DNA of 64,000 nt from an uncultured Candidatus Binatia bacterium (GCA_964291295.2 OZ219754.1:2656001-2720000); one strand, 5' to 3'. Positions 1-64,000 are shown, counted from the first letter of the stretch. The notes: generated by a model from the sequence alone, not told the origin. Numbers and translations are program-made.

Positions 1-1080
1 TCCTTCCGACATCTTCCTCATGGCGATGAACACGTTCATGAGGGCGTGCCGGCCGTTCTTGCACACCGCCGTCACCCCGGGCACCGCCTCGCGGCAGCGG
101 CGCAGATAGGCCCCTTCCCGGGCCAGATCCATCCAGGGCTTGTCGCCGTCGGGAGTGATGACCGACTGATGGATGGCGTCCCGGCGGCGAGTGACGGCGT
201 GCACCTCCAGTGCGGCCGACTGCCGGAAGCCTTGGGGCCCGACATAGCCGTGGACTTCTCCGAACGGCCCCTCGACTACGCGCTTCCCGGGCACCAGCAC
301 GCCTTCGATGACGATCTCCGCGTCCGCCGGCACCATCAGCCGATCGCCAAAGGTCTCGGACGGCGTCAGGCGCAGCGGTTCCCGCAGATAGCCGCCGATG
401 ATCTCGAATTCGTCCGTTTCGAACGGTCCGCGGTAGCAGGCTCCGATGTTGAATGCGGGATGATGGCCGGTCACCGCCGCCACCGGGCATGCCTCCCCGT
501 TCTCCTCATAGTCCCGGAAGATGCGCCACAGGTGTTGCAGCGACAGGTAGAACCCGGTGTGGTTCCGGTCCTTCACCTCCATGCGATGGTAGGAGACGTT
601 GTACACGCCGGAAGTGCGGTGCCGGCCAATGCTGGGCATGTCGATGTAGGGGCCGCCATCCATCGCGTGGTGGCGCATGACCGGAAGCTCGAAGAGATCC
701 ACCGCCGCACCGCGCCGGATGACCTGCCGCACCGGCGCCTCGTTCCCGTCCACCACCACCGGCGGGATGGGGCTGGCCTCCCGCCTCAGGCATTCCAGGG
801 CCAGTTCGGCTCGATTCATCTCCGGCGGCACCCCGAGGGCGGTCTGGAACTTGCCCATGGAGACTTCACAGTTCATGGCGAGCCGGACCGCGGACGTGTT
901 CCCGCGGAGATCGGCAGGCCGCTCGAAGAGCAGCACCGGGAACAGCTTGCGATCCGCCAGCTGCGCCATCAGTGCGGAAACGTCATGGCGCGCCGGATTC
1001 ACCGGCCGGGTGACCTGAACCACCTCCCCGGGCCGCCGGCGTCGAAGGTCGTCAAGAAAGGTGCGTAGACTCTTGGCCAT
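1..1080 (-). CDS. UbiD-family (prFMN-dependent) decarboxylase, 3' end runs off the window
   Basis: Hand translation from ATG at 1080: MAKSLRTFLDDLRRRRPGEVVQVTRPVNP...DGGPYID...YNVSYHR...PADAEIVIEG...VEGPFGEVHGY. These are the UbiD Arg and EGPFxE motifs. Absent from the ORF track because it is truncated. Confidence 0.9.
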   Translation of the reverse strand, partial: MAKSLRTFLDDLRRRRPGEVVQVTRPVNPARHDVSALMAQLADRKLFPVLLFERPADLRGNTSAVRLAMNCEVSMGKFQTALGVPPEMNRAELALECLRREASPIPPVVVDGNEAPVRQVIRRGAAVDLFELPVMRHHAMDGGPYIDMPSIGRHRTSGVYNVSYHRMEVKDRNHTGFYLSLQHLWRIFRDYEENGEACPVAAVTGHHPAFNIGACYRGPFETDEFEIIGGYLREPLRLTPSETFGDRLMVPADAEIVIEGVLVPGKRVVEGPFGEVHGYVGPQGFRQSAALEVHAVTRRRDAIHQSVITPDGDKPWMDLAREGAYLRRCREAVPGVTAVCKNGRHALMNVFIAMRKMSEG

Positions 1081-1109
1081 GAGCGTGCCTGCCGGCGCGC
1101 CGGCTCGGG

Positions 1110-1856
1110 TCAGTGGACGATGTCGCCACCGTCCACCACCAGGGTCTGGCCGGTGACGAAGTCGCTGTCCGGCGAGGCCAGGTAGAGCACCGCGCCGGTG
1201 AGATCCCCGGGCACCTGCCGCCGTTTGATGGACCTCACCTTCACCCGGCTCGCCGAGACCTCGGCGGGGACGGTCTGACCCTCGTGTTCTACCAGGCCGG
1301 GGGCGATGGCGTTGACGTTGATGCCCCAGCCCCCGAGCTCCCGGGCCATGGAACGGGTCATGCCGATCAGCGCCGCCTTGGAGGCGACGTAGTGAAGGAA
1401 GTTCGGCGTGCCGGCCATTGCGGTGTTGGAGGAGATGTTGATGATCTTTCCGCCGCCCTGGCCGCGCATGGACGGCAGCACCGCCCTGGCGCAGAGGAAG
1501 ACCCCCTTGATGTTCACCGCCGTGACCCGGTCCCACTCCTCGACGGAGATTTTGTGGAACGGCCGTCGGTGGATGCCCAGGTAGATGGCGGCGTTGTTGA
1601 CCAGCACGTCCACGCGCCCGAAGGCGTCGATGGTGGTTTGCGCCATGCGCAGGGTGTCGTCCTCGCGTGAGACGTCCACCGTCACCGCCACGGCCTGTCC
1701 GCCGGCTTCCTGGATGTCCCGGGCTGCGGCGGTGCCGTCCAGCATGTCCGCCACCACCACCCGGGCGCCTTCCGCGGCCAGCGCCCTGGCGTAGACCGCG
1801 CCGATGTTGCGCGCGCCGCCGGTGACGATGGCCACCTTGTCGTCAAGTCGTCCCAT
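1110..1856 (-). CDS. Short-chain dehydrogenase/reductase (SDR)
   Basis: TGGARNIG, NNAA and YVASK catalytic motifs. Confidence 0.95.
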   Translation of the reverse strand: MGRLDDKVAIVTGGARNIGAVYARALAAEGARVVVADMLDGTAAARDIQEAGGQAVAVTVDVSREDDTLRMAQTTIDAFGRVDVLVNNAAIYLGIHRRPFHKISVEEWDRVTAVNIKGVFLCARAVLPSMRGQGGGKIINISSNTAMAGTPNFLHYVASKAALIGMTRSMARELGGWGINVNAIAPGLVEHEGQTVPAEVSASRVKVRSIKRRQVPGDLTGAVLYLASPDSDFVTGQTLVVDGGDIVH

Positions 1857-1957
1857 GTCCGATCCACGATTCCGAAGCCGGCATCCCCGTGCTCCGGCGC
1901 TCCCCTTGTCGCTTCCGCGGCGGCGGCCGTCCGGGCGGAGTCGGCCCGCCGCGCGGC

Positions 1958-3589
1958 CTATACCGCCGCGTTCATCTCACGAAGCTGCCGCCTCAGATCC
2001 AGCGGTTCCCACCAGAGCTTCAGGTCCAGGTCGCGGGCGATGATCTGGGCCGCGTTGTACCCGGGGGCACCGGTGATGTTGCCGCCGGGATGGCACGAGG
2101 AACCGCACATGTAGAGTCCCGGCAACGGTGTGCGGTAGTGGCTCCAGCCGGGAAAGGGGCGGTTCTCCAGGGCCTGGTCGCCGGAATACTCGCCCACCAT
2201 CCAGTCACCCTCGTACATGTTGCGGTCGTGCCGCTCGATATCCAACGGCGTCGTGGAGTCCCGTGAAAGGATGTTGTCGTCGACAAGATTGGGCGCGTAC
2301 TGGCGCCATACCTCCAGTTGCCGTTCGAACCATTCCGTCCGGGCACTGTCCCAGTTGAGCGGATTGCCCCACAGGTTGTAGGGGGCCAGTTGCCACATGA
2401 ACGCGGTGGCCTTGCCCGGCGGTGCCTGGGTCGGGTCGTGATGGGAGGGCGTGGCGCCGTTCATGAAGGGTTTGCGCGGCAACTGTCCGGTGCGGCAGTC
2501 CTCGAACAGGTTGCGCAGCTCCTCATAGGTTTCCAGGCCGACGATGTGCATGAAGCTGTCGGCCACTTCCGGGTGCGCGTCCTCGGTGAGGTACCGGGGG
2601 CGTTCGTGCAGCGCCAGATTGGTGGCGAAGATCGGCGTGGTCTTCGAGAAGCGGAAGCCGCTGGCCTTGGCGTGGAACTCCGGCTCGAGGTTCTCCGATC
2701 CCACCAGCTTGATGAAGGTCTCCACCGGGTTGACGTTGGAGGCGATGAAGCGTTTCGCCTGCACCACCGTCCCGTCTTCCAGCACCACCGCGGTGGCGCG
2801 CCCCCCTTCCACCAGGATGCGTTCCACGCCCACCGCCTCGATGTAGTCGACCCCGTTGTGCGAGAGCATGTGCGCCAGGTTGTCCCCCAGGGCGTGGGAG
2901 GTGCCGCGGCAGAGCTGCGGATTGACTCCCCAGGCGATCATGGCCGGGACCAGGTAGCCGGTGTCGGGCGCGTCCAGTTCATAGCCCCGCATGACCGCCA
3001 GGAAGCCGATGAACGCCCGCACCCGGGTATGCTCGAAGTGCTCCAGAATGAACTGTTCCGGAGTGGTGCCGAAGTAGCGCAGGTACTCCCGGCCCTCGGG
3101 CAGGCGTTCGAGCAGTGGCCGCTTCTCGCTCATGGGGATGGGCGGGCAGTAGGTTTCGGGGAACACGATGTTCTTCACCACCGGCTGCCAGCGGGTCCAG
3201 ATGTCCCGGAAAGTGTCGGCGTCCCGGCGGGAGAACGGCTCGATGGTGGCGATGGTGCGCTCCACGTCGGCGAACCAGCCCAGGAAGGTACGGTCCGGGA
3301 AATGCTGCACCACGCCGGGGTCGGGCTTGTAGTAGTGGATGCCCATGCGCTCCATCTCGAGGTCCTGGAACCACGGGAGCTGCATCAGGCCGCGATGGAA
3401 CACGGAGTGGATATTGTGCCAGAACCCGGGATGGTTCCGGTCCTCGTGGGAATCCAGCCCGCCGCCCACCTCCATGTTCTTCTCGACCACGAGGATCTTC
3501 TGCCCGGACTTGCCCAAGTAGCCGGCGCAGATCATGCCGTTGTGGCCCGCGCCGATCACCACACCGTCGTAGTGCATCACTTTCGCCAC
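1958..3589 (-). CDS. FAD-dependent oxidoreductase, phytoene-dehydrogenase-like (COG1233)
   Basis: N-terminal IGAGHNG...VVE...GG; C-terminal YRTPLPGLYMCGSSCHPGGNITGAPGYNAA. Confidence 0.9.
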   Translation of the reverse strand: MAKVMHYDGVVIGAGHNGMICAGYLGKSGQKILVVEKNMEVGGGLDSHEDRNHPGFWHNIHSVFHRGLMQLPWFQDLEMERMGIHYYKPDPGVVQHFPDRTFLGWFADVERTIATIEPFSRRDADTFRDIWTRWQPVVKNIVFPETYCPPIPMSEKRPLLERLPEGREYLRYFGTTPEQFILEHFEHTRVRAFIGFLAVMRGYELDAPDTGYLVPAMIAWGVNPQLCRGTSHALGDNLAHMLSHNGVDYIEAVGVERILVEGGRATAVVLEDGTVVQAKRFIASNVNPVETFIKLVGSENLEPEFHAKASGFRFSKTTPIFATNLALHERPRYLTEDAHPEVADSFMHIVGLETYEELRNLFEDCRTGQLPRKPFMNGATPSHHDPTQAPPGKATAFMWQLAPYNLWGNPLNWDSARTEWFERQLEVWRQYAPNLVDDNILSRDSTTPLDIERHDRNMYEGDWMVGEYSGDQALENRPFPGWSHYRTPLPGLYMCGSSCHPGGNITGAPGYNAAQIIARDLDLKLWWEPLDLRRQLREMNAAV

Positions 3590-3592
3590 GCT

Positions 3593-5179
3593 TCACCCGC
3601 CTTCCAGATTCAGGTCCTGCCGCATGACGCTCCAGGCGGCCCTGCCGGAGCCGGCCAGGACCGCGTCCGCGGGATGCGTGGCCACACCGACCTGATAGAG
3701 TCCCGCGATGGGTGTCCGGTAATGCGCGAGCTGCGGGATGGGACGGTTCTCGCCCATCTGGTCCGCAGTCTTGCGCGCCACCCACACCGAACCGCGCCGC
3801 ATGTTCTGCCAGCGCCCGGCCAGATAGTGCGGGTCCATGGGCACCTTCATGATGATGTTGTCGTCCGTCAGATTGGTGGCCGCGCCGCGGAGCGCCGCCA
3901 GCACGCGCTCCATGAGATCGCTCCTGAGTGCGCTCCAGGCCTCCGGTCGATGTCCGTCGAGCTGGTACGGGACGGGCATGAACACGGACGCCGTGTGCTT
4001 TGCCGGGGGGGCCTGCAAAGGGTCGAACCAGGTGGGACAGGTGACATGGAGGCAGGGGTGTTCCGGGAACTCGCCGGCCCGGATCTCGCGCCACATCTGC
4101 TTGAGGTCGTCGGTGGAGCAGGGGCCGCAGCTGACGTTCATGGCCTTGCCCACCGCCCCGTCGGCGGCCTCGTGAAGCGCGAACCGCAGCGGCGCCTTGA
4201 GCGCCAGATGGACCTGGAAGCAGGAGAATTCGTCCGGCTCGATGGCGCGCACCGCCTGTGTGAAGGCTTCTTCCAGATGCTCTTCGCCCACCATCTCGAC
4301 GAAGGTGCCGCAAGGGTCGACGTTGGAGACCACCGCCAGCCGGGCCTTCCATTCGCGGCCATCGCGCAGGCGCACGCCGGTGGCGCGTCCGTCCTCCACC
4401 AGGATCTTGTCCACGTGGTGGAGCGCGCGGATCTGGCCGCCGTTCCCGACATAGGCGCGCTGCAGCACTTGGGCGATGGAGTGGGAGCCGCCCCGGGCCA
4501 GCTGCGGCCGCTCGTCCCCGGCCATCAACGCCAGTATCTCCCGCCCGCCGCCCGGGTAGTCGATGGCCCAGCCGCGCGGAATGGCCATCTGCGAGAGCAC
4601 CAGGGTTCGCACCGCCTCGCTGACGAACAGGTGCTCGGCCAGATCGGCCGGGCTCATGCGGGAGAGGCGCAGGAAGTCCGCGCCCTCCGGATGGTTTTCG
4701 ATGCGTGCGTCAAGCGCGCCCCCAGCCTCGGGCGGCGCGTAACAGGAAGGTATGACGATGTCCCGGATGATATCCCGGAAGCGCCGGTGGGCGTCCTTCC
4801 AGACCGCGGCGTCGCCGGTGGAGTGGCGCGCCACGGAGGCCGCCGTTTCGGCGATCTCCTGATGGTGCGAGACCGAGGCGCCGTCGGGCAGCAGCAGCGA
4901 ACTGATGACCGGGGGGGTGACGAACTCGGCGTGGTGGCCGTTTTCCCAGTCGAGCTCTTCCCAGACCGGGGAGATCGCGCGGTTGTCCTGGAAGTAGGCC
5001 AGACTGTTGTGCCAGTAGCCGGGGAGGGTGATCTCCTCGGAGAAGAGCCGCCCGCCGTTTTCCAGCCGGCTTTCGCAGATGACGGTCTCAAGCCCCGCCA
5101 TGCCCAGATAGGTGCCCAGCGCGAAATTGTTCTGCCCCGCGCCAATGAGAATGACGTCCCAGTCCTGGTCCACGGCCAT
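3593..5179 (-). CDS. Second COG1233 FAD-dependent oxidoreductase with degenerate motifs
   Basis: IGAGQNN, DPLQAPPAKHTA, YRTPIAGLYQVGVATHP; clearly paralogous to the neighbouring gene. Confidence 0.88.
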   Translation of the reverse strand: MAVDQDWDVILIGAGQNNFALGTYLGMAGLETVICESRLENGGRLFSEEITLPGYWHNSLAYFQDNRAISPVWEELDWENGHHAEFVTPPVISSLLLPDGASVSHHQEIAETAASVARHSTGDAAVWKDAHRRFRDIIRDIVIPSCYAPPEAGGALDARIENHPEGADFLRLSRMSPADLAEHLFVSEAVRTLVLSQMAIPRGWAIDYPGGGREILALMAGDERPQLARGGSHSIAQVLQRAYVGNGGQIRALHHVDKILVEDGRATGVRLRDGREWKARLAVVSNVDPCGTFVEMVGEEHLEEAFTQAVRAIEPDEFSCFQVHLALKAPLRFALHEAADGAVGKAMNVSCGPCSTDDLKQMWREIRAGEFPEHPCLHVTCPTWFDPLQAPPAKHTASVFMPVPYQLDGHRPEAWSALRSDLMERVLAALRGAATNLTDDNIIMKVPMDPHYLAGRWQNMRRGSVWVARKTADQMGENRPIPQLAHYRTPIAGLYQVGVATHPADAVLAGSGRAAWSVMRQDLNLEGG

Positions 5180-5215
5180 GGATGATATCCCTTCGAATGT
5201 ATTGGCGGCGCCGGT

Positions 5216-6079
5216 TCAGCCCAGTCTGGCAGCGGCCTGTTCGACGGCACGCCGCACGAACACGGCCACGAGGTCGCGCTTGTAGTCGGACGACCCGCGT
5301 ACGTCCTCGATGGGGTCGGCCGCGGCCGCGGCCGCGGCGCCCGCCTCCTCCAACCGTTCCGGTGTGAGATCCCGGCCGCGCAGGAGATCCTCGGCGGTGC
5401 GGGCGCGGAAGATGGTCGGACTCACGGAGTTCAGGGCGATGCGCACATCGTCGCATCGATGCCTCTCGCCGGTCATGGTCACGGCCACCCCCACGGTGGC
5501 GAAGTCCTCCTCGCTGCGCGGCGTGAACTTGATGTGGGACCACGCCGGTCCGGCCGGAGGTGGCACCCGGACCGAGGTGAGAACCTCGTCGGGTTCCAGC
5601 GCGGTCTCGTAGTAGTCCACAAAGAAGTCCTCGACGGACAGGGTGCGCTCGCCGCGGCTGCTGCGCAGGGTCACCTCCGCATCCAGAGCCATGAAGCTGG
5701 CGCCGGGGTCGGTCAACGGATCGCCGTGGGCAAGGTTGCCGCCCACGGTGGCCATCAGCCGAATGCGCGGTTGCGCCACCTTGCGAAAGGTCTCCCGAAG
5801 CAAGGGGTAGTGTTCCCGCACCTCGGGACACAACTCCAGATCCCGGTGTTTCACGCCCGCGCCGATGCGCAATCCGCCGGCGGGATCGCGGGCGATGCCG
5901 TCGAGGCCCGGGACGCGCTCGAGATCGACGACCACCTTGGGGCTCAGGAGACCCATGCGCAACCACATCACCAGAGCGGTGCCGCCCGCCAGGAGCTTGG
6001 CGTCGCCGGCGTGTTCCTGAATCAGTCCGCAGGCCTCGTCGAGGCTCGTCGGTACAAGATATTCGAACTTGGCCCGCAT
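5216..6079 (-). CDS. Xanthine dehydrogenase/CoxM-family FAD-binding subunit
   Basis: LAGGTAL, RLMATVGGNLA, ADPIEDVRGSSDYK. Confidence 0.93.
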   Translation of the reverse strand: MRAKFEYLVPTSLDEACGLIQEHAGDAKLLAGGTALVMWLRMGLLSPKVVVDLERVPGLDGIARDPAGGLRIGAGVKHRDLELCPEVREHYPLLRETFRKVAQPRIRLMATVGGNLAHGDPLTDPGASFMALDAEVTLRSSRGERTLSVEDFFVDYYETALEPDEVLTSVRVPPPAGPAWSHIKFTPRSEEDFATVGVAVTMTGERHRCDDVRIALNSVSPTIFRARTAEDLLRGRDLTPERLEEAGAAAAAAADPIEDVRGSSDYKRDLVAVFVRRAVEQAAARLG

Positions 6080-6082
6080 GGT

Positions 6083-8377
6083 TCAACTCCCGTTCTGCTG
6101 TCGTTTCTTCTCCTGGATGGCGCGTCGCACCTTTTCCGCGGTGATGGGGAGTGTCGTGATGCGCACCCCCACGGCGTCGTGGATGGCGTTGCTGATGATG
6201 GCCGCCACCGGGTCCATGCCAAGCTCCCCCAGCCCCTTGGCCCCGAACGGGCCAGTGGGCTCGTAGGAGTCCGCGAACTCGTGCACCAGATCGGGCATGT
6301 CACGCATGGATGCCAGCCGGTAGTCGCTGAAGTTGGGGTTGACCGGGCGGCCCTCTTCCATGCGGATGCCTTCGATGAGCGCGTAGCCCAGCCCCTGGGC
6401 GATGGAACCCTCCACCTGGCCCTCGGCGCCGACGGGATAGATCACCGTGCCGCAGTCCGACGCCACCGCGTACTGGATTACCGTCACCTGGCCGGTATCG
6501 GGATCCACCTCCACCTCCGCCGCCTGGGCGCCGAAGTTGTAGGCGCCCGACTCGTTGCCGTAGCGCAGCGCGTCCTGGCTCACGGAGTCGGCGTCGAAGC
6601 TGCCCGAGGCCACCACCGGAGCGCCGCCGCGCCGGAACTGCCGTCCCCGCACCACGTCGGCCACGCTGATGGAGCGCTGCTCCGCCCCCTTGACGAAAAT
6701 GAAGCCGTCCCGCGACACCAGGTCGGAGGGGTCGGCCTCCAGCATCTCGGAGGCGGTATCCAGCAGGATCTTCCGCACGTTGCTGGCCGCGTTCTTGACC
6801 GCGTTGCCGGCCACATAGGTGAGACGGCTGGCGTAGTTGCCGAGACAGAAGGTGGTCAGGTCGGTGTCGGCGGCGGAAATCGCCACGTCGGAAAATGGGA
6901 TGCCCAACTCCTCGGCGGCGATCTGGCACATGGCGGTCCAGTGTCCCTGGCCGGTTTCGCCCTCGCCGCTCAGGATAAAGGCCTTGCCATCCTCGTTCAT
7001 CTTGATGGTGGCCGAACTGCCGTCGTAGTCGCCGAAGTGGCGCTTGCCGCTCACGTGCACGGTGCAGCCCATGCCCAGGCCGCGATTGGCCTTGGGGTTG
7101 GCGCGTTTCTCCTTCCACCCGATCATGCGTTCGGTGCGGTCGATGCACTGCTTGAGCTCGCAGCTTATGACCCGGTTGCCGTGGGGCGAGACGTAGCCCT
7201 CTTCGGCGGCGTTGAGGCGCGCCATCTCGAAGGGATCCATGCCCAGTTCGTCGGCGGCGATGTCCATCATCTGCTCCACGGCAAACTCCGCCGACGGGTT
7301 GCCGAAGCCGCGGAAGGCGCCGGTGGGGATCTTGTTGGTGTAGACCAGATAGGCCTCGGAGCGGACGTCCGAGTATTTGTAACAGGTGTCGTGGCGCAGC
7401 GCCGCCACCCCGGTGATGGCCGGCGCCTTGCCGCTGTAGGCGCCGTTGTCGGCGATGACGCGCATGTGTTTGGCGCGGATCCGGCCGTCGCTCTTGAAGC
7501 CCATGCGCACCCACACCTTCATGTTCACCCGCGGTCGGCTGCCGGCAAGGAACTCTTCCTCCCGGGTGTTGATGATCTTCACCGGACGGCGTGCCTTGCG
7601 CGCCAGGATGGCGGCGACCATGGCGTTGTTGTCGTCACAGGACTTGCCGCCGAAGCCGCCGCCCACCGCCGTCTGAATGACGCGCACGTCGGCCTCCCGC
7701 ACTCCCAGGGCGGTGGCGAGGCGCATGCGGGCCATGAACAGCGTCTGGGTGTTCATGTACACCGTGTACTTTCCGCTGGCCGAGCATTCGGCGACGCTGC
7801 CGATGGTCTCGATGGCCGAGTGCCACTGGGGCACGCTCTCGAAGTTGTCCTCGATGACCAGGTCGGAGTCCCTGAAGGCGGCGTCGATGTCGCCCCGTTC
7901 CACGTCGATGGTGAGCGCGATGTTGCTCCCCTTCTCTTCGTGGATCAGGGGCGCGCCGTCCCGCATGGCCTCGGCGGCGTCGAACACCCCAGGCAACTCC
8001 TCCCAGTCCACGTCGATCAACTCCAGCGCCTGCTCCGCGGTGTCGCGGTCGATGGCCGCCACCGCCGCCACCTCCTCGCCCACATAGCGGGCCTTGCCCA
8101 CGGACAGCGGGTACTGGTCGGGGAAGAAGACACCCCAGCCTTTCTTGATGGTGTCTTCCGCGGTGACCACCGCCTTGACGCCGCGCAGCTTCTCCGCCCG
8201 GCTGGTGTCTATGTGGCGGATGCGGGCGTGGGGCAGGGGACTCCTGAGAATCCGGCCGGTCAACATACCGGGCAGAAAGACGTCAGCCACGTAGGCCGCG
8301 CTGCCCGTTACCTTGTCGTGCCCCTCGAAACGGTCGACATTCCGGCCCAGTACCGTGAATTTCTCTGCCTTGCTCAT
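6083..8377 (-). CDS. Xanthine dehydrogenase-family molybdopterin-binding large subunit
   Basis: Start re-assigned to MSKAEKF (ATG 8377). KVTGSAAY, GGGFGGK, GAFRGFG, GAKGLGE (catalytic Glu present). Lacks the CO-dehydrogenase AYxCSFR loop. Confidence 0.93.
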   Translation of the reverse strand: MSKAEKFTVLGRNVDRFEGHDKVTGSAAYVADVFLPGMLTGRILRSPLPHARIRHIDTSRAEKLRGVKAVVTAEDTIKKGWGVFFPDQYPLSVGKARYVGEEVAAVAAIDRDTAEQALELIDVDWEELPGVFDAAEAMRDGAPLIHEEKGSNIALTIDVERGDIDAAFRDSDLVIEDNFESVPQWHSAIETIGSVAECSASGKYTVYMNTQTLFMARMRLATALGVREADVRVIQTAVGGGFGGKSCDDNNAMVAAILARKARRPVKIINTREEEFLAGSRPRVNMKVWVRMGFKSDGRIRAKHMRVIADNGAYSGKAPAITGVAALRHDTCYKYSDVRSEAYLVYTNKIPTGAFRGFGNPSAEFAVEQMMDIAADELGMDPFEMARLNAAEEGYVSPHGNRVISCELKQCIDRTERMIGWKEKRANPKANRGLGMGCTVHVSGKRHFGDYDGSSATIKMNEDGKAFILSGEGETGQGHWTAMCQIAAEELGIPFSDVAISAADTDLTTFCLGNYASRLTYVAGNAVKNAASNVRKILLDTASEMLEADPSDLVSRDGFIFVKGAEQRSISVADVVRGRQFRRGGAPVVASGSFDADSVSQDALRYGNESGAYNFGAQAAEVEVDPDTGQVTVIQYAVASDCGTVIYPVGAEGQVEGSIAQGLGYALIEGIRMEEGRPVNPNFSDYRLASMRDMPDLVHEFADSYEPTGPFGAKGLGELGMDPVAAIISNAIHDAVGVRITTLPITAEKVRRAIQEKKRQQNGS

Positions 8378-8435
8378 GTCGCTCCCAAGGCCGCGGCGGC
8401 GGGATGACGGCCGCGGCGGTGTCCGGCCGAGTGCG

Positions 8436-8990
8436 CTAGTCGGATGCGCTGCTCTTGTAGGTGTCGGACTGATAGAGGCTCTGAATCCTGGCTTGACGTA
8501 CCGAGCCGTCGTCCCGGTCGCGCTCCACCCTGCCTTCCACCACGGCCATGACCGATTCGAGGATCTTGTAGTAGCCGGTGCAGCGGCACAGATTGGCCGA
8601 CATCCACTCCTTGACCTCGCTGGTGGTCGGGTGTGGATTCCGGTCCAGCAAAGCCTTGGCGGCCATGATCTGACCCGGGGTGCAGATGCCGCACTGAAAG
8701 CCGCCGTACTGCACGAACGCCCGCTGGAGCGGATGCAACTCGCCCTCCGGGGCCAGCCCCTCAATGGTCTCGATCTCCTTGCCTTCGCAGGTGACGGCCA
8801 GCGTCAGGCACGCGCTCACCAGGCGGCCGTCCACGATCACGCTGCACGCCCCGCACACGCCGATGCTGCAACCTTCCTTGGTGCCGGTGAGGCCGGCATC
8901 TTCGCGCAAGGCCTCCAGCAGCAGGCGGTCGGGCTCGACCTCGATATCGTGCTCCTCGCCGTTGACGTTCAGTACCAGTTGTCTCTTCAT
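8436..8990 (-). CDS. Xanthine dehydrogenase-family [2Fe-2S] small subunit
   Basis: GCSIGVCGAC...C, QCGIC, NLCRCTGY; start may be 8990, 8999 or 9002. Confidence 0.95.
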   Translation of the reverse strand: MKRQLVLNVNGEEHDIEVEPDRLLLEALREDAGLTGTKEGCSIGVCGACSVIVDGRLVSACLTLAVTCEGKEIETIEGLAPEGELHPLQRAFVQYGGFQCGICTPGQIMAAKALLDRNPHPTTSEVKEWMSANLCRCTGYYKILESVMAVVEGRVERDRDDGSVRQARIQSLYQSDTYKSSASD

Positions 8991-9009
8991 TGCCGGCATC
9001 ACCTCACCG

Positions 9010-10665
9010 TCAGACCGCGCGGCCGGAATGGGTCTTGCCCCATTCCAGACGCATGGACTTCAACGTCTGTCCCTCGCCCACGCTGACTCGCGTGCCCTTG
9101 AGTTTCTCGCCCACCTTTTCGTACTCGCCCTCGGTGGCCAGCCGCGCCTCCTCGTCCAGTTCGTCGGGCCAGAGCCCCATGAGGTAGCCGTGCCACGGCT
9201 CCTTGAGCTGGAGCTCGGGCAGGCCGAGCTCCTGCCAGATTTCGATGGCCCGATCCATGTAGGGCTTCCTGGGCAGCGACAGAGGCGGCAGGTCGGCCTT
9301 GCGCGTGGCGTCGATCAGCAATGCCGAGTCGGTGCTGTCGTAACGGCTGGAGGGATGGCTTGCCACCATGCCGATGGGCGTGGCGCCGAAGGGCCGGTCG
9401 GGCACGATGACGACGTCCCGGTGCGGCTGGCACCGGTGCGTGATGGCCCAGGTCACCGCCACCGGATCATTGACATTGATGTCCTCGTCCACCGCGACCA
9501 CGAGCTTGCCGACCCGGTCGCCGTACTGCAGCACGGCGTCCATGACCCGCCGGGGCTCGTCGTCGTCCTCCTTTTTCATCCGCACCGCGACGTAGGGCCT
9601 CAGATTCACCAGCTCTTCCATCATGTAGACTTCCTTCACCGACGCGAAGCCCTTGCGGTTCAGGTAGCGGTGCACCAGGGTGCTCATGCCCATGGCCTTG
9701 ATCTTGGAACTCTCGCTGGGGGTGACCTGACTGATGATGGAGACCCAGATGGGGTCCTTCCGGTGCATGACGCAGGTGAGCTCCATCACCGGCCCGATGG
9801 TCCGGGGGTCGACATAGCCCATGGATTCGGCGAAGGGTCCTTCCTCTTCCAGGTAGTTCGTGGGAATGATGCCTTCGAACACCACTTCGGCCGTGGCCGG
9901 CACCTCCAGATTCACGGTCTGGCACTTCACGAGCCGGACCGGTGCCCGGGCCAGCCCTCCGGCCAGGGCCAGTTCGTCCATGTCCGGGGGCACTTTCTGG
10001 GTCGCCGTATACGAGGCCGCCGGCACCGTGCCCACGGCGATGGCCACCTCCAGGGGGATGCCCCGCTCCCGGCACTTCTCCCAGTGGCGCGACAGATCCT
10101 GGGGCGTGCCCGAGTTGGCCCCGCACCGGAGCGGCGACTTGATCAGTCCGCGGTAGTTGCCGACATTGCGCGCGCCGGTTTCCGGATCCCTGGTGATCCA
10201 GTGGCCTGCGGTGATGTAGGGTCCGTTGTCGAATCCCGGGGTGGAGATGGGAATCGGAAACCGGGCGAAGCCGCCGCTGGCGGCAAGGGCGTCGCCCTTG
10301 TGGATCACCTCCATGACCGGACCGTGGGGGACGAGTTCCGGCGGGATCGGCTGTTCCATGGCCTCCACCCACCGGTCCGCAACCTCGTCGGGGCGGCACT
10401 GAAGTCCGAGGCAGTAGATGTCGGTGGAGCCGGAGAGTCCTCCCACCAGCACCGAGCCGTCGTAGCGGTGGCCCTTGGAATCGGTCACGTTCTCGAACAG
10501 GAACGCCTTGCGGTCCTGATCCTCAAGCCCCCGGAACTGCAGCCGCACCAGCGGCTGCAACTCCGTGTCCTTGTTGATTTTCCGCCGGATGCGGCGGAGC
10601 TTGCCAGCCTCCTCGAGCACGGCCAGGAACTGGCGAAGGTCATCGTAGGGTGGTTGCTTGTCCAT
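9010..10665 (-). CDS. UbiD-family decarboxylase
   Basis: Start MDKQPPYDDLRQFL; DNGPYITAG, RNVGNYR, EEGPFAESMGY, VVAVDEDIN, LIDATRK. Confidence 0.93.
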   Translation of the reverse strand: MDKQPPYDDLRQFLAVLEEAGKLRRIRRKINKDTELQPLVRLQFRGLEDQDRKAFLFENVTDSKGHRYDGSVLVGGLSGSTDIYCLGLQCRPDEVADRWVEAMEQPIPPELVPHGPVMEVIHKGDALAASGGFARFPIPISTPGFDNGPYITAGHWITRDPETGARNVGNYRGLIKSPLRCGANSGTPQDLSRHWEKCRERGIPLEVAIAVGTVPAASYTATQKVPPDMDELALAGGLARAPVRLVKCQTVNLEVPATAEVVFEGIIPTNYLEEEGPFAESMGYVDPRTIGPVMELTCVMHRKDPIWVSIISQVTPSESSKIKAMGMSTLVHRYLNRKGFASVKEVYMMEELVNLRPYVAVRMKKEDDDEPRRVMDAVLQYGDRVGKLVVAVDEDINVNDPVAVTWAITHRCQPHRDVVIVPDRPFGATPIGMVASHPSSRYDSTDSALLIDATRKADLPPLSLPRKPYMDRAIEIWQELGLPELQLKEPWHGYLMGLWPDELDEEARLATEGEYEKVGEKLKGTRVSVGEGQTLKSMRLEWGKTHSGRAV

Positions 10666-10738
10666 GGAGCCAGTGTGTATGCGTTTTGTCCCGTTTGCGC
10701 AACTCCTTGGCTCGGGCAAGCTCCGCCAGGGCCCGCAA

Positions 10739-10767
10739 TTTGCAAATCCTCCCGCGTGGCGTAAGAT
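10739..10767 (+). promoter_or_regulatory. Putative sigma70 promoter for cysS, near-leaderless
   Basis: TTTGCA/TTGCAA, 16-17 nt spacer, TAAGAT ending 8 nt before the ATG; no SD sequence. Confidence 0.5.
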
Positions 10768-10775
10768 GAAAGCGC

Positions 10776-12191
<1,416 letters not shown>

Positions 12192-12192
12192 C

Positions 12193-13572
12193 ATGATGTT
12201 TCTGCGGAACCGGTTCACGGGCATCGCGTTGATCGTTGTCCTGGCAGTGGGCGGGCTGTTCGTCTTCCGACAGTTCGAATGGTACCCGCCACGGATACAG
12301 GTCGACCTGGAACGGGCCGTCCTGGGGCGGCGTCCGTTCGTGGTCAGGGTGGACGATCGGGGCAAGGGGCTGACCCACGTCTCGGTGGCCCTGGTGGCGA
12401 ACGGCGAATCCCGCCCCATCCATTTCAGGGAGTTCGAGCCTTCGCGAGCGTTGGCGGAGATTCCGGTGCGCCTGGATCCGGAGCGGCACGAGTTGAAGGA
12501 CGGCGCCGCGGTCTTGACCATCACGGCACTCGACCGCTCTTACTGGGGCTTCTTCAGGGGCAACAAGGCCACTTTCGAGAAGACCGTGGAGATGGACTTC
12601 AGCCCTCCCGTGGTGGAGGTGGTCTCCGGGGACCGCTACGTTACTCAGGGCGGCTCCGGCCTGGTGGCTTACCGGACCTCCCCGGACACGGAACGAAGCG
12701 GGGTCCGGATCGGGCGTTACTCTTTCCGCGGCTACCGGGGGCATCTGCCGGACCGTGACGTGGCGGTGGCGTTCTTCTCCCACCCATACGACGTTCCAGC
12801 CAGCGAACGGGCCGTGATCTTCGCGCAGGATCATGCGGGCAACGAGCGGGAGTCGATGCTCGTGTACGACGTGAGGCCGCTCCGGTTTCGCCGGGTCAAG
12901 ATGCGGGTGTCCGATGATTTCATCCAGCGCAAGATCGCCCCGCTGGCGGCCCGGATCGGGGACCCCGGCGGGACCGCCCGGGAGCGTTTCCTCAAGGTCA
13001 ACCGCAATCTGCGCCGGGACAACGAGGAGACCGTCCACAAGGCCTGCCGGGCTTCGGCGACGAAGAAGCTGTGGGACGGCCGTTTCGTGCAGCTCGCCAA
13101 TTCTGCGGTTCAGGCCAACTTCGCGGACCATCGCTCCTATTACTACCGGGGCCGGAAGATCGACGAGTCGTGGCATCTGGGCTACGACCTGGCGGTGACC
13201 CGGCGTTACCCGGTGGGAGCGGCCAACAGCGGCACGGTGAAGTTTGCGGGGGAACTGGGCATCTATGGCAATACCGTCATCATCGACCACGGTCTCGGCC
13301 TGTGTACGCTGTACTCCCACCTGAGTTCGGTTGCGGTGGCGCCGGGTGATACCGTCCTGAAGGGCGCGCGGATCGGCCGCACCGGCGAGACGGGCCTGGC
13401 CCTCGGCGACCATCTCCACTATGGCGTCTATATCCAGGGCGTGGCCGTGCTGCCCCTGGAATGGTGGGATGCCAAGTGGATCCGGGACAACGTCAGCGAC
13501 AAGCTGGATGGCCTGAAAAGCGGCGCGGAGCCGTCGTCGGACGCACCGCCGCCTCATGCCTCCGCCGATTGA
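12193..13572 (+). CDS. M23-family metallopeptidase, membrane-anchored
   Basis: N-terminal TM helix; HLGYD (HxxxD), YGNTVIIDHG, YSHLS, GDHLHY. Confidence 0.92.
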   Translation: MMFLRNRFTGIALIVVLAVGGLFVFRQFEWYPPRIQVDLERAVLGRRPFVVRVDDRGKGLTHVSVALVANGESRPIHFREFEPSRALAEIPVRLDPERHELKDGAAVLTITALDRSYWGFFRGNKATFEKTVEMDFSPPVVEVVSGDRYVTQGGSGLVAYRTSPDTERSGVRIGRYSFRGYRGHLPDRDVAVAFFSHPYDVPASERAVIFAQDHAGNERESMLVYDVRPLRFRRVKMRVSDDFIQRKIAPLAARIGDPGGTARERFLKVNRNLRRDNEETVHKACRASATKKLWDGRFVQLANSAVQANFADHRSYYYRGRKIDESWHLGYDLAVTRRYPVGAANSGTVKFAGELGIYGNTVIIDHGLGLCTLYSHLSSVAVAPGDTVLKGARIGRTGETGLALGDHLHYGVYIQGVAVLPLEWWDAKWIRDNVSDKLDGLKSGAEPSSDAPPPHASAD

Positions 13573-13574
13573 GC

Positions 13575-14012
13575 ATGGCGGTTCGCGTGGTGGCGGGGAT
13601 CCTGTCCAGGAACGGCCGGTTCCTCGTCGGCCAGCGCCGCGGCGGCGGCGCATTTCCGTACAAGTGGGAGTTCCCCGGTGGCAAGGTCGAGCCCGGCGAG
13701 GGCCGCGGTGGAGCGCTGGCCAGGGAGTTCCTGGAGGAGTTGGACATCTCGGTGAAGACGGCCCGGGAGGTTTTCCGGCACGTACACGTCTATGCCGGCG
13801 GAAACCGGGTGGAGTTGACATTCTTCGAGGTGACGGCCTGCGCGGGTGAGCCGCGGAACCGGGTCTTCCGGCGCATCGCGTGGGTGGAGGCGGAAGCGCT
13901 CGCGGAACTCGATTTTCTCGAAGGCGATCTGCCGCTGGTCCGGGAGCTTCGGAACGGCGGTCTGGAGGGGCTGCCCGAACGGTTGCGGCGACGGAAGGGA
14001 GTGTCGACATGA
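13575..14012 (+). CDS. NUDIX hydrolase, MutT-like
   Basis: WEFPGGKVEPGE...AREFLEELDI Nudix box; start MAVRVVAGIL. Confidence 0.92.
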   Translation: MAVRVVAGILSRNGRFLVGQRRGGGAFPYKWEFPGGKVEPGEGRGGALAREFLEELDISVKTAREVFRHVHVYAGGNRVELTFFEVTACAGEPRNRVFRRIAWVEAEALAELDFLEGDLPLVRELRNGGLEGLPERLRRRKGVST

Positions 14013-15097
14013 TCCTGGTACTGCGTCCGGAAGACATCGACGGGTTGATCACCATGAAGGAGGCCATCGGGCTGGTTCGGGACGGTTTCGCCCAGTGGCA
14101 GCGGAACCCCGATGTCAGCGTGGTGCGGCACCGCACCCACATGCCCTCCAACGTGCGCGTCAGCGTGCACCAGGGCGGGCTGCCGCAGGTCGGCGTCACC
14201 GGTCTCATGACCCATTGCGAGTGGACCACGAATCCGGTTCACGGAGAGCATTCCATCGAGGCCTTTCCGGTGCGCGGGCGGCCGACCCAGGTGCTGTTCG
14301 ACGCCGAGACCGGCGAGTTGCGCTGCATTGTCATCGGCGAGCCGAAACCCCGGGAGCTGTCCCTGAGCGGCGTGTCCGCATTGCGCACGGCGGCCAACAG
14401 CGCGGTGGGCACGGACGTGATGGCCCGGGCCGACGCCACCACGGTGGGCATGCTGGGGTCGCGGAACCAGGCCAGGTACCATCTGCTCGCACTCAAGGAG
14501 ATTCGCGATCTGACCCGCGTCAAGGTCTTCAGCCCGAATCCGGCGCACCGGAAGGAGTTCGCCGACGAGATGGGCGACCTGACCGGGCTGGACATCCGTC
14601 CGGCGGACAGCGCCAGGGAGGCGGTTCACGGCGCCGACATCGTGGTGGCCGCCACCAGTTCGAATATTCCGGTGCTGGACGGCAACTGGCTGGAACCCGG
14701 CGTTCACCTGACCTCCATCGTGGTGAGCAACATCGGCCTCAAGCGCGGCGGCTTCGTCCCGAAGATGCGCCAGGAACTGGACGACGAGAGCATGCGGCGG
14801 GCCGATGTCATCGGCGTCAACTCCCGCGAGACGCTGCGGGTGGACCAGCCCGGGGACTTCATGGAACGGCTGGAGAACGGCATCCTGTCCTGGGACCGGA
14901 TCGTCGAGGTGGGCGAGATCCTGAACGGTACCCGAGCGGGGCGCACGGACGCGAACCAGATCACGCTTTTCAAGAATACCGGCGGCGTGGGAGTATCCGA
15001 CGTGGCCATCGGCGGCAGGCTTTATGAACTGGCCCGTGAGAAGGGATTGGGCATCGAACTGCCCATCGACGGCGCTGAAGCGCGAGAGCCGCTGTAG
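14009..15097 (+). CDS. Ornithine cyclodeaminase/mu-crystallin family protein (paralog 1)
   Basis: LRTAANSAVG, GSRNQA, ADIVVAATSS, ITLFKNTGG..DVA; ATGA overlap with the NUDIX stop. Confidence 0.9.
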   Translation: MILVLRPEDIDGLITMKEAIGLVRDGFAQWQRNPDVSVVRHRTHMPSNVRVSVHQGGLPQVGVTGLMTHCEWTTNPVHGEHSIEAFPVRGRPTQVLFDAETGELRCIVIGEPKPRELSLSGVSALRTAANSAVGTDVMARADATTVGMLGSRNQARYHLLALKEIRDLTRVKVFSPNPAHRKEFADEMGDLTGLDIRPADSAREAVHGADIVVAATSSNIPVLDGNWLEPGVHLTSIVVSNIGLKRGGFVPKMRQELDDESMRRADVIGVNSRETLRVDQPGDFMERLENGILSWDRIVEVGEILNGTRAGRTDANQITLFKNTGGVGVSDVAIGGRLYELAREKGLGIELPIDGAEAREPL

Positions 15098-15121
15098 GCG
15101 GCGCGGCAGGAGCAGGTTGCC

Positions 15122-16225
15122 ATGACCCTTATCCTGAACAACGACGACGTCCGGCAGGTACTGACCATGGAGACCACCATGGCCGCCCTGGAGAAGGCGT
15201 ATGTCGAGTTGGTGGAACAGGAAGCCGTGTGCCGGCCGCGTATCGACCTGCAGGTGCCGACTCCGGATCCGGAGAAGGTGTATCAGTGGGGCACCATGGA
15301 GGGAGGCTCCACCTCCGGGTATTTCGCCATTCGCATGAAGTCGGACGTGATCTACGAGCAGGAATACGGCGGCGCCGTCACCCAGGAGAAGTACTGTGTG
15401 CGGCCGGGGCGCTTCTGCGGTCTGATCCTGCTCACCAGCATCCACAACGGCGAGCCGCTGGCGCTGCTGAACGACGGCCATCTCCAGCACATGCGGGTCG
15501 GTGCCGACTCCGGCCTGGGCGTCAAGTACATGGCCAGGGAGGACGCCGAAGTGGTGGGCATGATCGGCTCGGGCGGCATGGCCCGCTCGCACATGGAAGC
15601 GTTCATGCAGGTGCGGCGCATCCGACGGGTCCAGGTGTACAGCCCCACCCGGGCGAACCGCGAGCAGTACGCCAGGGAGATGACCGAACGGTTCGACGTG
15701 GAGGCGGTGCCGCTGAGCGATCCCGGCGCCGTCTACCGGGGAGCCGACATCGTCGCGGGCTGCACCGATTCCGCCGTGGACATCATCGCGGGAGCCAGGG
15801 TGGAGGCGGGTACGCATATCACCTCCATCGGCGGCCGTCCGGATGCCGAAACCTTCGAGCGTATCGACGTCTCCCTGCGGTTGGGCACGGCGCCCGCGCC
15901 CTGGGGGCTTGAGGAGTTCGGCCTGCCGGACGAGTACATCACCTACGCGGCCCGGCCGGAGGACGACGCCGGCTTCAGGATGAAGCGCAAGCGCCGCCGC
16001 GCCCACGGCGTGCAGGGCGGAGACGGCAACGTCATGTTGGCGGAGCTGCTTTCGGGCGCGCGCCCGGGCAGGACGTCGGCCGCGCAGATCACCTATTCGG
16101 AGCGGGGCAACGTGCAGGGCGCCCAGTTCTATTCGGTGGCCGGCAAGGTCTACGAGTTGGCCAGGGAGCGGGGCCTGGGCAAGGAGATTCCCACGGAATG
16201 GCTGCTCCAGGACATACGGGACTGA
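15122..16225 (+). CDS. Ornithine cyclodeaminase/mu-crystallin family protein (paralog 2)
   Basis: MRVGADSGLG, IGSGGMARSH, YSPTRANRE, GRTSAAQIT. Confidence 0.9.
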   Translation: MTLILNNDDVRQVLTMETTMAALEKAYVELVEQEAVCRPRIDLQVPTPDPEKVYQWGTMEGGSTSGYFAIRMKSDVIYEQEYGGAVTQEKYCVRPGRFCGLILLTSIHNGEPLALLNDGHLQHMRVGADSGLGVKYMAREDAEVVGMIGSGGMARSHMEAFMQVRRIRRVQVYSPTRANREQYAREMTERFDVEAVPLSDPGAVYRGADIVAGCTDSAVDIIAGARVEAGTHITSIGGRPDAETFERIDVSLRLGTAPAPWGLEEFGLPDEYITYAARPEDDAGFRMKRKRRRAHGVQGGDGNVMLAELLSGARPGRTSAAQITYSERGNVQGAQFYSVAGKVYELARERGLGKEIPTEWLLQDIRD

Positions 16226-16396
16226 CCGAGGCGTTCCGAATACGAAAACGCCCCGGCACGAATCGGGCCGTTTCGCTCCGCCTGAACTTCGCCGGGGATC
16301 ATTGCCGCGCAGGGCCGGTGTCAGCCGGTTCGGGGGTACCCGGCCCATCGCTCGCGGGCCGGCCACGGGAAGCACGGGCCGGCAGGGAGCCCTGTC

Positions 16397-17497
16397 ATGC
16401 TGATTCTGAACAATGACGAGATCGAGACGCTGCTTTCCATGGATTCGTGCATCGAGGTGTTGCACAAGGCCTATTGTCAGCTTGCCGGCGGCGAGGCCGT
16501 GAACCGCCCGCGCACCGATCTCTACCTGCCCTTTCCCGAAACTTCGGGAGTGTACGCCTTCAAGTCCATGGAGGCAGGCCTCTTCGATCCCAGGGTGGTG
16601 GCCCTGCGCCTCAACTCCGACGTGATCCGGTGGGAGGACCGCGGCGGCCGCATCGTCAAGGAAAAGCTTCCCAAGGCTCCCGGGAACAAGTGGGTGGGAC
16701 TGGTGCTGCTGTTCTCCGCCGAGACCGGAGAGCCCCTGGCGATCTTTCCGGACGGCGTGATCCAGGCCTTTCGCGTGGCCGCCTCCAGCGCGCTGGCAGC
16801 CAGGCACATGGCGCGTCAGGATGTGACGCATCTCGGCATCTTCGGCTCGGGCTGGCAGGCTCGCGCCCATGTGGAGGCCTTTTGCAAGGTGCGCCGTTTC
16901 GAGAAGGTGGTGGTGTTCAGTCCCACCCGGGCAAATCGCGAGGCCTTCGCCCGGGAGATGGCGCCGCGGGTGGAGCTCCCCGTGGTACCGTGTGCGGAGG
17001 CTGCGCAGGTGGCGGCGCAGTGCCAGGTGCTGGTGGCCGCCACCAACGCCATCACGCGCGTGATCCCGCCGGAGTGGGTGAGGCCGGGGGTGCACGTCAC
17101 TTGCGTCAAGACCTCCGAGCTCGGCGATGAGACCATCGTGCGGGCCGACCGGGTGGTGATCCATGCACGCAAGATCGCACCGGAGAACTACATCGCCGGC
17201 ATGGGGGACGAGAAGGTGGAGGCCCACGATCCCATTCACTTCCTCACCACCACGGACAGGCAGGCGGCGGCGCGGCCCGAGCCCCCGCCCTGGATAGACG
17301 CTCCCGAGTTGAAGGATGTGGTGGCGGGGAAGCGGCCCGGCCGGACCCGGCCGGACGAGTCCACCTGTTTCGTCAACAACATCGGGCTCGGAATCCAGTT
17401 CGCAGCCGTTGGCAGCGCCGTCCATGAGGACGCGAAAGCCAAGGGGCTGGGGCGGGAGATCCCGACCGAATGGTTCCTGGAGTCGGTTCACCCGTAG
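16397..17497 (+). CDS. Ornithine cyclodeaminase/mu-crystallin family protein (paralog 3)
   Basis: FRVAASSALA, FGSGWQARAH, GLGIQFAAVG. Confidence 0.9.
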   Translation: MLILNNDEIETLLSMDSCIEVLHKAYCQLAGGEAVNRPRTDLYLPFPETSGVYAFKSMEAGLFDPRVVALRLNSDVIRWEDRGGRIVKEKLPKAPGNKWVGLVLLFSAETGEPLAIFPDGVIQAFRVAASSALAARHMARQDVTHLGIFGSGWQARAHVEAFCKVRRFEKVVVFSPTRANREAFAREMAPRVELPVVPCAEAAQVAAQCQVLVAATNAITRVIPPEWVRPGVHVTCVKTSELGDETIVRADRVVIHARKIAPENYIAGMGDEKVEAHDPIHFLTTTDRQAAARPEPPPWIDAPELKDVVAGKRPGRTRPDESTCFVNNIGLGIQFAAVGSAVHEDAKAKGLGREIPTEWFLESVHP

Positions 17498-17570
17498 GCG
17501 TCTGCCCGGACAGCGGCGGCCAAGGCAGGGGAGCTGACGCCCCCTCGGGGAGCTGCCGGAGCGCCGGCTG

Positions 17571-18458
17571 CTACCGGCCGCTTCGTTCCCAGCGGCCGGT
17601 CATGTCCGTCACCGAGACCTGACGCCGGCCCTTGCGTACCTGATAGAGCATGCGGCCGGTGACTTCGAGACAACTCAGGGCGTTGCCGTAAACCAGTCCC
17701 GTATCCAGGCCGATCTTGTAGGGAAGATCGAAGAAGACTTCCTTCATGGGAGTGTGACCAAACAGGACGGTCTGGGGCAGGGTGTGCCGGTTGGCGATGA
17801 ACTCGTGCCGGATCCAGATGAGTTCCTCGCCGGTCTGTTCGTCCCAGGAGCGTGCCGGGTTGATACCCGCATGCAGGCACAGAAAGTCGTCAACGAAGTA
17901 CCAGAGGTCCAGCCCCATGTAGAACGCGACATGCTCGGGGGGCAGCGCCGCCAGGAGTCGCTGCCCGTCCCCGGCTCCCGGCGACGACCTCGCCGGGGCG
18001 GCGACGCCATAGCTCGCCAGCGTCGCAAGGCCTCCGTTCATCAGGAACGCGTCGCCGTGATTTCCCGAAAGGCCCATGTAGGAGAGCATCATGTCTTCGT
18101 GGTTGCCTCTCAGGAAGACGGTCTTCTGTTCGCCCCGCCCGCGCCAGCGGATGACGTAGTCGATGACGCCCTTGGACTCGGGCCCCCGGTCGATGTAGTC
18201 GCCGAGGAACACAACGGTGTCGCCCGGTTCCAGCGGCAGCGACTCGCTCAGCGCGGCCAACTCGGACAGACATCCGTGGACGTCGCCGATCACGTAGCAT
18301 TTCATCGTGTGCTTGACCCTCGACGCCAGCCGGGTGAAGGCCAGTGTGGTGCGGCGAGGCGGCTTGCGGCTCGTGGGCCTTGCCTTTTCGGCGTCATCGG
18401 GATCATCCGCCATGATGGAGCCGCCGGGATCGGGAAACCGACAGGGGAGGACACTCAC
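17571..18458 (-). CDS. PPP-family Ser/Thr protein phosphatase (metallophosphoesterase)
   Basis: GDVHG, GDYIDRG, RGNHE, HAG, FGHTP, LDTG. The start is uncertain: GTG 18458 overlapping the upstream stop, ATG 18413 or ATG 18305. Confidence 0.93.
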   Translation of the reverse strand: MSVLPCRFPDPGGSIMADDPDDAEKARPTSRKPPRRTTLAFTRLASRVKHTMKCYVIGDVHGCLSELAALSESLPLEPGDTVVFLGDYIDRGPESKGVIDYVIRWRGRGEQKTVFLRGNHEDMMLSYMGLSGNHGDAFLMNGGLATLASYGVAAPARSSPGAGDGQRLLAALPPEHVAFYMGLDLWYFVDDFLCLHAGINPARSWDEQTGEELIWIRHEFIANRHTLPQTVLFGHTPMKEVFFDLPYKIGLDTGLVYGNALSCLEVTGRMLYQVRKGRRQVSVTDMTGRWERSGR

Positions 18459-19522
18459 CTGGATGGTTTCGACTTCTGGTACTTCCGGTAGTCGTATCCC
18501 GTGGCCATGGACAGCAGCAGATCTTCCATGCCGCCATCCTTCTCCCGTCTCAGAATCAGCAGGCGTTCGAAGAAATCGATGAAGGTCTTCTGAATTCGCT
18601 GCCTCTCCCCGTCCTTGCGCAGGTAGAAATCACGCAGGCTGGTGATGGCCGTTCTCAGGGCGGAGAACCGGAGCTCGTTGGGGAAGGAGTCCCACTCGGG
18701 CAGGGACAGGGGGCGCAGCCCCTCGTAGCCCAGGATCAGTTCCTCGAACCGGTCGAGGTGATAGCGGCCCCCGCAATAGCAGATCGCGTTGACTGTCGTG
18801 GCCAGGTCGAAAATGAACTTCCCGCGGCATGCCCGGTCGAGGTTCATGATCCCGACCAGACGCGAGCCCTTGAACTTCATGCTCTCCCAGGAAAGATTGC
18901 CGTGAATGACTCCCTTGGGCAGATTGTTGTCCAGATAGCCCTCGAGATAGTTGACCTCGTCATCCAGGACCCGGATGATGGTCCTGAGGTGCGCCGGCAG
19001 GCTCTTCCGGACCTCCTGATAGAGAGCCGCCACCTTCGGAAAGGACGAGCGGTTCTCGACACCCTTCTTGTAGCCCCTGCCGATGAGGTGGAGGTCGGCG
19101 AGCACGTGGCCCGCAGCTCCTACCTGCCCCAAGGTGAGGTTGCTCACCGGCACCTCGTCGCCGTCGATGTTGCGGCTGGCGGAGATGAACCGGCCGCCGG
19201 CGTGAAGGTAGTGCTGCCCGCCGCGGCTCTTCAGGGGCTGAATGCACTGAAAGCCGTGACGCCTCAGGAACAGAAGAAGGTCGATATCGTGCTTGACTTC
19301 GGCCTCGTTCTTGAGGCGGTCGATGGAAACGATGAACTTGCCTCGCCTGGTCTCCACAACGAAGAACGAATTGGCGGATTCGCGATGGAGTCCGGCGGCA
19401 GAGTAGAACTCGCCCAGTGCGAACTCCTCGGCGATGCTGGCAAGTTCCCGGGCTTTGGGTTGGGAGATCAGGCTGGCGGCAAAGGTTTTTTTCTCGGAAA
19501 GTTTGACGTCCGTGGAAAGCAT
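18455..19522 (-). CDS. Homoserine kinase type II / APH-fold protein with degenerate catalytic motifs (putative pseudokinase)
   Basis: LADLH, LPKGVIHG, AC...DLA, GY..LRPL and ALR resemble ThrB type II. HxDxxxxN reads HGNLSWES and DF reads NL. SD GAGGAG upstream. Confidence 0.8.
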   Translation of the reverse strand: MLSTDVKLSEKKTFAASLISQPKARELASIAEEFALGEFYSAAGLHRESANSFFVVETRRGKFIVSIDRLKNEAEVKHDIDLLLFLRRHGFQCIQPLKSRGGQHYLHAGGRFISASRNIDGDEVPVSNLTLGQVGAAGHVLADLHLIGRGYKKGVENRSSFPKVAALYQEVRKSLPAHLRTIIRVLDDEVNYLEGYLDNNLPKGVIHGNLSWESMKFKGSRLVGIMNLDRACRGKFIFDLATTVNAICYCGGRYHLDRFEELILGYEGLRPLSLPEWDSFPNELRFSALRTAITSLRDFYLRKDGERQRIQKTFIDFFERLLILRREKDGGMEDLLLSMATGYDYRKYQKSKPSR

Positions 19523-19633
19523 GGGACTCCTCTGGTTACTCCAACCGGTTGCTGCCTGTCAACATTTTCGAGCCCGCCGTGAAGGCACATGGAAGGCACA
19601 CAGTCGTATGAGAATACTCGTGAAGAAAACGCA

Positions 19634-19649
19634 AGCAAGATTCGTGCCA
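19634..19649 (-). promoter_or_regulatory. sigma54 (-24/-12) promoter
   Basis: Minus strand reads TGGCACGAATCTTGCT, an exact match to TGGCACG-N4-TTGCW, about 110 nt upstream of the kinase-like ATG. Confidence 0.85.
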
Positions 19650-19897
19650 TCGCCAAAGTGTCGAATATTGCGGCCGTTTCGGCGCGCCTGGTCGACAATA
19701 TCGTCGCCGACATCGGCAGCCATGCAGTATTCCCAATAAATTCAAGGTGGTTATATGGTTCGACCATTGCGTCGACCACAGGGCTCGAAAGGCCCTCGGC
19801 CATGTCGACCACCTTCCCGCGCGTTGAAGTTCCATCTCCGGCACTGTAGGACACTACAGGATCGTGCGGCTGCGACAAAATGTTGAGAGGCGGGACA

Positions 19898-20305
19898 ATG
19901 ATTGAAGACGACGCCGGAGCTGGAGCATCCGAAGAGAATCCGGAGCGGACCGTCGCCGGAGAGCGGTCGGACTTGTACTACCACGGAATCATTCGGTGCC
20001 TTTCGTCCCGGAAGGGCACCGGGGTGGTCTGCACCGCCAGCGGCAGGGATGTGACGTTCTCGTATCAGATGGTACGGATGTCGGGTCCGGTGCGCTCACC
20101 CAAGGGGCTGAGGGCGGGTATGCGGGTGGGCTACGACCTGGGTTGGAGCGGCCACGGCCTCCGGGTCACCAGGATAAGAACCTATCCGCCGGAGGGCGAA
20201 GGGCGCCGGGGGCGTCCCGCGCCCCGGCAACGCGAGATGGCTCCGGCCCCGAAGGACAGCGCGAACCGAGGGAACGCGGACGAAGGGAACCACGAGCCGA
20301 AGTGA
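19898..20305 (+). CDS. Cold-shock/OB-fold-like hypothetical protein
   Basis: YHGIIR...KGTGVV...GRDVTF...LRAGMRVGYDL...LRVTRIR follows the CSD beta-strand pattern; SD GAGG upstream. Confidence 0.6.
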   Translation: MIEDDAGAGASEENPERTVAGERSDLYYHGIIRCLSSRKGTGVVCTASGRDVTFSYQMVRMSGPVRSPKGLRAGMRVGYDLGWSGHGLRVTRIRTYPPEGEGRRGRPAPRQREMAPAPKDSANRGNADEGNHEPK

Positions 20306-20309
20306 CGCC

Positions 20310-20333
20310 GCCGGCGCTCCGGGTGGCGCCGGC
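20310..20333. terminator. GC hairpin between convergent genes
   Basis: GCCGGCGC-N8-GCGCCGGC. Confidence 0.45.
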
Positions 20334-20340
20334 TTCTCGC

Positions 20341-21162
20341 CTACAAGGGCAGCAGCGTCAAGGCGAGGATCTGGCTGGACAGAAGCTCCCCCACGAACAC
20401 GCCGAGCAGGGCGATGTAGAACAGTCCCGTCGCCGCCATCGTGTTCCTGAACTCGGCGAGCGTCTTCCAGATCATGTACGACAGCACCAACGGCCCGAGT
20501 TGCGCGACCAGGAAGCGGGAGGCCAGCAGCATGGCATGATGGCCGAAGAGCCGCTCCAGCGTCGCTACGGTCTCGCCGGTGCCGAGCAGGTAGAGCAGGA
20601 GGGTCGCCACCATCTGCAGCCCGGTCTGAATGATGAGCATGACGACGAAGAATCGGAACACGCGAAAGAAGGGGTCGAGACTCTGACTGGTTTCAATGAG
20701 ATACCAGTGACCGATCAGCATGCCGACCGTCACCGCCCCCAGCAGCAGCGACGACACGATGAAGCTCACCGGAAGGAACACCGCCTCCACCGGGCCCGGG
20801 TCCGCCGCCGTGAAGCCGAACGAGGCGACCATCAGCCCGGCCAGACCGGTCAGTATCGCCGTGGAAAAGAAACGTGCCCGCAGGAAACCCCGCTCACCCC
20901 AGAGCGATATGAAGTAAAACACGAGGAAGAGCGTAAAAGTTACCAACAAACAAAGCTCCAGCACCTTCGCGAGGCCTTGCCTTTCGGGCAGGAGATCGAC
21001 GTGGCCCCAGACCGCCAGCACGGCGGCCACCACCAGGACGCCGGCCGTGGACTTGTAGAAGCCGCGTTCCAGGTCGTTGAAGGGCGTGACGGCAAGGCCC
21101 ACGAGTCCACCCACGGACAACTGGTAGAGAAACATCACGAAGGCGGTGGCGTAGGGATTCAC
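20341..21162 (-). CDS. Polytopic membrane protein of unknown function (GHWYL motif)
   Basis: About 8 hydrophobic segments; GTG 21162 overlaps the menG stop (GTGA); motifs MLIGHWYL and MAATGLFYIA. Confidence 0.75.
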   Translation of the reverse strand: MNPYATAFVMFLYQLSVGGLVGLAVTPFNDLERGFYKSTAGVLVVAAVLAVWGHVDLLPERQGLAKVLELCLLVTFTLFLVFYFISLWGERGFLRARFFSTAILTGLAGLMVASFGFTAADPGPVEAVFLPVSFIVSSLLLGAVTVGMLIGHWYLIETSQSLDPFFRVFRFFVVMLIIQTGLQMVATLLLYLLGTGETVATLERLFGHHAMLLASRFLVAQLGPLVLSYMIWKTLAEFRNTMAATGLFYIALLGVFVGELLSSQILALTLLPL

Positions 21163-21908
21163 GGGCTCGGGGCTCTTTCCACCGGTTCGGCGCTCGACCG
21201 GGGTTTGTCGGCCACTTGAAGGCAGATGGCGCCCTGGAGGTATCGCACGGTGCGGGTTTCGACAAAACCCGCGGATGCGATGATGTCCGCCACCGCACCG
21301 GGCGGGACAAAGGATCGGACCGAGTCGGAAAGATACCGGTAAGCCGCGGGATCGCCGCTCACCACGCTGCCGACCCAAGGCATGAGTCTTCCGAAATAGA
21401 GCCAGTAGAGGCGCGAAAAGAGGCCTGGAGGCGGAGGAAACATGTCCAGCGCCACCAGCCGCCCGCCGGGTTTGAGGACACGGTAGGACTCGCGGAAGAA
21501 CGACGGCAGGTCGCCGACATTACGCAGGACAAAGGCGCTCATCACCGCATCGAAGGAGCCGTCGCGCACGGGAGCGGACAGGGCGTGCGCCAGCACCCAG
21601 GCGGCCCGCGCCTCGAACCCCGCCCGGGCCGCCCGCTCCCTTGCATGATTCAACATGGGCTGCGAGAAGTCGAGGCCCACCACCCGCGCACCAGGGGCGA
21701 GCGCCCTGCACGCATCCAGGGCAAGCGCGCCGGTGCCCGTCCCCAGATCCAGCACCCGCGCCGGTCGGCCCGCGATGCCCAGGGCGGCGACGGCCTTGCG
21801 GCGCCACCAGGAGTCGAGGCGGAAGCTGATGATCCGGTTGAGCAGGTCGTAACGCCATGCGATCCTGTCGAAGATGTTCCTGACCAGGGTGTCGTGGGGA
21901 ACGGGCAT
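21159..21908 (-). CDS. menG: Demethylmenaquinone/ubiquinone methyltransferase (UbiE/MenG)
   Basis: FDRIAWRYDLLNRIISF..D..WR, VLDLGTGTG, FVLRNV, AYRYLSDSV. Confidence 0.92.
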   Translation of the reverse strand: MPVPHDTLVRNIFDRIAWRYDLLNRIISFRLDSWWRRKAVAALGIAGRPARVLDLGTGTGALALDACRALAPGARVVGLDFSQPMLNHARERAARAGFEARAAWVLAHALSAPVRDGSFDAVMSAFVLRNVGDLPSFFRESYRVLKPGGRLVALDMFPPPPGLFSRLYWLYFGRLMPWVGSVVSGDPAAYRYLSDSVRSFVPPGAVADIIASAGFVETRTVRYLQGAICLQVADKPRSSAEPVERAPSP

Positions 21909-21939
21909 GAACCGGTCACCGGGCGCCCGCGGGCGCAGT

Positions 21940-22875
21940 TTATCTGTCGCGGTCCGTGAGCAGGCGCCCCAGGGCCTTCAGACCGTTTCGCTCCGCGGAA
22001 TCGGGCAGCCGATCGATATCGCGGGATGCCTTGAGGGCATACTTGCGGGAGAAGCTTCTGGCACGCTCGATGACCGTACCGTTGGTGATGGCGTCCAGCG
22101 CCCGCCGGATATCGTTCTCGGTCGGGGTTTCCGACTGAAAGACCCGGGATACGGTCTGGTGTCCGTCAAGCAGCGACAGGACGATGGGCAGGGAAGGGTT
22201 GCCGTCGCGCAGGTCCATGCCCGTGGACTTGCCGAGGAGATCGCGGGTACCCACCACGTCGAGCACGTCATCCATCATCTGGAAGGCGATACCCAGGTTG
22301 AGTCCTAAGTTCGCCGCCAGCTCCACGTGCCCGGGAGACGCGCCGGCAATGTAGGCGCCGAGCCTGGCCCCGGTCTGGAAGAGCGAGGCGGTCTTGCGCT
22401 CGACGATCCGGAGATAGTCCCGGGCGGTCACGGTACGGTTGCGGTTGAAGGATCCCTGCAGGATCTCGCCCTCGGTCAGGCGGGTGCAGGCATCCGCGGT
22501 CCACTGAACCACGGTCTCGTCAAACCTGCCGGCGAACTCGAAGGCCTTGATGAACAGAAAGTCTCCGGTCACCAGGGTGCGCGTCAGTCCGTAGCGCTTG
22601 TAGGCCGATTCCTTGCCGCGCCTGAATGCCGCACCGTCGATGATGTCGTCGTGAAGCAGGGTCGCCGCGTGAATCAACTCCATGGCCGTGGCGATGTCCA
22701 CTGCGTCCTCTTCCCTCGAGCCGCGAAAGGCGTTGAAGGTCAGGAGCGTCACCACCGGCCGGATGCGCTTGCCGCCGCCCCGGATCAGGTGCGCGGCGAT
22801 ATCGGTTATGGCGGACTCCCGGGAGCGGGTAGAGTCGGCGAGCTTCCGCTCGACCCAGTCCAGTTGGTCGGACAC
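21940..22875 (-). CDS. Polyprenyl diphosphate synthase
   Basis: GGKRIRP, LLHDDIID, RRG, KTA, FQMMDDVLD. The frame stays open to about 22986, so a CTG start near 22974 is possible. Confidence 0.93.
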   Translation of the reverse strand: MSDQLDWVERKLADSTRSRESAITDIAAHLIRGGGKRIRPVVTLLTFNAFRGSREEDAVDIATAMELIHAATLLHDDIIDGAAFRRGKESAYKRYGLTRTLVTGDFLFIKAFEFAGRFDETVVQWTADACTRLTEGEILQGSFNRNRTVTARDYLRIVERKTASLFQTGARLGAYIAGASPGHVELAANLGLNLGIAFQMMDDVLDVVGTRDLLGKSTGMDLRDGNPSLPIVLSLLDGHQTVSRVFQSETPTENDIRRALDAITNGTVIERARSFSRKYALKASRDIDRLPDSAERNGLKALGRLLTDRDR

Positions 22876-23024
22876 AAGGCCGTAAGGATCTACCGGATCG
22901 CAGGAAGAGGTGTACTCCCCGGCAACGTCCTTCGGACAGTCCCGGGGGTTTGTCTCATGCTGTTGCGGTGGCAGAAGTGACTCCGTTCAGGCTGGGTTCT
23001 GGTCGAGATGACTCACGATCGCAT

Positions 23025-23052
23025 AAAAAAGCGGGGCGGTCAAGGTGACCGC
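23025..23052 (-). terminator. Rho-independent terminator after tRNA-Leu
   Basis: Minus strand GCGGTCA-CCT-TGACCGC followed by CCCGC and T6. Confidence 0.65.
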
Positions 23053-23064
23053 TGGCGCGGATGG

Positions 23065-23152
23065 TGGTGCGAAAGGGGGGAATTGAACCCCCACGGGATT
23101 GCTCCCACAGGATCCTGAATCCTGCGCGTCTACCAAATTCCGCCACTTTCGC
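23065..23152 (-). tRNA. tRNA-Leu(CAG)
   Basis: GCGAAAG acceptor stem, TGGTAGACGC D-arm, CAGGA-TTCAGGA-TCCTG anticodon arm, long variable arm, GGTTCAATTCC T-loop, encoded CCA. Confidence 0.97.
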
Positions 23153-23170
23153 ACGGCGAGGAAAGGTTCT

Positions 23171-23199
23171 ATATGTAGCAGTGGCTGCGGCATTGTCAA
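23171..23199 (-). promoter_or_regulatory. sigma70 promoter of tRNA-Leu
   Basis: TTGACA, 16-17 nt spacer, TG-C-TACATAT on the minus strand. Confidence 0.6.
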
Positions 23200-23304
23200 G
23201 CGCGCCGCACCAAAACGCGGCACAAGACCGGGCGGCACCGGAAAAGTCGGGATCCGGAGAGTGTCGAGACCCGATGTCGTCTGCTACCATGAAACGTCGG
23301 TGAA

Positions 23305-23799
23305 ATGGCCAGCATCCTCATCATCGAAAGCCATCCCATCCTGCGCGAGGCATTGCGGCGGTTCCTGTTCCCGGAGCACCAGACCGTGGTGCGGGAGCGT
23401 TGGTCCGGCTCGTCGAATCCCGAGGGTTGCGACCTCGTGATCGTCGATCACGAGACCCTGCGGAACCAGGGCGACGCGGACGAGTTGCACCGGACGCTTC
23501 AGCGTCTGGGGATCCCCGGCGTCTGGCTTCACCAGGGGGCGCCGCCATCGCTCAAGCCCGGCGGGCTTGCGGCAACCGTGGCCAAGCCCCTGGAGGGCGC
23601 CGCCCTGGAGGCGGCCATGCAGTCCCTGCTGGAGGGGCGCCGACCGCGGACGCCCGCAGCATCGAGACCGGCACCGGACACCCCGCCGCCGGAGCAGGGG
23701 CGTCCGGGCGGCGGGACCATCGAACTCGCCGAGGTCGTCGACGAGGTGGATTCCCGGGAATCGGACGAGGCAACCCGGGAAAGGTCTGCAAAACCCTGA
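23305..23799 (+). CDS. Atypical receiver-domain protein with Pro-rich linker and acidic tail
   Basis: ILIIES, CDLVIVD, VAKPL REC pattern; tail IELAEVVDEVD. Confidence 0.7.
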   Translation: MASILIIESHPILREALRRFLFPEHQTVVRERWSGSSNPEGCDLVIVDHETLRNQGDADELHRTLQRLGIPGVWLHQGAPPSLKPGGLAATVAKPLEGAALEAAMQSLLEGRRPRTPAASRPAPDTPPPEQGRPGGGTIELAEVVDEVDSRESDEATRERSAKP

Positions 23800-23822
23800 G
23801 TTCGCCGAGACTGAATCAATGA

Positions 23823-23835
23823 AATCAACAGGTTG
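23823..23835 (+). promoter_or_regulatory. IHF-consensus site upstream of valS
   Basis: AATCAACAGGTTG matches WATCAANNNNTTR in an AT-rich patch. Confidence 0.4.
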
Positions 23836-23946
23836 CGAGCAGTTGACTATCGCGCCAGCGCCCTGACCGGACTTTCCCCGGGGACACCCGCAACCGCGTG
23901 CGGGCCACACCGGGCGCGCGGCCACACCGCATTCATTGGGAGTTCC

Positions 23947-26687
<2,741 letters not shown>

Positions 26688-26694
<7 letters not shown>

Positions 26695-27485
26695 CGGCGG
26701 CGCGGATTCGCCAGGGCCTCGGGACGAAGCGTCTGGGCCGCCGCATCGACGTCCATCCCGAGTTGGCGTCCACCAACCGCACCGCCCGTGCACTGGCGGA
26801 AGCGGGCGAGCCCGAAGGTGCCATCGTCATCGCCGAGGCCCAGACCCGGGGACAGGGCAGGATGGGGCGGCAGTGGCTTTCCCCCGCGCATCTCAACCTT
26901 TGCATCTCCTTTGTCCTGCGGCCCCGGCTCGACCCCGCGGAGTCGGCGAAGACGACGCTGCTGGCGGCGGTGGCGGTAGCGGACACCCTGACGCCGCTCG
27001 TGCCTTGCGCTCCCCGGATCAAATGGCCCAACGACGTGCTGCTGGGCGGCAGAAAGGTGGCCGGTATCCTGAGCGAGCTGGTCTGCGAACCCGGACGGAC
27101 TTCGTTCGTGATCGTCGGTATCGGCATCAACCTCAACTTCCCCAGAAATCTCATGCCCCCGGCCATCCGCGAGCGTGCCACCTCCGTGATGGAAGAGACC
27201 GGAAAGCCCGTGGACCGGGCCGCCGTCGCCCGCTCTCTGGTGCGTAACCTGGACAACCGCTATATCGAGTTCGAGGAGCGCGGTTTCGCACCCATCGCGC
27301 GAAGCTGGAATGGGTACGCGCGCATGGACGGGCAGTGGGTGCGTGCCCGTACTTCGGAGCAAGAGCGGGTGGGGCGGGTGCGGGAACTCGACGGGAACGG
27401 TTTCCTGGTACTGGAGTGGGGCGACGGCGGTACCGAGCGGGTGGTGAGCGGGGATGTTTTCCTGATGGAAGAAGGAACGCCGTAG
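26688..27485 (+). CDS. birA: Biotin--[acetyl-CoA carboxylase] ligase, no N-terminal HTH
   Basis: ASTN, QTRGQGRMGRQW, KWPND, KVAGIL, GIGIN. Confidence 0.95.
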
Positions 27486-28276
27486 TGTTGCTGGCCATCG
27501 ACATCGGAAACAGCAACATGGTGCTGGGTGTCTACCGTGGCCGGGATCTGGTGACCCACTGGCGTCTGGTGACCCAGCCGGAACGCACGGTGGACGAGTA
27601 CGGGGCGCTCATCGGCAACCTCGCCGCCACCCAGAACATTGGCCGTGACGCCATCGACGCCATCATTGTCTCCTGCGTGGTGCCGCCCATGGTGGGCATG
27701 ATCGACGAGCTGGGGCGGAAGCTCTTCGGCGTCAGGCCGTCACTCGTGGGGCCGGGCCTCAAGACCGGCATGCCGATCCTCTACGACAGCCCGCAGGACG
27801 TAGGTGCCGACCGTATCGCCAACGGCGTGGCCGCCTACGACCGCTTTCACGCCGCCTGCGTGGTCATCGACTTCGGCACCGCCACGACCTTTGACTGCGT
27901 ATCCGGGAACGGAGAATACTTGGGGGGGCTCATCGCGCCCGGTCTCGTCATCGCCCTGGAGGCGCTGTATCAACGGGCCTCCAAGCTTCCCCGGGTGGAG
28001 GTGTTGTGCCCGGCCAGCGTCATTGGCAAGTCGACGGTGCATTCGATCCAGTCCGGCATCTACTACGGCTACGTGGGGCTGGTGGACGGCATCGTGCAAC
28101 GCATTGAGCGGGAGAACCGCATCAAGGCAAGGGTGGTGGCCACCGGCGGCGTGGCATCGCTCATCGCCCACGAATCGGCGGTCATCGAGGATGTGGACGA
28201 ATTCTTGACGTTGGAAGGGTTACGACTTATCTACGAAAAGAACGCGGCACCGCCGGCCCGCAGGCGAAGGTCCTGA
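27485..28276 (+). CDS. coaX: Type III pantothenate kinase
   Basis: LLAIDIGNSN, VGADR, IDFGTATT, ATGG; GTG start overlaps the birA stop. Confidence 0.96.
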   Translation: MLLAIDIGNSNMVLGVYRGRDLVTHWRLVTQPERTVDEYGALIGNLAATQNIGRDAIDAIIVSCVVPPMVGMIDELGRKLFGVRPSLVGPGLKTGMPILYDSPQDVGADRIANGVAAYDRFHAACVVIDFGTATTFDCVSGNGEYLGGLIAPGLVIALEALYQRASKLPRVEVLCPASVIGKSTVHSIQSGIYYGYVGLVDGIVQRIERENRIKARVVATGGVASLIAHESAVIEDVDEFLTLEGLRLIYEKNAAPPARRRRS

Positions 28277-28332
28277 CGGAAAGGCGCGCCCGCGCCGCGG
28301 TACCTTCGGAAAGGGTCAAGGGAGGTTGATTC

Positions 28333-30402
28333 ATGGCTGCAATCGAAGCGAGCCGGTTACGGAACGTAGGGTTGCTGGGGCATCGCGGCGCGGGCAAGAC
28401 GTCGCTGGGCGAGGCCATGCTGTTCGCGGCAGGCCGCACGAACCGGCTGGGCCGGGTGGAAGACGGCACCTCGGTATTCGACCATGAGCCCGAGGAGATC
28501 AACCGGCAGGTTTCCATCTCCACCGCCTTTCACTCCCTGGAATGGAACAAGACCACGTGCATGCTGGTGGATACCCCGGGCTTCGCCACCTTCCTGCCGG
28601 AGACGGTCCACTCACTGGCGGCGTTCGGCGGGGCGGTGTTCGTGCTGCATGCCGGTGCCGGCCTGAGGGTGGAGACGGAGCGTCTTTGGGGCTACGCCGC
28701 GGAGCGCCGGATGCCGCGCATTTTCTTCGTCAACCGCATGGACCGGGAGGAGAACGATCCGGTGGCGGCGACGGATTCCATCGCGGAAGAGTTGGGCGTC
28801 AAGGCGATACACGCGCAGCTTCCCATGGGACACGGCGAGAGCTTCCGCGGCGTGATCGACCTGATCCGCATGAAGGCAGTGTGCCCGGACGGAAACGGCG
28901 GGGAGACGGAAGAGGAGATCCCCGCGGAGTTCCGGGAGCGGGCCGCCGAGATGAGAATCAATCTCATGGAGAACGTGGCCGAGACCCGGGACGACCTGCT
29001 GGAGAAGTATCTCGAAGGCCAGGAACTCACCTCCGAGGAACTGTCGGAAGGTCTCCGTGACGGCGTCCGCTCGAGTGTGCTGTTTCCGGTCCTCTACGGA
29101 TCGGCGGTGCGCGGGGCGGGCGTTGCCACGCTGCTGGACGCCATCGTGGAATGGCTCCCCTCGCCCCTTGAGGAGCCGGCGGCCGAGGGGAAGCACCCCG
29201 TCACCGGGGAGACCGAGTCCCGCTCCAGGAGCGCGGACGGTCCGTTCTCCGCGTTCGTGTTCAAGACCGTCGTCGATCCCTTTGCCGGGCGGCTGTCCAT
29301 CATGAGGGTGCTGTCGGGTTCGGTGCGCGCCGACAGCACGGTCTGCATTGCCGGCAAGGACGCCCGGGAGAAGATCGCCCACCTGTTCCGGCCCCAGGGG
29401 GCCCGGCAGGAGGAGGTGCCGGAGGCGGGTGTCGGTGAGGTCGTCGCCGTGGCGAAGCTGAAGGACGTGGCTTCCGGCGATACGCTGTGCGCGGAGTCGG
29501 CGCCCATCGAATACCCCAGGCCGATGGAATTCAGTCCGTCCATCTCCTTCGCGCTTGCGCCCAGGACCCGCGCGGACGAGGACAAGGTGCCGCAGGGTCT
29601 CCAGCGCATGATGGAAGAGGACCCGTCCATCAGGATGCACCGGGACGAGCAGACCCGGGAGTTCATCCTGTCGGGTACGGGACAGCTTCACATCGAGGTG
29701 GTGGTGGACAGGCTCAAGCGGAAGTACGGTGCCGAGGTTGAACTCAAGGCCCCCAAGGTTCCCTACCGCGAGACCATCAAGGCGGCCTCCAGCGCCCAGG
29801 GAAAGTACAAGAAACAGTCCGGAGGTCGGGGCCAGTACGGCGACACCTGGCTGAAGCTCGAGCCCCTGGAGCGGGGAAAGGGCTTCGAGTTCGTGGACAA
29901 GATCGTCGGCGGCGCCATCCCGCGAAACTACATCCCCGCGGTGGAGAAGGGCATCGTCGAGACCATGGCCGGCGGCTACCTGGCCGGCTATCCCATCATG
30001 GACGTGCGCGCGATCCTCTACGACGGCTCGTTCCACGCCGTGGACTCGTCGGACATGGCCTTCAAGATCGCCGCATCCATGGGCTTCAAGAACGCCATGG
30101 AAAAGGCCAGACCGGTGATCCTCGAACCGGTGGTATCCATGGAGGTGTCGGTGCCCGACGACTGCATGGGAGACGTCATCGGCGATCTCAACAGCCGGCG
30201 CGGCAAGGTGCTGGGCGTGGACGCCAAGGGCAGCATCCAGATCATCAAGGCCCAGGTGCCCATGGCGGAGGTACTGCGGTACGCCTCGGACCTGCGCTCC
30301 ATGACCAGCGGCCGGGGAGAGTTCCAGTCGGAGTTCTCGCACTACGAGGAGTTGCCGCCGCATCTGATGGAGAAGGTGCAGGCCGAGGCGGCCGCAGGCT
30401 AG
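28333..30402 (+). CDS. fusA: Elongation factor G-like protein (EF-G II), outside the str operon
   Basis: GHRGAGKT, DTPGF, NRMD, KKQSGGRGQYG, HAVDSS. Confidence 0.93.
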   Translation: MAAIEASRLRNVGLLGHRGAGKTSLGEAMLFAAGRTNRLGRVEDGTSVFDHEPEEINRQVSISTAFHSLEWNKTTCMLVDTPGFATFLPETVHSLAAFGGAVFVLHAGAGLRVETERLWGYAAERRMPRIFFVNRMDREENDPVAATDSIAEELGVKAIHAQLPMGHGESFRGVIDLIRMKAVCPDGNGGETEEEIPAEFRERAAEMRINLMENVAETRDDLLEKYLEGQELTSEELSEGLRDGVRSSVLFPVLYGSAVRGAGVATLLDAIVEWLPSPLEEPAAEGKHPVTGETESRSRSADGPFSAFVFKTVVDPFAGRLSIMRVLSGSVRADSTVCIAGKDAREKIAHLFRPQGARQEEVPEAGVGEVVAVAKLKDVASGDTLCAESAPIEYPRPMEFSPSISFALAPRTRADEDKVPQGLQRMMEEDPSIRMHRDEQTREFILSGTGQLHIEVVVDRLKRKYGAEVELKAPKVPYRETIKAASSAQGKYKKQSGGRGQYGDTWLKLEPLERGKGFEFVDKIVGGAIPRNYIPAVEKGIVETMAGGYLAGYPIMDVRAILYDGSFHAVDSSDMAFKIAASMGFKNAMEKARPVILEPVVSMEVSVPDDCMGDVIGDLNSRRGKVLGVDAKGSIQIIKAQVPMAEVLRYASDLRSMTSGRGEFQSEFSHYEELPPHLMEKVQAEAAAG

Positions 30403-30439
30403 CGCCGCGGCCGGCGCACAAGACCAGGGTCCATCCGTC

Positions 30440-30655
30440 ATGGAGAAGAGCTTCGAGCAGTTGTCGGCGTCGTTGCTCTACTGCGGCAAGTGCGGCAGGG
30501 CCATGCCGGTCCGCGAACGGTTGCTGCTCGTCCTGCCCGACGGCGACCTCTACGATTACAGTTGCCAGCGGTGCGGCAGCTCGGTGGGTTCCCGCACCGT
30601 AAAATCGAAGCCGGAGTCGCCGGAGGGGTTTCCGGTCATCGTGCGCGGGCTCTGA
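30440..30655 (+). CDS. Small zinc-ribbon protein
   Basis: CGKC...CQRC in 71 aa; fills the gap after EF-G. Confidence 0.7.
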   Translation: MEKSFEQLSASLLYCGKCGRAMPVRERLLLVLPDGDLYDYSCQRCGSSVGSRTVKSKPESPEGFPVIVRGL

Positions 30656-30679
30656 GGTCCGCACACTTCCGTAACCGGG

Positions 30680-31717
30680 ATGCGGGACATGATCATCGAT
30701 TTTCAGAGCCACATTTTCCCCGAACGTTACATGGACACCATGGGCCGGCGGGACGGCGCGGTGATCCTGGAGCCGCCGGACCCCGGCAGCGGCATGGCCT
30801 ACCTCTATGACAAGGGCTTGGGGTGCCGCATCAACACCGCCATTTTCAAGGGCCGGAATGTCGAGCAGCGGCTGGAGCACATGGACCGGCAGGGTGTGGA
30901 CGTGCAGGTGGTGAGCATCCCGGCTCCGGGGGCCGACCGTTACGACCCGGACGATGCCGTGGCCATGGCCCGGGTGGCCAACGACGAGCTGGCCGAAATG
31001 TGCGGGCGCCATCCGGACCGTTTTGTCGGGTTGGCGACCCTGCCCACGGCCTCTGTCGAGGCTTCACTGGAAGAGTTGGAGCGGGCGTATCAGGAACTCG
31101 GGCTGCGCGGTTTCGGCTGCTTCACGAACCTCAATGGGCGGCCGCTGGACGACGAGCGCTTCTTCCCCATCTACGAGAGGCTGGCCGAGTACCGGCTGCC
31201 CGTGTATCTCCATCCCACCGCACCCATCGCCACCGAGGCCGTGGGCCTCGACATCATGCCGATCCTTGTCTATGGCTGGGCCTTCGACAGCACCGTCGCC
31301 ATGACCCGGCTGGTATACGGCCGGGTCATGGAGCGGTTCCCGACGCTGACTTTCGTGGTGGCCGACGTGGGCGGGGTGCTGGCGTTTTTCGGGCAACGCG
31401 CCATCAACATCTACACCGGCCGCACCGAAGAGGTGCGTGCGCGTTACGGCCTTCAGGAGAACCCGCTGGATTCGTTCCGGCGGTTCTTCGTGGACACCGC
31501 GGACCACCAGGCCGGCACGCTCCAGTGCGTGATGGATTTCTTCGGTCCGGAACAGATGGTGTTCGGGACCAACTACCCCTATGGGCCGGAGGACGGCTGC
31601 GGCTTCATCCGGAACAGCCTCAAGGCCGTCGATGACCTGGGGCTGCCGCCGGAGGAGCGGGAGCGGATACTCGGCGGCAACGCCGCCCGCATCCTGCACA
31701 TTGAGGAGCGCCTGTAG
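30680..31717 (+). CDS. Amidohydrolase_2 family (ACMSD/LigW-like) protein
   Basis: MDRQGVDVQVVS, NDELA, LPVYLHP, FGTNYPY, ILGGNAARIL. Confidence 0.9.
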   Translation: MRDMIIDFQSHIFPERYMDTMGRRDGAVILEPPDPGSGMAYLYDKGLGCRINTAIFKGRNVEQRLEHMDRQGVDVQVVSIPAPGADRYDPDDAVAMARVANDELAEMCGRHPDRFVGLATLPTASVEASLEELERAYQELGLRGFGCFTNLNGRPLDDERFFPIYERLAEYRLPVYLHPTAPIATEAVGLDIMPILVYGWAFDSTVAMTRLVYGRVMERFPTLTFVVADVGGVLAFFGQRAINIYTGRTEEVRARYGLQENPLDSFRRFFVDTADHQAGTLQCVMDFFGPEQMVFGTNYPYGPEDGCGFIRNSLKAVDDLGLPPEERERILGGNAARILHIEERL

Positions 31718-31796
31718 CAGCCAGCCCTCGGCGTCCGGTCGCGGCCGGTCACCGGTCCTCGTTTCACGGTTCCGCCAACGCGGGAGAGAAGCCGTC

Positions 31797-33413
31797 ATGT
31801 CTCATCCTCTACATGAAATCCACCATGACAAGGCGGCGCGCACCCTGATCATGGGCAGCAAGGGGGCCATTGCCGCCGGCCATCCGCTGGCATCCCTCGC
31901 CGGTCTCAGGATCATGCAGCGGGGCGGCAATGCCGTGGACGCCGCGGTGGCTGCCGGCTTCGTCCTGGCGGTGACCAAGCACGAGGCCTGCGGCCTCGGC
32001 GGCGACCTGTTCTCGCTGGTCCACATGAAGGGCGAGGGAAAGACCCGGGCTCTCAACGCGAGCGGACCGGCACCCGGCAGGGCCGCCATCGAGGCCTTCA
32101 GGAGCCGTGGCCTGGATGCCGTCCCCACCGCCGGACCCCTGAGCATCGCGATCCCCGGAGCGGTGGACGGATGGCTGGAGCTGCACCGGCGGTACGGCAC
32201 CGTGGAGCTGACCGAGATCTGCGCCGACGCCGTCACGCTGGCCCGGGAGGGCTTTCCCCTCTATTTCTCCCTGGCCCGGTCCATTGCGGCGTGGGCGCCC
32301 TCGTCGCCCGACATCCACCGGTATTTCCGGGCGCCGCTGGAGGAGCTGAAGCCCGGCAGGCTGTTGCGGCAGCCGGAGCTGGCGGCGGTGCTGGAGGCCA
32401 TTGTCCGGGACGGACGGGACGGCTTCTACGGCGGCGGCGTGGGCGCGCGCCTGTGCGCCGGCATCAGGGCGCAGGGGGGATTGCTGGAGGAACGGGATCT
32501 GGAGGGCGGCTTCGCCGAGTGGCTGGAACCGCTGAGTACCGACTACAGGGGTTACCGGATCCTGGAGCAGCCGCCGGTCTCCCAGGGTTTCATGGTCCTG
32601 ACCATGATGAATCTGCTGGCGGGTTACGACTGCAAGGCGTTGAGCCGGACGGAGCGGGTCCACGTGATGGTGGAGGCCAAGAAGATCGCCTTCGAGGACC
32701 GCATCCGGTATCTGGACGACCCGCGCTTCGGCAATCCGCAGGTTCAGCGCCTGATCGGGAAGGAGTACGCCGACGAGCGCCGCGCCGATATCGTCGATAC
32801 CGCCAGGCCGCCGTCATCCTCCCTTGCGGCCGCCGGCGCCGACACCACCTATCTGTGTGTCGCGGACGGTGACGGCAACGTCGTCTCGCTCATCCAGAGC
32901 GTCTTTTCGGTGTTCGGGTCGCGCGTCGTGGCGGGAGACACCGGCATCGTCATGAACAACCGCCTGTGCAGCGCCATGCTGGATCCCGAAAGCGCCAATG
33001 CCCTGAAGCCGGGCAAGCGGCCCGCCCACACCCTCAACTCCTACATGGTGTTCCACAACGGCGAATTTCTGGCGGTGGGGGGCACTCCGGGGGCGGACGA
33101 CCAGCCTCAGACCAACGTTCAGGTGCTGCACAACCTGCTGGACCTCGGAATGGACCCCCAGCGTGCGCTCGAGGCGCCGCGCTGGAGTCACGTGCCCGGC
33201 ACCCCGCCCAACGTCGGATATCCGGAGCTGCTGCGGCTGGAGACGGGCTTCCCGGACGAGGTGGTGCAGGGCCTGGCCGCCAAGGGTCACCCGGTGAAAG
33301 TGGTGGAGCCCTGGTCCTTCGGGGGCGCCGCGCTCATTGTCAGAGACCCGCGCAGCGCGACCCTCATGGCTGCCGCCGACCCGCGCCGGGACGGATACGC
33401 GCTGGGCTGGTAG
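31797..33413 (+). CDS. Gamma-glutamyltransferase family Ntn hydrolase
   Basis: GGNAVDAAVA, GLGGD, DTTYL (nucleophile Thr), PGKRPAHTL, GTPG, DPRRDG. Confidence 0.93.
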   Translation: MSHPLHEIHHDKAARTLIMGSKGAIAAGHPLASLAGLRIMQRGGNAVDAAVAAGFVLAVTKHEACGLGGDLFSLVHMKGEGKTRALNASGPAPGRAAIEAFRSRGLDAVPTAGPLSIAIPGAVDGWLELHRRYGTVELTEICADAVTLAREGFPLYFSLARSIAAWAPSSPDIHRYFRAPLEELKPGRLLRQPELAAVLEAIVRDGRDGFYGGGVGARLCAGIRAQGGLLEERDLEGGFAEWLEPLSTDYRGYRILEQPPVSQGFMVLTMMNLLAGYDCKALSRTERVHVMVEAKKIAFEDRIRYLDDPRFGNPQVQRLIGKEYADERRADIVDTARPPSSSLAAAGADTTYLCVADGDGNVVSLIQSVFSVFGSRVVAGDTGIVMNNRLCSAMLDPESANALKPGKRPAHTLNSYMVFHNGEFLAVGGTPGADDQPQTNVQVLHNLLDLGMDPQRALEAPRWSHVPGTPPNVGYPELLRLETGFPDEVVQGLAAKGHPVKVVEPWSFGGAALIVRDPRSATLMAAADPRRDGYALGW

Positions 33414-33428
33414 GCGTGCGTGCCATGG

Positions 33429-33451
33429 CATTCCGGGCCCGGCCCGGAATG
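33429..33451. repeat. Perfect intergenic hairpin
   Basis: CATTCCGGGC-CCG-GCCCGGAATG. Confidence 0.55.
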
Positions 33452-33486
33452 TTTCGGCCAGGTCGGCGCGGTACGGGAGACGGATC

Positions 33487-34311
33487 GTGAGCAGGGACTG
33501 TCAGCATCGAACGCTTCGGGTCGGCGGCATCGAGACCCACTACCTGGAGGCCGGAGAGGGACCCGACCTGGTGCTGCTCCATGGTGGCGAGTACGGCGCC
33601 TCCGCCGAGGCCACGTGGGGTGAGGCCATGGACAGGCTGGCGGAGACCTTTCACGTCATCGCCCCGGACATGCTGGGTTACGGCGCCACCGCCAAGATAT
33701 ACAGTTTCTCGGACCCTTCGGGGTTCCGAATGACGCACCTGGCGCAGCTCATGGAGGTGGTGGGCGTGGGGGAAGCCTTCTACATGGGCAACTCGGCCGG
33801 TGGCGGCATGCTGCTGCGAAGCGCGGTGCGCAATCCCTCGCCCCTGAACATGAAGAAGATGGTGACCATCTGCGGCAATGCCGGGGTGTTCAAGAGCGAG
33901 TCCCAAGCCGATGTCGAAGACTACGACCCCAGCCCGGAGAACATGCGCAGGCTCCTCAGGCTGCTGTTCCACGACGAGAAGTGGCTCACCCCGGAGTGCG
34001 TGGAGGCGCGTTATGCCGACTCGATACGGCCCGGGGCCTGGGAGGCTCTGTCGGCCGCCCGCCTGAAGCGTCCCGGATACGAGCGCGGCTCGACCCTCGA
34101 AACCTTCGTGCGACAACTTGAGACGGTACGCGTGCCGCTGCTCATCGTTTCCTGTGACCACGACCCACTCAATCAACCGGACTGGGACAAGCGGCTGCAG
34201 CGCATCGTTCCGGGCTCCAGGGTGTACCGTTTCCGGGACTCGGCCCATGAGCCCCAGATCGAGGAGCGGGACACCTTTGTCCGGATCGTGACCGACTTCC
34301 TCCTGTCTTGA
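33487..34311 (+). CDS. Alpha/beta-fold hydrolase
   Basis: LVLLHGG, PDMLGYG, GNSAGG nucleophile elbow, AHEPQIE. Confidence 0.92.
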   Translation: MSRDCQHRTLRVGGIETHYLEAGEGPDLVLLHGGEYGASAEATWGEAMDRLAETFHVIAPDMLGYGATAKIYSFSDPSGFRMTHLAQLMEVVGVGEAFYMGNSAGGGMLLRSAVRNPSPLNMKKMVTICGNAGVFKSESQADVEDYDPSPENMRRLLRLLFHDEKWLTPECVEARYADSIRPGAWEALSAARLKRPGYERGSTLETFVRQLETVRVPLLIVSCDHDPLNQPDWDKRLQRIVPGSRVYRFRDSAHEPQIEERDTFVRIVTDFLLS

Positions 34312-34363
34312 CATCCGCGGCAGGCGGGACTAACTTCGACAATGGTTGCCAAGGGGTACCGGG

Positions 34364-34789
34364 ATGGTCATATACGATCTCGCCTGTGACAGTGAACACC
34401 GTTTCGAGGGGTGGTTTTCCGGATCGGAGAACTACCAGGAGCAGCTCGCGCAAGACCGCATCGCCTGCCCGGTGTGCGGCTCCACGGCCATCACCCGGCT
34501 CCCGCACCGTTGCGCCGTGCACAGCAGGACGGAGCCTCCGTCACGACGGCCCCAACCCTCCATGCCCACGCCGGAGCAGTTCAGGGAAGCGCTGTTCCGG
34601 GTCCATCACTACGTACGGAACAACTTCGAGGATGTCGGGCATCACTTCGCCCGGGAAGCCCGCCGCATTCACGACGGGGAAGCGGACGAACGGCCCATCC
34701 ACGGCACCGCCACCGCCGAGGAACGTGAATCCCTCCACGACGACGGCATCCGTTACCTGACCCTGCCCAAGCCCGAGCTCGACAGCTGA
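34364..34789 (+). CDS. DUF1178 family protein
   Basis: YDLAC..EHRFEGWF, CPVCG, VG..FAREARRIH.GE...RPIHG. Confidence 0.88.
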   Translation: MVIYDLACDSEHRFEGWFSGSENYQEQLAQDRIACPVCGSTAITRLPHRCAVHSRTEPPSRRPQPSMPTPEQFREALFRVHHYVRNNFEDVGHHFAREARRIHDGEADERPIHGTATAEERESLHDDGIRYLTLPKPELDS

Positions 34790-34900
34790 ACCCCGCCCCG
34801 GGCGTCGTTCACCAACTCCGTCCGGTTCATGGTCCTGTCCGTGATCCGGTATCCAGGCTGTGATTGACAACGCGCCGACCTGTCTGTTAGCCGGTGCCCC

Positions 34901-35377
34901 ATGGACGCACGCGAAATCCGCCATGTGATGGGACACTTCGCCACCGGCGTGACCATCGTCACCACCAGGGACAAGGATGGACTGCCCACCGGAATCACCG
35001 CCAACGCCTTCTCGTCCCTTTCCTTGAATCCGCCGCTGGTGCTGGTCTGCATCGACAAGAAGGCCAACTGTTACGACTGCTTCGAGGACTCCGGCGTGTT
35101 CGCCGTCAACCTGCTCGGCGAGCACCAGGAGCATCTCGCCAACCGCTTCGCCACCAAGGGCATCGAGAAGTTCCGGGACGCCGCCTGGCACATGAGCGGC
35201 AACGGCATTCCGGTGCTGGAGGAGACCCTCGGGCACATCGAGTGCACGGTCAGCCAAGGCTACGACGGCGGCGACCATACCATCTATCTCGGCGCGGTTC
35301 TCCAGGCACAGGCCGTGGGCGGCCGCCCGCTGCTTTTCTTCAAGGGCAAGTATCAGAGGCTTCCCGGAGCGGCCTGA
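34901..35377 (+). CDS. Flavin reductase-like protein
   Basis: FATGVTIVT, SLSLNPPLV, GGDHTI; TTGACA at 34864. Confidence 0.93.
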   Translation: MDAREIRHVMGHFATGVTIVTTRDKDGLPTGITANAFSSLSLNPPLVLVCIDKKANCYDCFEDSGVFAVNLLGEHQEHLANRFATKGIEKFRDAAWHMSGNGIPVLEETLGHIECTVSQGYDGGDHTIYLGAVLQAQAVGGRPLLFFKGKYQRLPGAA

Positions 35378-35393
35378 TGGATCCGGCGGGACT

Positions 35394-36962
35394 TCACCGC
35401 AGCGTGATGTCCACGTCCCGGGCGCCGGGGGTCACGGGATTCCCTTCGTGGGCGCCGGCCGGTTCGCCGGCCTCCCGGGTCAAAGGGTCGCCGTCCCGGT
35501 CCAGCCTCGCGCTGACATCCACGGGCCCTTCGAACTCCGCCCCCGGTATCATGACGTCGCCTGAACCCAGAGAGAAGGAGACCGGGAACGTCGGCCGGGC
35601 GATCCGTTTCACCGCCAACGGGGGGCCGGCGGCGGCCCCGGCCGTTCTGGCGACGATGTAGAGAGTGGCGGGTTCACCCGCCTGCGTGGCGCGGCCGGGG
35701 TCCATCCGCACCGTCCCCTCGATGCGCGGCCCGGCCGTCGCCTCGGGCGCCGGCTCCGCGCCGATGCCGGCGATGATCTCCCGGACGGCGTTTCGCCGCT
35801 CTCCTTCGGGCAGCAGCCGCTCAAGCTGACGGAGATATTCCCGGGCTCCGTCCAGGTCGCGACCCTCCTGGTGGAGGATCATCCCCTTGGCCCACAGAGC
35901 GAGAGGCAGATTCGGGGTCCGCGACAACGCCCGGTCCAGTGCCTCCAGGGCGGCGTCGACATGGCCGGCCCGGGCCAGGACCATTCCCATGTAGGCGTTG
36001 GCGAGAGGGTGGCCGGGGTCCTGGTTCAACACCGTGCGGAAGGCCTCGATGGCGTTCCTGAAGTCCTCGCGCTGGTACGCTTCCTGTCCCCGGCGCAAGG
36101 CCGCGGCAGGTTCCTCCGAGACCATCGAGGGGCTGACGCCGCCGGGGCCGGTGCCGGTGAGAAAATCACCGGTGATGCTGTCGCGGGTCGAAGTGCGGGG
36201 ACGGAGTGACTGCCCCAACAGCAGTCCCAGGGTGACGCCGCCGGCCAGCAGCAGCGCGGCTCCCACCGGCAGCGCCCAGCGCCGTCTGGCCCTCCGGGGT
36301 GCGGTCACAGCGGTCGCGGCGGATTCCGGGGCCGGGGGGACGCCCGCCGCCGCGAGGCTGCGCGCGGCCTGATGTTCGTAGCGCTCCCTGAGGGATTCGT
36401 AGTCGGCCCGGGACAGCTTGCCCGCCTGGTGGTCGAACTCGAGTTCGCGAAGGTTCCGGTAGATGCGGGTCCGCTCGTCCTCCGGCGGGTCCTGGAGAGG
36501 GGGATGGCGAATATCGGCGGCCGACGCCTCGGTGCGGACCCGTTCCAGCAGCGCCGGATCCGGTGGTTCGCCGGGATCGTCCCTCACCCGGCCGCTCCAG
36601 CGCCGCAGGAACCATGCCGCAAGGGCCAGACCGGCCAGCAGGCCGGCGAAGGGCAGAATCCACAGGACGAGACTGAAGCCGTGGGCCGGCGGTGCCAGCA
36701 ACACCCACTCGCCGTATTTCGAGACGAAGTAGGAGCGGATCTCGTCCGGTGTCCTGCCAGCCTCCAGCTGTTCCCGTACAATGCCGCGCATCTGCACGGC
36801 CATCTCGGCCGGCGAGTCGGCCACCGACAGGTTCTGGCACACCACGCAACGGAGTTCCGACGCAATGGCGCGGACGCGGTCTTCCAGCGCCTGGTCCGCA
36901 TGCGAACTGGGGCAAAGGATGAGGAGAAGTCCCCAAACCGCTTTGAAAAAAAGGTTTCTCAT
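35394..36962 (-). CDS. ccmH: Cytochrome c biogenesis CcmH-CcmI fusion (CxxC domain + TPR + C-terminal domain)
   Basis: LRCVVCQNLSVADS, YGEWVL, ELEFD..AGKLS..DY..L, TPR repeats, PPLAVKR...ARLD. Confidence 0.9.
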   Translation of the reverse strand: MRNLFFKAVWGLLLILCPSSHADQALEDRVRAIASELRCVVCQNLSVADSPAEMAVQMRGIVREQLEAGRTPDEIRSYFVSKYGEWVLLAPPAHGFSLVLWILPFAGLLAGLALAAWFLRRWSGRVRDDPGEPPDPALLERVRTEASAADIRHPPLQDPPEDERTRIYRNLRELEFDHQAGKLSRADYESLRERYEHQAARSLAAAGVPPAPESAATAVTAPRRARRRWALPVGAALLLAGGVTLGLLLGQSLRPRTSTRDSITGDFLTGTGPGGVSPSMVSEEPAAALRRGQEAYQREDFRNAIEAFRTVLNQDPGHPLANAYMGMVLARAGHVDAALEALDRALSRTPNLPLALWAKGMILHQEGRDLDGAREYLRQLERLLPEGERRNAVREIIAGIGAEPAPEATAGPRIEGTVRMDPGRATQAGEPATLYIVARTAGAAAGPPLAVKRIARPTFPVSFSLGSGDVMIPGAEFEGPVDVSARLDRDGDPLTREAGEPAGAHEGNPVTPGARDVDITLR

Positions 36963-37528
36963 CGTATGGACTGGTGTTCGCCGCGGCCGCTGCCAGTGCT
37001 TGCAAGGTCGCGTCGGGCTTCCTGCAACTTGGCCGCCAGGACCGCCGGCGGGATCGCGCCGACGTGCTTGTAGGTGATCCGTCCGGCCGGACTCACGAAG
37101 AAGGTTTCCGGAATGCCCCACACGCCGTAGTCCACCGATACCCGGCCTTCGGGATCCCGGCCGTTCGCAAAGGTGATGCCGAACTCGTCGATGAATTCGA
37201 GTGCGTCCGCCTTCCTGTCCTGGATGTTGATGCCCAGAAAGAGCACGTCGTCACCCTGGCGCTGCCAGGCAGATTCCAGGTCACGGGCCTCTTCGCGGCA
37301 GGGCAGACACCACGAGGCCCAGAAGCCCAGCAGAACGGTCTTGCCGCGGAGCTCGGACAGCCGCACCGTCTCGCCGTTGAACATCTCCAGGGAGAAGTCG
37401 GGGGCGGCGCGGCCCACCAGGGGCGAGGGGATATAGCGGGGATCCCGATGGAAGCCGTAACCCAGCAGGATCACCAGGAGTGCCACCCCGACAAGGGTGA
37501 GCAGCAGCCTTTGCGCCGCGGTACCCAT
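36959..37528 (-). CDS. ccmG: CcmG/ResA thiol:disulfide oxidoreductase
   Basis: FWASWCLPC, GIPETF, N-terminal TM helix. Confidence 0.92.
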   Translation of the reverse strand: MGTAAQRLLLTLVGVALLVILLGYGFHRDPRYIPSPLVGRAAPDFSLEMFNGETVRLSELRGKTVLLGFWASWCLPCREEARDLESAWQRQGDDVLFLGINIQDRKADALEFIDEFGITFANGRDPEGRVSVDYGVWGIPETFFVSPAGRITYKHVGAIPPAVLAAKLQEARRDLASTGSGRGEHQSIR

Positions 37529-37531
37529 CCC

Positions 37532-39486
<1,955 letters not shown>

Positions 39487-39490
<4 letters not shown>

Positions 39491-39918
39491 AGGGCGCGTG
39501 CGGGCACGAAGCTCCGTTTCGCGGCGGGGTCTTCGCCTTCCCGGTGCGGGCTGTATTCCTCGGCGTGCTTGGCCATCACGGTTGAAGCCTTGAAGGTGCC
39601 GTCCGCGCCGAGCCGCCCCTCCACCACCGCGCCCTTGCCCTCGGAGAAGAGGTCCGGCGGCACGCCCTGGTAGTACACCGCGACGGACTCCCGGCCGTCG
39701 GAGATCTCGAAGCGAAACGTGCGCTGCGAGATATCCTTGCGGAGAGACCCGGGCAGCACCATGCCCCCGATGCGAAGAAAGCGGTCGGGCGCCGGTGTCT
39801 CGGCCCGCAGTTCGGAAGGCGTCACGAAATAGACCACGGCCTCCTGCATGGCGCCATGGATGAGATAGGACAGGCCGCCGGCGATGATCAGGCCGCCGAT
39901 GAGATACCTGGGCTTCAT
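39487..39918 (-). CDS. ccmE: Heme chaperone CcmE
   Basis: PDLFSEG..VVEG, AKHAEEY (HxxxY). Confidence 0.96.
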
Positions 39919-40061
39919 GGACGGTCACCCCCCGCTTCGTTCGAGACCCGGGCCAGCCGCATGGCGGCGCTTCGAATCCGCCGTTTCAACGACACCGCAT
40001 AGATGAGGATGCTGCACCAGACAATACCGTAGGCCAGCAGAACGAAACCCCAGTGTCCCAT
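39915..40061 (-). CDS. ccmD: Heme exporter protein CcmD (48 aa)
   Basis: Hand translation MGHWGFVLLAYGIVWCSILIYAVSLKRRIRSAAMRLARVSNEAGGDRP; one TM with AY and a basic tail; lies between ccmC and ccmE with ATGA overlap. Confidence 0.85.
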   Translation of the reverse strand: MGHWGFVLLAYGIVWCSILIYAVSLKRRIRSAAMRLARVSNEAGGDRP

Positions 40062-40065
40062 GAAA

Positions 40066-40767
40066 TCATGCTCCCTGAACACGCCCTTGCGCCGCGTTGT
40101 CGAGGCGGCTGCGGCGCACCTGGTCTTCCACCTCGCCGAGATGGATGCGCAGCGACAACAGATAGAAGAACAACAGCAGGAAAGCCAGGAAATTGACTCC
40201 CAACGGCCACAGGAAGGCCGGATCGATGTTGTCCCACGGCGCCCGGTCGGGACGCATGATGGACGGCGGCTGGTGCAGCGTGCGCCACCAGTACACCGAC
40301 ATGTGTATCAGCGGGATGTCCAGGAAGCCGATGATGCCCAGGATCGCCCCGGACACGGCCGCGCGCCTCGGATCCTCGATGAGGGCGCGGAGCAGCAGGT
40401 AACCGGCGAATATCAGCAACAGGACGACGGTGAGGGTCAGGCGGGCATCCCAGGTCCACCACACGCCCCACGTGGGCTTCCCCCAGATGGATCCCTCCAC
40501 GATGGTCAGGGCGGTGAACAGCACGCCGATCTCGGCGGCCGAGTGGGCGAGGATGTCGTCGCGGCGCTCGCCCTTCCACAGATAGAGGCAGCTCCCCACG
40601 AACACGATGAAGAACGACAGATAAGCCACCAGGATGCTGGGGATGTGGAGGTACATGATCCGCTGGCTGTCGCCCTGCCGTGCGTCCGGCGGCGCCTCCA
40701 CGAGACCCCAGTACAGTCCGGTGACGACAAGGATGAGTGCCAGCGTGCCGAGAATTCGTCGAGACAT
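40066..40767 (-). CDS. ccmC: Heme exporter protein CcmC
   Basis: YLHIP, WGKPTWGVWWTWDARLT (WWD domain), WWRTLHQ. Confidence 0.96.
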   Translation of the reverse strand: MSRRILGTLALILVVTGLYWGLVEAPPDARQGDSQRIMYLHIPSILVAYLSFFIVFVGSCLYLWKGERRDDILAHSAAEIGVLFTALTIVEGSIWGKPTWGVWWTWDARLTLTVVLLLIFAGYLLLRALIEDPRRAAVSGAILGIIGFLDIPLIHMSVYWWRTLHQPPSIMRPDRAPWDNIDPAFLWPLGVNFLAFLLLFFYLLSLRIHLGEVEDQVRRSRLDNAAQGRVQGA

Positions 40768-40881
40768 GGCGTCGAGACATGGATCAGTGAATGGACCGCA
40801 CCAATGCGGGAACGGCCACGACCGCAAGCGAACCGTCTCCGATGATGATAGCATTGCCCGGCGGCGGTCCCCAAACAGACG

Positions 40882-41562
40882 TCAACCTTCCAACACCCAC
40901 TCCAGCAGCAGGAAGCCGGCGGTGACGAAGATCAGATCGAACCCCACCAGCAGGCGAAACCACGGCGCCAGGTCGGAAGCGGGGCCGGCCCCGAGGATGA
41001 TCTGCAGGGTGCGAACGGTGCCCAGGACCACCGGGATCATGAGCGGAAACAGCAGCACCGGCAGCAGCAGCGCCCGCGCCCGCGCCTGCAACGTCATGGC
41101 CGCGAAGAGAACGCCCACCACGCAGAAGCCCAAGGTGCCGAGCAGGGTGTAGAGGAGCAGGTCGGGCAGGTGACGCCAGAGATCCAGCCGAAACAGGATG
41201 CCGAACAGCGGCAGCACGAGAACTTCCAGCAGGGCCATGAGCGAGAAGCTGAAGACGACCTTGGCGAGGTAATAAGCGCCCCGGTCCAGGGGCGCCAGCC
41301 GAAGCGCATCCAGGCAGCCGTTCTCACGGTCGCCCTGAAACAGTTGGCCGAGGGCCAGGGTGCCGCTGAACATGAAGGCCAGCCACAACAGGCCGGGCGC
41401 CATGCGCGAGACGTTGTCGCTCGAGACCTCGAAGGCGAAGGCGAACAGGAAGAGCAGCGAGAGGCCGAAGAAGAACATCGACAACAGGTTCTCGCGGCGG
41501 CGCGTCTCCAGCAGGAGATCCTTCCAGAGCAGCCAGTAAAACTGTCTCAAGGTGTCCGTCAA
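40882..41562 (-). CDS. ccmB: Heme exporter protein CcmB
   Basis: KDLLLE, PGLLW, DRENGCLDAL, LLPVLLFPL; TTG start overlaps the ccmA stop. Confidence 0.92.
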   Translation of the reverse strand: MTDTLRQFYWLLWKDLLLETRRRENLLSMFFFGLSLLFLFAFAFEVSSDNVSRMAPGLLWLAFMFSGTLALGQLFQGDRENGCLDALRLAPLDRGAYYLAKVVFSFSLMALLEVLVLPLFGILFRLDLWRHLPDLLLYTLLGTLGFCVVGVLFAAMTLQARARALLLPVLLFPLMIPVVLGTVRTLQIILGAGPASDLAPWFRLLVGFDLIFVTAGFLLLEWVLEG

Positions 41563-42284
41563 CGCACGCCGCCTGCGTCCGGGGAGGAGAGGAGGCCGTC
41601 GAAAGCGGCATGGAAACTGTTCCAGGGTTCCTGTCGGGGTTCGTCGAAGACGATCCGTCCCCGGTTCAGGATCACGGCCCTGGAACAAAGCCCGAGGATC
41701 CGCGAAACGTCGTGCGTCGCCAGCACCACGATACCGCCGGCGGCACAGAGGGAGTGCAGGAAACGGTTCAGGATGTCCACGCCCGAGGGGTCCAGCGCAC
41801 CGTAGGGTTCGTCCACCAGCAGCAGTCCCGGATTCACCAGCCGCCACTTGGCGATGGCCAGCCGGCAGCGCATGCCCAGCGACAGGGTCGACGCGTACTC
41901 GCCGGCCCGTGCGTGCAAGCCCACCTCGTTCAGGACCTCCGTCCGTTCCTCCGTGGTGACGTCCCTGCGATACAGGGCGGCGAAGAACCGGAGATTCTCG
42001 CTGACCGTCAGGTTGTCGTAGAGATGAGCGCCCGAGGCGAGAAACCCGATCCTGCCCCGGAGCGGGGAGTTGCCGTAGGAAAGCGAGCGTCCGAACAGTT
42101 CGATGGTGCCCGTGGTGGGGTAGGCCAAGGCCGCCAGAAGCCGCAACAGCGTGGTCTTTCCGGCGCCGTTGGGCCCCAGCAGCGCCACCCATTCGCCGGC
42201 GGCGATCTCCAGCCGCAACTCTCTCAGGGCCCACAGGAACCCGTACACCTTCGACACGCTTTCCATCCGCACACTCACGATCAT
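41559..42284 (-). CDS. ccmA: Heme ABC exporter ATPase CcmA
   Basis: GPNGAGKT, LSLGM, LLVDEP; first gene of the ccm operon. Confidence 0.9.
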   Translation of the reverse strand: MIVSVRMESVSKVYGFLWALRELRLEIAAGEWVALLGPNGAGKTTLLRLLAALAYPTTGTIELFGRSLSYGNSPLRGRIGFLASGAHLYDNLTVSENLRFFAALYRRDVTTEERTEVLNEVGLHARAGEYASTLSLGMRCRLAIAKWRLVNPGLLLVDEPYGALDPSGVDILNRFLHSLCAAGGIVVLATHDVSRILGLCSRAVILNRGRIVFDEPRQEPWNSFHAAFDGLLSSPDAGGVR

Positions 42285-42313
42285 GGTCCGGGTACGGAAC
42301 GATACGGAACACC

Positions 42314-42331
42314 TTGTGAGTAATTTGACGA
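42314..42331. promoter_or_regulatory. Possible Rex/CRP-type operator upstream of the ccm operon
   Basis: TTGTGAGTAATTTGACGA vs Rex consensus TTGTGAANNNNTTCACAA (3 mismatches). Confidence 0.4.
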
Positions 42332-42646
42332 AATACTCTGATGAACGTCGTGATGAGTCCTGCGCCCCGGCGGCCGCCGGAAGCTTCCCGATTCCCCAAT
42401 ATAGCGCGTTCCGCCGGAAATGGCATCCGAAGGGGGCATCATGCCCGCGCCGGAGCGCTCCCTTGACTCACCACCGGAGATTGGCTAAGCACTATCCTGT
42501 CACGACTGCACGTATCGCCTGAACCGGGTGGGCTGGCTCGACGGCTCCGCGCGGGTCCATGCGAGTCCATGTCCGGTCTCGGGATCTCCGGGACCGGATC
42601 GGTCTTCAGGCCATTTCACGGATCAGAGGAGGATCAGGGACGAATC

Positions 42647-43909
42647 ATGGCGAGCTATCTACACGTCAAAGTGCCGTCCGAAGGGGCGAAGGTTTCGCTC
42701 TCCGACGGCGGACTGCAGGTTCCCGACAAGCCCATCATTCCGTTCATCGAAGGCGATGGCATCGGGGTGGATATATGGGCGGCCGCGGTGCGGGTGCTGG
42801 ACGGAGCCGTGGCCAAGGCCTACGGCGGCAAGAAGAAGATCGCATGGATGGAGGTCTACGCGGGCGAGAAGGCGGCGGCGGTCTACGGCGACGACTGCCC
42901 GCCGAGCCTGCTGCCGCAGGAGACCGTGGACGTCATCCGCGAGTACCTGGTGGCCATCAAGGGTCCCCTGACCACCCCGGTGGGCGAGGGCTTCCGCAGT
43001 CTCAACGTGACCTTGCGCCAGGTTCTCGACCTGTACGTCTGCCTCCGGCCGGTGCGTTACTTCAAGGGCGTTCCGTCGCCGGTGGTGCGGCCCCATCTGG
43101 TGGACATGGTGATCTTCCGCGAGAATACCGAAGACATCTACGCCGGCATCGAGTGGGAAACGGGCACCGCCGAAGCGGAGAGGATGGTCCGCTTCCTGCG
43201 GGACGAGATGGGAGTCAAGAGCATCCGTTTTCCCGCCACCGCCAGCATCGGCATCAAGCCGATTTCCATCGAGGGTTCGGAGCGGCTGATCCGCGCGGCC
43301 ATCCGCTACGCTCTGGACCACAACCGCCGCAACGTCACGCTGGTACACAAGGGCAACATACAGAAGTACACCGAGGGCGCCTTCATGCGCTGGGGCTACG
43401 CCCTCGCCAAGCGGGAGTTCGGCGACAAGGTCGTTTCCTGGGAGGAATGCGGCGGCAAACCGGCGGACGGCCAGATCCTCATCAAGGACGCCATCACCGA
43501 CGCCTTTCTGCAGCAGATCCTGACGCGCCCCGACGAGTTCGACGTGATCCCGACCATGAACCTCACCGGCGATCTCATCTCGGACGCGCTGGCGGCCCAG
43601 GTGGGCGGCATCGGCATCGCGCCGGGAGGCAACATCAACTACGATACGGGCCACGCGCTGTTCGAGGCCACCCACGGGACCGCGCCCAAGTACGCCGGCC
43701 AGGACAAGGTCAACCCGGGTTCGGTGATCCTTTCCGGCGAGATGATGCTGCGCCACCTCGGCTGGGACGAGGCCGCCGACCTGGTGATTCGGGGGCTTGA
43801 GGAAACCATAGCCCGGAAGACCGTCACCTACGATTTCGAACGCCTCATGACCGGTGCCACGCTGTTGAAGTGCTCGGAGTTCGGTGACGCCATCGTGGCG
43901 AACATGTAA
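42647..43909 (+). CDS. icd: NADP-dependent isocitrate dehydrogenase
   Basis: [35 protein letters not shown]. Confidence 0.97.
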
Positions 43910-43917
43910 GGCGCATC

Positions 43918-44868
43918 ATGGCTGTTTCGAGACGCAGGATCGCATTGATCGGAGGCGGCAACATCGGCGGCACCATGGCGCACCTGTGCGCCCTGAAGAA
44001 GCTGGGGGACGTGATCCTCTTCGATGTGGTCGACGGATTGCCGCAGGGCAAGGCCCTGGACCTGCTCCAGTCCGCGCCCGTCGAGGGCTTCGACGCCGAC
44101 ATCGTCGGCACCACCCGCTACCAGGACATCGCCGGTGCCGACGTCTGCATCGTCACCGCCGGCATCGCGCGCAAGCCGGGCATGAGCCGCGATGATCTTC
44201 TGGGCACCAACGCCAGGATCATGACCCAGGTGTCGGAAAACATCAGAGAGTACGCACCCGACGCCTTCGTCATCGTCATCACCAACCCGCTGGACGCCAT
44301 GGTGACGCTGTGCCAGCGGGTCACCGGCTTTCCCAGGCACCAGGTGGTGGGACAGTCGGGGATCCTGGACTCTTCGCGCTATCGCACCTTCATCGCCCGG
44401 GAGCTGAACCGGTCGGTGGAGAGCGTCACGGCCATGGTGCTGGGCGGCCACGGCGACGACATGGTGCCGGTGCGGAGCACCTGCCAGGTGGCGGGCGTGC
44501 CGGTGGACCGTCTCATCTCATCCGGGCGGCTGGACGAGATCGAGCAGCGCGTGCGCATGGCCGGCGGCGAGATCGTCTCGCTGCTGAAGACCGGCTCGGC
44601 GTTCTACGCCCCGGCCTCGGCCGCGGTGCGCATGGCCGAAGCCTACCTGCTGGACAAGAAGGAAATTCTGCCTTGCGCGGCCCTGCTCGAAGGCGAATAC
44701 GGCGTCCAGGGATACTACTTCTGCGTGCCGGTGCTGCTGGGTGCCGGCGGCGTGGAGAAGGTCATCGAGATCGATCTGGCCGCCGGAGAAAAGGCCCGGT
44801 TCGACGAATCCCTTTCCCACGTCCGGGAGAGCGTGACGGCCATGGACCGGGTGCTGGGGGAAGCGTAG
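43918..44868 (+). CDS. mdh: Malate dehydrogenase (LDH-like)
   Basis: [29 protein letters not shown]. Confidence 0.97.
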
Positions 44869-44943
44869 GCGGCACGCCGGTGCCTCCCGTGCCTGCGAAC
44901 CCCGCCCGGTAAGCGTCGGACGACCGTCCACGAATGACGTCGA

Positions 44944-46119
44944 ATGAATATCCACGAATATCAGGCAAAGCAGTGGCTGGCGGGCTTCGGCGTGCCCGTC
45001 CCCGGCGGACAGGTAGCGGCCACAGCCGGCGAGGCGCGGGCCGCGGCGCAGGCCATCGGGTTTCCCTGTGTCGTCAAGGCCCAGATCCACGCGGGCGGCC
45101 GGGGCAAGGCCGGCGGCGTCAGGGTCGTGCAGACGGCCGGGGAGGCGGAGGCCTTTGCGGAGGGATTGCTGGGAAAACCGCTGGTGACACACCAGACCGG
45201 TCCGGAAGGGAGGGTGGTCCGGCGCGTATGGATCGAAGAGGCATCCCGGATCGCCCGGGAGCTCTATTGCAGCCTGGTCATGGATCCAGCGGCTGGAAAA
45301 CCGGCCATCATCACCTGCCGCGAGGGGGGGATGGAGATCGAGGAGGTGGCGAAGAAGACCCCGGACGCGGTCATCGTCGAGCTGGTGGATCCGCTGATAG
45401 GGGTGGCGTCTTTCCAGATCCGCCGGGTGGGGACCCGGCTGGGACTTTCGGGCAAGGAGATCGGCGCCTTCGGGGCTCTCCTCAAGGCCCTGTACCGTGT
45501 TTTCCTGAAATCTGACTGCATGCAACTGGAAGTGAATCCGCTGGCGCAACTTGATGACGGCCGTTTTTTCGTGCTGGATGCCAAGATGAACTTCGACGGC
45601 AATGCGCTGTTTCGCCAGCGGCGGGTGGCCGAGTTCCGGGACGTTCACGAGGAGGATCCCAAGGAGGTCGAGGCCGCGAATCTGGGAATCTCCTACGTCG
45701 CCCTGGACGGCGACATCGGCTGCATGGTCAACGGCGCGGGCTTGGCCATGGGTACCATGGACATCATTCGACAGTACGGCGGCCGGCCCGCAAACTTTCT
45801 CGACGTGGGCGGCGGTGCCAGCAGGGAGATGGTGGGGAAGGCCTTCCACCTGCTGCTCTCGGACCACAAGGTGCGCGGCGTGCTGGTGAACATCTTCGGC
45901 GGCATCATGCGCTGTGACGTCATCGCCGCCGGCATCATCGACGCCGCCAGGGAGACGGGCGTCGCCGTGCCGCTGGTGGTACGGCTTCAGGGCACCAATG
46001 TGGAGCAGGGGAGGAAACTCCTGTCGGAGTCCGGCCTGCGCATCGTCGCCGCCGACACCATCGCGGACGCGGCGGAGAAGGTCGTGCGGGCGGTGCGGTC
46101 GGAAGAGGGACGGGCATGA
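44944..46119 (+). CDS. sucC: Succinyl-CoA synthetase beta subunit
   Basis: [31 protein letters not shown]. Confidence 0.98.
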
Positions 46120-46985
46120 GCATCCTGGTGGATTCCGAGACCCGGGTGCTGACCCAGGGCATCACCGGCGCCACGGGCCAGTTCCATACCCGGACTTGCA
46201 AGGAGTACGGCACCCGGATGGTAGCCGGCGTCACCCCCGGAAAGGGCGGCACTGCCTTCGAGAACATTCCGGTGTTCGACAGCGTGGCGGAGGCGGTGCG
46301 GGAGACCGCGCCCGACGCCAGCGTCATCTACGTGCCGCCTCCCTTTGCGGCCGACGCCATGGAGGAATCCGCCGACGCGGAAATCCCCTTGGTCATCTGT
46401 ATCACCGAAGGGGTGCCGGTCCAGGACATGATGAGGGTGAAACGCTATCTGGATGAGCGCGGCACGGTGCTGCTGGGGCCGAACTGCCCCGGCGTGATCA
46501 CCCCCGGAGAGTGCAAGATCGGCATCATGCCCGGACACATCCACAAGCGCGGCGGCATCGGCGTGGTGTCCCGCAGCGGAACGTTGACCTACGAGGCGGT
46601 GGATCAGCTCACGCGGCTGGGCATGGGACAGTCCACCTGCGTCGGCATTGGCGGCGACCCGATCCGCGGCCTTGACTTCATCGACGTGCTCCAGCGCTTC
46701 AACGACGACGACGAGACCGAGGCGGTGGTGCTGATCGGCGAGATCGGCGGCAGCGCCGAGCAGGATGCCGCGGCCTGGATCTCGGCGCACATGAAAAAGC
46801 CGGTGGCGGGTTTCATCGTGGGCCAGACCGCCCCTCCGGGCAAGCGCATGGGCCATGCCGGCGCCATCATATCCGGAGGCAGGGGGACCGCGGCGGAAAA
46901 GGTCGAGGCGCTGCGGGCGGCGGGGGTTCGGATGGCGCCTTCCCCTGCGGACATCGGACAGACCATGAAAGAGATGTCAGGATAA
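46116..46985 (+). CDS. sucD: Succinyl-CoA synthetase alpha subunit
   Basis: [27 protein letters not shown]. Confidence 0.98.
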
Positions 46986-46990
46986 CCGGT

Positions 46991-47416
46991 ATGGAGCGAA
47001 CACTGTCGATCATCAAGCCGGAAGCCGTCGGCCGGGGCCTGATCGGGGACATTGTCAGCCGCTTCGAGCGCGCGGGGCTCAAGGTGGTGGCGGCAAAGTT
47101 GACCCGGTTGGACAAGCGGCGCGCGGAGTCCTTCTACGACGTGCACCGGGAGCGGCCGTTCTATGACAGCCTGACCGCCTACATGTGCACCGGCCCCATC
47201 TTCATATCGGTCCTCGAGGGCGACGGCGCCATCACCCGGAACCGCGAGATCATGGGCGCGACGGACCCGGCAAACGCGGCCGCGGGAACCATTCGAAAGG
47301 ACTGGGGCACCAACGTGGAGGCCAATGCGGTGCACGGATCCGACAGCCCGGAAACCGCCGCGGCCGAGATTGCGTTCTTCTTCACTCCCGACGAGATCCA
47401 GTCGCCCGGGTCGTAG
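46991..47416 (+). CDS. ndk: Nucleoside diphosphate kinase
   Basis: [17 protein letters not shown]. Confidence 0.98.
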
Positions 47417-47441
47417 GATCCGTGCCGCTGAAGGCCGGCAA

Positions 47442-48560
47442 GTGTCATTTTCCGGCGGCGATTCACCCGATGCCCGGCGGCCGGTGGAGGGTCTGAGCCA
47501 CGGCGAGCTTGGCGCGTGGCTGCATGCCCGCGGCGCGCCCGCCTATCGGACCGGCCAGATTCGACGATGGCTGTACCGCAGGTGCGCGGCCTCGTTCGAG
47601 GAGATGACCGATCTTCCCGGGGAACTTCGGCAGGCGTTGTCCCGGGATTTCGTCGTCGGCAGCCTGGTGGCCCGGCAGCGGCAGCGGTCCGCAGACGGTT
47701 CGGTCAAGTATCTTTTTCGTCTGCGCGACGGGGCCGTCGTGGAGACGGTCCGCATACCGGAGCCGGACCGGGTCACGCTGTGCGTATCGACGCAGGCGGG
47801 GTGCGGCTTGGGTTGCGTTTTCTGCGCCACCGGCCGCATGGGACTGAAGCGCAATCTCACCCGGGCCGAAATCGTGGGCCAAGTCCTGGAAGTGCAGCGC
47901 GGCTGCCCGGAGGGAGCATGCATCTCCAATCTGGTCTTCATGGGCATGGGCGAGCCGCTGGCCAACTACGAGGCCACCTGCGGGGCGCTGGACGCCATCA
48001 CGGACGCCGGCAGCGGCATGGGCATTTCGCCCCGCCGGATCACCGTTTCCACCGCCGGCCTGGTGCCGCAGATGCGCCGGCTCATGGCGGAGACCCGGGT
48101 GAATCTGGCCGTCTCGCTCCATTCGGTGCGGGATGAGGTGCGCTCGACGCTGATGCCCATCAATCGGAAGTACCCCGTCTCGGAATTGCTGGAATGCTGC
48201 CGTTCCCTGCCCGTGCCCCGGCGCAAGCGCATCACCTTCGAGTATCTGCTGATGGACGGCGTGAACGATGGCGCCGCGGACGCGGCGGAACTGGCGGAGC
48301 GGATTCGCGGCATCCGTTGCAAGGTGAACCTGATACCGTTCAATCCTCATGACGGAAGCCGGTACCGCCGGCCGCCGGACCGTGTCGTCCAGCGGTTCGC
48401 GGAGACTCTGCGCGCGCAGCGGGTCCAGGCCCACGTGCGCCGGCCCCGGGGCGAAGACATCCAGGCGGCCTGCGGGCAGTTGTACCATTCCGCAGGTTCC
48501 GGGGTCGCCCCCGCAGCCAGACCGGACCCGCCGGCCCCCCGGCTCGCGGAAGCCCCGTAG
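47442..48560 (+). CDS. rlmN: 23S rRNA (A2503-C2) methyltransferase RlmN
   Basis: CGLGCVFC, MGMGEP, NLIPFN, AACGQL; start approximate. Confidence 0.95.
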   Translation: MSFSGGDSPDARRPVEGLSHGELGAWLHARGAPAYRTGQIRRWLYRRCAASFEEMTDLPGELRQALSRDFVVGSLVARQRQRSADGSVKYLFRLRDGAVVETVRIPEPDRVTLCVSTQAGCGLGCVFCATGRMGLKRNLTRAEIVGQVLEVQRGCPEGACISNLVFMGMGEPLANYEATCGALDAITDAGSGMGISPRRITVSTAGLVPQMRRLMAETRVNLAVSLHSVRDEVRSTLMPINRKYPVSELLECCRSLPVPRRKRITFEYLLMDGVNDGAADAAELAERIRGIRCKVNLIPFNPHDGSRYRRPPDRVVQRFAETLRAQRVQAHVRRPRGEDIQAACGQLYHSAGSGVAPAARPDPPAPRLAEAP

Positions 48561-48580
48561 TGAGGCAAGGACGGACGAAG

Positions 48581-49444
48581 ATGGAACAGCAAACGATTCT
48601 GGGCGTCATCGGTGGTACCGGTCTCTACGAAATGGAAGGATTGAGCGGGGTGCGCGAGGTGGAAGTGGAAACGCCCTTCGGCAAACCCTCCGGTGCCTTC
48701 GTGGTCGGTTCGCTGGGCGATGTCGCCCTGGTCTTTCTGCCGCGTCACGGCAAGGGCCATCGGCTCCTGCCCACCGAGGTCAACAACCGCGCCAACATCT
48801 TCGGCATGAAGAAGCTGGGGGTCGGACGGATCCTGTCGGTGAGTGCGGTGGGCAGCCTCAGGGAGGAGATCGAGCCCGGCCACATGGTGCTGCCGGACCA
48901 GTTCATCGACCGCACCAGCCGGCGCCCCGGCACTTTCTTCGGTGACGGCATCGTCGCCCACGTGCAGTTCGCGGACCCCTTCTGCAACCACCTGAGGGCG
49001 GCAGTGGCGGACGTCGCGTCCGGGCAGGCCATCAAGGTGCACGGTCGCGGCACCTACGTGTGCATGGAGGGACCGCAGTTCTCCACCCGCGCGGAGTCCG
49101 CGCTTCATCGGAGCTGGGGTGCGGACGTCATCGGCATGACCAACCTCCAGGAAGCCAGGCTGGCCCGGGAGGCGGAGATCTGCTTCGCCACCATGGCCAT
49201 GGCCACGGACTACGACTGCTGGAACGAAGCCGCTGGCGACGTGGACATCGAGGAAGTCGTGGCAGTGCTGCGGCAGAACGCCGACGTGGCCAGACGGATC
49301 ATTCGCGGTACCGCCGAGCGCCTGTCACCGGAGCGCGCCTGTCCGTGCGCCACGGCGCTGGCAACGGCCATCGTCACGGACCGCTCGCTGATCCCGGAGG
49401 CCGCCCGGGAGCGGCTGGGGCCGCTGGTGGACAAGTATCTCTGA
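48581..49444 (+). CDS. mtnP: S-methyl-5'-thioadenosine phosphorylase
   Basis: IGGTG, RHG, EGPQFSTRAES, TDYDCW. Confidence 0.95.
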   Translation: MEQQTILGVIGGTGLYEMEGLSGVREVEVETPFGKPSGAFVVGSLGDVALVFLPRHGKGHRLLPTEVNNRANIFGMKKLGVGRILSVSAVGSLREEIEPGHMVLPDQFIDRTSRRPGTFFGDGIVAHVQFADPFCNHLRAAVADVASGQAIKVHGRGTYVCMEGPQFSTRAESALHRSWGADVIGMTNLQEARLAREAEICFATMAMATDYDCWNEAAGDVDIEEVVAVLRQNADVARRIIRGTAERLSPERACPCATALATAIVTDRSLIPEAARERLGPLVDKYL

Positions 49445-49480
49445 CCCGTTTCCGGCGCTCGGACCGGACTTTGGAGGATC

Positions 49481-50392
49481 GTGGCGATGACTGTTCTGGT
49501 GGTGGGTTCGATGGCCTTCGACTCCATCGAGACGCCCCACGGCCGTGCCGAACGGGTTCTGGGCGGATCGGCGGCATACTTCGCCTTGGCTGCCGCGTTC
49601 TTCGCGCCGGTTCGCATCGCCGGCGTCGTGGGTCGGGACTTTCCCCCGGACCACCTGACCGCGCTGTCACGCAGCGGCGTGGACCTGGAAGGATTGCAAC
49701 GCGCCGAAGGCAAGACGTTCTTCTGGCATGGCCGCTACCACGAGGACCTGAACGTGCGCGACACCCTGGAGGTCCAACTCAACGTGTTGCAGGACTTTGT
49801 CCCGCGCCTGCCCGCCGGCTACGAGGACACGGAGTACGCCTTTCTCGGCAACATGGCTCCGGCGGCCCAACTGGACGTCCTGGCGCGGCTGAAGCGGCCG
49901 CGTCTGGTGGCCTGCGACACCATGGACCACTGGATCCGGGAAAACCCGGCGGAGTTGAGGAAGGTGCTGGAGCGGGTCGAGAGCGTGGTCATCAACGACT
50001 CGGAAGCGCGCATGCTGAGCGGCCATCACAATATCGTTCGCGCCGCCCGGGCCATTCTCAAGATGGGGCCGCGGGTGGTGCTCATCAAGCGCGGCGAATA
50101 CGGCGTGTTCCAGTTCTCGGACGAATCGAGCTTTGTCGTTCCGGCCTATCCGCTGGAGGAGGTGCGGGATCCCACCGGCGCCGGCGACTCCTTTGCCGGG
50201 GCGTTCATGGGGCGCCTGGCCGCCGGCGAGGCCGCGGACGAGCGGGCGCTGCGGCGCGCCATCGTGTACGGCAATGTCACCGCCTCCTTCACGGTGGAGG
50301 ACTTCGGGCCACGGCGCCTGATTGCGCTGGAACGGGGAGAGATCGAGGAGCGTTACCGGCGCTTCGTGGAGTTGACCCGATTCCAGGACTGA
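49481..50392 (+). CDS. PfkB-family carbohydrate/nucleoside kinase
   Basis: GGSAAY, DPTGAGDSFAG. Confidence 0.92.
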   Translation: MAMTVLVVGSMAFDSIETPHGRAERVLGGSAAYFALAAAFFAPVRIAGVVGRDFPPDHLTALSRSGVDLEGLQRAEGKTFFWHGRYHEDLNVRDTLEVQLNVLQDFVPRLPAGYEDTEYAFLGNMAPAAQLDVLARLKRPRLVACDTMDHWIRENPAELRKVLERVESVVINDSEARMLSGHHNIVRAARAILKMGPRVVLIKRGEYGVFQFSDESSFVVPAYPLEEVRDPTGAGDSFAGAFMGRLAAGEAADERALRRAIVYGNVTASFTVEDFGPRRLIALERGEIEERYRRFVELTRFQD

Positions 50393-50417
50393 CCTCCCGT
50401 ACGACGAAGCTGAGACG

Positions 50418-51714
50418 ATGAACATCGCCATGGTCGGTACCGGTTACGTGGGGCTGGTGACCGGGAGTTGCTTTGCGGAGACCGGCAACGAGGTCGTCTG
50501 CGTGGATGTCGACGAGGCGAAGGTCGGACAACTCCGGCAGGGCCGCGTTCCGTTCCACGAGCGCAGGCTCGAGGAGTTGATCCAGCGCAACACCCGGGAG
50601 GGCAGGCTGTCCTTCTCCACCGACCTCGCCGCCGCGGTTCGGGGTGCGGAAACCATCTTCATCGCGGTGGGCACGCCCCAGGCGTCGGCCGGCGGGGCCG
50701 ATCTGAGCCAGGTCTACAGGGTGGCCGAAGAGATCGCCCGGAGCATGAACGGCGCCAAGATCGTGGTGACCAAGAGTACGGTTCCCGTAGGCACCGCAGC
50801 ACGGGTCCGGGAGATCATACAGGCCGGCACCGAACATCCGGTGGCGGTGGTGTCGAATCCCGAGTTCCTGAAGGAGGGGACAGCGGTAGAGGACTTCATG
50901 AAACCCGACCGGGTGGTGCTGGGGGGCGAGGAGGCGAGTTCGCTGGAACGCCTCAAGAGCCTGTACGCGCCTTTCGTGCGCCGGGGCAATCCCATCATTT
51001 TCACGGACTCCCGCAGCGCCGAGATGAGCAAGTACGCCGCCAACGCCATGCTCGCCACCCGGATTTCCTTCATCAACGAGACCGCGCGGCTGTGCGAGAA
51101 GGAGGGGGCGGACGTCGAGCAGGTACGGCGCATCATGGGCCTCGACCACCGCATCGGACCCCATTTCATCTTTCCCGGAGTCGGGTTCGGCGGTTCCTGC
51201 CTGCCCAAGGATATCCGGGCCATGATCGCCATGGGCGGGGCGGAACTCGCGATGCCCCTGCTCCAGGCCGTGGACCGGGTCAACGAGACGCAGAAACGCC
51301 TGCTGCTGGAAAGGGTCGCAGGGCATTTCGGCGACCGGTTGGCGGATTGCACTCTGGCAGTGTGGGGCATGGCCTTCAAGGCGGGCACCGACGACATGCG
51401 TGAAGCCCCGGCCATCCCGCTCATCGACGGATTGCTGGAGGCGGGCGCCCGCCTGCGCGTCTTCGATCCCGAGGCCATGAAGGAGGCGCGAAAGCGCTAT
51501 GGAGACCGGATCGAATATGGCTCCAGCAACTACGAGGTCGCCATGGGCGCCGACGCGCTGCTGATCCTGACGGAATGGAACGAGTTTCGCAGCCCCGATC
51601 TCCCGCGCCTGAAGGAGCTGCTGCGGCAACCGATCCTCTTCGACGGGCGCAACCTCTACGATCCGGCGGTGATGCGGCGGTACGGCTTCATCCATTATTC
51701 CATGGGGCGGGGTC

Positions 51715-51722
<8 letters not shown>
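50418..51722 (+). CDS. ugd: UDP-glucose/GDP-mannose dehydrogenase
   Basis: [25 protein letters not shown]. Confidence 0.93.
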
Positions 51723-53508
<1,786 letters not shown>

Positions 53509-53542
53509 TTTCAAAGTCGCCGGTTGAAGTGCTAAGTTCAGG

Positions 53543-53560
53543 GGCGGGTTCGAACCCGCC
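53543..53560. repeat. Perfect 18-bp palindrome (REP-like) in the lepB leader
   Basis: GGCGGGTTCGAACCCGCC, just downstream of TTCAAA-17-TAAGTT at 53510-53538. Confidence 0.55.
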
Positions 53561-53594
53561 GGCGTCACAACATCAGGTCAAGGAACCCCCGCAC

Positions 53595-54257
53595 GTGGCC
53601 AGATTCGGGAAGTCCGGAAAGTCCGTCTTTCGCGAGTATGCGGAAGCCATCGTCGTCGCACTCGTGGCCGCGCTGTTCCTGCGCGCCTTCGTGGTGCAGG
53701 CGTTCAAGATCCCGTCAGGGTCCATGATCCCCACGCTGGCCATAGGCGATCACATCCTGGTCAACAAGCTGTCCTACGGCGTGCGGCTTCCGGACGTCAA
53801 CTGGGTGCCGTTTGCCGGCTGTATCGATCTGTCCCGGGGCTCCCACGTGATGGAATGGGACACGCCGGAGCGCGGCGACGTGATCGTGTTCGTCTATCCC
53901 CGAGACCGTTGCAAGGACTTCATCAAGCGGGTGGTGGCGGTGCCGGGCGACGAGGTGCGCATCCGGGACAAGGATCTCTATATCAACGGCAAGAAGGTGG
54001 AGGACGCCCACGCCCATTTCGAGGAGCAGGGAACGACTTTGGGGGTGGGGCACGTCCGGGACAATCTCGGCCCTGTGACGGTGCCGGAGGGGCACGTGTT
54101 CGTCATGGGCGACAACCGGGACCGCAGTTTCGACAGCCGCTTCTGGGGCTTCGTGCCCATCAACGATGTCCGCGGCCGCGCCTTTGTCAAGTACTGGTCC
54201 TGGGACTCGGAAAACAACCGGTTGCGCTGGTGGCGCATCGGCGGTCTTATCCATTGA
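53595..54257 (+). CDS. lepB: Signal peptidase I
   Basis: [31 protein letters not shown]. Confidence 0.96.
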
Positions 54258-54282
54258 GCAGGCCGGCGGGCCGTTCCATCTC

Positions 54283-55401
54283 ATGAAAGCCATCCTTACC
54301 CTGGCGGACGGAACCTCGTTTGCCGGTCGATCCTTCGGCAGCGAGGGAGAGGCCGAGGGAGAGGTCGTCTTCAACACCAGCATGACCGGATACCAGGAGA
54401 TCCTCACCGATCCGTCCTACGAGGGCCAGCTCGTCACCATGACCTGTCCCGAGATCGGCAACGTCGGCGTCAACCCGGAGGACGATGAGGCACGGCGTCC
54501 GTACGTCAAGGGCTTCATCGTCAAGGAGTATTGCCCGCTGCCCAGCAGTTGGCGCGCCACCCGGGCACTGCACGACTACATGCGGGAACACGGCATCGTG
54601 GGCCTGGAGGGTGTAGACACGCGTTCCCTGGTAACTCACATCCGCGAGCGCGGCGCCCAGCAAGGGATCATCTCCACGGTGGGCCCGGACGAGTCGGAAC
54701 GGGTCGAACGGGCGCGACGGCTCGAAGGACTCGAAGGCAGGGATCTCGTGAAAAACGTCACCTGCCGCGCGCCCTACCACTGGCACCAGGGAAGCTGGCG
54801 CGCGGGAGGCGGCTTCGGTGCGGGCGGGGAGGCGGCGTTTCACGTCGTGGCCTACGATTACGGCATGAAGTTCAACATCCTTCGAGGTCTGGTGGAAGCC
54901 GGTTGCAAGGTCACGGTGGTGCCGGCATGGACCCCGGCCGCCGACGTGCTGGCGCTCAAGCCGGACGGGGTCTTCCTCTCCAACGGTCCGGGCGACCCCG
55001 CGGCGGTTCCCTACGCCAAGGACAACGTGCGGCGGCTCATCGGCCGGTGCCCGATCTTCGGCATCTGCCTGGGACATCAGATCCTGGGGCTGGCCATGGG
55101 CGGGCGCACTTTCAAGCTCAAGTTCGGCCATCACGGCGGCAACCATCCGGTCATGGACCTCACCACCGAAAAGGTGGAGATCACCACCCAGAACCACGGC
55201 TTCGCGGTGGACGCGGATTCTCTCGGCGGCGCGATGGAGGTGACCCACGTGAATCTCAACGACCGCACCGTTGAGGGGATCCGGCACCGCGAACTGCCGA
55301 TCTTCTCGGTCCAGTATCATCCCGAGGCGGCCCCCGGCCCCCACGACGCATGGTACCTTTTCTCCCGTTTCCGCGGCCTGATGGCCGACCCGGGGACCTG
55401 A
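54283..55401 (+). CDS. carA: Carbamoyl-phosphate synthase small subunit
   Basis: [22 protein letters not shown]. Confidence 0.97.
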
Positions 55402-55402
55402 G

Positions 55403-58612
<3,210 letters not shown>

Positions 58613-58614
58613 GA

Positions 58615-60870
58615 ATGTCGGAACGCGGCCGTGCGGGCGGCCGTCACACCGTCGTTCCCGTCGTGACACTTTCCTATCAAGCCACGCCCCTCGATCCCGC
58701 CGACTGCCGCAAGGCACTGGCGTGCCGCCTGGATGTTCTGAAGGGCATCGGCCCCGTACGGGCGGCCCAGCTGTCCGGGCGCGGCCTCACCACCGTCGAG
58801 GATCTGCTCTACCACCTGCCTTTCCGATACCAGGACCGCCGTCATGTGGCCGCCATTGCCGCCGCGGCGGCGGGGGAGAGCGGCACGTTCGTCGGACAGG
58901 TCAAGACGCTGCGATACGGGCGGACTCGCGGCGGGCGCCGCTTTCTTTCGGGCATGCTGGTCGACGGCGCCGGCGGCAGCCTGGAGCTGGTCTGGTTCAA
59001 CCCGGCTCGCCATGTGGCGGAGAGGCTGCGGGCGGGCCAGCGCCTGTCCGTTTACGGCCGGGTCGTGCCCGGACGCGGCGCACGGCTGAGCATGCCGCAC
59101 CCGGAGTTCGATATCCTCGACGAGGGAACGGCGCCGCAGCTCGAGGTGCGGCCGGTATACGAAAAGCCGGGTGACGTCTCCCAAGCCAGCCTGCGCGGGT
59201 GGGTGGCGCAGGCGCTGGAGCGATTCGGCGGGTTCCTGCCCAGCTTCCTGCCCCCGGCGGTGGCGCGGCAGCGGGGCCTCATCAGTCTGGCACAGGCCCT
59301 GAAGATTCTCCATCGACCGTCCTCCACCAACGGCGGCGGCCGCTCCGGCGTGGAAGGCGTGCCGGCTCCGGATGTCACGGACGGGGAGTGTTCCCTGGCT
59401 CGCCGCTCCCTGGTGTTCGACGAGTTCTTTTACTTTCAGCTGGCGCTGGCGCTGCGGCGGCGGCAACGCCTGGGCCGCGCCGGTTTCCGCTCGCCGCCCG
59501 GGGCCGGGGCGTGGAGCCGCAGGATGCGGGATCTGCTCCCCTACCGCCTCACCGGCGGTCAGGAACGCGTACTGCGGGAGATCTACTCGGACATGGAGTC
59601 ACCGAGTCCCATGCGCCGCCTGCTGCAAGGGGACGTGGGCTCCGGCAAGACGGTGATCGCGTGGCTCGCGGCCCTGCGGGCCATGGAGAACGGCCGCCAG
59701 GCCTTGCTGCTGGCCCCCACGGAGTTGCTTGCAGAGCAGCACTACGAAAGGCTCCGGCCCTACGCGGACCGGCTGGGCCTGCGTGCGGCGCTGCTTGCCG
59801 GCTCTCTTCCCGCGGCCGCGCGGAAAGAGGTCACCGCGCGCATCGGCGACGGCGAGATGGATTTTGTCGTGGGTACGCATGCGCTCATGCAGGAGGGCGT
59901 ATCCATCCCGCGCATGGGGCTGGGCATCGTGGATGAGCAGCACCGCTTCGGCGTGGGTCAGCGCAGCGCCTTCGCCCGTTTGCCCTTGCGGGAGGCGGCG
60001 CCGGGCGTCGCCACGCTCGAGCCGGACCTGCTGCTCATGAGCGCCACCCCCATTCCCCGCAGTCTGGCCATGGTCCTGTCCGGCGACCTGGAAGTGTCGC
60101 TGCTGGATGAGGCGCCGCCGAACCGGACACTGGTGCGCACGATGGTGGTACAGGAGGAGCGAAGACGGGCGGTTTACGAGCGGCTTCGCACCGCGGTGGC
60201 GGCGGGGCGGCAGGCATACTTGGTCTATCCGCTGGTCGAGGAGTCCCGCAAGATGCCCTTGGCGGCGGCCGAGAGCATGGCGCGGGAACTCTCCCGCTCG
60301 GTCATGCGGGGTCTTCGCCTGGGTGTGGTCCACGGCCAGATGCATGCCGGAGAACGCGACCAGGTGATGCGGCGTTTCCGGCAGGGGGAGATCCAGATCC
60401 TGGTGGCCACCACCGTCATCGAGGTGGGCATCGACGTTCCCGGCGCCACACTCATGGTGGTCGAACACGCCGAACGGTTCGGGCTTGCGCAACTGCACCA
60501 GCTCCGGGGCAGGGTGGGACGGGGCCGGGACGAATCCTGCTGCGTCCTGATCCACCACGGCTCCCGGGAGGCGGTGTCTCGACGCCGCCTGGAGATCCTG
60601 GAACGGACCGCCGACGGCTTCGAGGTGGCCGAGGCCGACCTGCGGTTCCGCGGCGCCGGAGAGCTCCTCGGGACGCGCCAAGCGGGTTCTCAGGGGTTCC
60701 GGGTGGCGCATCTCGTGCGGGATCATGCGGTGCTGAGGGATGCCCGGCGCGCCGCCCGGGAATGGCTTTCTCGCGATCCGGACTTGAGGGGCGAGGCCTC
60801 GCGGCACATTCGGAAAGAGCTGCAATTCCGGTGGGGCGAGGGCATGCCGCTGGACACCCGGGCAGATTGA
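58615..60870 (+). CDS. recG: ATP-dependent DNA helicase RecG
   Basis: QGDVGSGKT, DEQHRFG, SATPIPR, QLRGRVGR; start approximate. Confidence 0.95.
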   Translation: MSERGRAGGRHTVVPVVTLSYQATPLDPADCRKALACRLDVLKGIGPVRAAQLSGRGLTTVEDLLYHLPFRYQDRRHVAAIAAAAAGESGTFVGQVKTLRYGRTRGGRRFLSGMLVDGAGGSLELVWFNPARHVAERLRAGQRLSVYGRVVPGRGARLSMPHPEFDILDEGTAPQLEVRPVYEKPGDVSQASLRGWVAQALERFGGFLPSFLPPAVARQRGLISLAQALKILHRPSSTNGGGRSGVEGVPAPDVTDGECSLARRSLVFDEFFYFQLALALRRRQRLGRAGFRSPPGAGAWSRRMRDLLPYRLTGGQERVLREIYSDMESPSPMRRLLQGDVGSGKTVIAWLAALRAMENGRQALLLAPTELLAEQHYERLRPYADRLGLRAALLAGSLPAAARKEVTARIGDGEMDFVVGTHALMQEGVSIPRMGLGIVDEQHRFGVGQRSAFARLPLREAAPGVATLEPDLLLMSATPIPRSLAMVLSGDLEVSLLDEAPPNRTLVRTMVVQEERRRAVYERLRTAVAAGRQAYLVYPLVEESRKMPLAAAESMARELSRSVMRGLRLGVVHGQMHAGERDQVMRRFRQGEIQILVATTVIEVGIDVPGATLMVVEHAERFGLAQLHQLRGRVGRGRDESCCVLIHHGSREAVSRRRLEILERTADGFEVAEADLRFRGAGELLGTRQAGSQGFRVAHLVRDHAVLRDARRAAREWLSRDPDLRGEASRHIRKELQFRWGEGMPLDTRAD

Positions 60871-61014
60871 ACGGAAAGAACCGGGCGCGTCGCATCGCTG
60901 GCCGCCGCCGGCGCCTCCGTGCCGGTGAAGGCGGACACGAACCCTGCCGGCGTCACCCCTGATTTGCGCCCGCAAGGCCAATGGCGTAGAAACAGAACCC
61001 CAGAGGCGCCGCAC

Positions 61015-62193
61015 GTGGAATTCAACCGCATCAAGAGACTGCCGCCCTACGTCTTCAATACCATCAACGACCTCAAGCAGAAGGCGCGGAAGAGGGGAGA
61101 GGACATCGTCGACTTCAGCATGGGAAATCCGGACATGGCGACGCCGGCTCCCATCGTCGACAAGCTGGTGGAGGCGGTGCGAAAACCGCAGAACCACCGC
61201 TACTCCGTGTCGCGCGGCATCTACAAGCTCAGAGTGGCCATCGCCGACTGGTACCAGCGGCGGTACGGGGTGGCCATCGATGCGGATGAAGAGGCCATCG
61301 TCACCATGGGTTCCAAGGAGGGGCTCGCGCACCTGGTGCTGTCCATGATCGATCCGGGCGACGTGGTGCTGTGCCCGAGTCCCACCTATCCCATCCACCA
61401 GTACTCGGTGGTCATCGCTGGCGGCGACCTGCGCAGCATTCCGCTGGCTTCCAGCGAAGGCTTCATGGAACACCTCGAGGAAGCCATCAAGCAGACTTGG
61501 CCGCGGCCCAAGCTGCTGATCCTGAACTTTCCCCACAACCCCACGGCCGAGGTGGTGGAACTTGATTTCTTCGAGCGCATCGTGAGCTTCGCCAAGGCCC
61601 ACGAAATCCTGGTGATCCACGATCTGGCGTACGCGGACCTTACCTTCGACGGCTACGAGCCTCCCAGTTTCCTGCAGGTGCCCGGTGCCAAGGACGTGGG
61701 CGTGGAGTTCTTCACCTTGTCCAAGAGCTACAACATGCCGGGTTGGCGGGTGGGTTTCGCGGTGGGCAACGCGACCATGATCCACGCGCTGGCGCGCCTC
61801 AAGAGCTATCTGGACTACGGCATATTCCAGCCCATCCAGATCGCCGCCATCCATGCGCTGAACAACGCGGACGATGATGTGCGCGCTGTTTCCGAGACCT
61901 ACCGAAACCGGAGGGATGCCTTGGTGGACGGGCTCGCCCGGGTCCACTGGGCGATCCGGAAGCCGCGGGCCACCATGTTCGTGTGGGCCGAAATTCCGGC
62001 TCCCTACAGATCCATGGGCTCGGTGGAATTTTCCAAGCTCCTTCTCAACGAGGCCAGGGTCGCGGTGTCTCCCGGCATCGGCTTCGGCCAGTACGGCGAC
62101 CAGCACGTGCGCTTTGCCCTGATCGAAAACGAGCATCGCACCCGACAGGCGGTGCGCACCATTCGCAAGGCCATGGGCGTCCTGCCCGAATGA
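61015..62193 (+). CDS. alaC: Class I/II PLP aminotransferase (AlaC-like)
   Basis: [42 protein letters not shown]. Confidence 0.85.
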
Positions 62194-62203
62194 CCCTCGC
62201 GCC

Positions 62204-63580
62204 ATGGCATCCCGGGTCCACATCGGCATTCTCGGCGCCGGTACCGTGGGCGGTGCGGTCCACGACCTGATTGCGGGCGGCCATCTGGCGCGCTTCGGCG
62301 TCGATGCCGAAGTCGTGAAGGTGTTCACGCGTACCCCCCGGGGAAAGCCGCGCTACGAGACCTCACCGGAACTGTTTACCACCGACCCGGCGGAGGTCAC
62401 CCGTCACGCCGATGTGGATATCGTGGTGGAGGTATTGAGCGCCGGCGGAGCCGAGGATCTTCGGACTCAAAAGGCATGGGTCCTGGACTCGCTTCGCCAC
62501 GGCAAGTCCGTGGCCACCGCCAACAAGGCGCTGCTGGTGGCCCACGGTGCCGAGATCTGGACCACCGCCCGGGAATGCGGCCGGGCGGTCCGCTTCGAAG
62601 CCTGCGTCGCGGGGGGGATTCCCGTCGTCGGCCCGCTGACCCAGAGCCTCGGTGCCGAACGGCCCGCGGCCATCTACGGGCTGCTCAACGGTACCTGCAA
62701 CTTCGTTCTGACGGAAATGGCCCGGCGCGGCAGGTCGTACGAGGACGCGTTGAAGGCGGCCCAGGCCTTGGGCTACGCCGAGGCCGACCCGGAGGCGGAC
62801 GTGAGTGGCCGCGATGCCGAGGCCAAGCTGCTGCTGCTGTCGTCCATCACCTTTGGCGCGAACCTGAAGCCGGGGACCATTCACCGCAAGGGCATTGAGC
62901 GCATCCATGCCATCGACTTCCTGTACGCCGCCAGAAAGGGCCGCGGCACCATCAAGTCCGTGGCATTGGCGCGGAGTGCCGGCGGTGTGCTGGAGGCCAT
63001 GGTGACGCCCATGATGGTGCCCGGACACCATCCCATCGCGGGCATCGACGGCGTGACCAACGCGGTTTTCTTCAAGGGCCGGGTGAGCGACGGTGGAGCG
63101 AAGGACGCCGGTGACTGGGACTATCTGTTCGCGGGTCCGGGGGCGGGCGGCGGCGCCACCGCGGTGGCGGTGCTGGGCGATGTCCACGAACTGGTGGCGC
63201 GTTCGGGCGATACGCCCTTTTTGCCGGTGGAGAGCATCGTCTCCGGGGTGGAGTCGGTGCGTCCGGAAGACGAGTTGAGCGCGTCCTTCTACGTGCGCTT
63301 CGTGGTGAGGGACCAGAGCGGCATTGTCGGCGAGCTTTGCCAGATTTTCGGGGAGAAGCAGATCAACGTCTCCGAAGTCTGGCAACTCCGGCATACCCGG
63401 GAAGAGCTGAAGTCGCTTGTAGCGTCGGGGAAAGGCGGCGGCGCACCCGACGGGATCCTTCCGTTCGTGATCACCCTGGAAGAGACCCGTGTCGGCCAAC
63501 TCCGCCAAGCCCTGGGACGCATCGTGGAAAAGGACTTTCTGCTGGCGGAACCCTTCTGGCTGCCCATATGGCGGGTCTGA
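62204..63580 (+). CDS. hom: Homoserine dehydrogenase with C-terminal ACT-like domain
   Basis: GAGTVG, TANK, EACVAGGIP, NGTCNF, GYAEADP, GPGAGG. Confidence 0.93.
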   Translation: MASRVHIGILGAGTVGGAVHDLIAGGHLARFGVDAEVVKVFTRTPRGKPRYETSPELFTTDPAEVTRHADVDIVVEVLSAGGAEDLRTQKAWVLDSLRHGKSVATANKALLVAHGAEIWTTARECGRAVRFEACVAGGIPVVGPLTQSLGAERPAAIYGLLNGTCNFVLTEMARRGRSYEDALKAAQALGYAEADPEADVSGRDAEAKLLLLSSITFGANLKPGTIHRKGIERIHAIDFLYAARKGRGTIKSVALARSAGGVLEAMVTPMMVPGHHPIAGIDGVTNAVFFKGRVSDGGAKDAGDWDYLFAGPGAGGGATAVAVLGDVHELVARSGDTPFLPVESIVSGVESVRPEDELSASFYVRFVVRDQSGIVGELCQIFGEKQINVSEVWQLRHTREELKSLVASGKGGGAPDGILPFVITLEETRVGQLRQALGRIVEKDFLLAEPFWLPIWRV

Positions 63581-63634
63581 CCAGGCGTCCCGCACCCGGA
63601 TACGGGGGCGAGCCGGGCTTTCGAGGGAAGGCCC

Positions 63635-64000
63635 ATGGCTGACCGCGGCCATCGGGCGGCGCTGGTGGCGGTACGGGACAGCCGCCGCTTCGGTCTTCAG
63701 GTGCTGTCGCGGTCCGTGGCCGCCGGCGCGGTCACCCTGTCTTTTCCCGGGGACCGTATCGACCGCGAAGACCACGCGGCGGCGACCTTGCGGCGCTGCC
63801 ACCACGCGGCGGAAGACAGGGCGCGCCGGTTGCCCGGACACGGGCTGACCCCGGCGTATGCCGTGGGTTGTCGCGTTGCCGCGGCAAGAGTGCTGCTGGC
63901 CACCACGGGCATTCTGTTTGTCGTCGAGGGAGGGCGGCCGGTTCCCGCGGGACGGAGGGTACTGCCGCGGGAGCGTCGAGCCGTGAGCGGAAGCGGACTG
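63635..64000 (+). CDS. Possible hypothetical protein, runs off the window
   Basis: ATG preceded by GAGGGAAG; frame open to the window end; no recognisable motif. Confidence 0.3.
   Translation, partial: MADRGHRAALVAVRDSRRFGLQVLSRSVAAGAVTLSFPGDRIDREDHAAATLRRCHHAAEDRARRLPGHGLTPAYAVGCRVAAARVLLATTGILFVVEGGRPVPAGRRVLPRERRAVSGSGL

Follow-up and report, generated by a model that had tools for sequence, protein, structure and literature searches.

INTRODUCTION

In the spore kinases, the Asp equivalent to the catalytic residue considered below is believed to be required for catalysis. Separate lineages of these proteins have nevertheless lost this Asp, the Asn, and the DxD motif independently while keeping the fold, and the authors, in the accessible part of their report, propose a major non-catalytic function (PMC2860764). 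A described regulatory system of interest here is ZraSR, in which, according to the accessible part of PMC4987338, a sensor kinase and an NtrC-family regulator act through sigma-54 promoters to activate both their own operon and periplasmic quality-control genes. As for homoserine phosphorylation, 8% of prototrophs lack thrB according to the accessible part of PMC13759103, and other kinases probably take its place.

Here, we analyze a kinase-like gene and its surroundings in a Candidatus Binatia genome. The window is the whole stretch of DNA that was analyzed, 64,000 nucleotides long; its genus is labeled g1. A preliminary description of the locus had proposed a signaling module made of a sigma-54 promoter, a homoserine-kinase-like pseudokinase, and a PPP phosphatase. 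The explanation that we consider fairly probable as a whole is a different one, namely, that in g1 a non-catalytic former homoserine kinase has come under the control of sigma-54 and an activator, with the phosphatase, in the window genome, fused downstream of it by a deletion.

RESULTS

A tail-bearing family derived from type-II homoserine kinase

The features of the locus, in window coordinates, are as follows.

17571 to 18305, minus strand: PPP-family metallophosphatase, 244 aa from the ATG at 18305, all catalytic motifs intact
18306 to 18454, no strand assigned: what is left of a deleted gene on the opposite strand, which encoded a small protein with two transmembrane segments; includes a plus-strand terminator-like hairpin at 18361 to 18379
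18455 to 19522, minus strand: kinase-like gene, 355 aa, a type-II homoserine kinase derivative with the substitutions HGNLSWES and MNLD and with the C-terminal tail GGMEDLLLSMATGYDYRKYQKSKPSR kept
19527 to 19533, minus strand: Shine-Dalgarno-like AGAGGAG of the kinase-like gene, read from the sequence, with 4 nt between it and the ATG
19557 to 19562, minus strand: TTGACA hexamer of a conserved sigma-70-like element, the -10-like part of which is degenerate in the window (TAACCA)
19634 to 19649, minus strand: sigma-54 -24/-12 element TGGCACGAATCTTGCT, 127 nt before the ATG, with a predicted transcript start at about 19622 to 19624 and a leader of about 100 nt
19692 to 19707, minus strand: candidate enhancer site (UAS), the proximal palindrome GCGACGATATTGTCGA with the core CGAC-N6-GTCG; it begins 57 nt upstream of the -24 element
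19760 to 19775, minus strand: candidate UAS, the distal palindrome TCGACGCAATGGTCGA; it begins 125 nt upstream of the -24 element and lies 68 bp from the proximal one
19898 to 20305, plus strand: gene transcribed divergently, its 135-aa product having a cold-shock-domain fold (core 28 to 95) and disordered tails

The kinase-like frame is open and GAGGAG stands 4 nt from its ATG, in agreement with the intact 355-aa ORF of the APH/ThrB-II fold with a strong Shine-Dalgarno sequence that had been described. In a profile scan the protein scored 47 bits against Pfam APH. Its best solved relative by sequence was the homoserine kinase 2PPQ (80 bits), which was also the best fold match of the AF2 model in Foldseek (E 6e-13, TM 0.63/0.71); the fold, by Foldseek and Pfam, is the APH/CAK kinase fold nearest HSK2. 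The scores lay well below the equivalog cut-offs for NCBIfam thrB_alt TIGR00938 (119.6 bits versus 255.9) and NF003558 (123.8 bits versus 271), and intact members of the tail-bearing family, too, reached only 197 to 214 bits, the cut-offs being 256 to 271. The CotS model gave 28 bits (cut-off, 173). The mean pLDDT of the AF2 model was 69.9, and since the catalytic loops and the tail fell below 50, the model is silent on the pocket, the tail, and the mode of docking.

In the alignment with 2PPQ, HaDlfqDN stands opposite HGNLSWES and IDF opposite MNL(D). HGD..N has thus become HGN..S in the window protein, and IDF has become MNLD; the protein lacks both the HxDxxxxN catalytic loop and the Mg-binding Asp (Dxe/DxD) of type-II homoserine kinase. 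In g1 the conserved Lys and the glycine-rich loop are altered as well, while an acidic residue two positions past the lost Mg-binding Asp persists (NLD in the window, NFD or DFD in relatives). A retained kinase fold combined with loss of the catalytic Asp and other motifs corresponds to the pseudokinase criteria for the CAK group in the accessible part of PMC2860764. Judged by such sequence features, the assignment of the 355-aa protein as a pseudokinase is supported, and its motifs suggest that it would be catalytically inactive.

The class, taken as the relatives titled Candidatus Binatia, was sampled with 61 genomes, 59 of which hold an orthologue, mostly in a single copy. Members carry some 30 extra C-terminal residues with the consensus ..GGMxxxLxxMATGYDYRKYQK... 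Of the 58 other genomes, the alignment covered this tail in 57, with 56 fitting ATGYDYR[KRQ]YQ[KR] and one (G037) diverging. The tail is absent from the canonical relatives P0136, P0147, P0150, and P0152; as a query in the ESM Atlas it returned unnamed short clusters only. In g1 this near-universal, mostly single-copy class family, which comes from type-II (APH-fold) homoserine kinase, is represented by the 355-aa ORF, and homoserine phosphorylation would have been the ancestral activity of the family. The catalytic motifs are degenerate in 25 of the 59 orthologues, by differing substitutions and across 9 of 17 families, as well as in five of six full-length tail-bearing cluster representatives (50% identity). 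No literature on the tail-bearing family or on its promoter in Binatia turned up, and such papers may exist nonetheless.

The phosphatase and its pairing with the kinase-like gene

The phosphatase scored 64.9 bits against Pfam Metallophos, and its PPP motifs had rightly been called intact: GDxHG, GDxxDRG, GNHE, H145, and GH are invariant in 67 sequences. Its best solved relatives are RLPH2 (5VJV), the ApaH-type Ap4A hydrolases, and lambda phosphatase. It belongs to none of the named equivalogs (ApaH, PrpE, PrpA/B), falling below every cut-off (67 bits versus 176 for ApaH, 50 versus 340 for PrpE, and 49 versus 326 for PrpA). A GTG proposed as its possible start does overlap the stop of the kinase-like gene, at 18458, but use of this start is not supported, the resulting 51-residue extension not being conserved; in all 67 complete orthologues the protein begins with M-(K/R/x)-x-Y-V-I-G-D-x-H-G, equivalent to the ATG at 18305.

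The 149 nt that separate the two genes are the leftover of a deleted opposite-strand gene. Among the 24 close relatives, 19 have a small membrane-protein gene on the opposite strand at this position, as do the more distant loci examined, and deletions of varying extent within g1 have left the two genes 29 to 149 nt apart in 5 of 25 sequences (the window, L003, L015, L020, and L024). No minus-strand terminator was found between the two genes in the window. In the window genome the phosphatase is probably co-transcribed with the kinase-like gene, because the deletion removed the intervening gene along with what had been the phosphatase's own upstream region.

According to the preliminary description, the pseudokinase is a sensor or scaffold that binds and controls the phosphatase, the two forming a dedicated pair expressed from the sigma-54 promoter. 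The genes are indeed neighbors in 68 of 80 loci of the window's order and, among its sampled genomes, in 7 of the 8 that possess both, but they are adjacent in none of the 41 such genomes elsewhere in the class, and in other class families the kinase-like gene sits among unrelated housekeeping genes. The adjacency is, moreover, older than the catalytic loss, being shared by loci with an intact kinase. While the five deletions in g1 could reflect selection for co-expression, in most loci the opposite-strand gene separates the two, which are therefore not one operon there. Both proteins are conserved, the phosphatase with its motifs intact; however, a search for the phosphatase at E <= 1e-10 came up empty in 10 of the 25 genomes that carry a degenerate kinase-like gene. 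The synteny expected of a module did not extend beyond the order, the pairing looks like a local accident of gene order, and a dedicated signaling pair is, in our estimate, unlikely.

A sigma-54 promoter with two palindromes

The sigma-54 -24/-12 box reported at 19634 to 19649 on the minus strand is an exact match to the consensus (TGGCACGAATCTTGCT), with the canonical spacing of the -24 GG and the -12 GC and with its orientation toward the kinase-like gene. The pattern matched once in the window versus 0.06 matches expected, and a stricter pattern matched three times in the 3.7-Mb genome. A sigma-54-like match at window position 11388 was rejected as a promoter, as it lies inside a coding region reading ..GRPGWHIECSAM.., which we take to be typical of cysteinyl-tRNA synthetase. 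The box is conserved across relatives: GG and GC are invariant in all 25 aligned upstream regions (mean column identity of the alignment, 47%), and the box is present at 23 of 24 g1 loci (the remaining one having CGGCAC) versus 1 of 54 other loci. At least two palindromes accompany it at all 24 g1 loci; elsewhere a palindrome was single, unaligned, and confined to 3 of 54 loci. Genome-wide, the strict palindrome of the TCGAC-N6-GTCGA type occurs 20 times and the looser core 229 times. The genome has rpoN and enhancer-binding activators, and with the candidate upstream activator sites at the locus, sigma-54 control of the kinase-like gene is supported at the level of sequence. An Rfam search of the window and four loci returned only tRNAs, the leader of about 100 nt having no known RNA family.

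The spacer of 375 bp is bounded by the start codons at 19522 and 19898, and the small divergent gene had correctly been described as cold-shock-like. The core of its AF2 model (pLDDT >90) is a five-stranded OB barrel of the cold-shock type, and the top Foldseek matches were the cold-shock domains of CspE, CspA, CspB, and YB-1 (E 6e-5, target-normalized TM of about 0.8), with 17 to 19% identity to cold-shock proteins. By sequence, the protein fell into no Pfam family at E <= 0.01 and matched the retron Se72 effector weakly (18.5 bits; cut-off, 82). The gene keeps its position across the order with or without the sigma-54 promoter. The adjacency is therefore synteny rather than evidence of a shared function.

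A common palindrome at the htrA operon

The genome encodes only three true sigma-54 activators, none of them near the kinase-like locus. Identification by gene proximity was rejected for this reason, and the assignment of an activator rests on a common palindrome. In 10 of 10 g1 genomes, htrA is preceded by the strict palindrome together with a sigma-54 box and followed by a histidine kinase gene. The operon encodes an HtrA/DegP-type protease, a histidine kinase with a Cache domain (sCache_3_2), and an NtrC-type activator, and the palindrome stands about 90 to 112 nt upstream of its sigma-54 promoter. Outside g1, orthologous kinase-activator operons have the box and the strict palindrome at 4 of 5 loci, which brings the total for the activator's own operon to 14 of 15. 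A combined-pattern search of 13 g1 genomes gave 2 to 4 matches per genome and none in the controls, the matches being at the kinase-like gene in 12, at htrA in 13, and at one further small gene in 10 of the 13 genomes. This co-occurrence of motifs points to a link between the activator and the palindromes.

A conserved sigma-70-like element lies closer to the gene. It reads TTGACAA..N..GAGTAATA, and in 23 of the 25 relatives it stands 35 to 40 nt ahead of the ATG, TTGACA being followed, 17 nt on, by TAATAn, again in 23 of 25. This element could be the main promoter, the sigma-54 box being minor and the palindromes, which do lie between two divergent genes, serving another factor, for instance one that controls the cold-shock-like gene. 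Transcription from it would, however, start within a few nucleotides of the ATG and so exclude the conserved Shine-Dalgarno sequence. In the window the -10-like part is degenerate, and a consensus scan gave no match on the minus strand. The cold-shock-like gene, moreover, lies upstream in most distant loci also, where the palindrome is missing, while palindrome and sigma-54 box recur together at the activator's operon. We consider a main sigma-70 promoter quite improbable.

Homoserine phosphorylation and selection in g1

Homologues of homoserine dehydrogenase and threonine synthase are present in the window genome. Other homoserine kinases were searched for in g1 (GHMP-type ThrB, HomK, additional shikimate-kinase-like proteins, and other APH genes), and none were found. 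GHMP-type ThrB above the cut-off was seen in 0 of the 61 class genomes and HomK (TIGR02535) in 0 of the 10 g1 genomes searched; the g1 search revealed no extra shikimate kinase paralogue, and the other two APH-family genes of the genome look like unrelated kinases. HomK is present in all 15 genomes of the order outside g1 and in 32 of the 61 class genomes, and a thrC-homK pair occurs in three genomes of the sister family f2 (G002, G018, and G034) and was not found in g1. As HomK was not found in the 10 g1 genomes, it cannot explain homoserine phosphorylation in this genus. No recognized homoserine kinase was detected in 19 of 59 genomes.

One could conclude that the window protein is still the homoserine kinase of the organism, now under stress or nitrogen control, the more so as the acidic residue past the lost Mg-binding Asp persists. 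Against this, changes affect the catalytic Asp and Asn and the Mg-binding Asp as well as the Lys and the glycine-rich loop, and loss of the equivalent Asp is a pseudokinase criterion in the sister family of spore kinases (PMC2860764, accessible part). Nor does a missing ThrB force such a conclusion, given the prototrophs without thrB counted in the accessible part of PMC13759103. That the protein still phosphorylates homoserine is thus highly doubtful.

Of 81 sequences compared, the 56 that fall outside the g1 clade all retain D/N/D. Among the 25 of the clade, the catalytic Asp is replaced by Asn in 24, the Asn by Ser or Gly in all, and the Mg-binding Asp by Asn in 18. In a quick tree the stems of both clades had 100% support and were long (0.74 and 0.57), while the tips were short (median, 0.045). 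An attempt to place the catalytic losses in a stepwise order was dropped, because L023, the one member of the clade that retains HGD, is nested in this tree rather than basal.

The median dN/dS of the kinase-like gene, over 268 pairs within the clade, was 0.072 (phosphatase, 0.154), and all 24 relatives, at 81 to 88% identity, have an uninterrupted reading frame. The gene is under strong purifying selection and is not a pseudogene. Decay of a mere leftover from a lost threonine pathway, with no new function, would fit the lost catalytic residues and the lack of HomK and of the thrC-homK pair in g1, but is scarcely credible with such a dN/dS and an intact frame, a newly gained conserved regulatory region, and a tail kept in nearly all class orthologues. 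Of the earlier proposal of a repurposed metabolic kinase fold, the pseudokinase part is thus upheld by motif loss and a dN/dS of 0.07, and the phosphatase-controlling part finds no support in wider synteny.

DISCUSSION

Proposed explanation

Given lost catalytic residues under strong purifying selection, the g1 kinase-like protein most likely works without phosphotransfer, and it may bind a ligand or partner through its retained C-lobe and tail. The combination of a sigma-54 promoter and two palindromes ahead of its gene is confined to g1. The NtrC-type activator of the htrA operon most likely binds these palindromes, as their common motif suggests, and could thereby, much as ZraSR does, switch the kinase-like gene on alongside a response that maintains protein quality in the periplasm. 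The phosphatase would be a motif-intact enzyme, in the window genome probably co-transcribed since a deletion fused the two genes.

Catalytic loss in g1 went along with a wholesale promoter switch, a sigma-54 promoter and two candidate activator sites appearing where there had been no sigma-54 signal, and this coincidence provides a testable hypothesis for the use of the dead form. Three conserved promoters, one palindrome, and one activator make up a small regulon that can be tested directly. The active and the dead forms are orthologues in sister lineages and are therefore directly comparable, so that the family is a potential clear bacterial example of a metabolic kinase turned pseudoenzyme. 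There is also a metabolic gap, about a third of the sampled class genomes having no recognized homoserine kinase, while the genome studied has threonine synthase and homoserine dehydrogenase.

More tentatively, and with less than even confidence, we suggest that the conserved job of the whole tail-bearing family is non-catalytic, that of a sensor or adaptor acting through the invariant C-lobe and the MATGYDYRKYQK tail, phosphotransfer having been repeatedly dispensable, and that in g1 this adaptor has been wired, together with the HtrA protease, into a sigma-54 two-component regulon. If so, a former enzyme of an amino acid pathway would be tied to envelope stress, and a third of the class would have an undiscovered homoserine kinase or threonine route.

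Comparison with known systems

With type-II homoserine kinase (ThrB_alt/HSK2, 2PPQ), the window protein shares the fold and a clear homology. It differs in lying below the equivalog cut-offs, in having lost catalytic residues where intact relatives keep HGDxxxDN and DFE, and in its extra invariant tail of about 30 residues. HomK (BT2402/TIGR02535) concerns the same metabolic step, as a non-orthologous alternative homoserine kinase (PMC13759103, accessible part), but is phosphoglycerate-mutase-like and unrelated to the window protein. The phosphatase has the same Metallophos domain and the full PPP motifs of bacterial PPP phosphatases (ApaH, PrpE, PrpA/B, lambda, and Rhizobiales-like phosphatase 2), and it differs from ApaH, PrpE, and PrpA/B in being far below the equivalog cut-off of each.

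The regulatory arrangement differs from ZraSR in that the sensor has an sCache_3_2 domain and the regulon would include a cytoplasmic pseudokinase, which is not among the ZraR targets listed in the accessible part of PMC4987338. By gene content it is nonetheless ZraSR-like, as judged from that part of the report, the quality-control gene encoding an HtrA-type protease within g1 and, in genomes outside it, a secreted Gly/His/Met-rich protein.

The spore kinases (BSK/CotS/YtaA) are another family, and the family described here occurs without a spore context, is mostly single-copy, and is near-universal in one class; the C-terminal tail and the sigma-54 control are not described for spore kinases in the accessible part of PMC2860764. 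According to the same part of that report, these proteins likewise belong to the CAK group, with HSK2 as the closest solved structure, and their pattern of losses is of the same kind as that of the 25 degenerate orthologues among 59 across the class.

Loss of catalytic residues in a conserved relative of homoserine kinase

The kinase-like ORF of the window scored 47 bits against Pfam APH and 120 to 124 bits against the NCBIfam models of type-II homoserine kinase, far below their cut-offs of 256 to 271. Its sole solved relative by sequence turned out to be the type-II homoserine kinase of Agrobacterium (HSK2, structure 2PPQ), which was also the best fold match (E 6e-13) to an AF2 model of the protein with a mean pLDDT of 69.9. 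The HaDlfqDN and IDF motifs of 2PPQ align with HGNLSWES and MNL in the window.

18455-19522, minus strand: kinase-like ORF, 355 aa, with GAGGAG ending 4 nt ahead of the start

The motif columns were tabulated across 80 related loci collected for this gene. Asp/Asn/Asp and GSVNTHY were retained in all 56 distant sequences (56 to 63% identity), and the conserved Lys column held Lys or, in a few of them, Arg. The close set comprised the window and 24 relatives of 81 to 88% identity (n = 25). Here the catalytic Asp was replaced by Asn in 24 sequences, the catalytic-loop Asn by Ser or Gly in all 25, the Mg-binding Asp by Asn in 18, and the conserved Lys by Ser in 24 and by Cys in one (L025); the glycine-rich loop was altered as well. 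By genus label the close-set genomes belong to a single genus, g1, and the close-clade form was present in every g1 genome examined (also G026 and G058). Within this clade the median dN/dS was 0.072 (268 pairs), and because of this value we regard the protein as one that is not decaying. The preliminary description had rightly called it a pseudokinase, which by sequence criteria it is. In a quick maximum-likelihood tree the close and distant clades were parted by long, fully supported stems (0.74 and 0.57), and the tips were short. The window's own protein had a terminal branch of 0.16, longer than the median of 0.045 among its clade mates, and it alone carried NLD at the Mg site, the mates having NFD or DFD.

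An orthologue was found in 59 of the 61 sampled genomes of the class Binatia, mostly as a single copy and at 37 to 87% identity, with the motifs intact in 34 and degenerate in 25 (the window counted). Since the replacements are diverse (HGT, HGE, HGG, HGA, and ILVE; GFK, HFE, and NFG, among others) and the degenerate orthologues occur in 9 of the 17 families, they point to repeated loss of the catalytic motifs across the class. For the C-terminal tail, 57 of the 58 other genomes could be compared, the alignment of G002 having stopped short of it; 56 of these 57 fitted ATGYDYR[KRQ]YQ[KR], the exception being ATAYDYRRLHR in G037. A representative library of 1.84 billion proteins held just 29 at E <= 1e-30 to the kinase-like protein; five of the six full-length, tail-bearing representatives inspected were degenerate, and the next relatives, which lack the tail (27 to 33% identity), had intact catalytic motifs. 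In their account of spore-coat kinases, whose closest structure is likewise HSK2, Scheeff and colleagues describe the same degeneration pattern and argue that it points to a major function other than catalysis (PMC2860764). The kinase-like protein is best read as a conserved, presumably non-catalytic descendant of homoserine kinase.

Outside the window's order the neighbors of the gene were unrelated housekeeping genes. In one family, f9 (L097, L098, L099, and L103), it is immediately followed, in the same direction, by a biotin carboxylase gene, with gaps of ~30 to 90 nt; this neighborhood is conserved and differs from that in the window's order.

Homoserine phosphorylation in the class

Both homoserine dehydrogenase and threonine synthase are represented in the window's genome, the latter by several homologues. 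No GHMP-type ThrB reached the cut-off in any of the 61 class genomes. The alternatives to ThrB named in PMC13759103 and PMC5764234 include HomK (BT2402/TIGR02535) and a shikimate-kinase-like enzyme. HomK exceeded its cut-off in 32 of the 61 class genomes; within the order, all 15 non-g1 genomes had it and none of the 10 g1 genomes did. Three genomes of f2, a sister family, have a thrC (307 to 323 bits) directly adjoining HomK (G018:C288:891-3121, G034:C52:19974-22204, and G002:C11:14599-16826); an extra thrC of this type was not found in g1. The shikimate-kinase gene is single in g1, and the two other APH-family genes of the genus look unrelated.

In ten genomes the family member is intact and HomK is absent, which fits a role of the intact member as their homoserine kinase. 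A degenerate member combined with the absence of both HomK and GHMP ThrB was found in 19 of 59 genomes, g1 included and some of them 5 to 7 Mb in size; these may possess a homoserine kinase or threonine route that has gone unrecognised. We claim no auxotrophy for g1, because a 2026 GapMind paper cautions, where it treats thrB, that its absence is not to be taken as such (PMC13759103).

Promoter of the kinase-like gene

19634-19649, minus strand: sigma-54 -24/-12 element TGGCACGAATCTTGCT, exact consensus, 127 nt upstream of the kinase-like ATG
11388-11403, plus strand: sigma-54-like match TGGCACATCGAATGCT within a coding region

The sigma-54 promoter described for the kinase-like gene proved to be more strongly supported than could be told from the window itself. 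In an alignment of 25 upstream regions the mean column identity was 47%, yet TGGCA and TGC of the box were the same in all of them, as were two palindromes with the core CGAC-N6-GTCG whose starts precede the -24 element by 57 and 125 nt, 68 bp apart. The sigma-54 pattern had one match in the window versus 0.06 expected from shuffles, and a stricter pattern had three in the whole 3.7-Mb genome, which encodes RpoN and three true sigma-54 activators. The match at 11388-11403 was rejected as a chance hit inside a coding region, the surrounding reading ..GRPGWHIECSAM.. being typical of cysteinyl-tRNA synthetase.

Another conserved element, TTGACAA..N..GAGTAATA, resembles a sigma-70 promoter; 23 of the 25 sequences have it 35 to 40 nt ahead of the ATG, and in the window it is degenerate. 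It would be a real alternative as the promoter of the kinase-like gene, but we rank it second, because a transcript starting from it would leave out the conserved Shine-Dalgarno sequence. Many close relatives also keep a perfect DnaA-box-like TTATCCACA in the stretch from the sigma-54 promoter to the ATG (columns ~460 to 475 of the upstream alignment, e.g., L002:3935-3945); this site is lost in the window, which reads CTTCACGGC.

The preferred sigma-54 box was found in 23 of the 24 g1 loci, the remaining one reading CGGCAC, and in 1 of the 54 loci outside the genus. At least two palindromes were present in all 24 g1 loci; outside g1, three of the 54 had single, unaligned ones. Since box and palindromes are confined mostly to g1 loci, the gain of the promoter, judging from these counts, coincides with the loss of the catalytic residues.

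The neighboring phosphatase and cold-shock-like genes

17571-18305, minus strand: PPP phosphatase
18306-18454: remnant of the spacer gene, ~130 nt of its 3' end, including a plus-strand terminator-like hairpin
L045:5047-5448, minus strand: the opposite-strand spacer gene in a relative (in L002, another relative, the spacer is 5066-5500)
19898-20305, plus strand: divergent cold-shock-like gene, conserved start M-I/V-E-D-D at ATG 19898

The ORF downstream of the kinase-like gene encodes a Metallophos/PPP phosphatase with all PPP motifs intact and invariant and a median dN/dS of 0.154 (272 pairs), higher than that of the kinase-like gene. Its nearest solved relatives were RLPH2, ApaH-type enzymes, and lambda phosphatase, and it reached no cut-off of the equivalog models. 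What had been observed in the window was largely right as to the sigma-54 box, the intact kinase-like ORF, and the PPP motifs; the phosphatase start at GTG 18458, overlapping the kinase-like stop, has to be replaced by ATG 18305, where the N-terminus M-x-x-Y-V-I-G-D-x-H-G of 67/67 complete orthologues places it. A tandem of three ornithine cyclodeaminase/mu-crystallin family genes (13880-17497, plus strand) converges on the phosphatase gene.

The spacer between the kinase-like and phosphatase genes is of constant length in most relatives, 391 to 441 nt in 19 of the 24 g1 loci; among the 43 more distant loci it measures ~480 to 710 nt, except in L026, where it reaches 1950 nt. Each of the 12 loci examined has an opposite-strand gene within this spacer, and most genomes of the order carry that gene there. 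Its product is a conserved protein of ~125 to 140 aa with two apparent hydrophobic segments and the pattern ..LGxGNWxVGAVQ.. TGLEDSYRSFQELDQQKNEEVLRRINEDREKYNAARVKLDF ..; the L045 copy, scanned against Pfam, gave no family. The window lost ~290 nt, among them the start of the spacer gene and a short divergent region ahead of the phosphatase, and deletions of differing extent were also present in L003, L015, L020, and L024. As the intervening gene is mostly deleted in the window, the phosphatase is probably co-transcribed there with the pseudokinase, which is a secondary arrangement.

The preliminary description had proposed that the pseudokinase, as a ligand sensor or scaffold, controls the phosphatase, the pair being driven by the sigma-54 promoter. 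The phosphatase was present in 50 of the 61 class genomes, against 59 for the kinase-like gene, and the two were adjacent in seven of the eight order genomes holding both. Comparison of the neighborhoods limited this adjacency to the window's order (0/41 elsewhere), no phosphatase turned up in 10 of the 25 genomes that carry the kinase-like gene in degenerate form, and in most relatives the opposite-strand gene separates the pair. Neither gene order nor co-occurrence thus supports such control, and we consider the module quite improbable.

The divergent ORF matched no Pfam family. Its AF2 model, built from 47 sequences, had a core (residues 28 to 95) at pLDDT >90 and matched best the cold-shock domains of CspE, CspA, CspB, and YB-1 (E 6e-5, target-normalised TM ~0.8, 17 to 19% identity). 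All 24 g1 loci and most distant loci have this gene upstream of the kinase-like one, regardless of the sigma-54 promoter, and its neighborhood is therefore inherited gene order. Between it and a ubiE-type methyltransferase plus polyprenyl synthase lies a 345-aa ORF (20341-21378, minus strand) without a Pfam or NCBIfam family, which resembles a multi-pass membrane protein and keeps its position across the order.

A putative sigma-54 regulon in g1

G000:C1:3336892-3342008 (L094), window's genome: htrA/histidine kinase/activator operon, sigma-54 promoter and TCGAC-N6-GTCGA site
G000:C1:313847-314148 (L096:848-1148), window's genome: 75-aa ORF (MQSLTLLDVINAVGEYARTPDEMKAVV..) behind conserved sigma-54 promoter TGGCACGATTGTTGCT, the third of its kind, and a CGAC-N6-GTCG site further upstream

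The strict palindrome TCGAC-N6-GTCGA has 20 copies in the window's genome. One of them is followed, 111 nt downstream, by a sigma-54 box, TGGCACGGAATGTGCC, ahead of a three-gene operon encoding an HtrA/DegP-type protease (Trypsin_2 and two PDZ domains), a histidine kinase (sCache_3_2, HisKA, HATPase), and an NtrC-type activator (receiver, Sigma54_activat, and HTH_8 domains). The arrangement of palindrome, box, and htrA was found in 10/10 g1 genomes, with the histidine kinase following htrA in each. Orthologous kinase-activator pairs outside g1 (52 to 55% and 68 to 70% identity) also have a sigma-54 box, with a strict palindrome ~100 to 110 nt upstream of it in four of five loci. The first gene of these operons (L129 to L133) encodes a secreted Gly/His/Met-rich protein of 123 to 168 aa, which suggests a metal or envelope signal.

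A combined pattern (palindrome, 30 to 115 nt, sigma-54 box) run on 13 g1 genomes gave two to four matches per genome and zero control matches. The matches recurred at the kinase-like gene (12 genomes), htrA (all 13), and the 75-aa ORF (10 genomes), which probably belongs to the regulon as its third member; its palindrome is slightly imperfect in the window's genome. The third activator (L095) is adjoined by an MFS-transporter operon containing an ornithine cyclodeaminase/mu-crystallin copy, with a sigma-54-like box ahead of it seen in the window's genome only.

We infer that the activator of the htrA operon binds the palindrome and autoregulates its own operon and that in g1 it would additionally drive the pseudokinase gene. 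On the best reading, a single genus would have recruited the non-catalytic kinase descendant into a small sigma-54 two-component regulon, alongside a periplasmic protease. The closest known logic appears to be that of ZraSR, described in PMC4987338 as a sigma-54 two-component system of the envelope-stress response whose targets are its own operon and a periplasmic chaperone gene; the likeness to the putative g1 system is one of regulatory logic.
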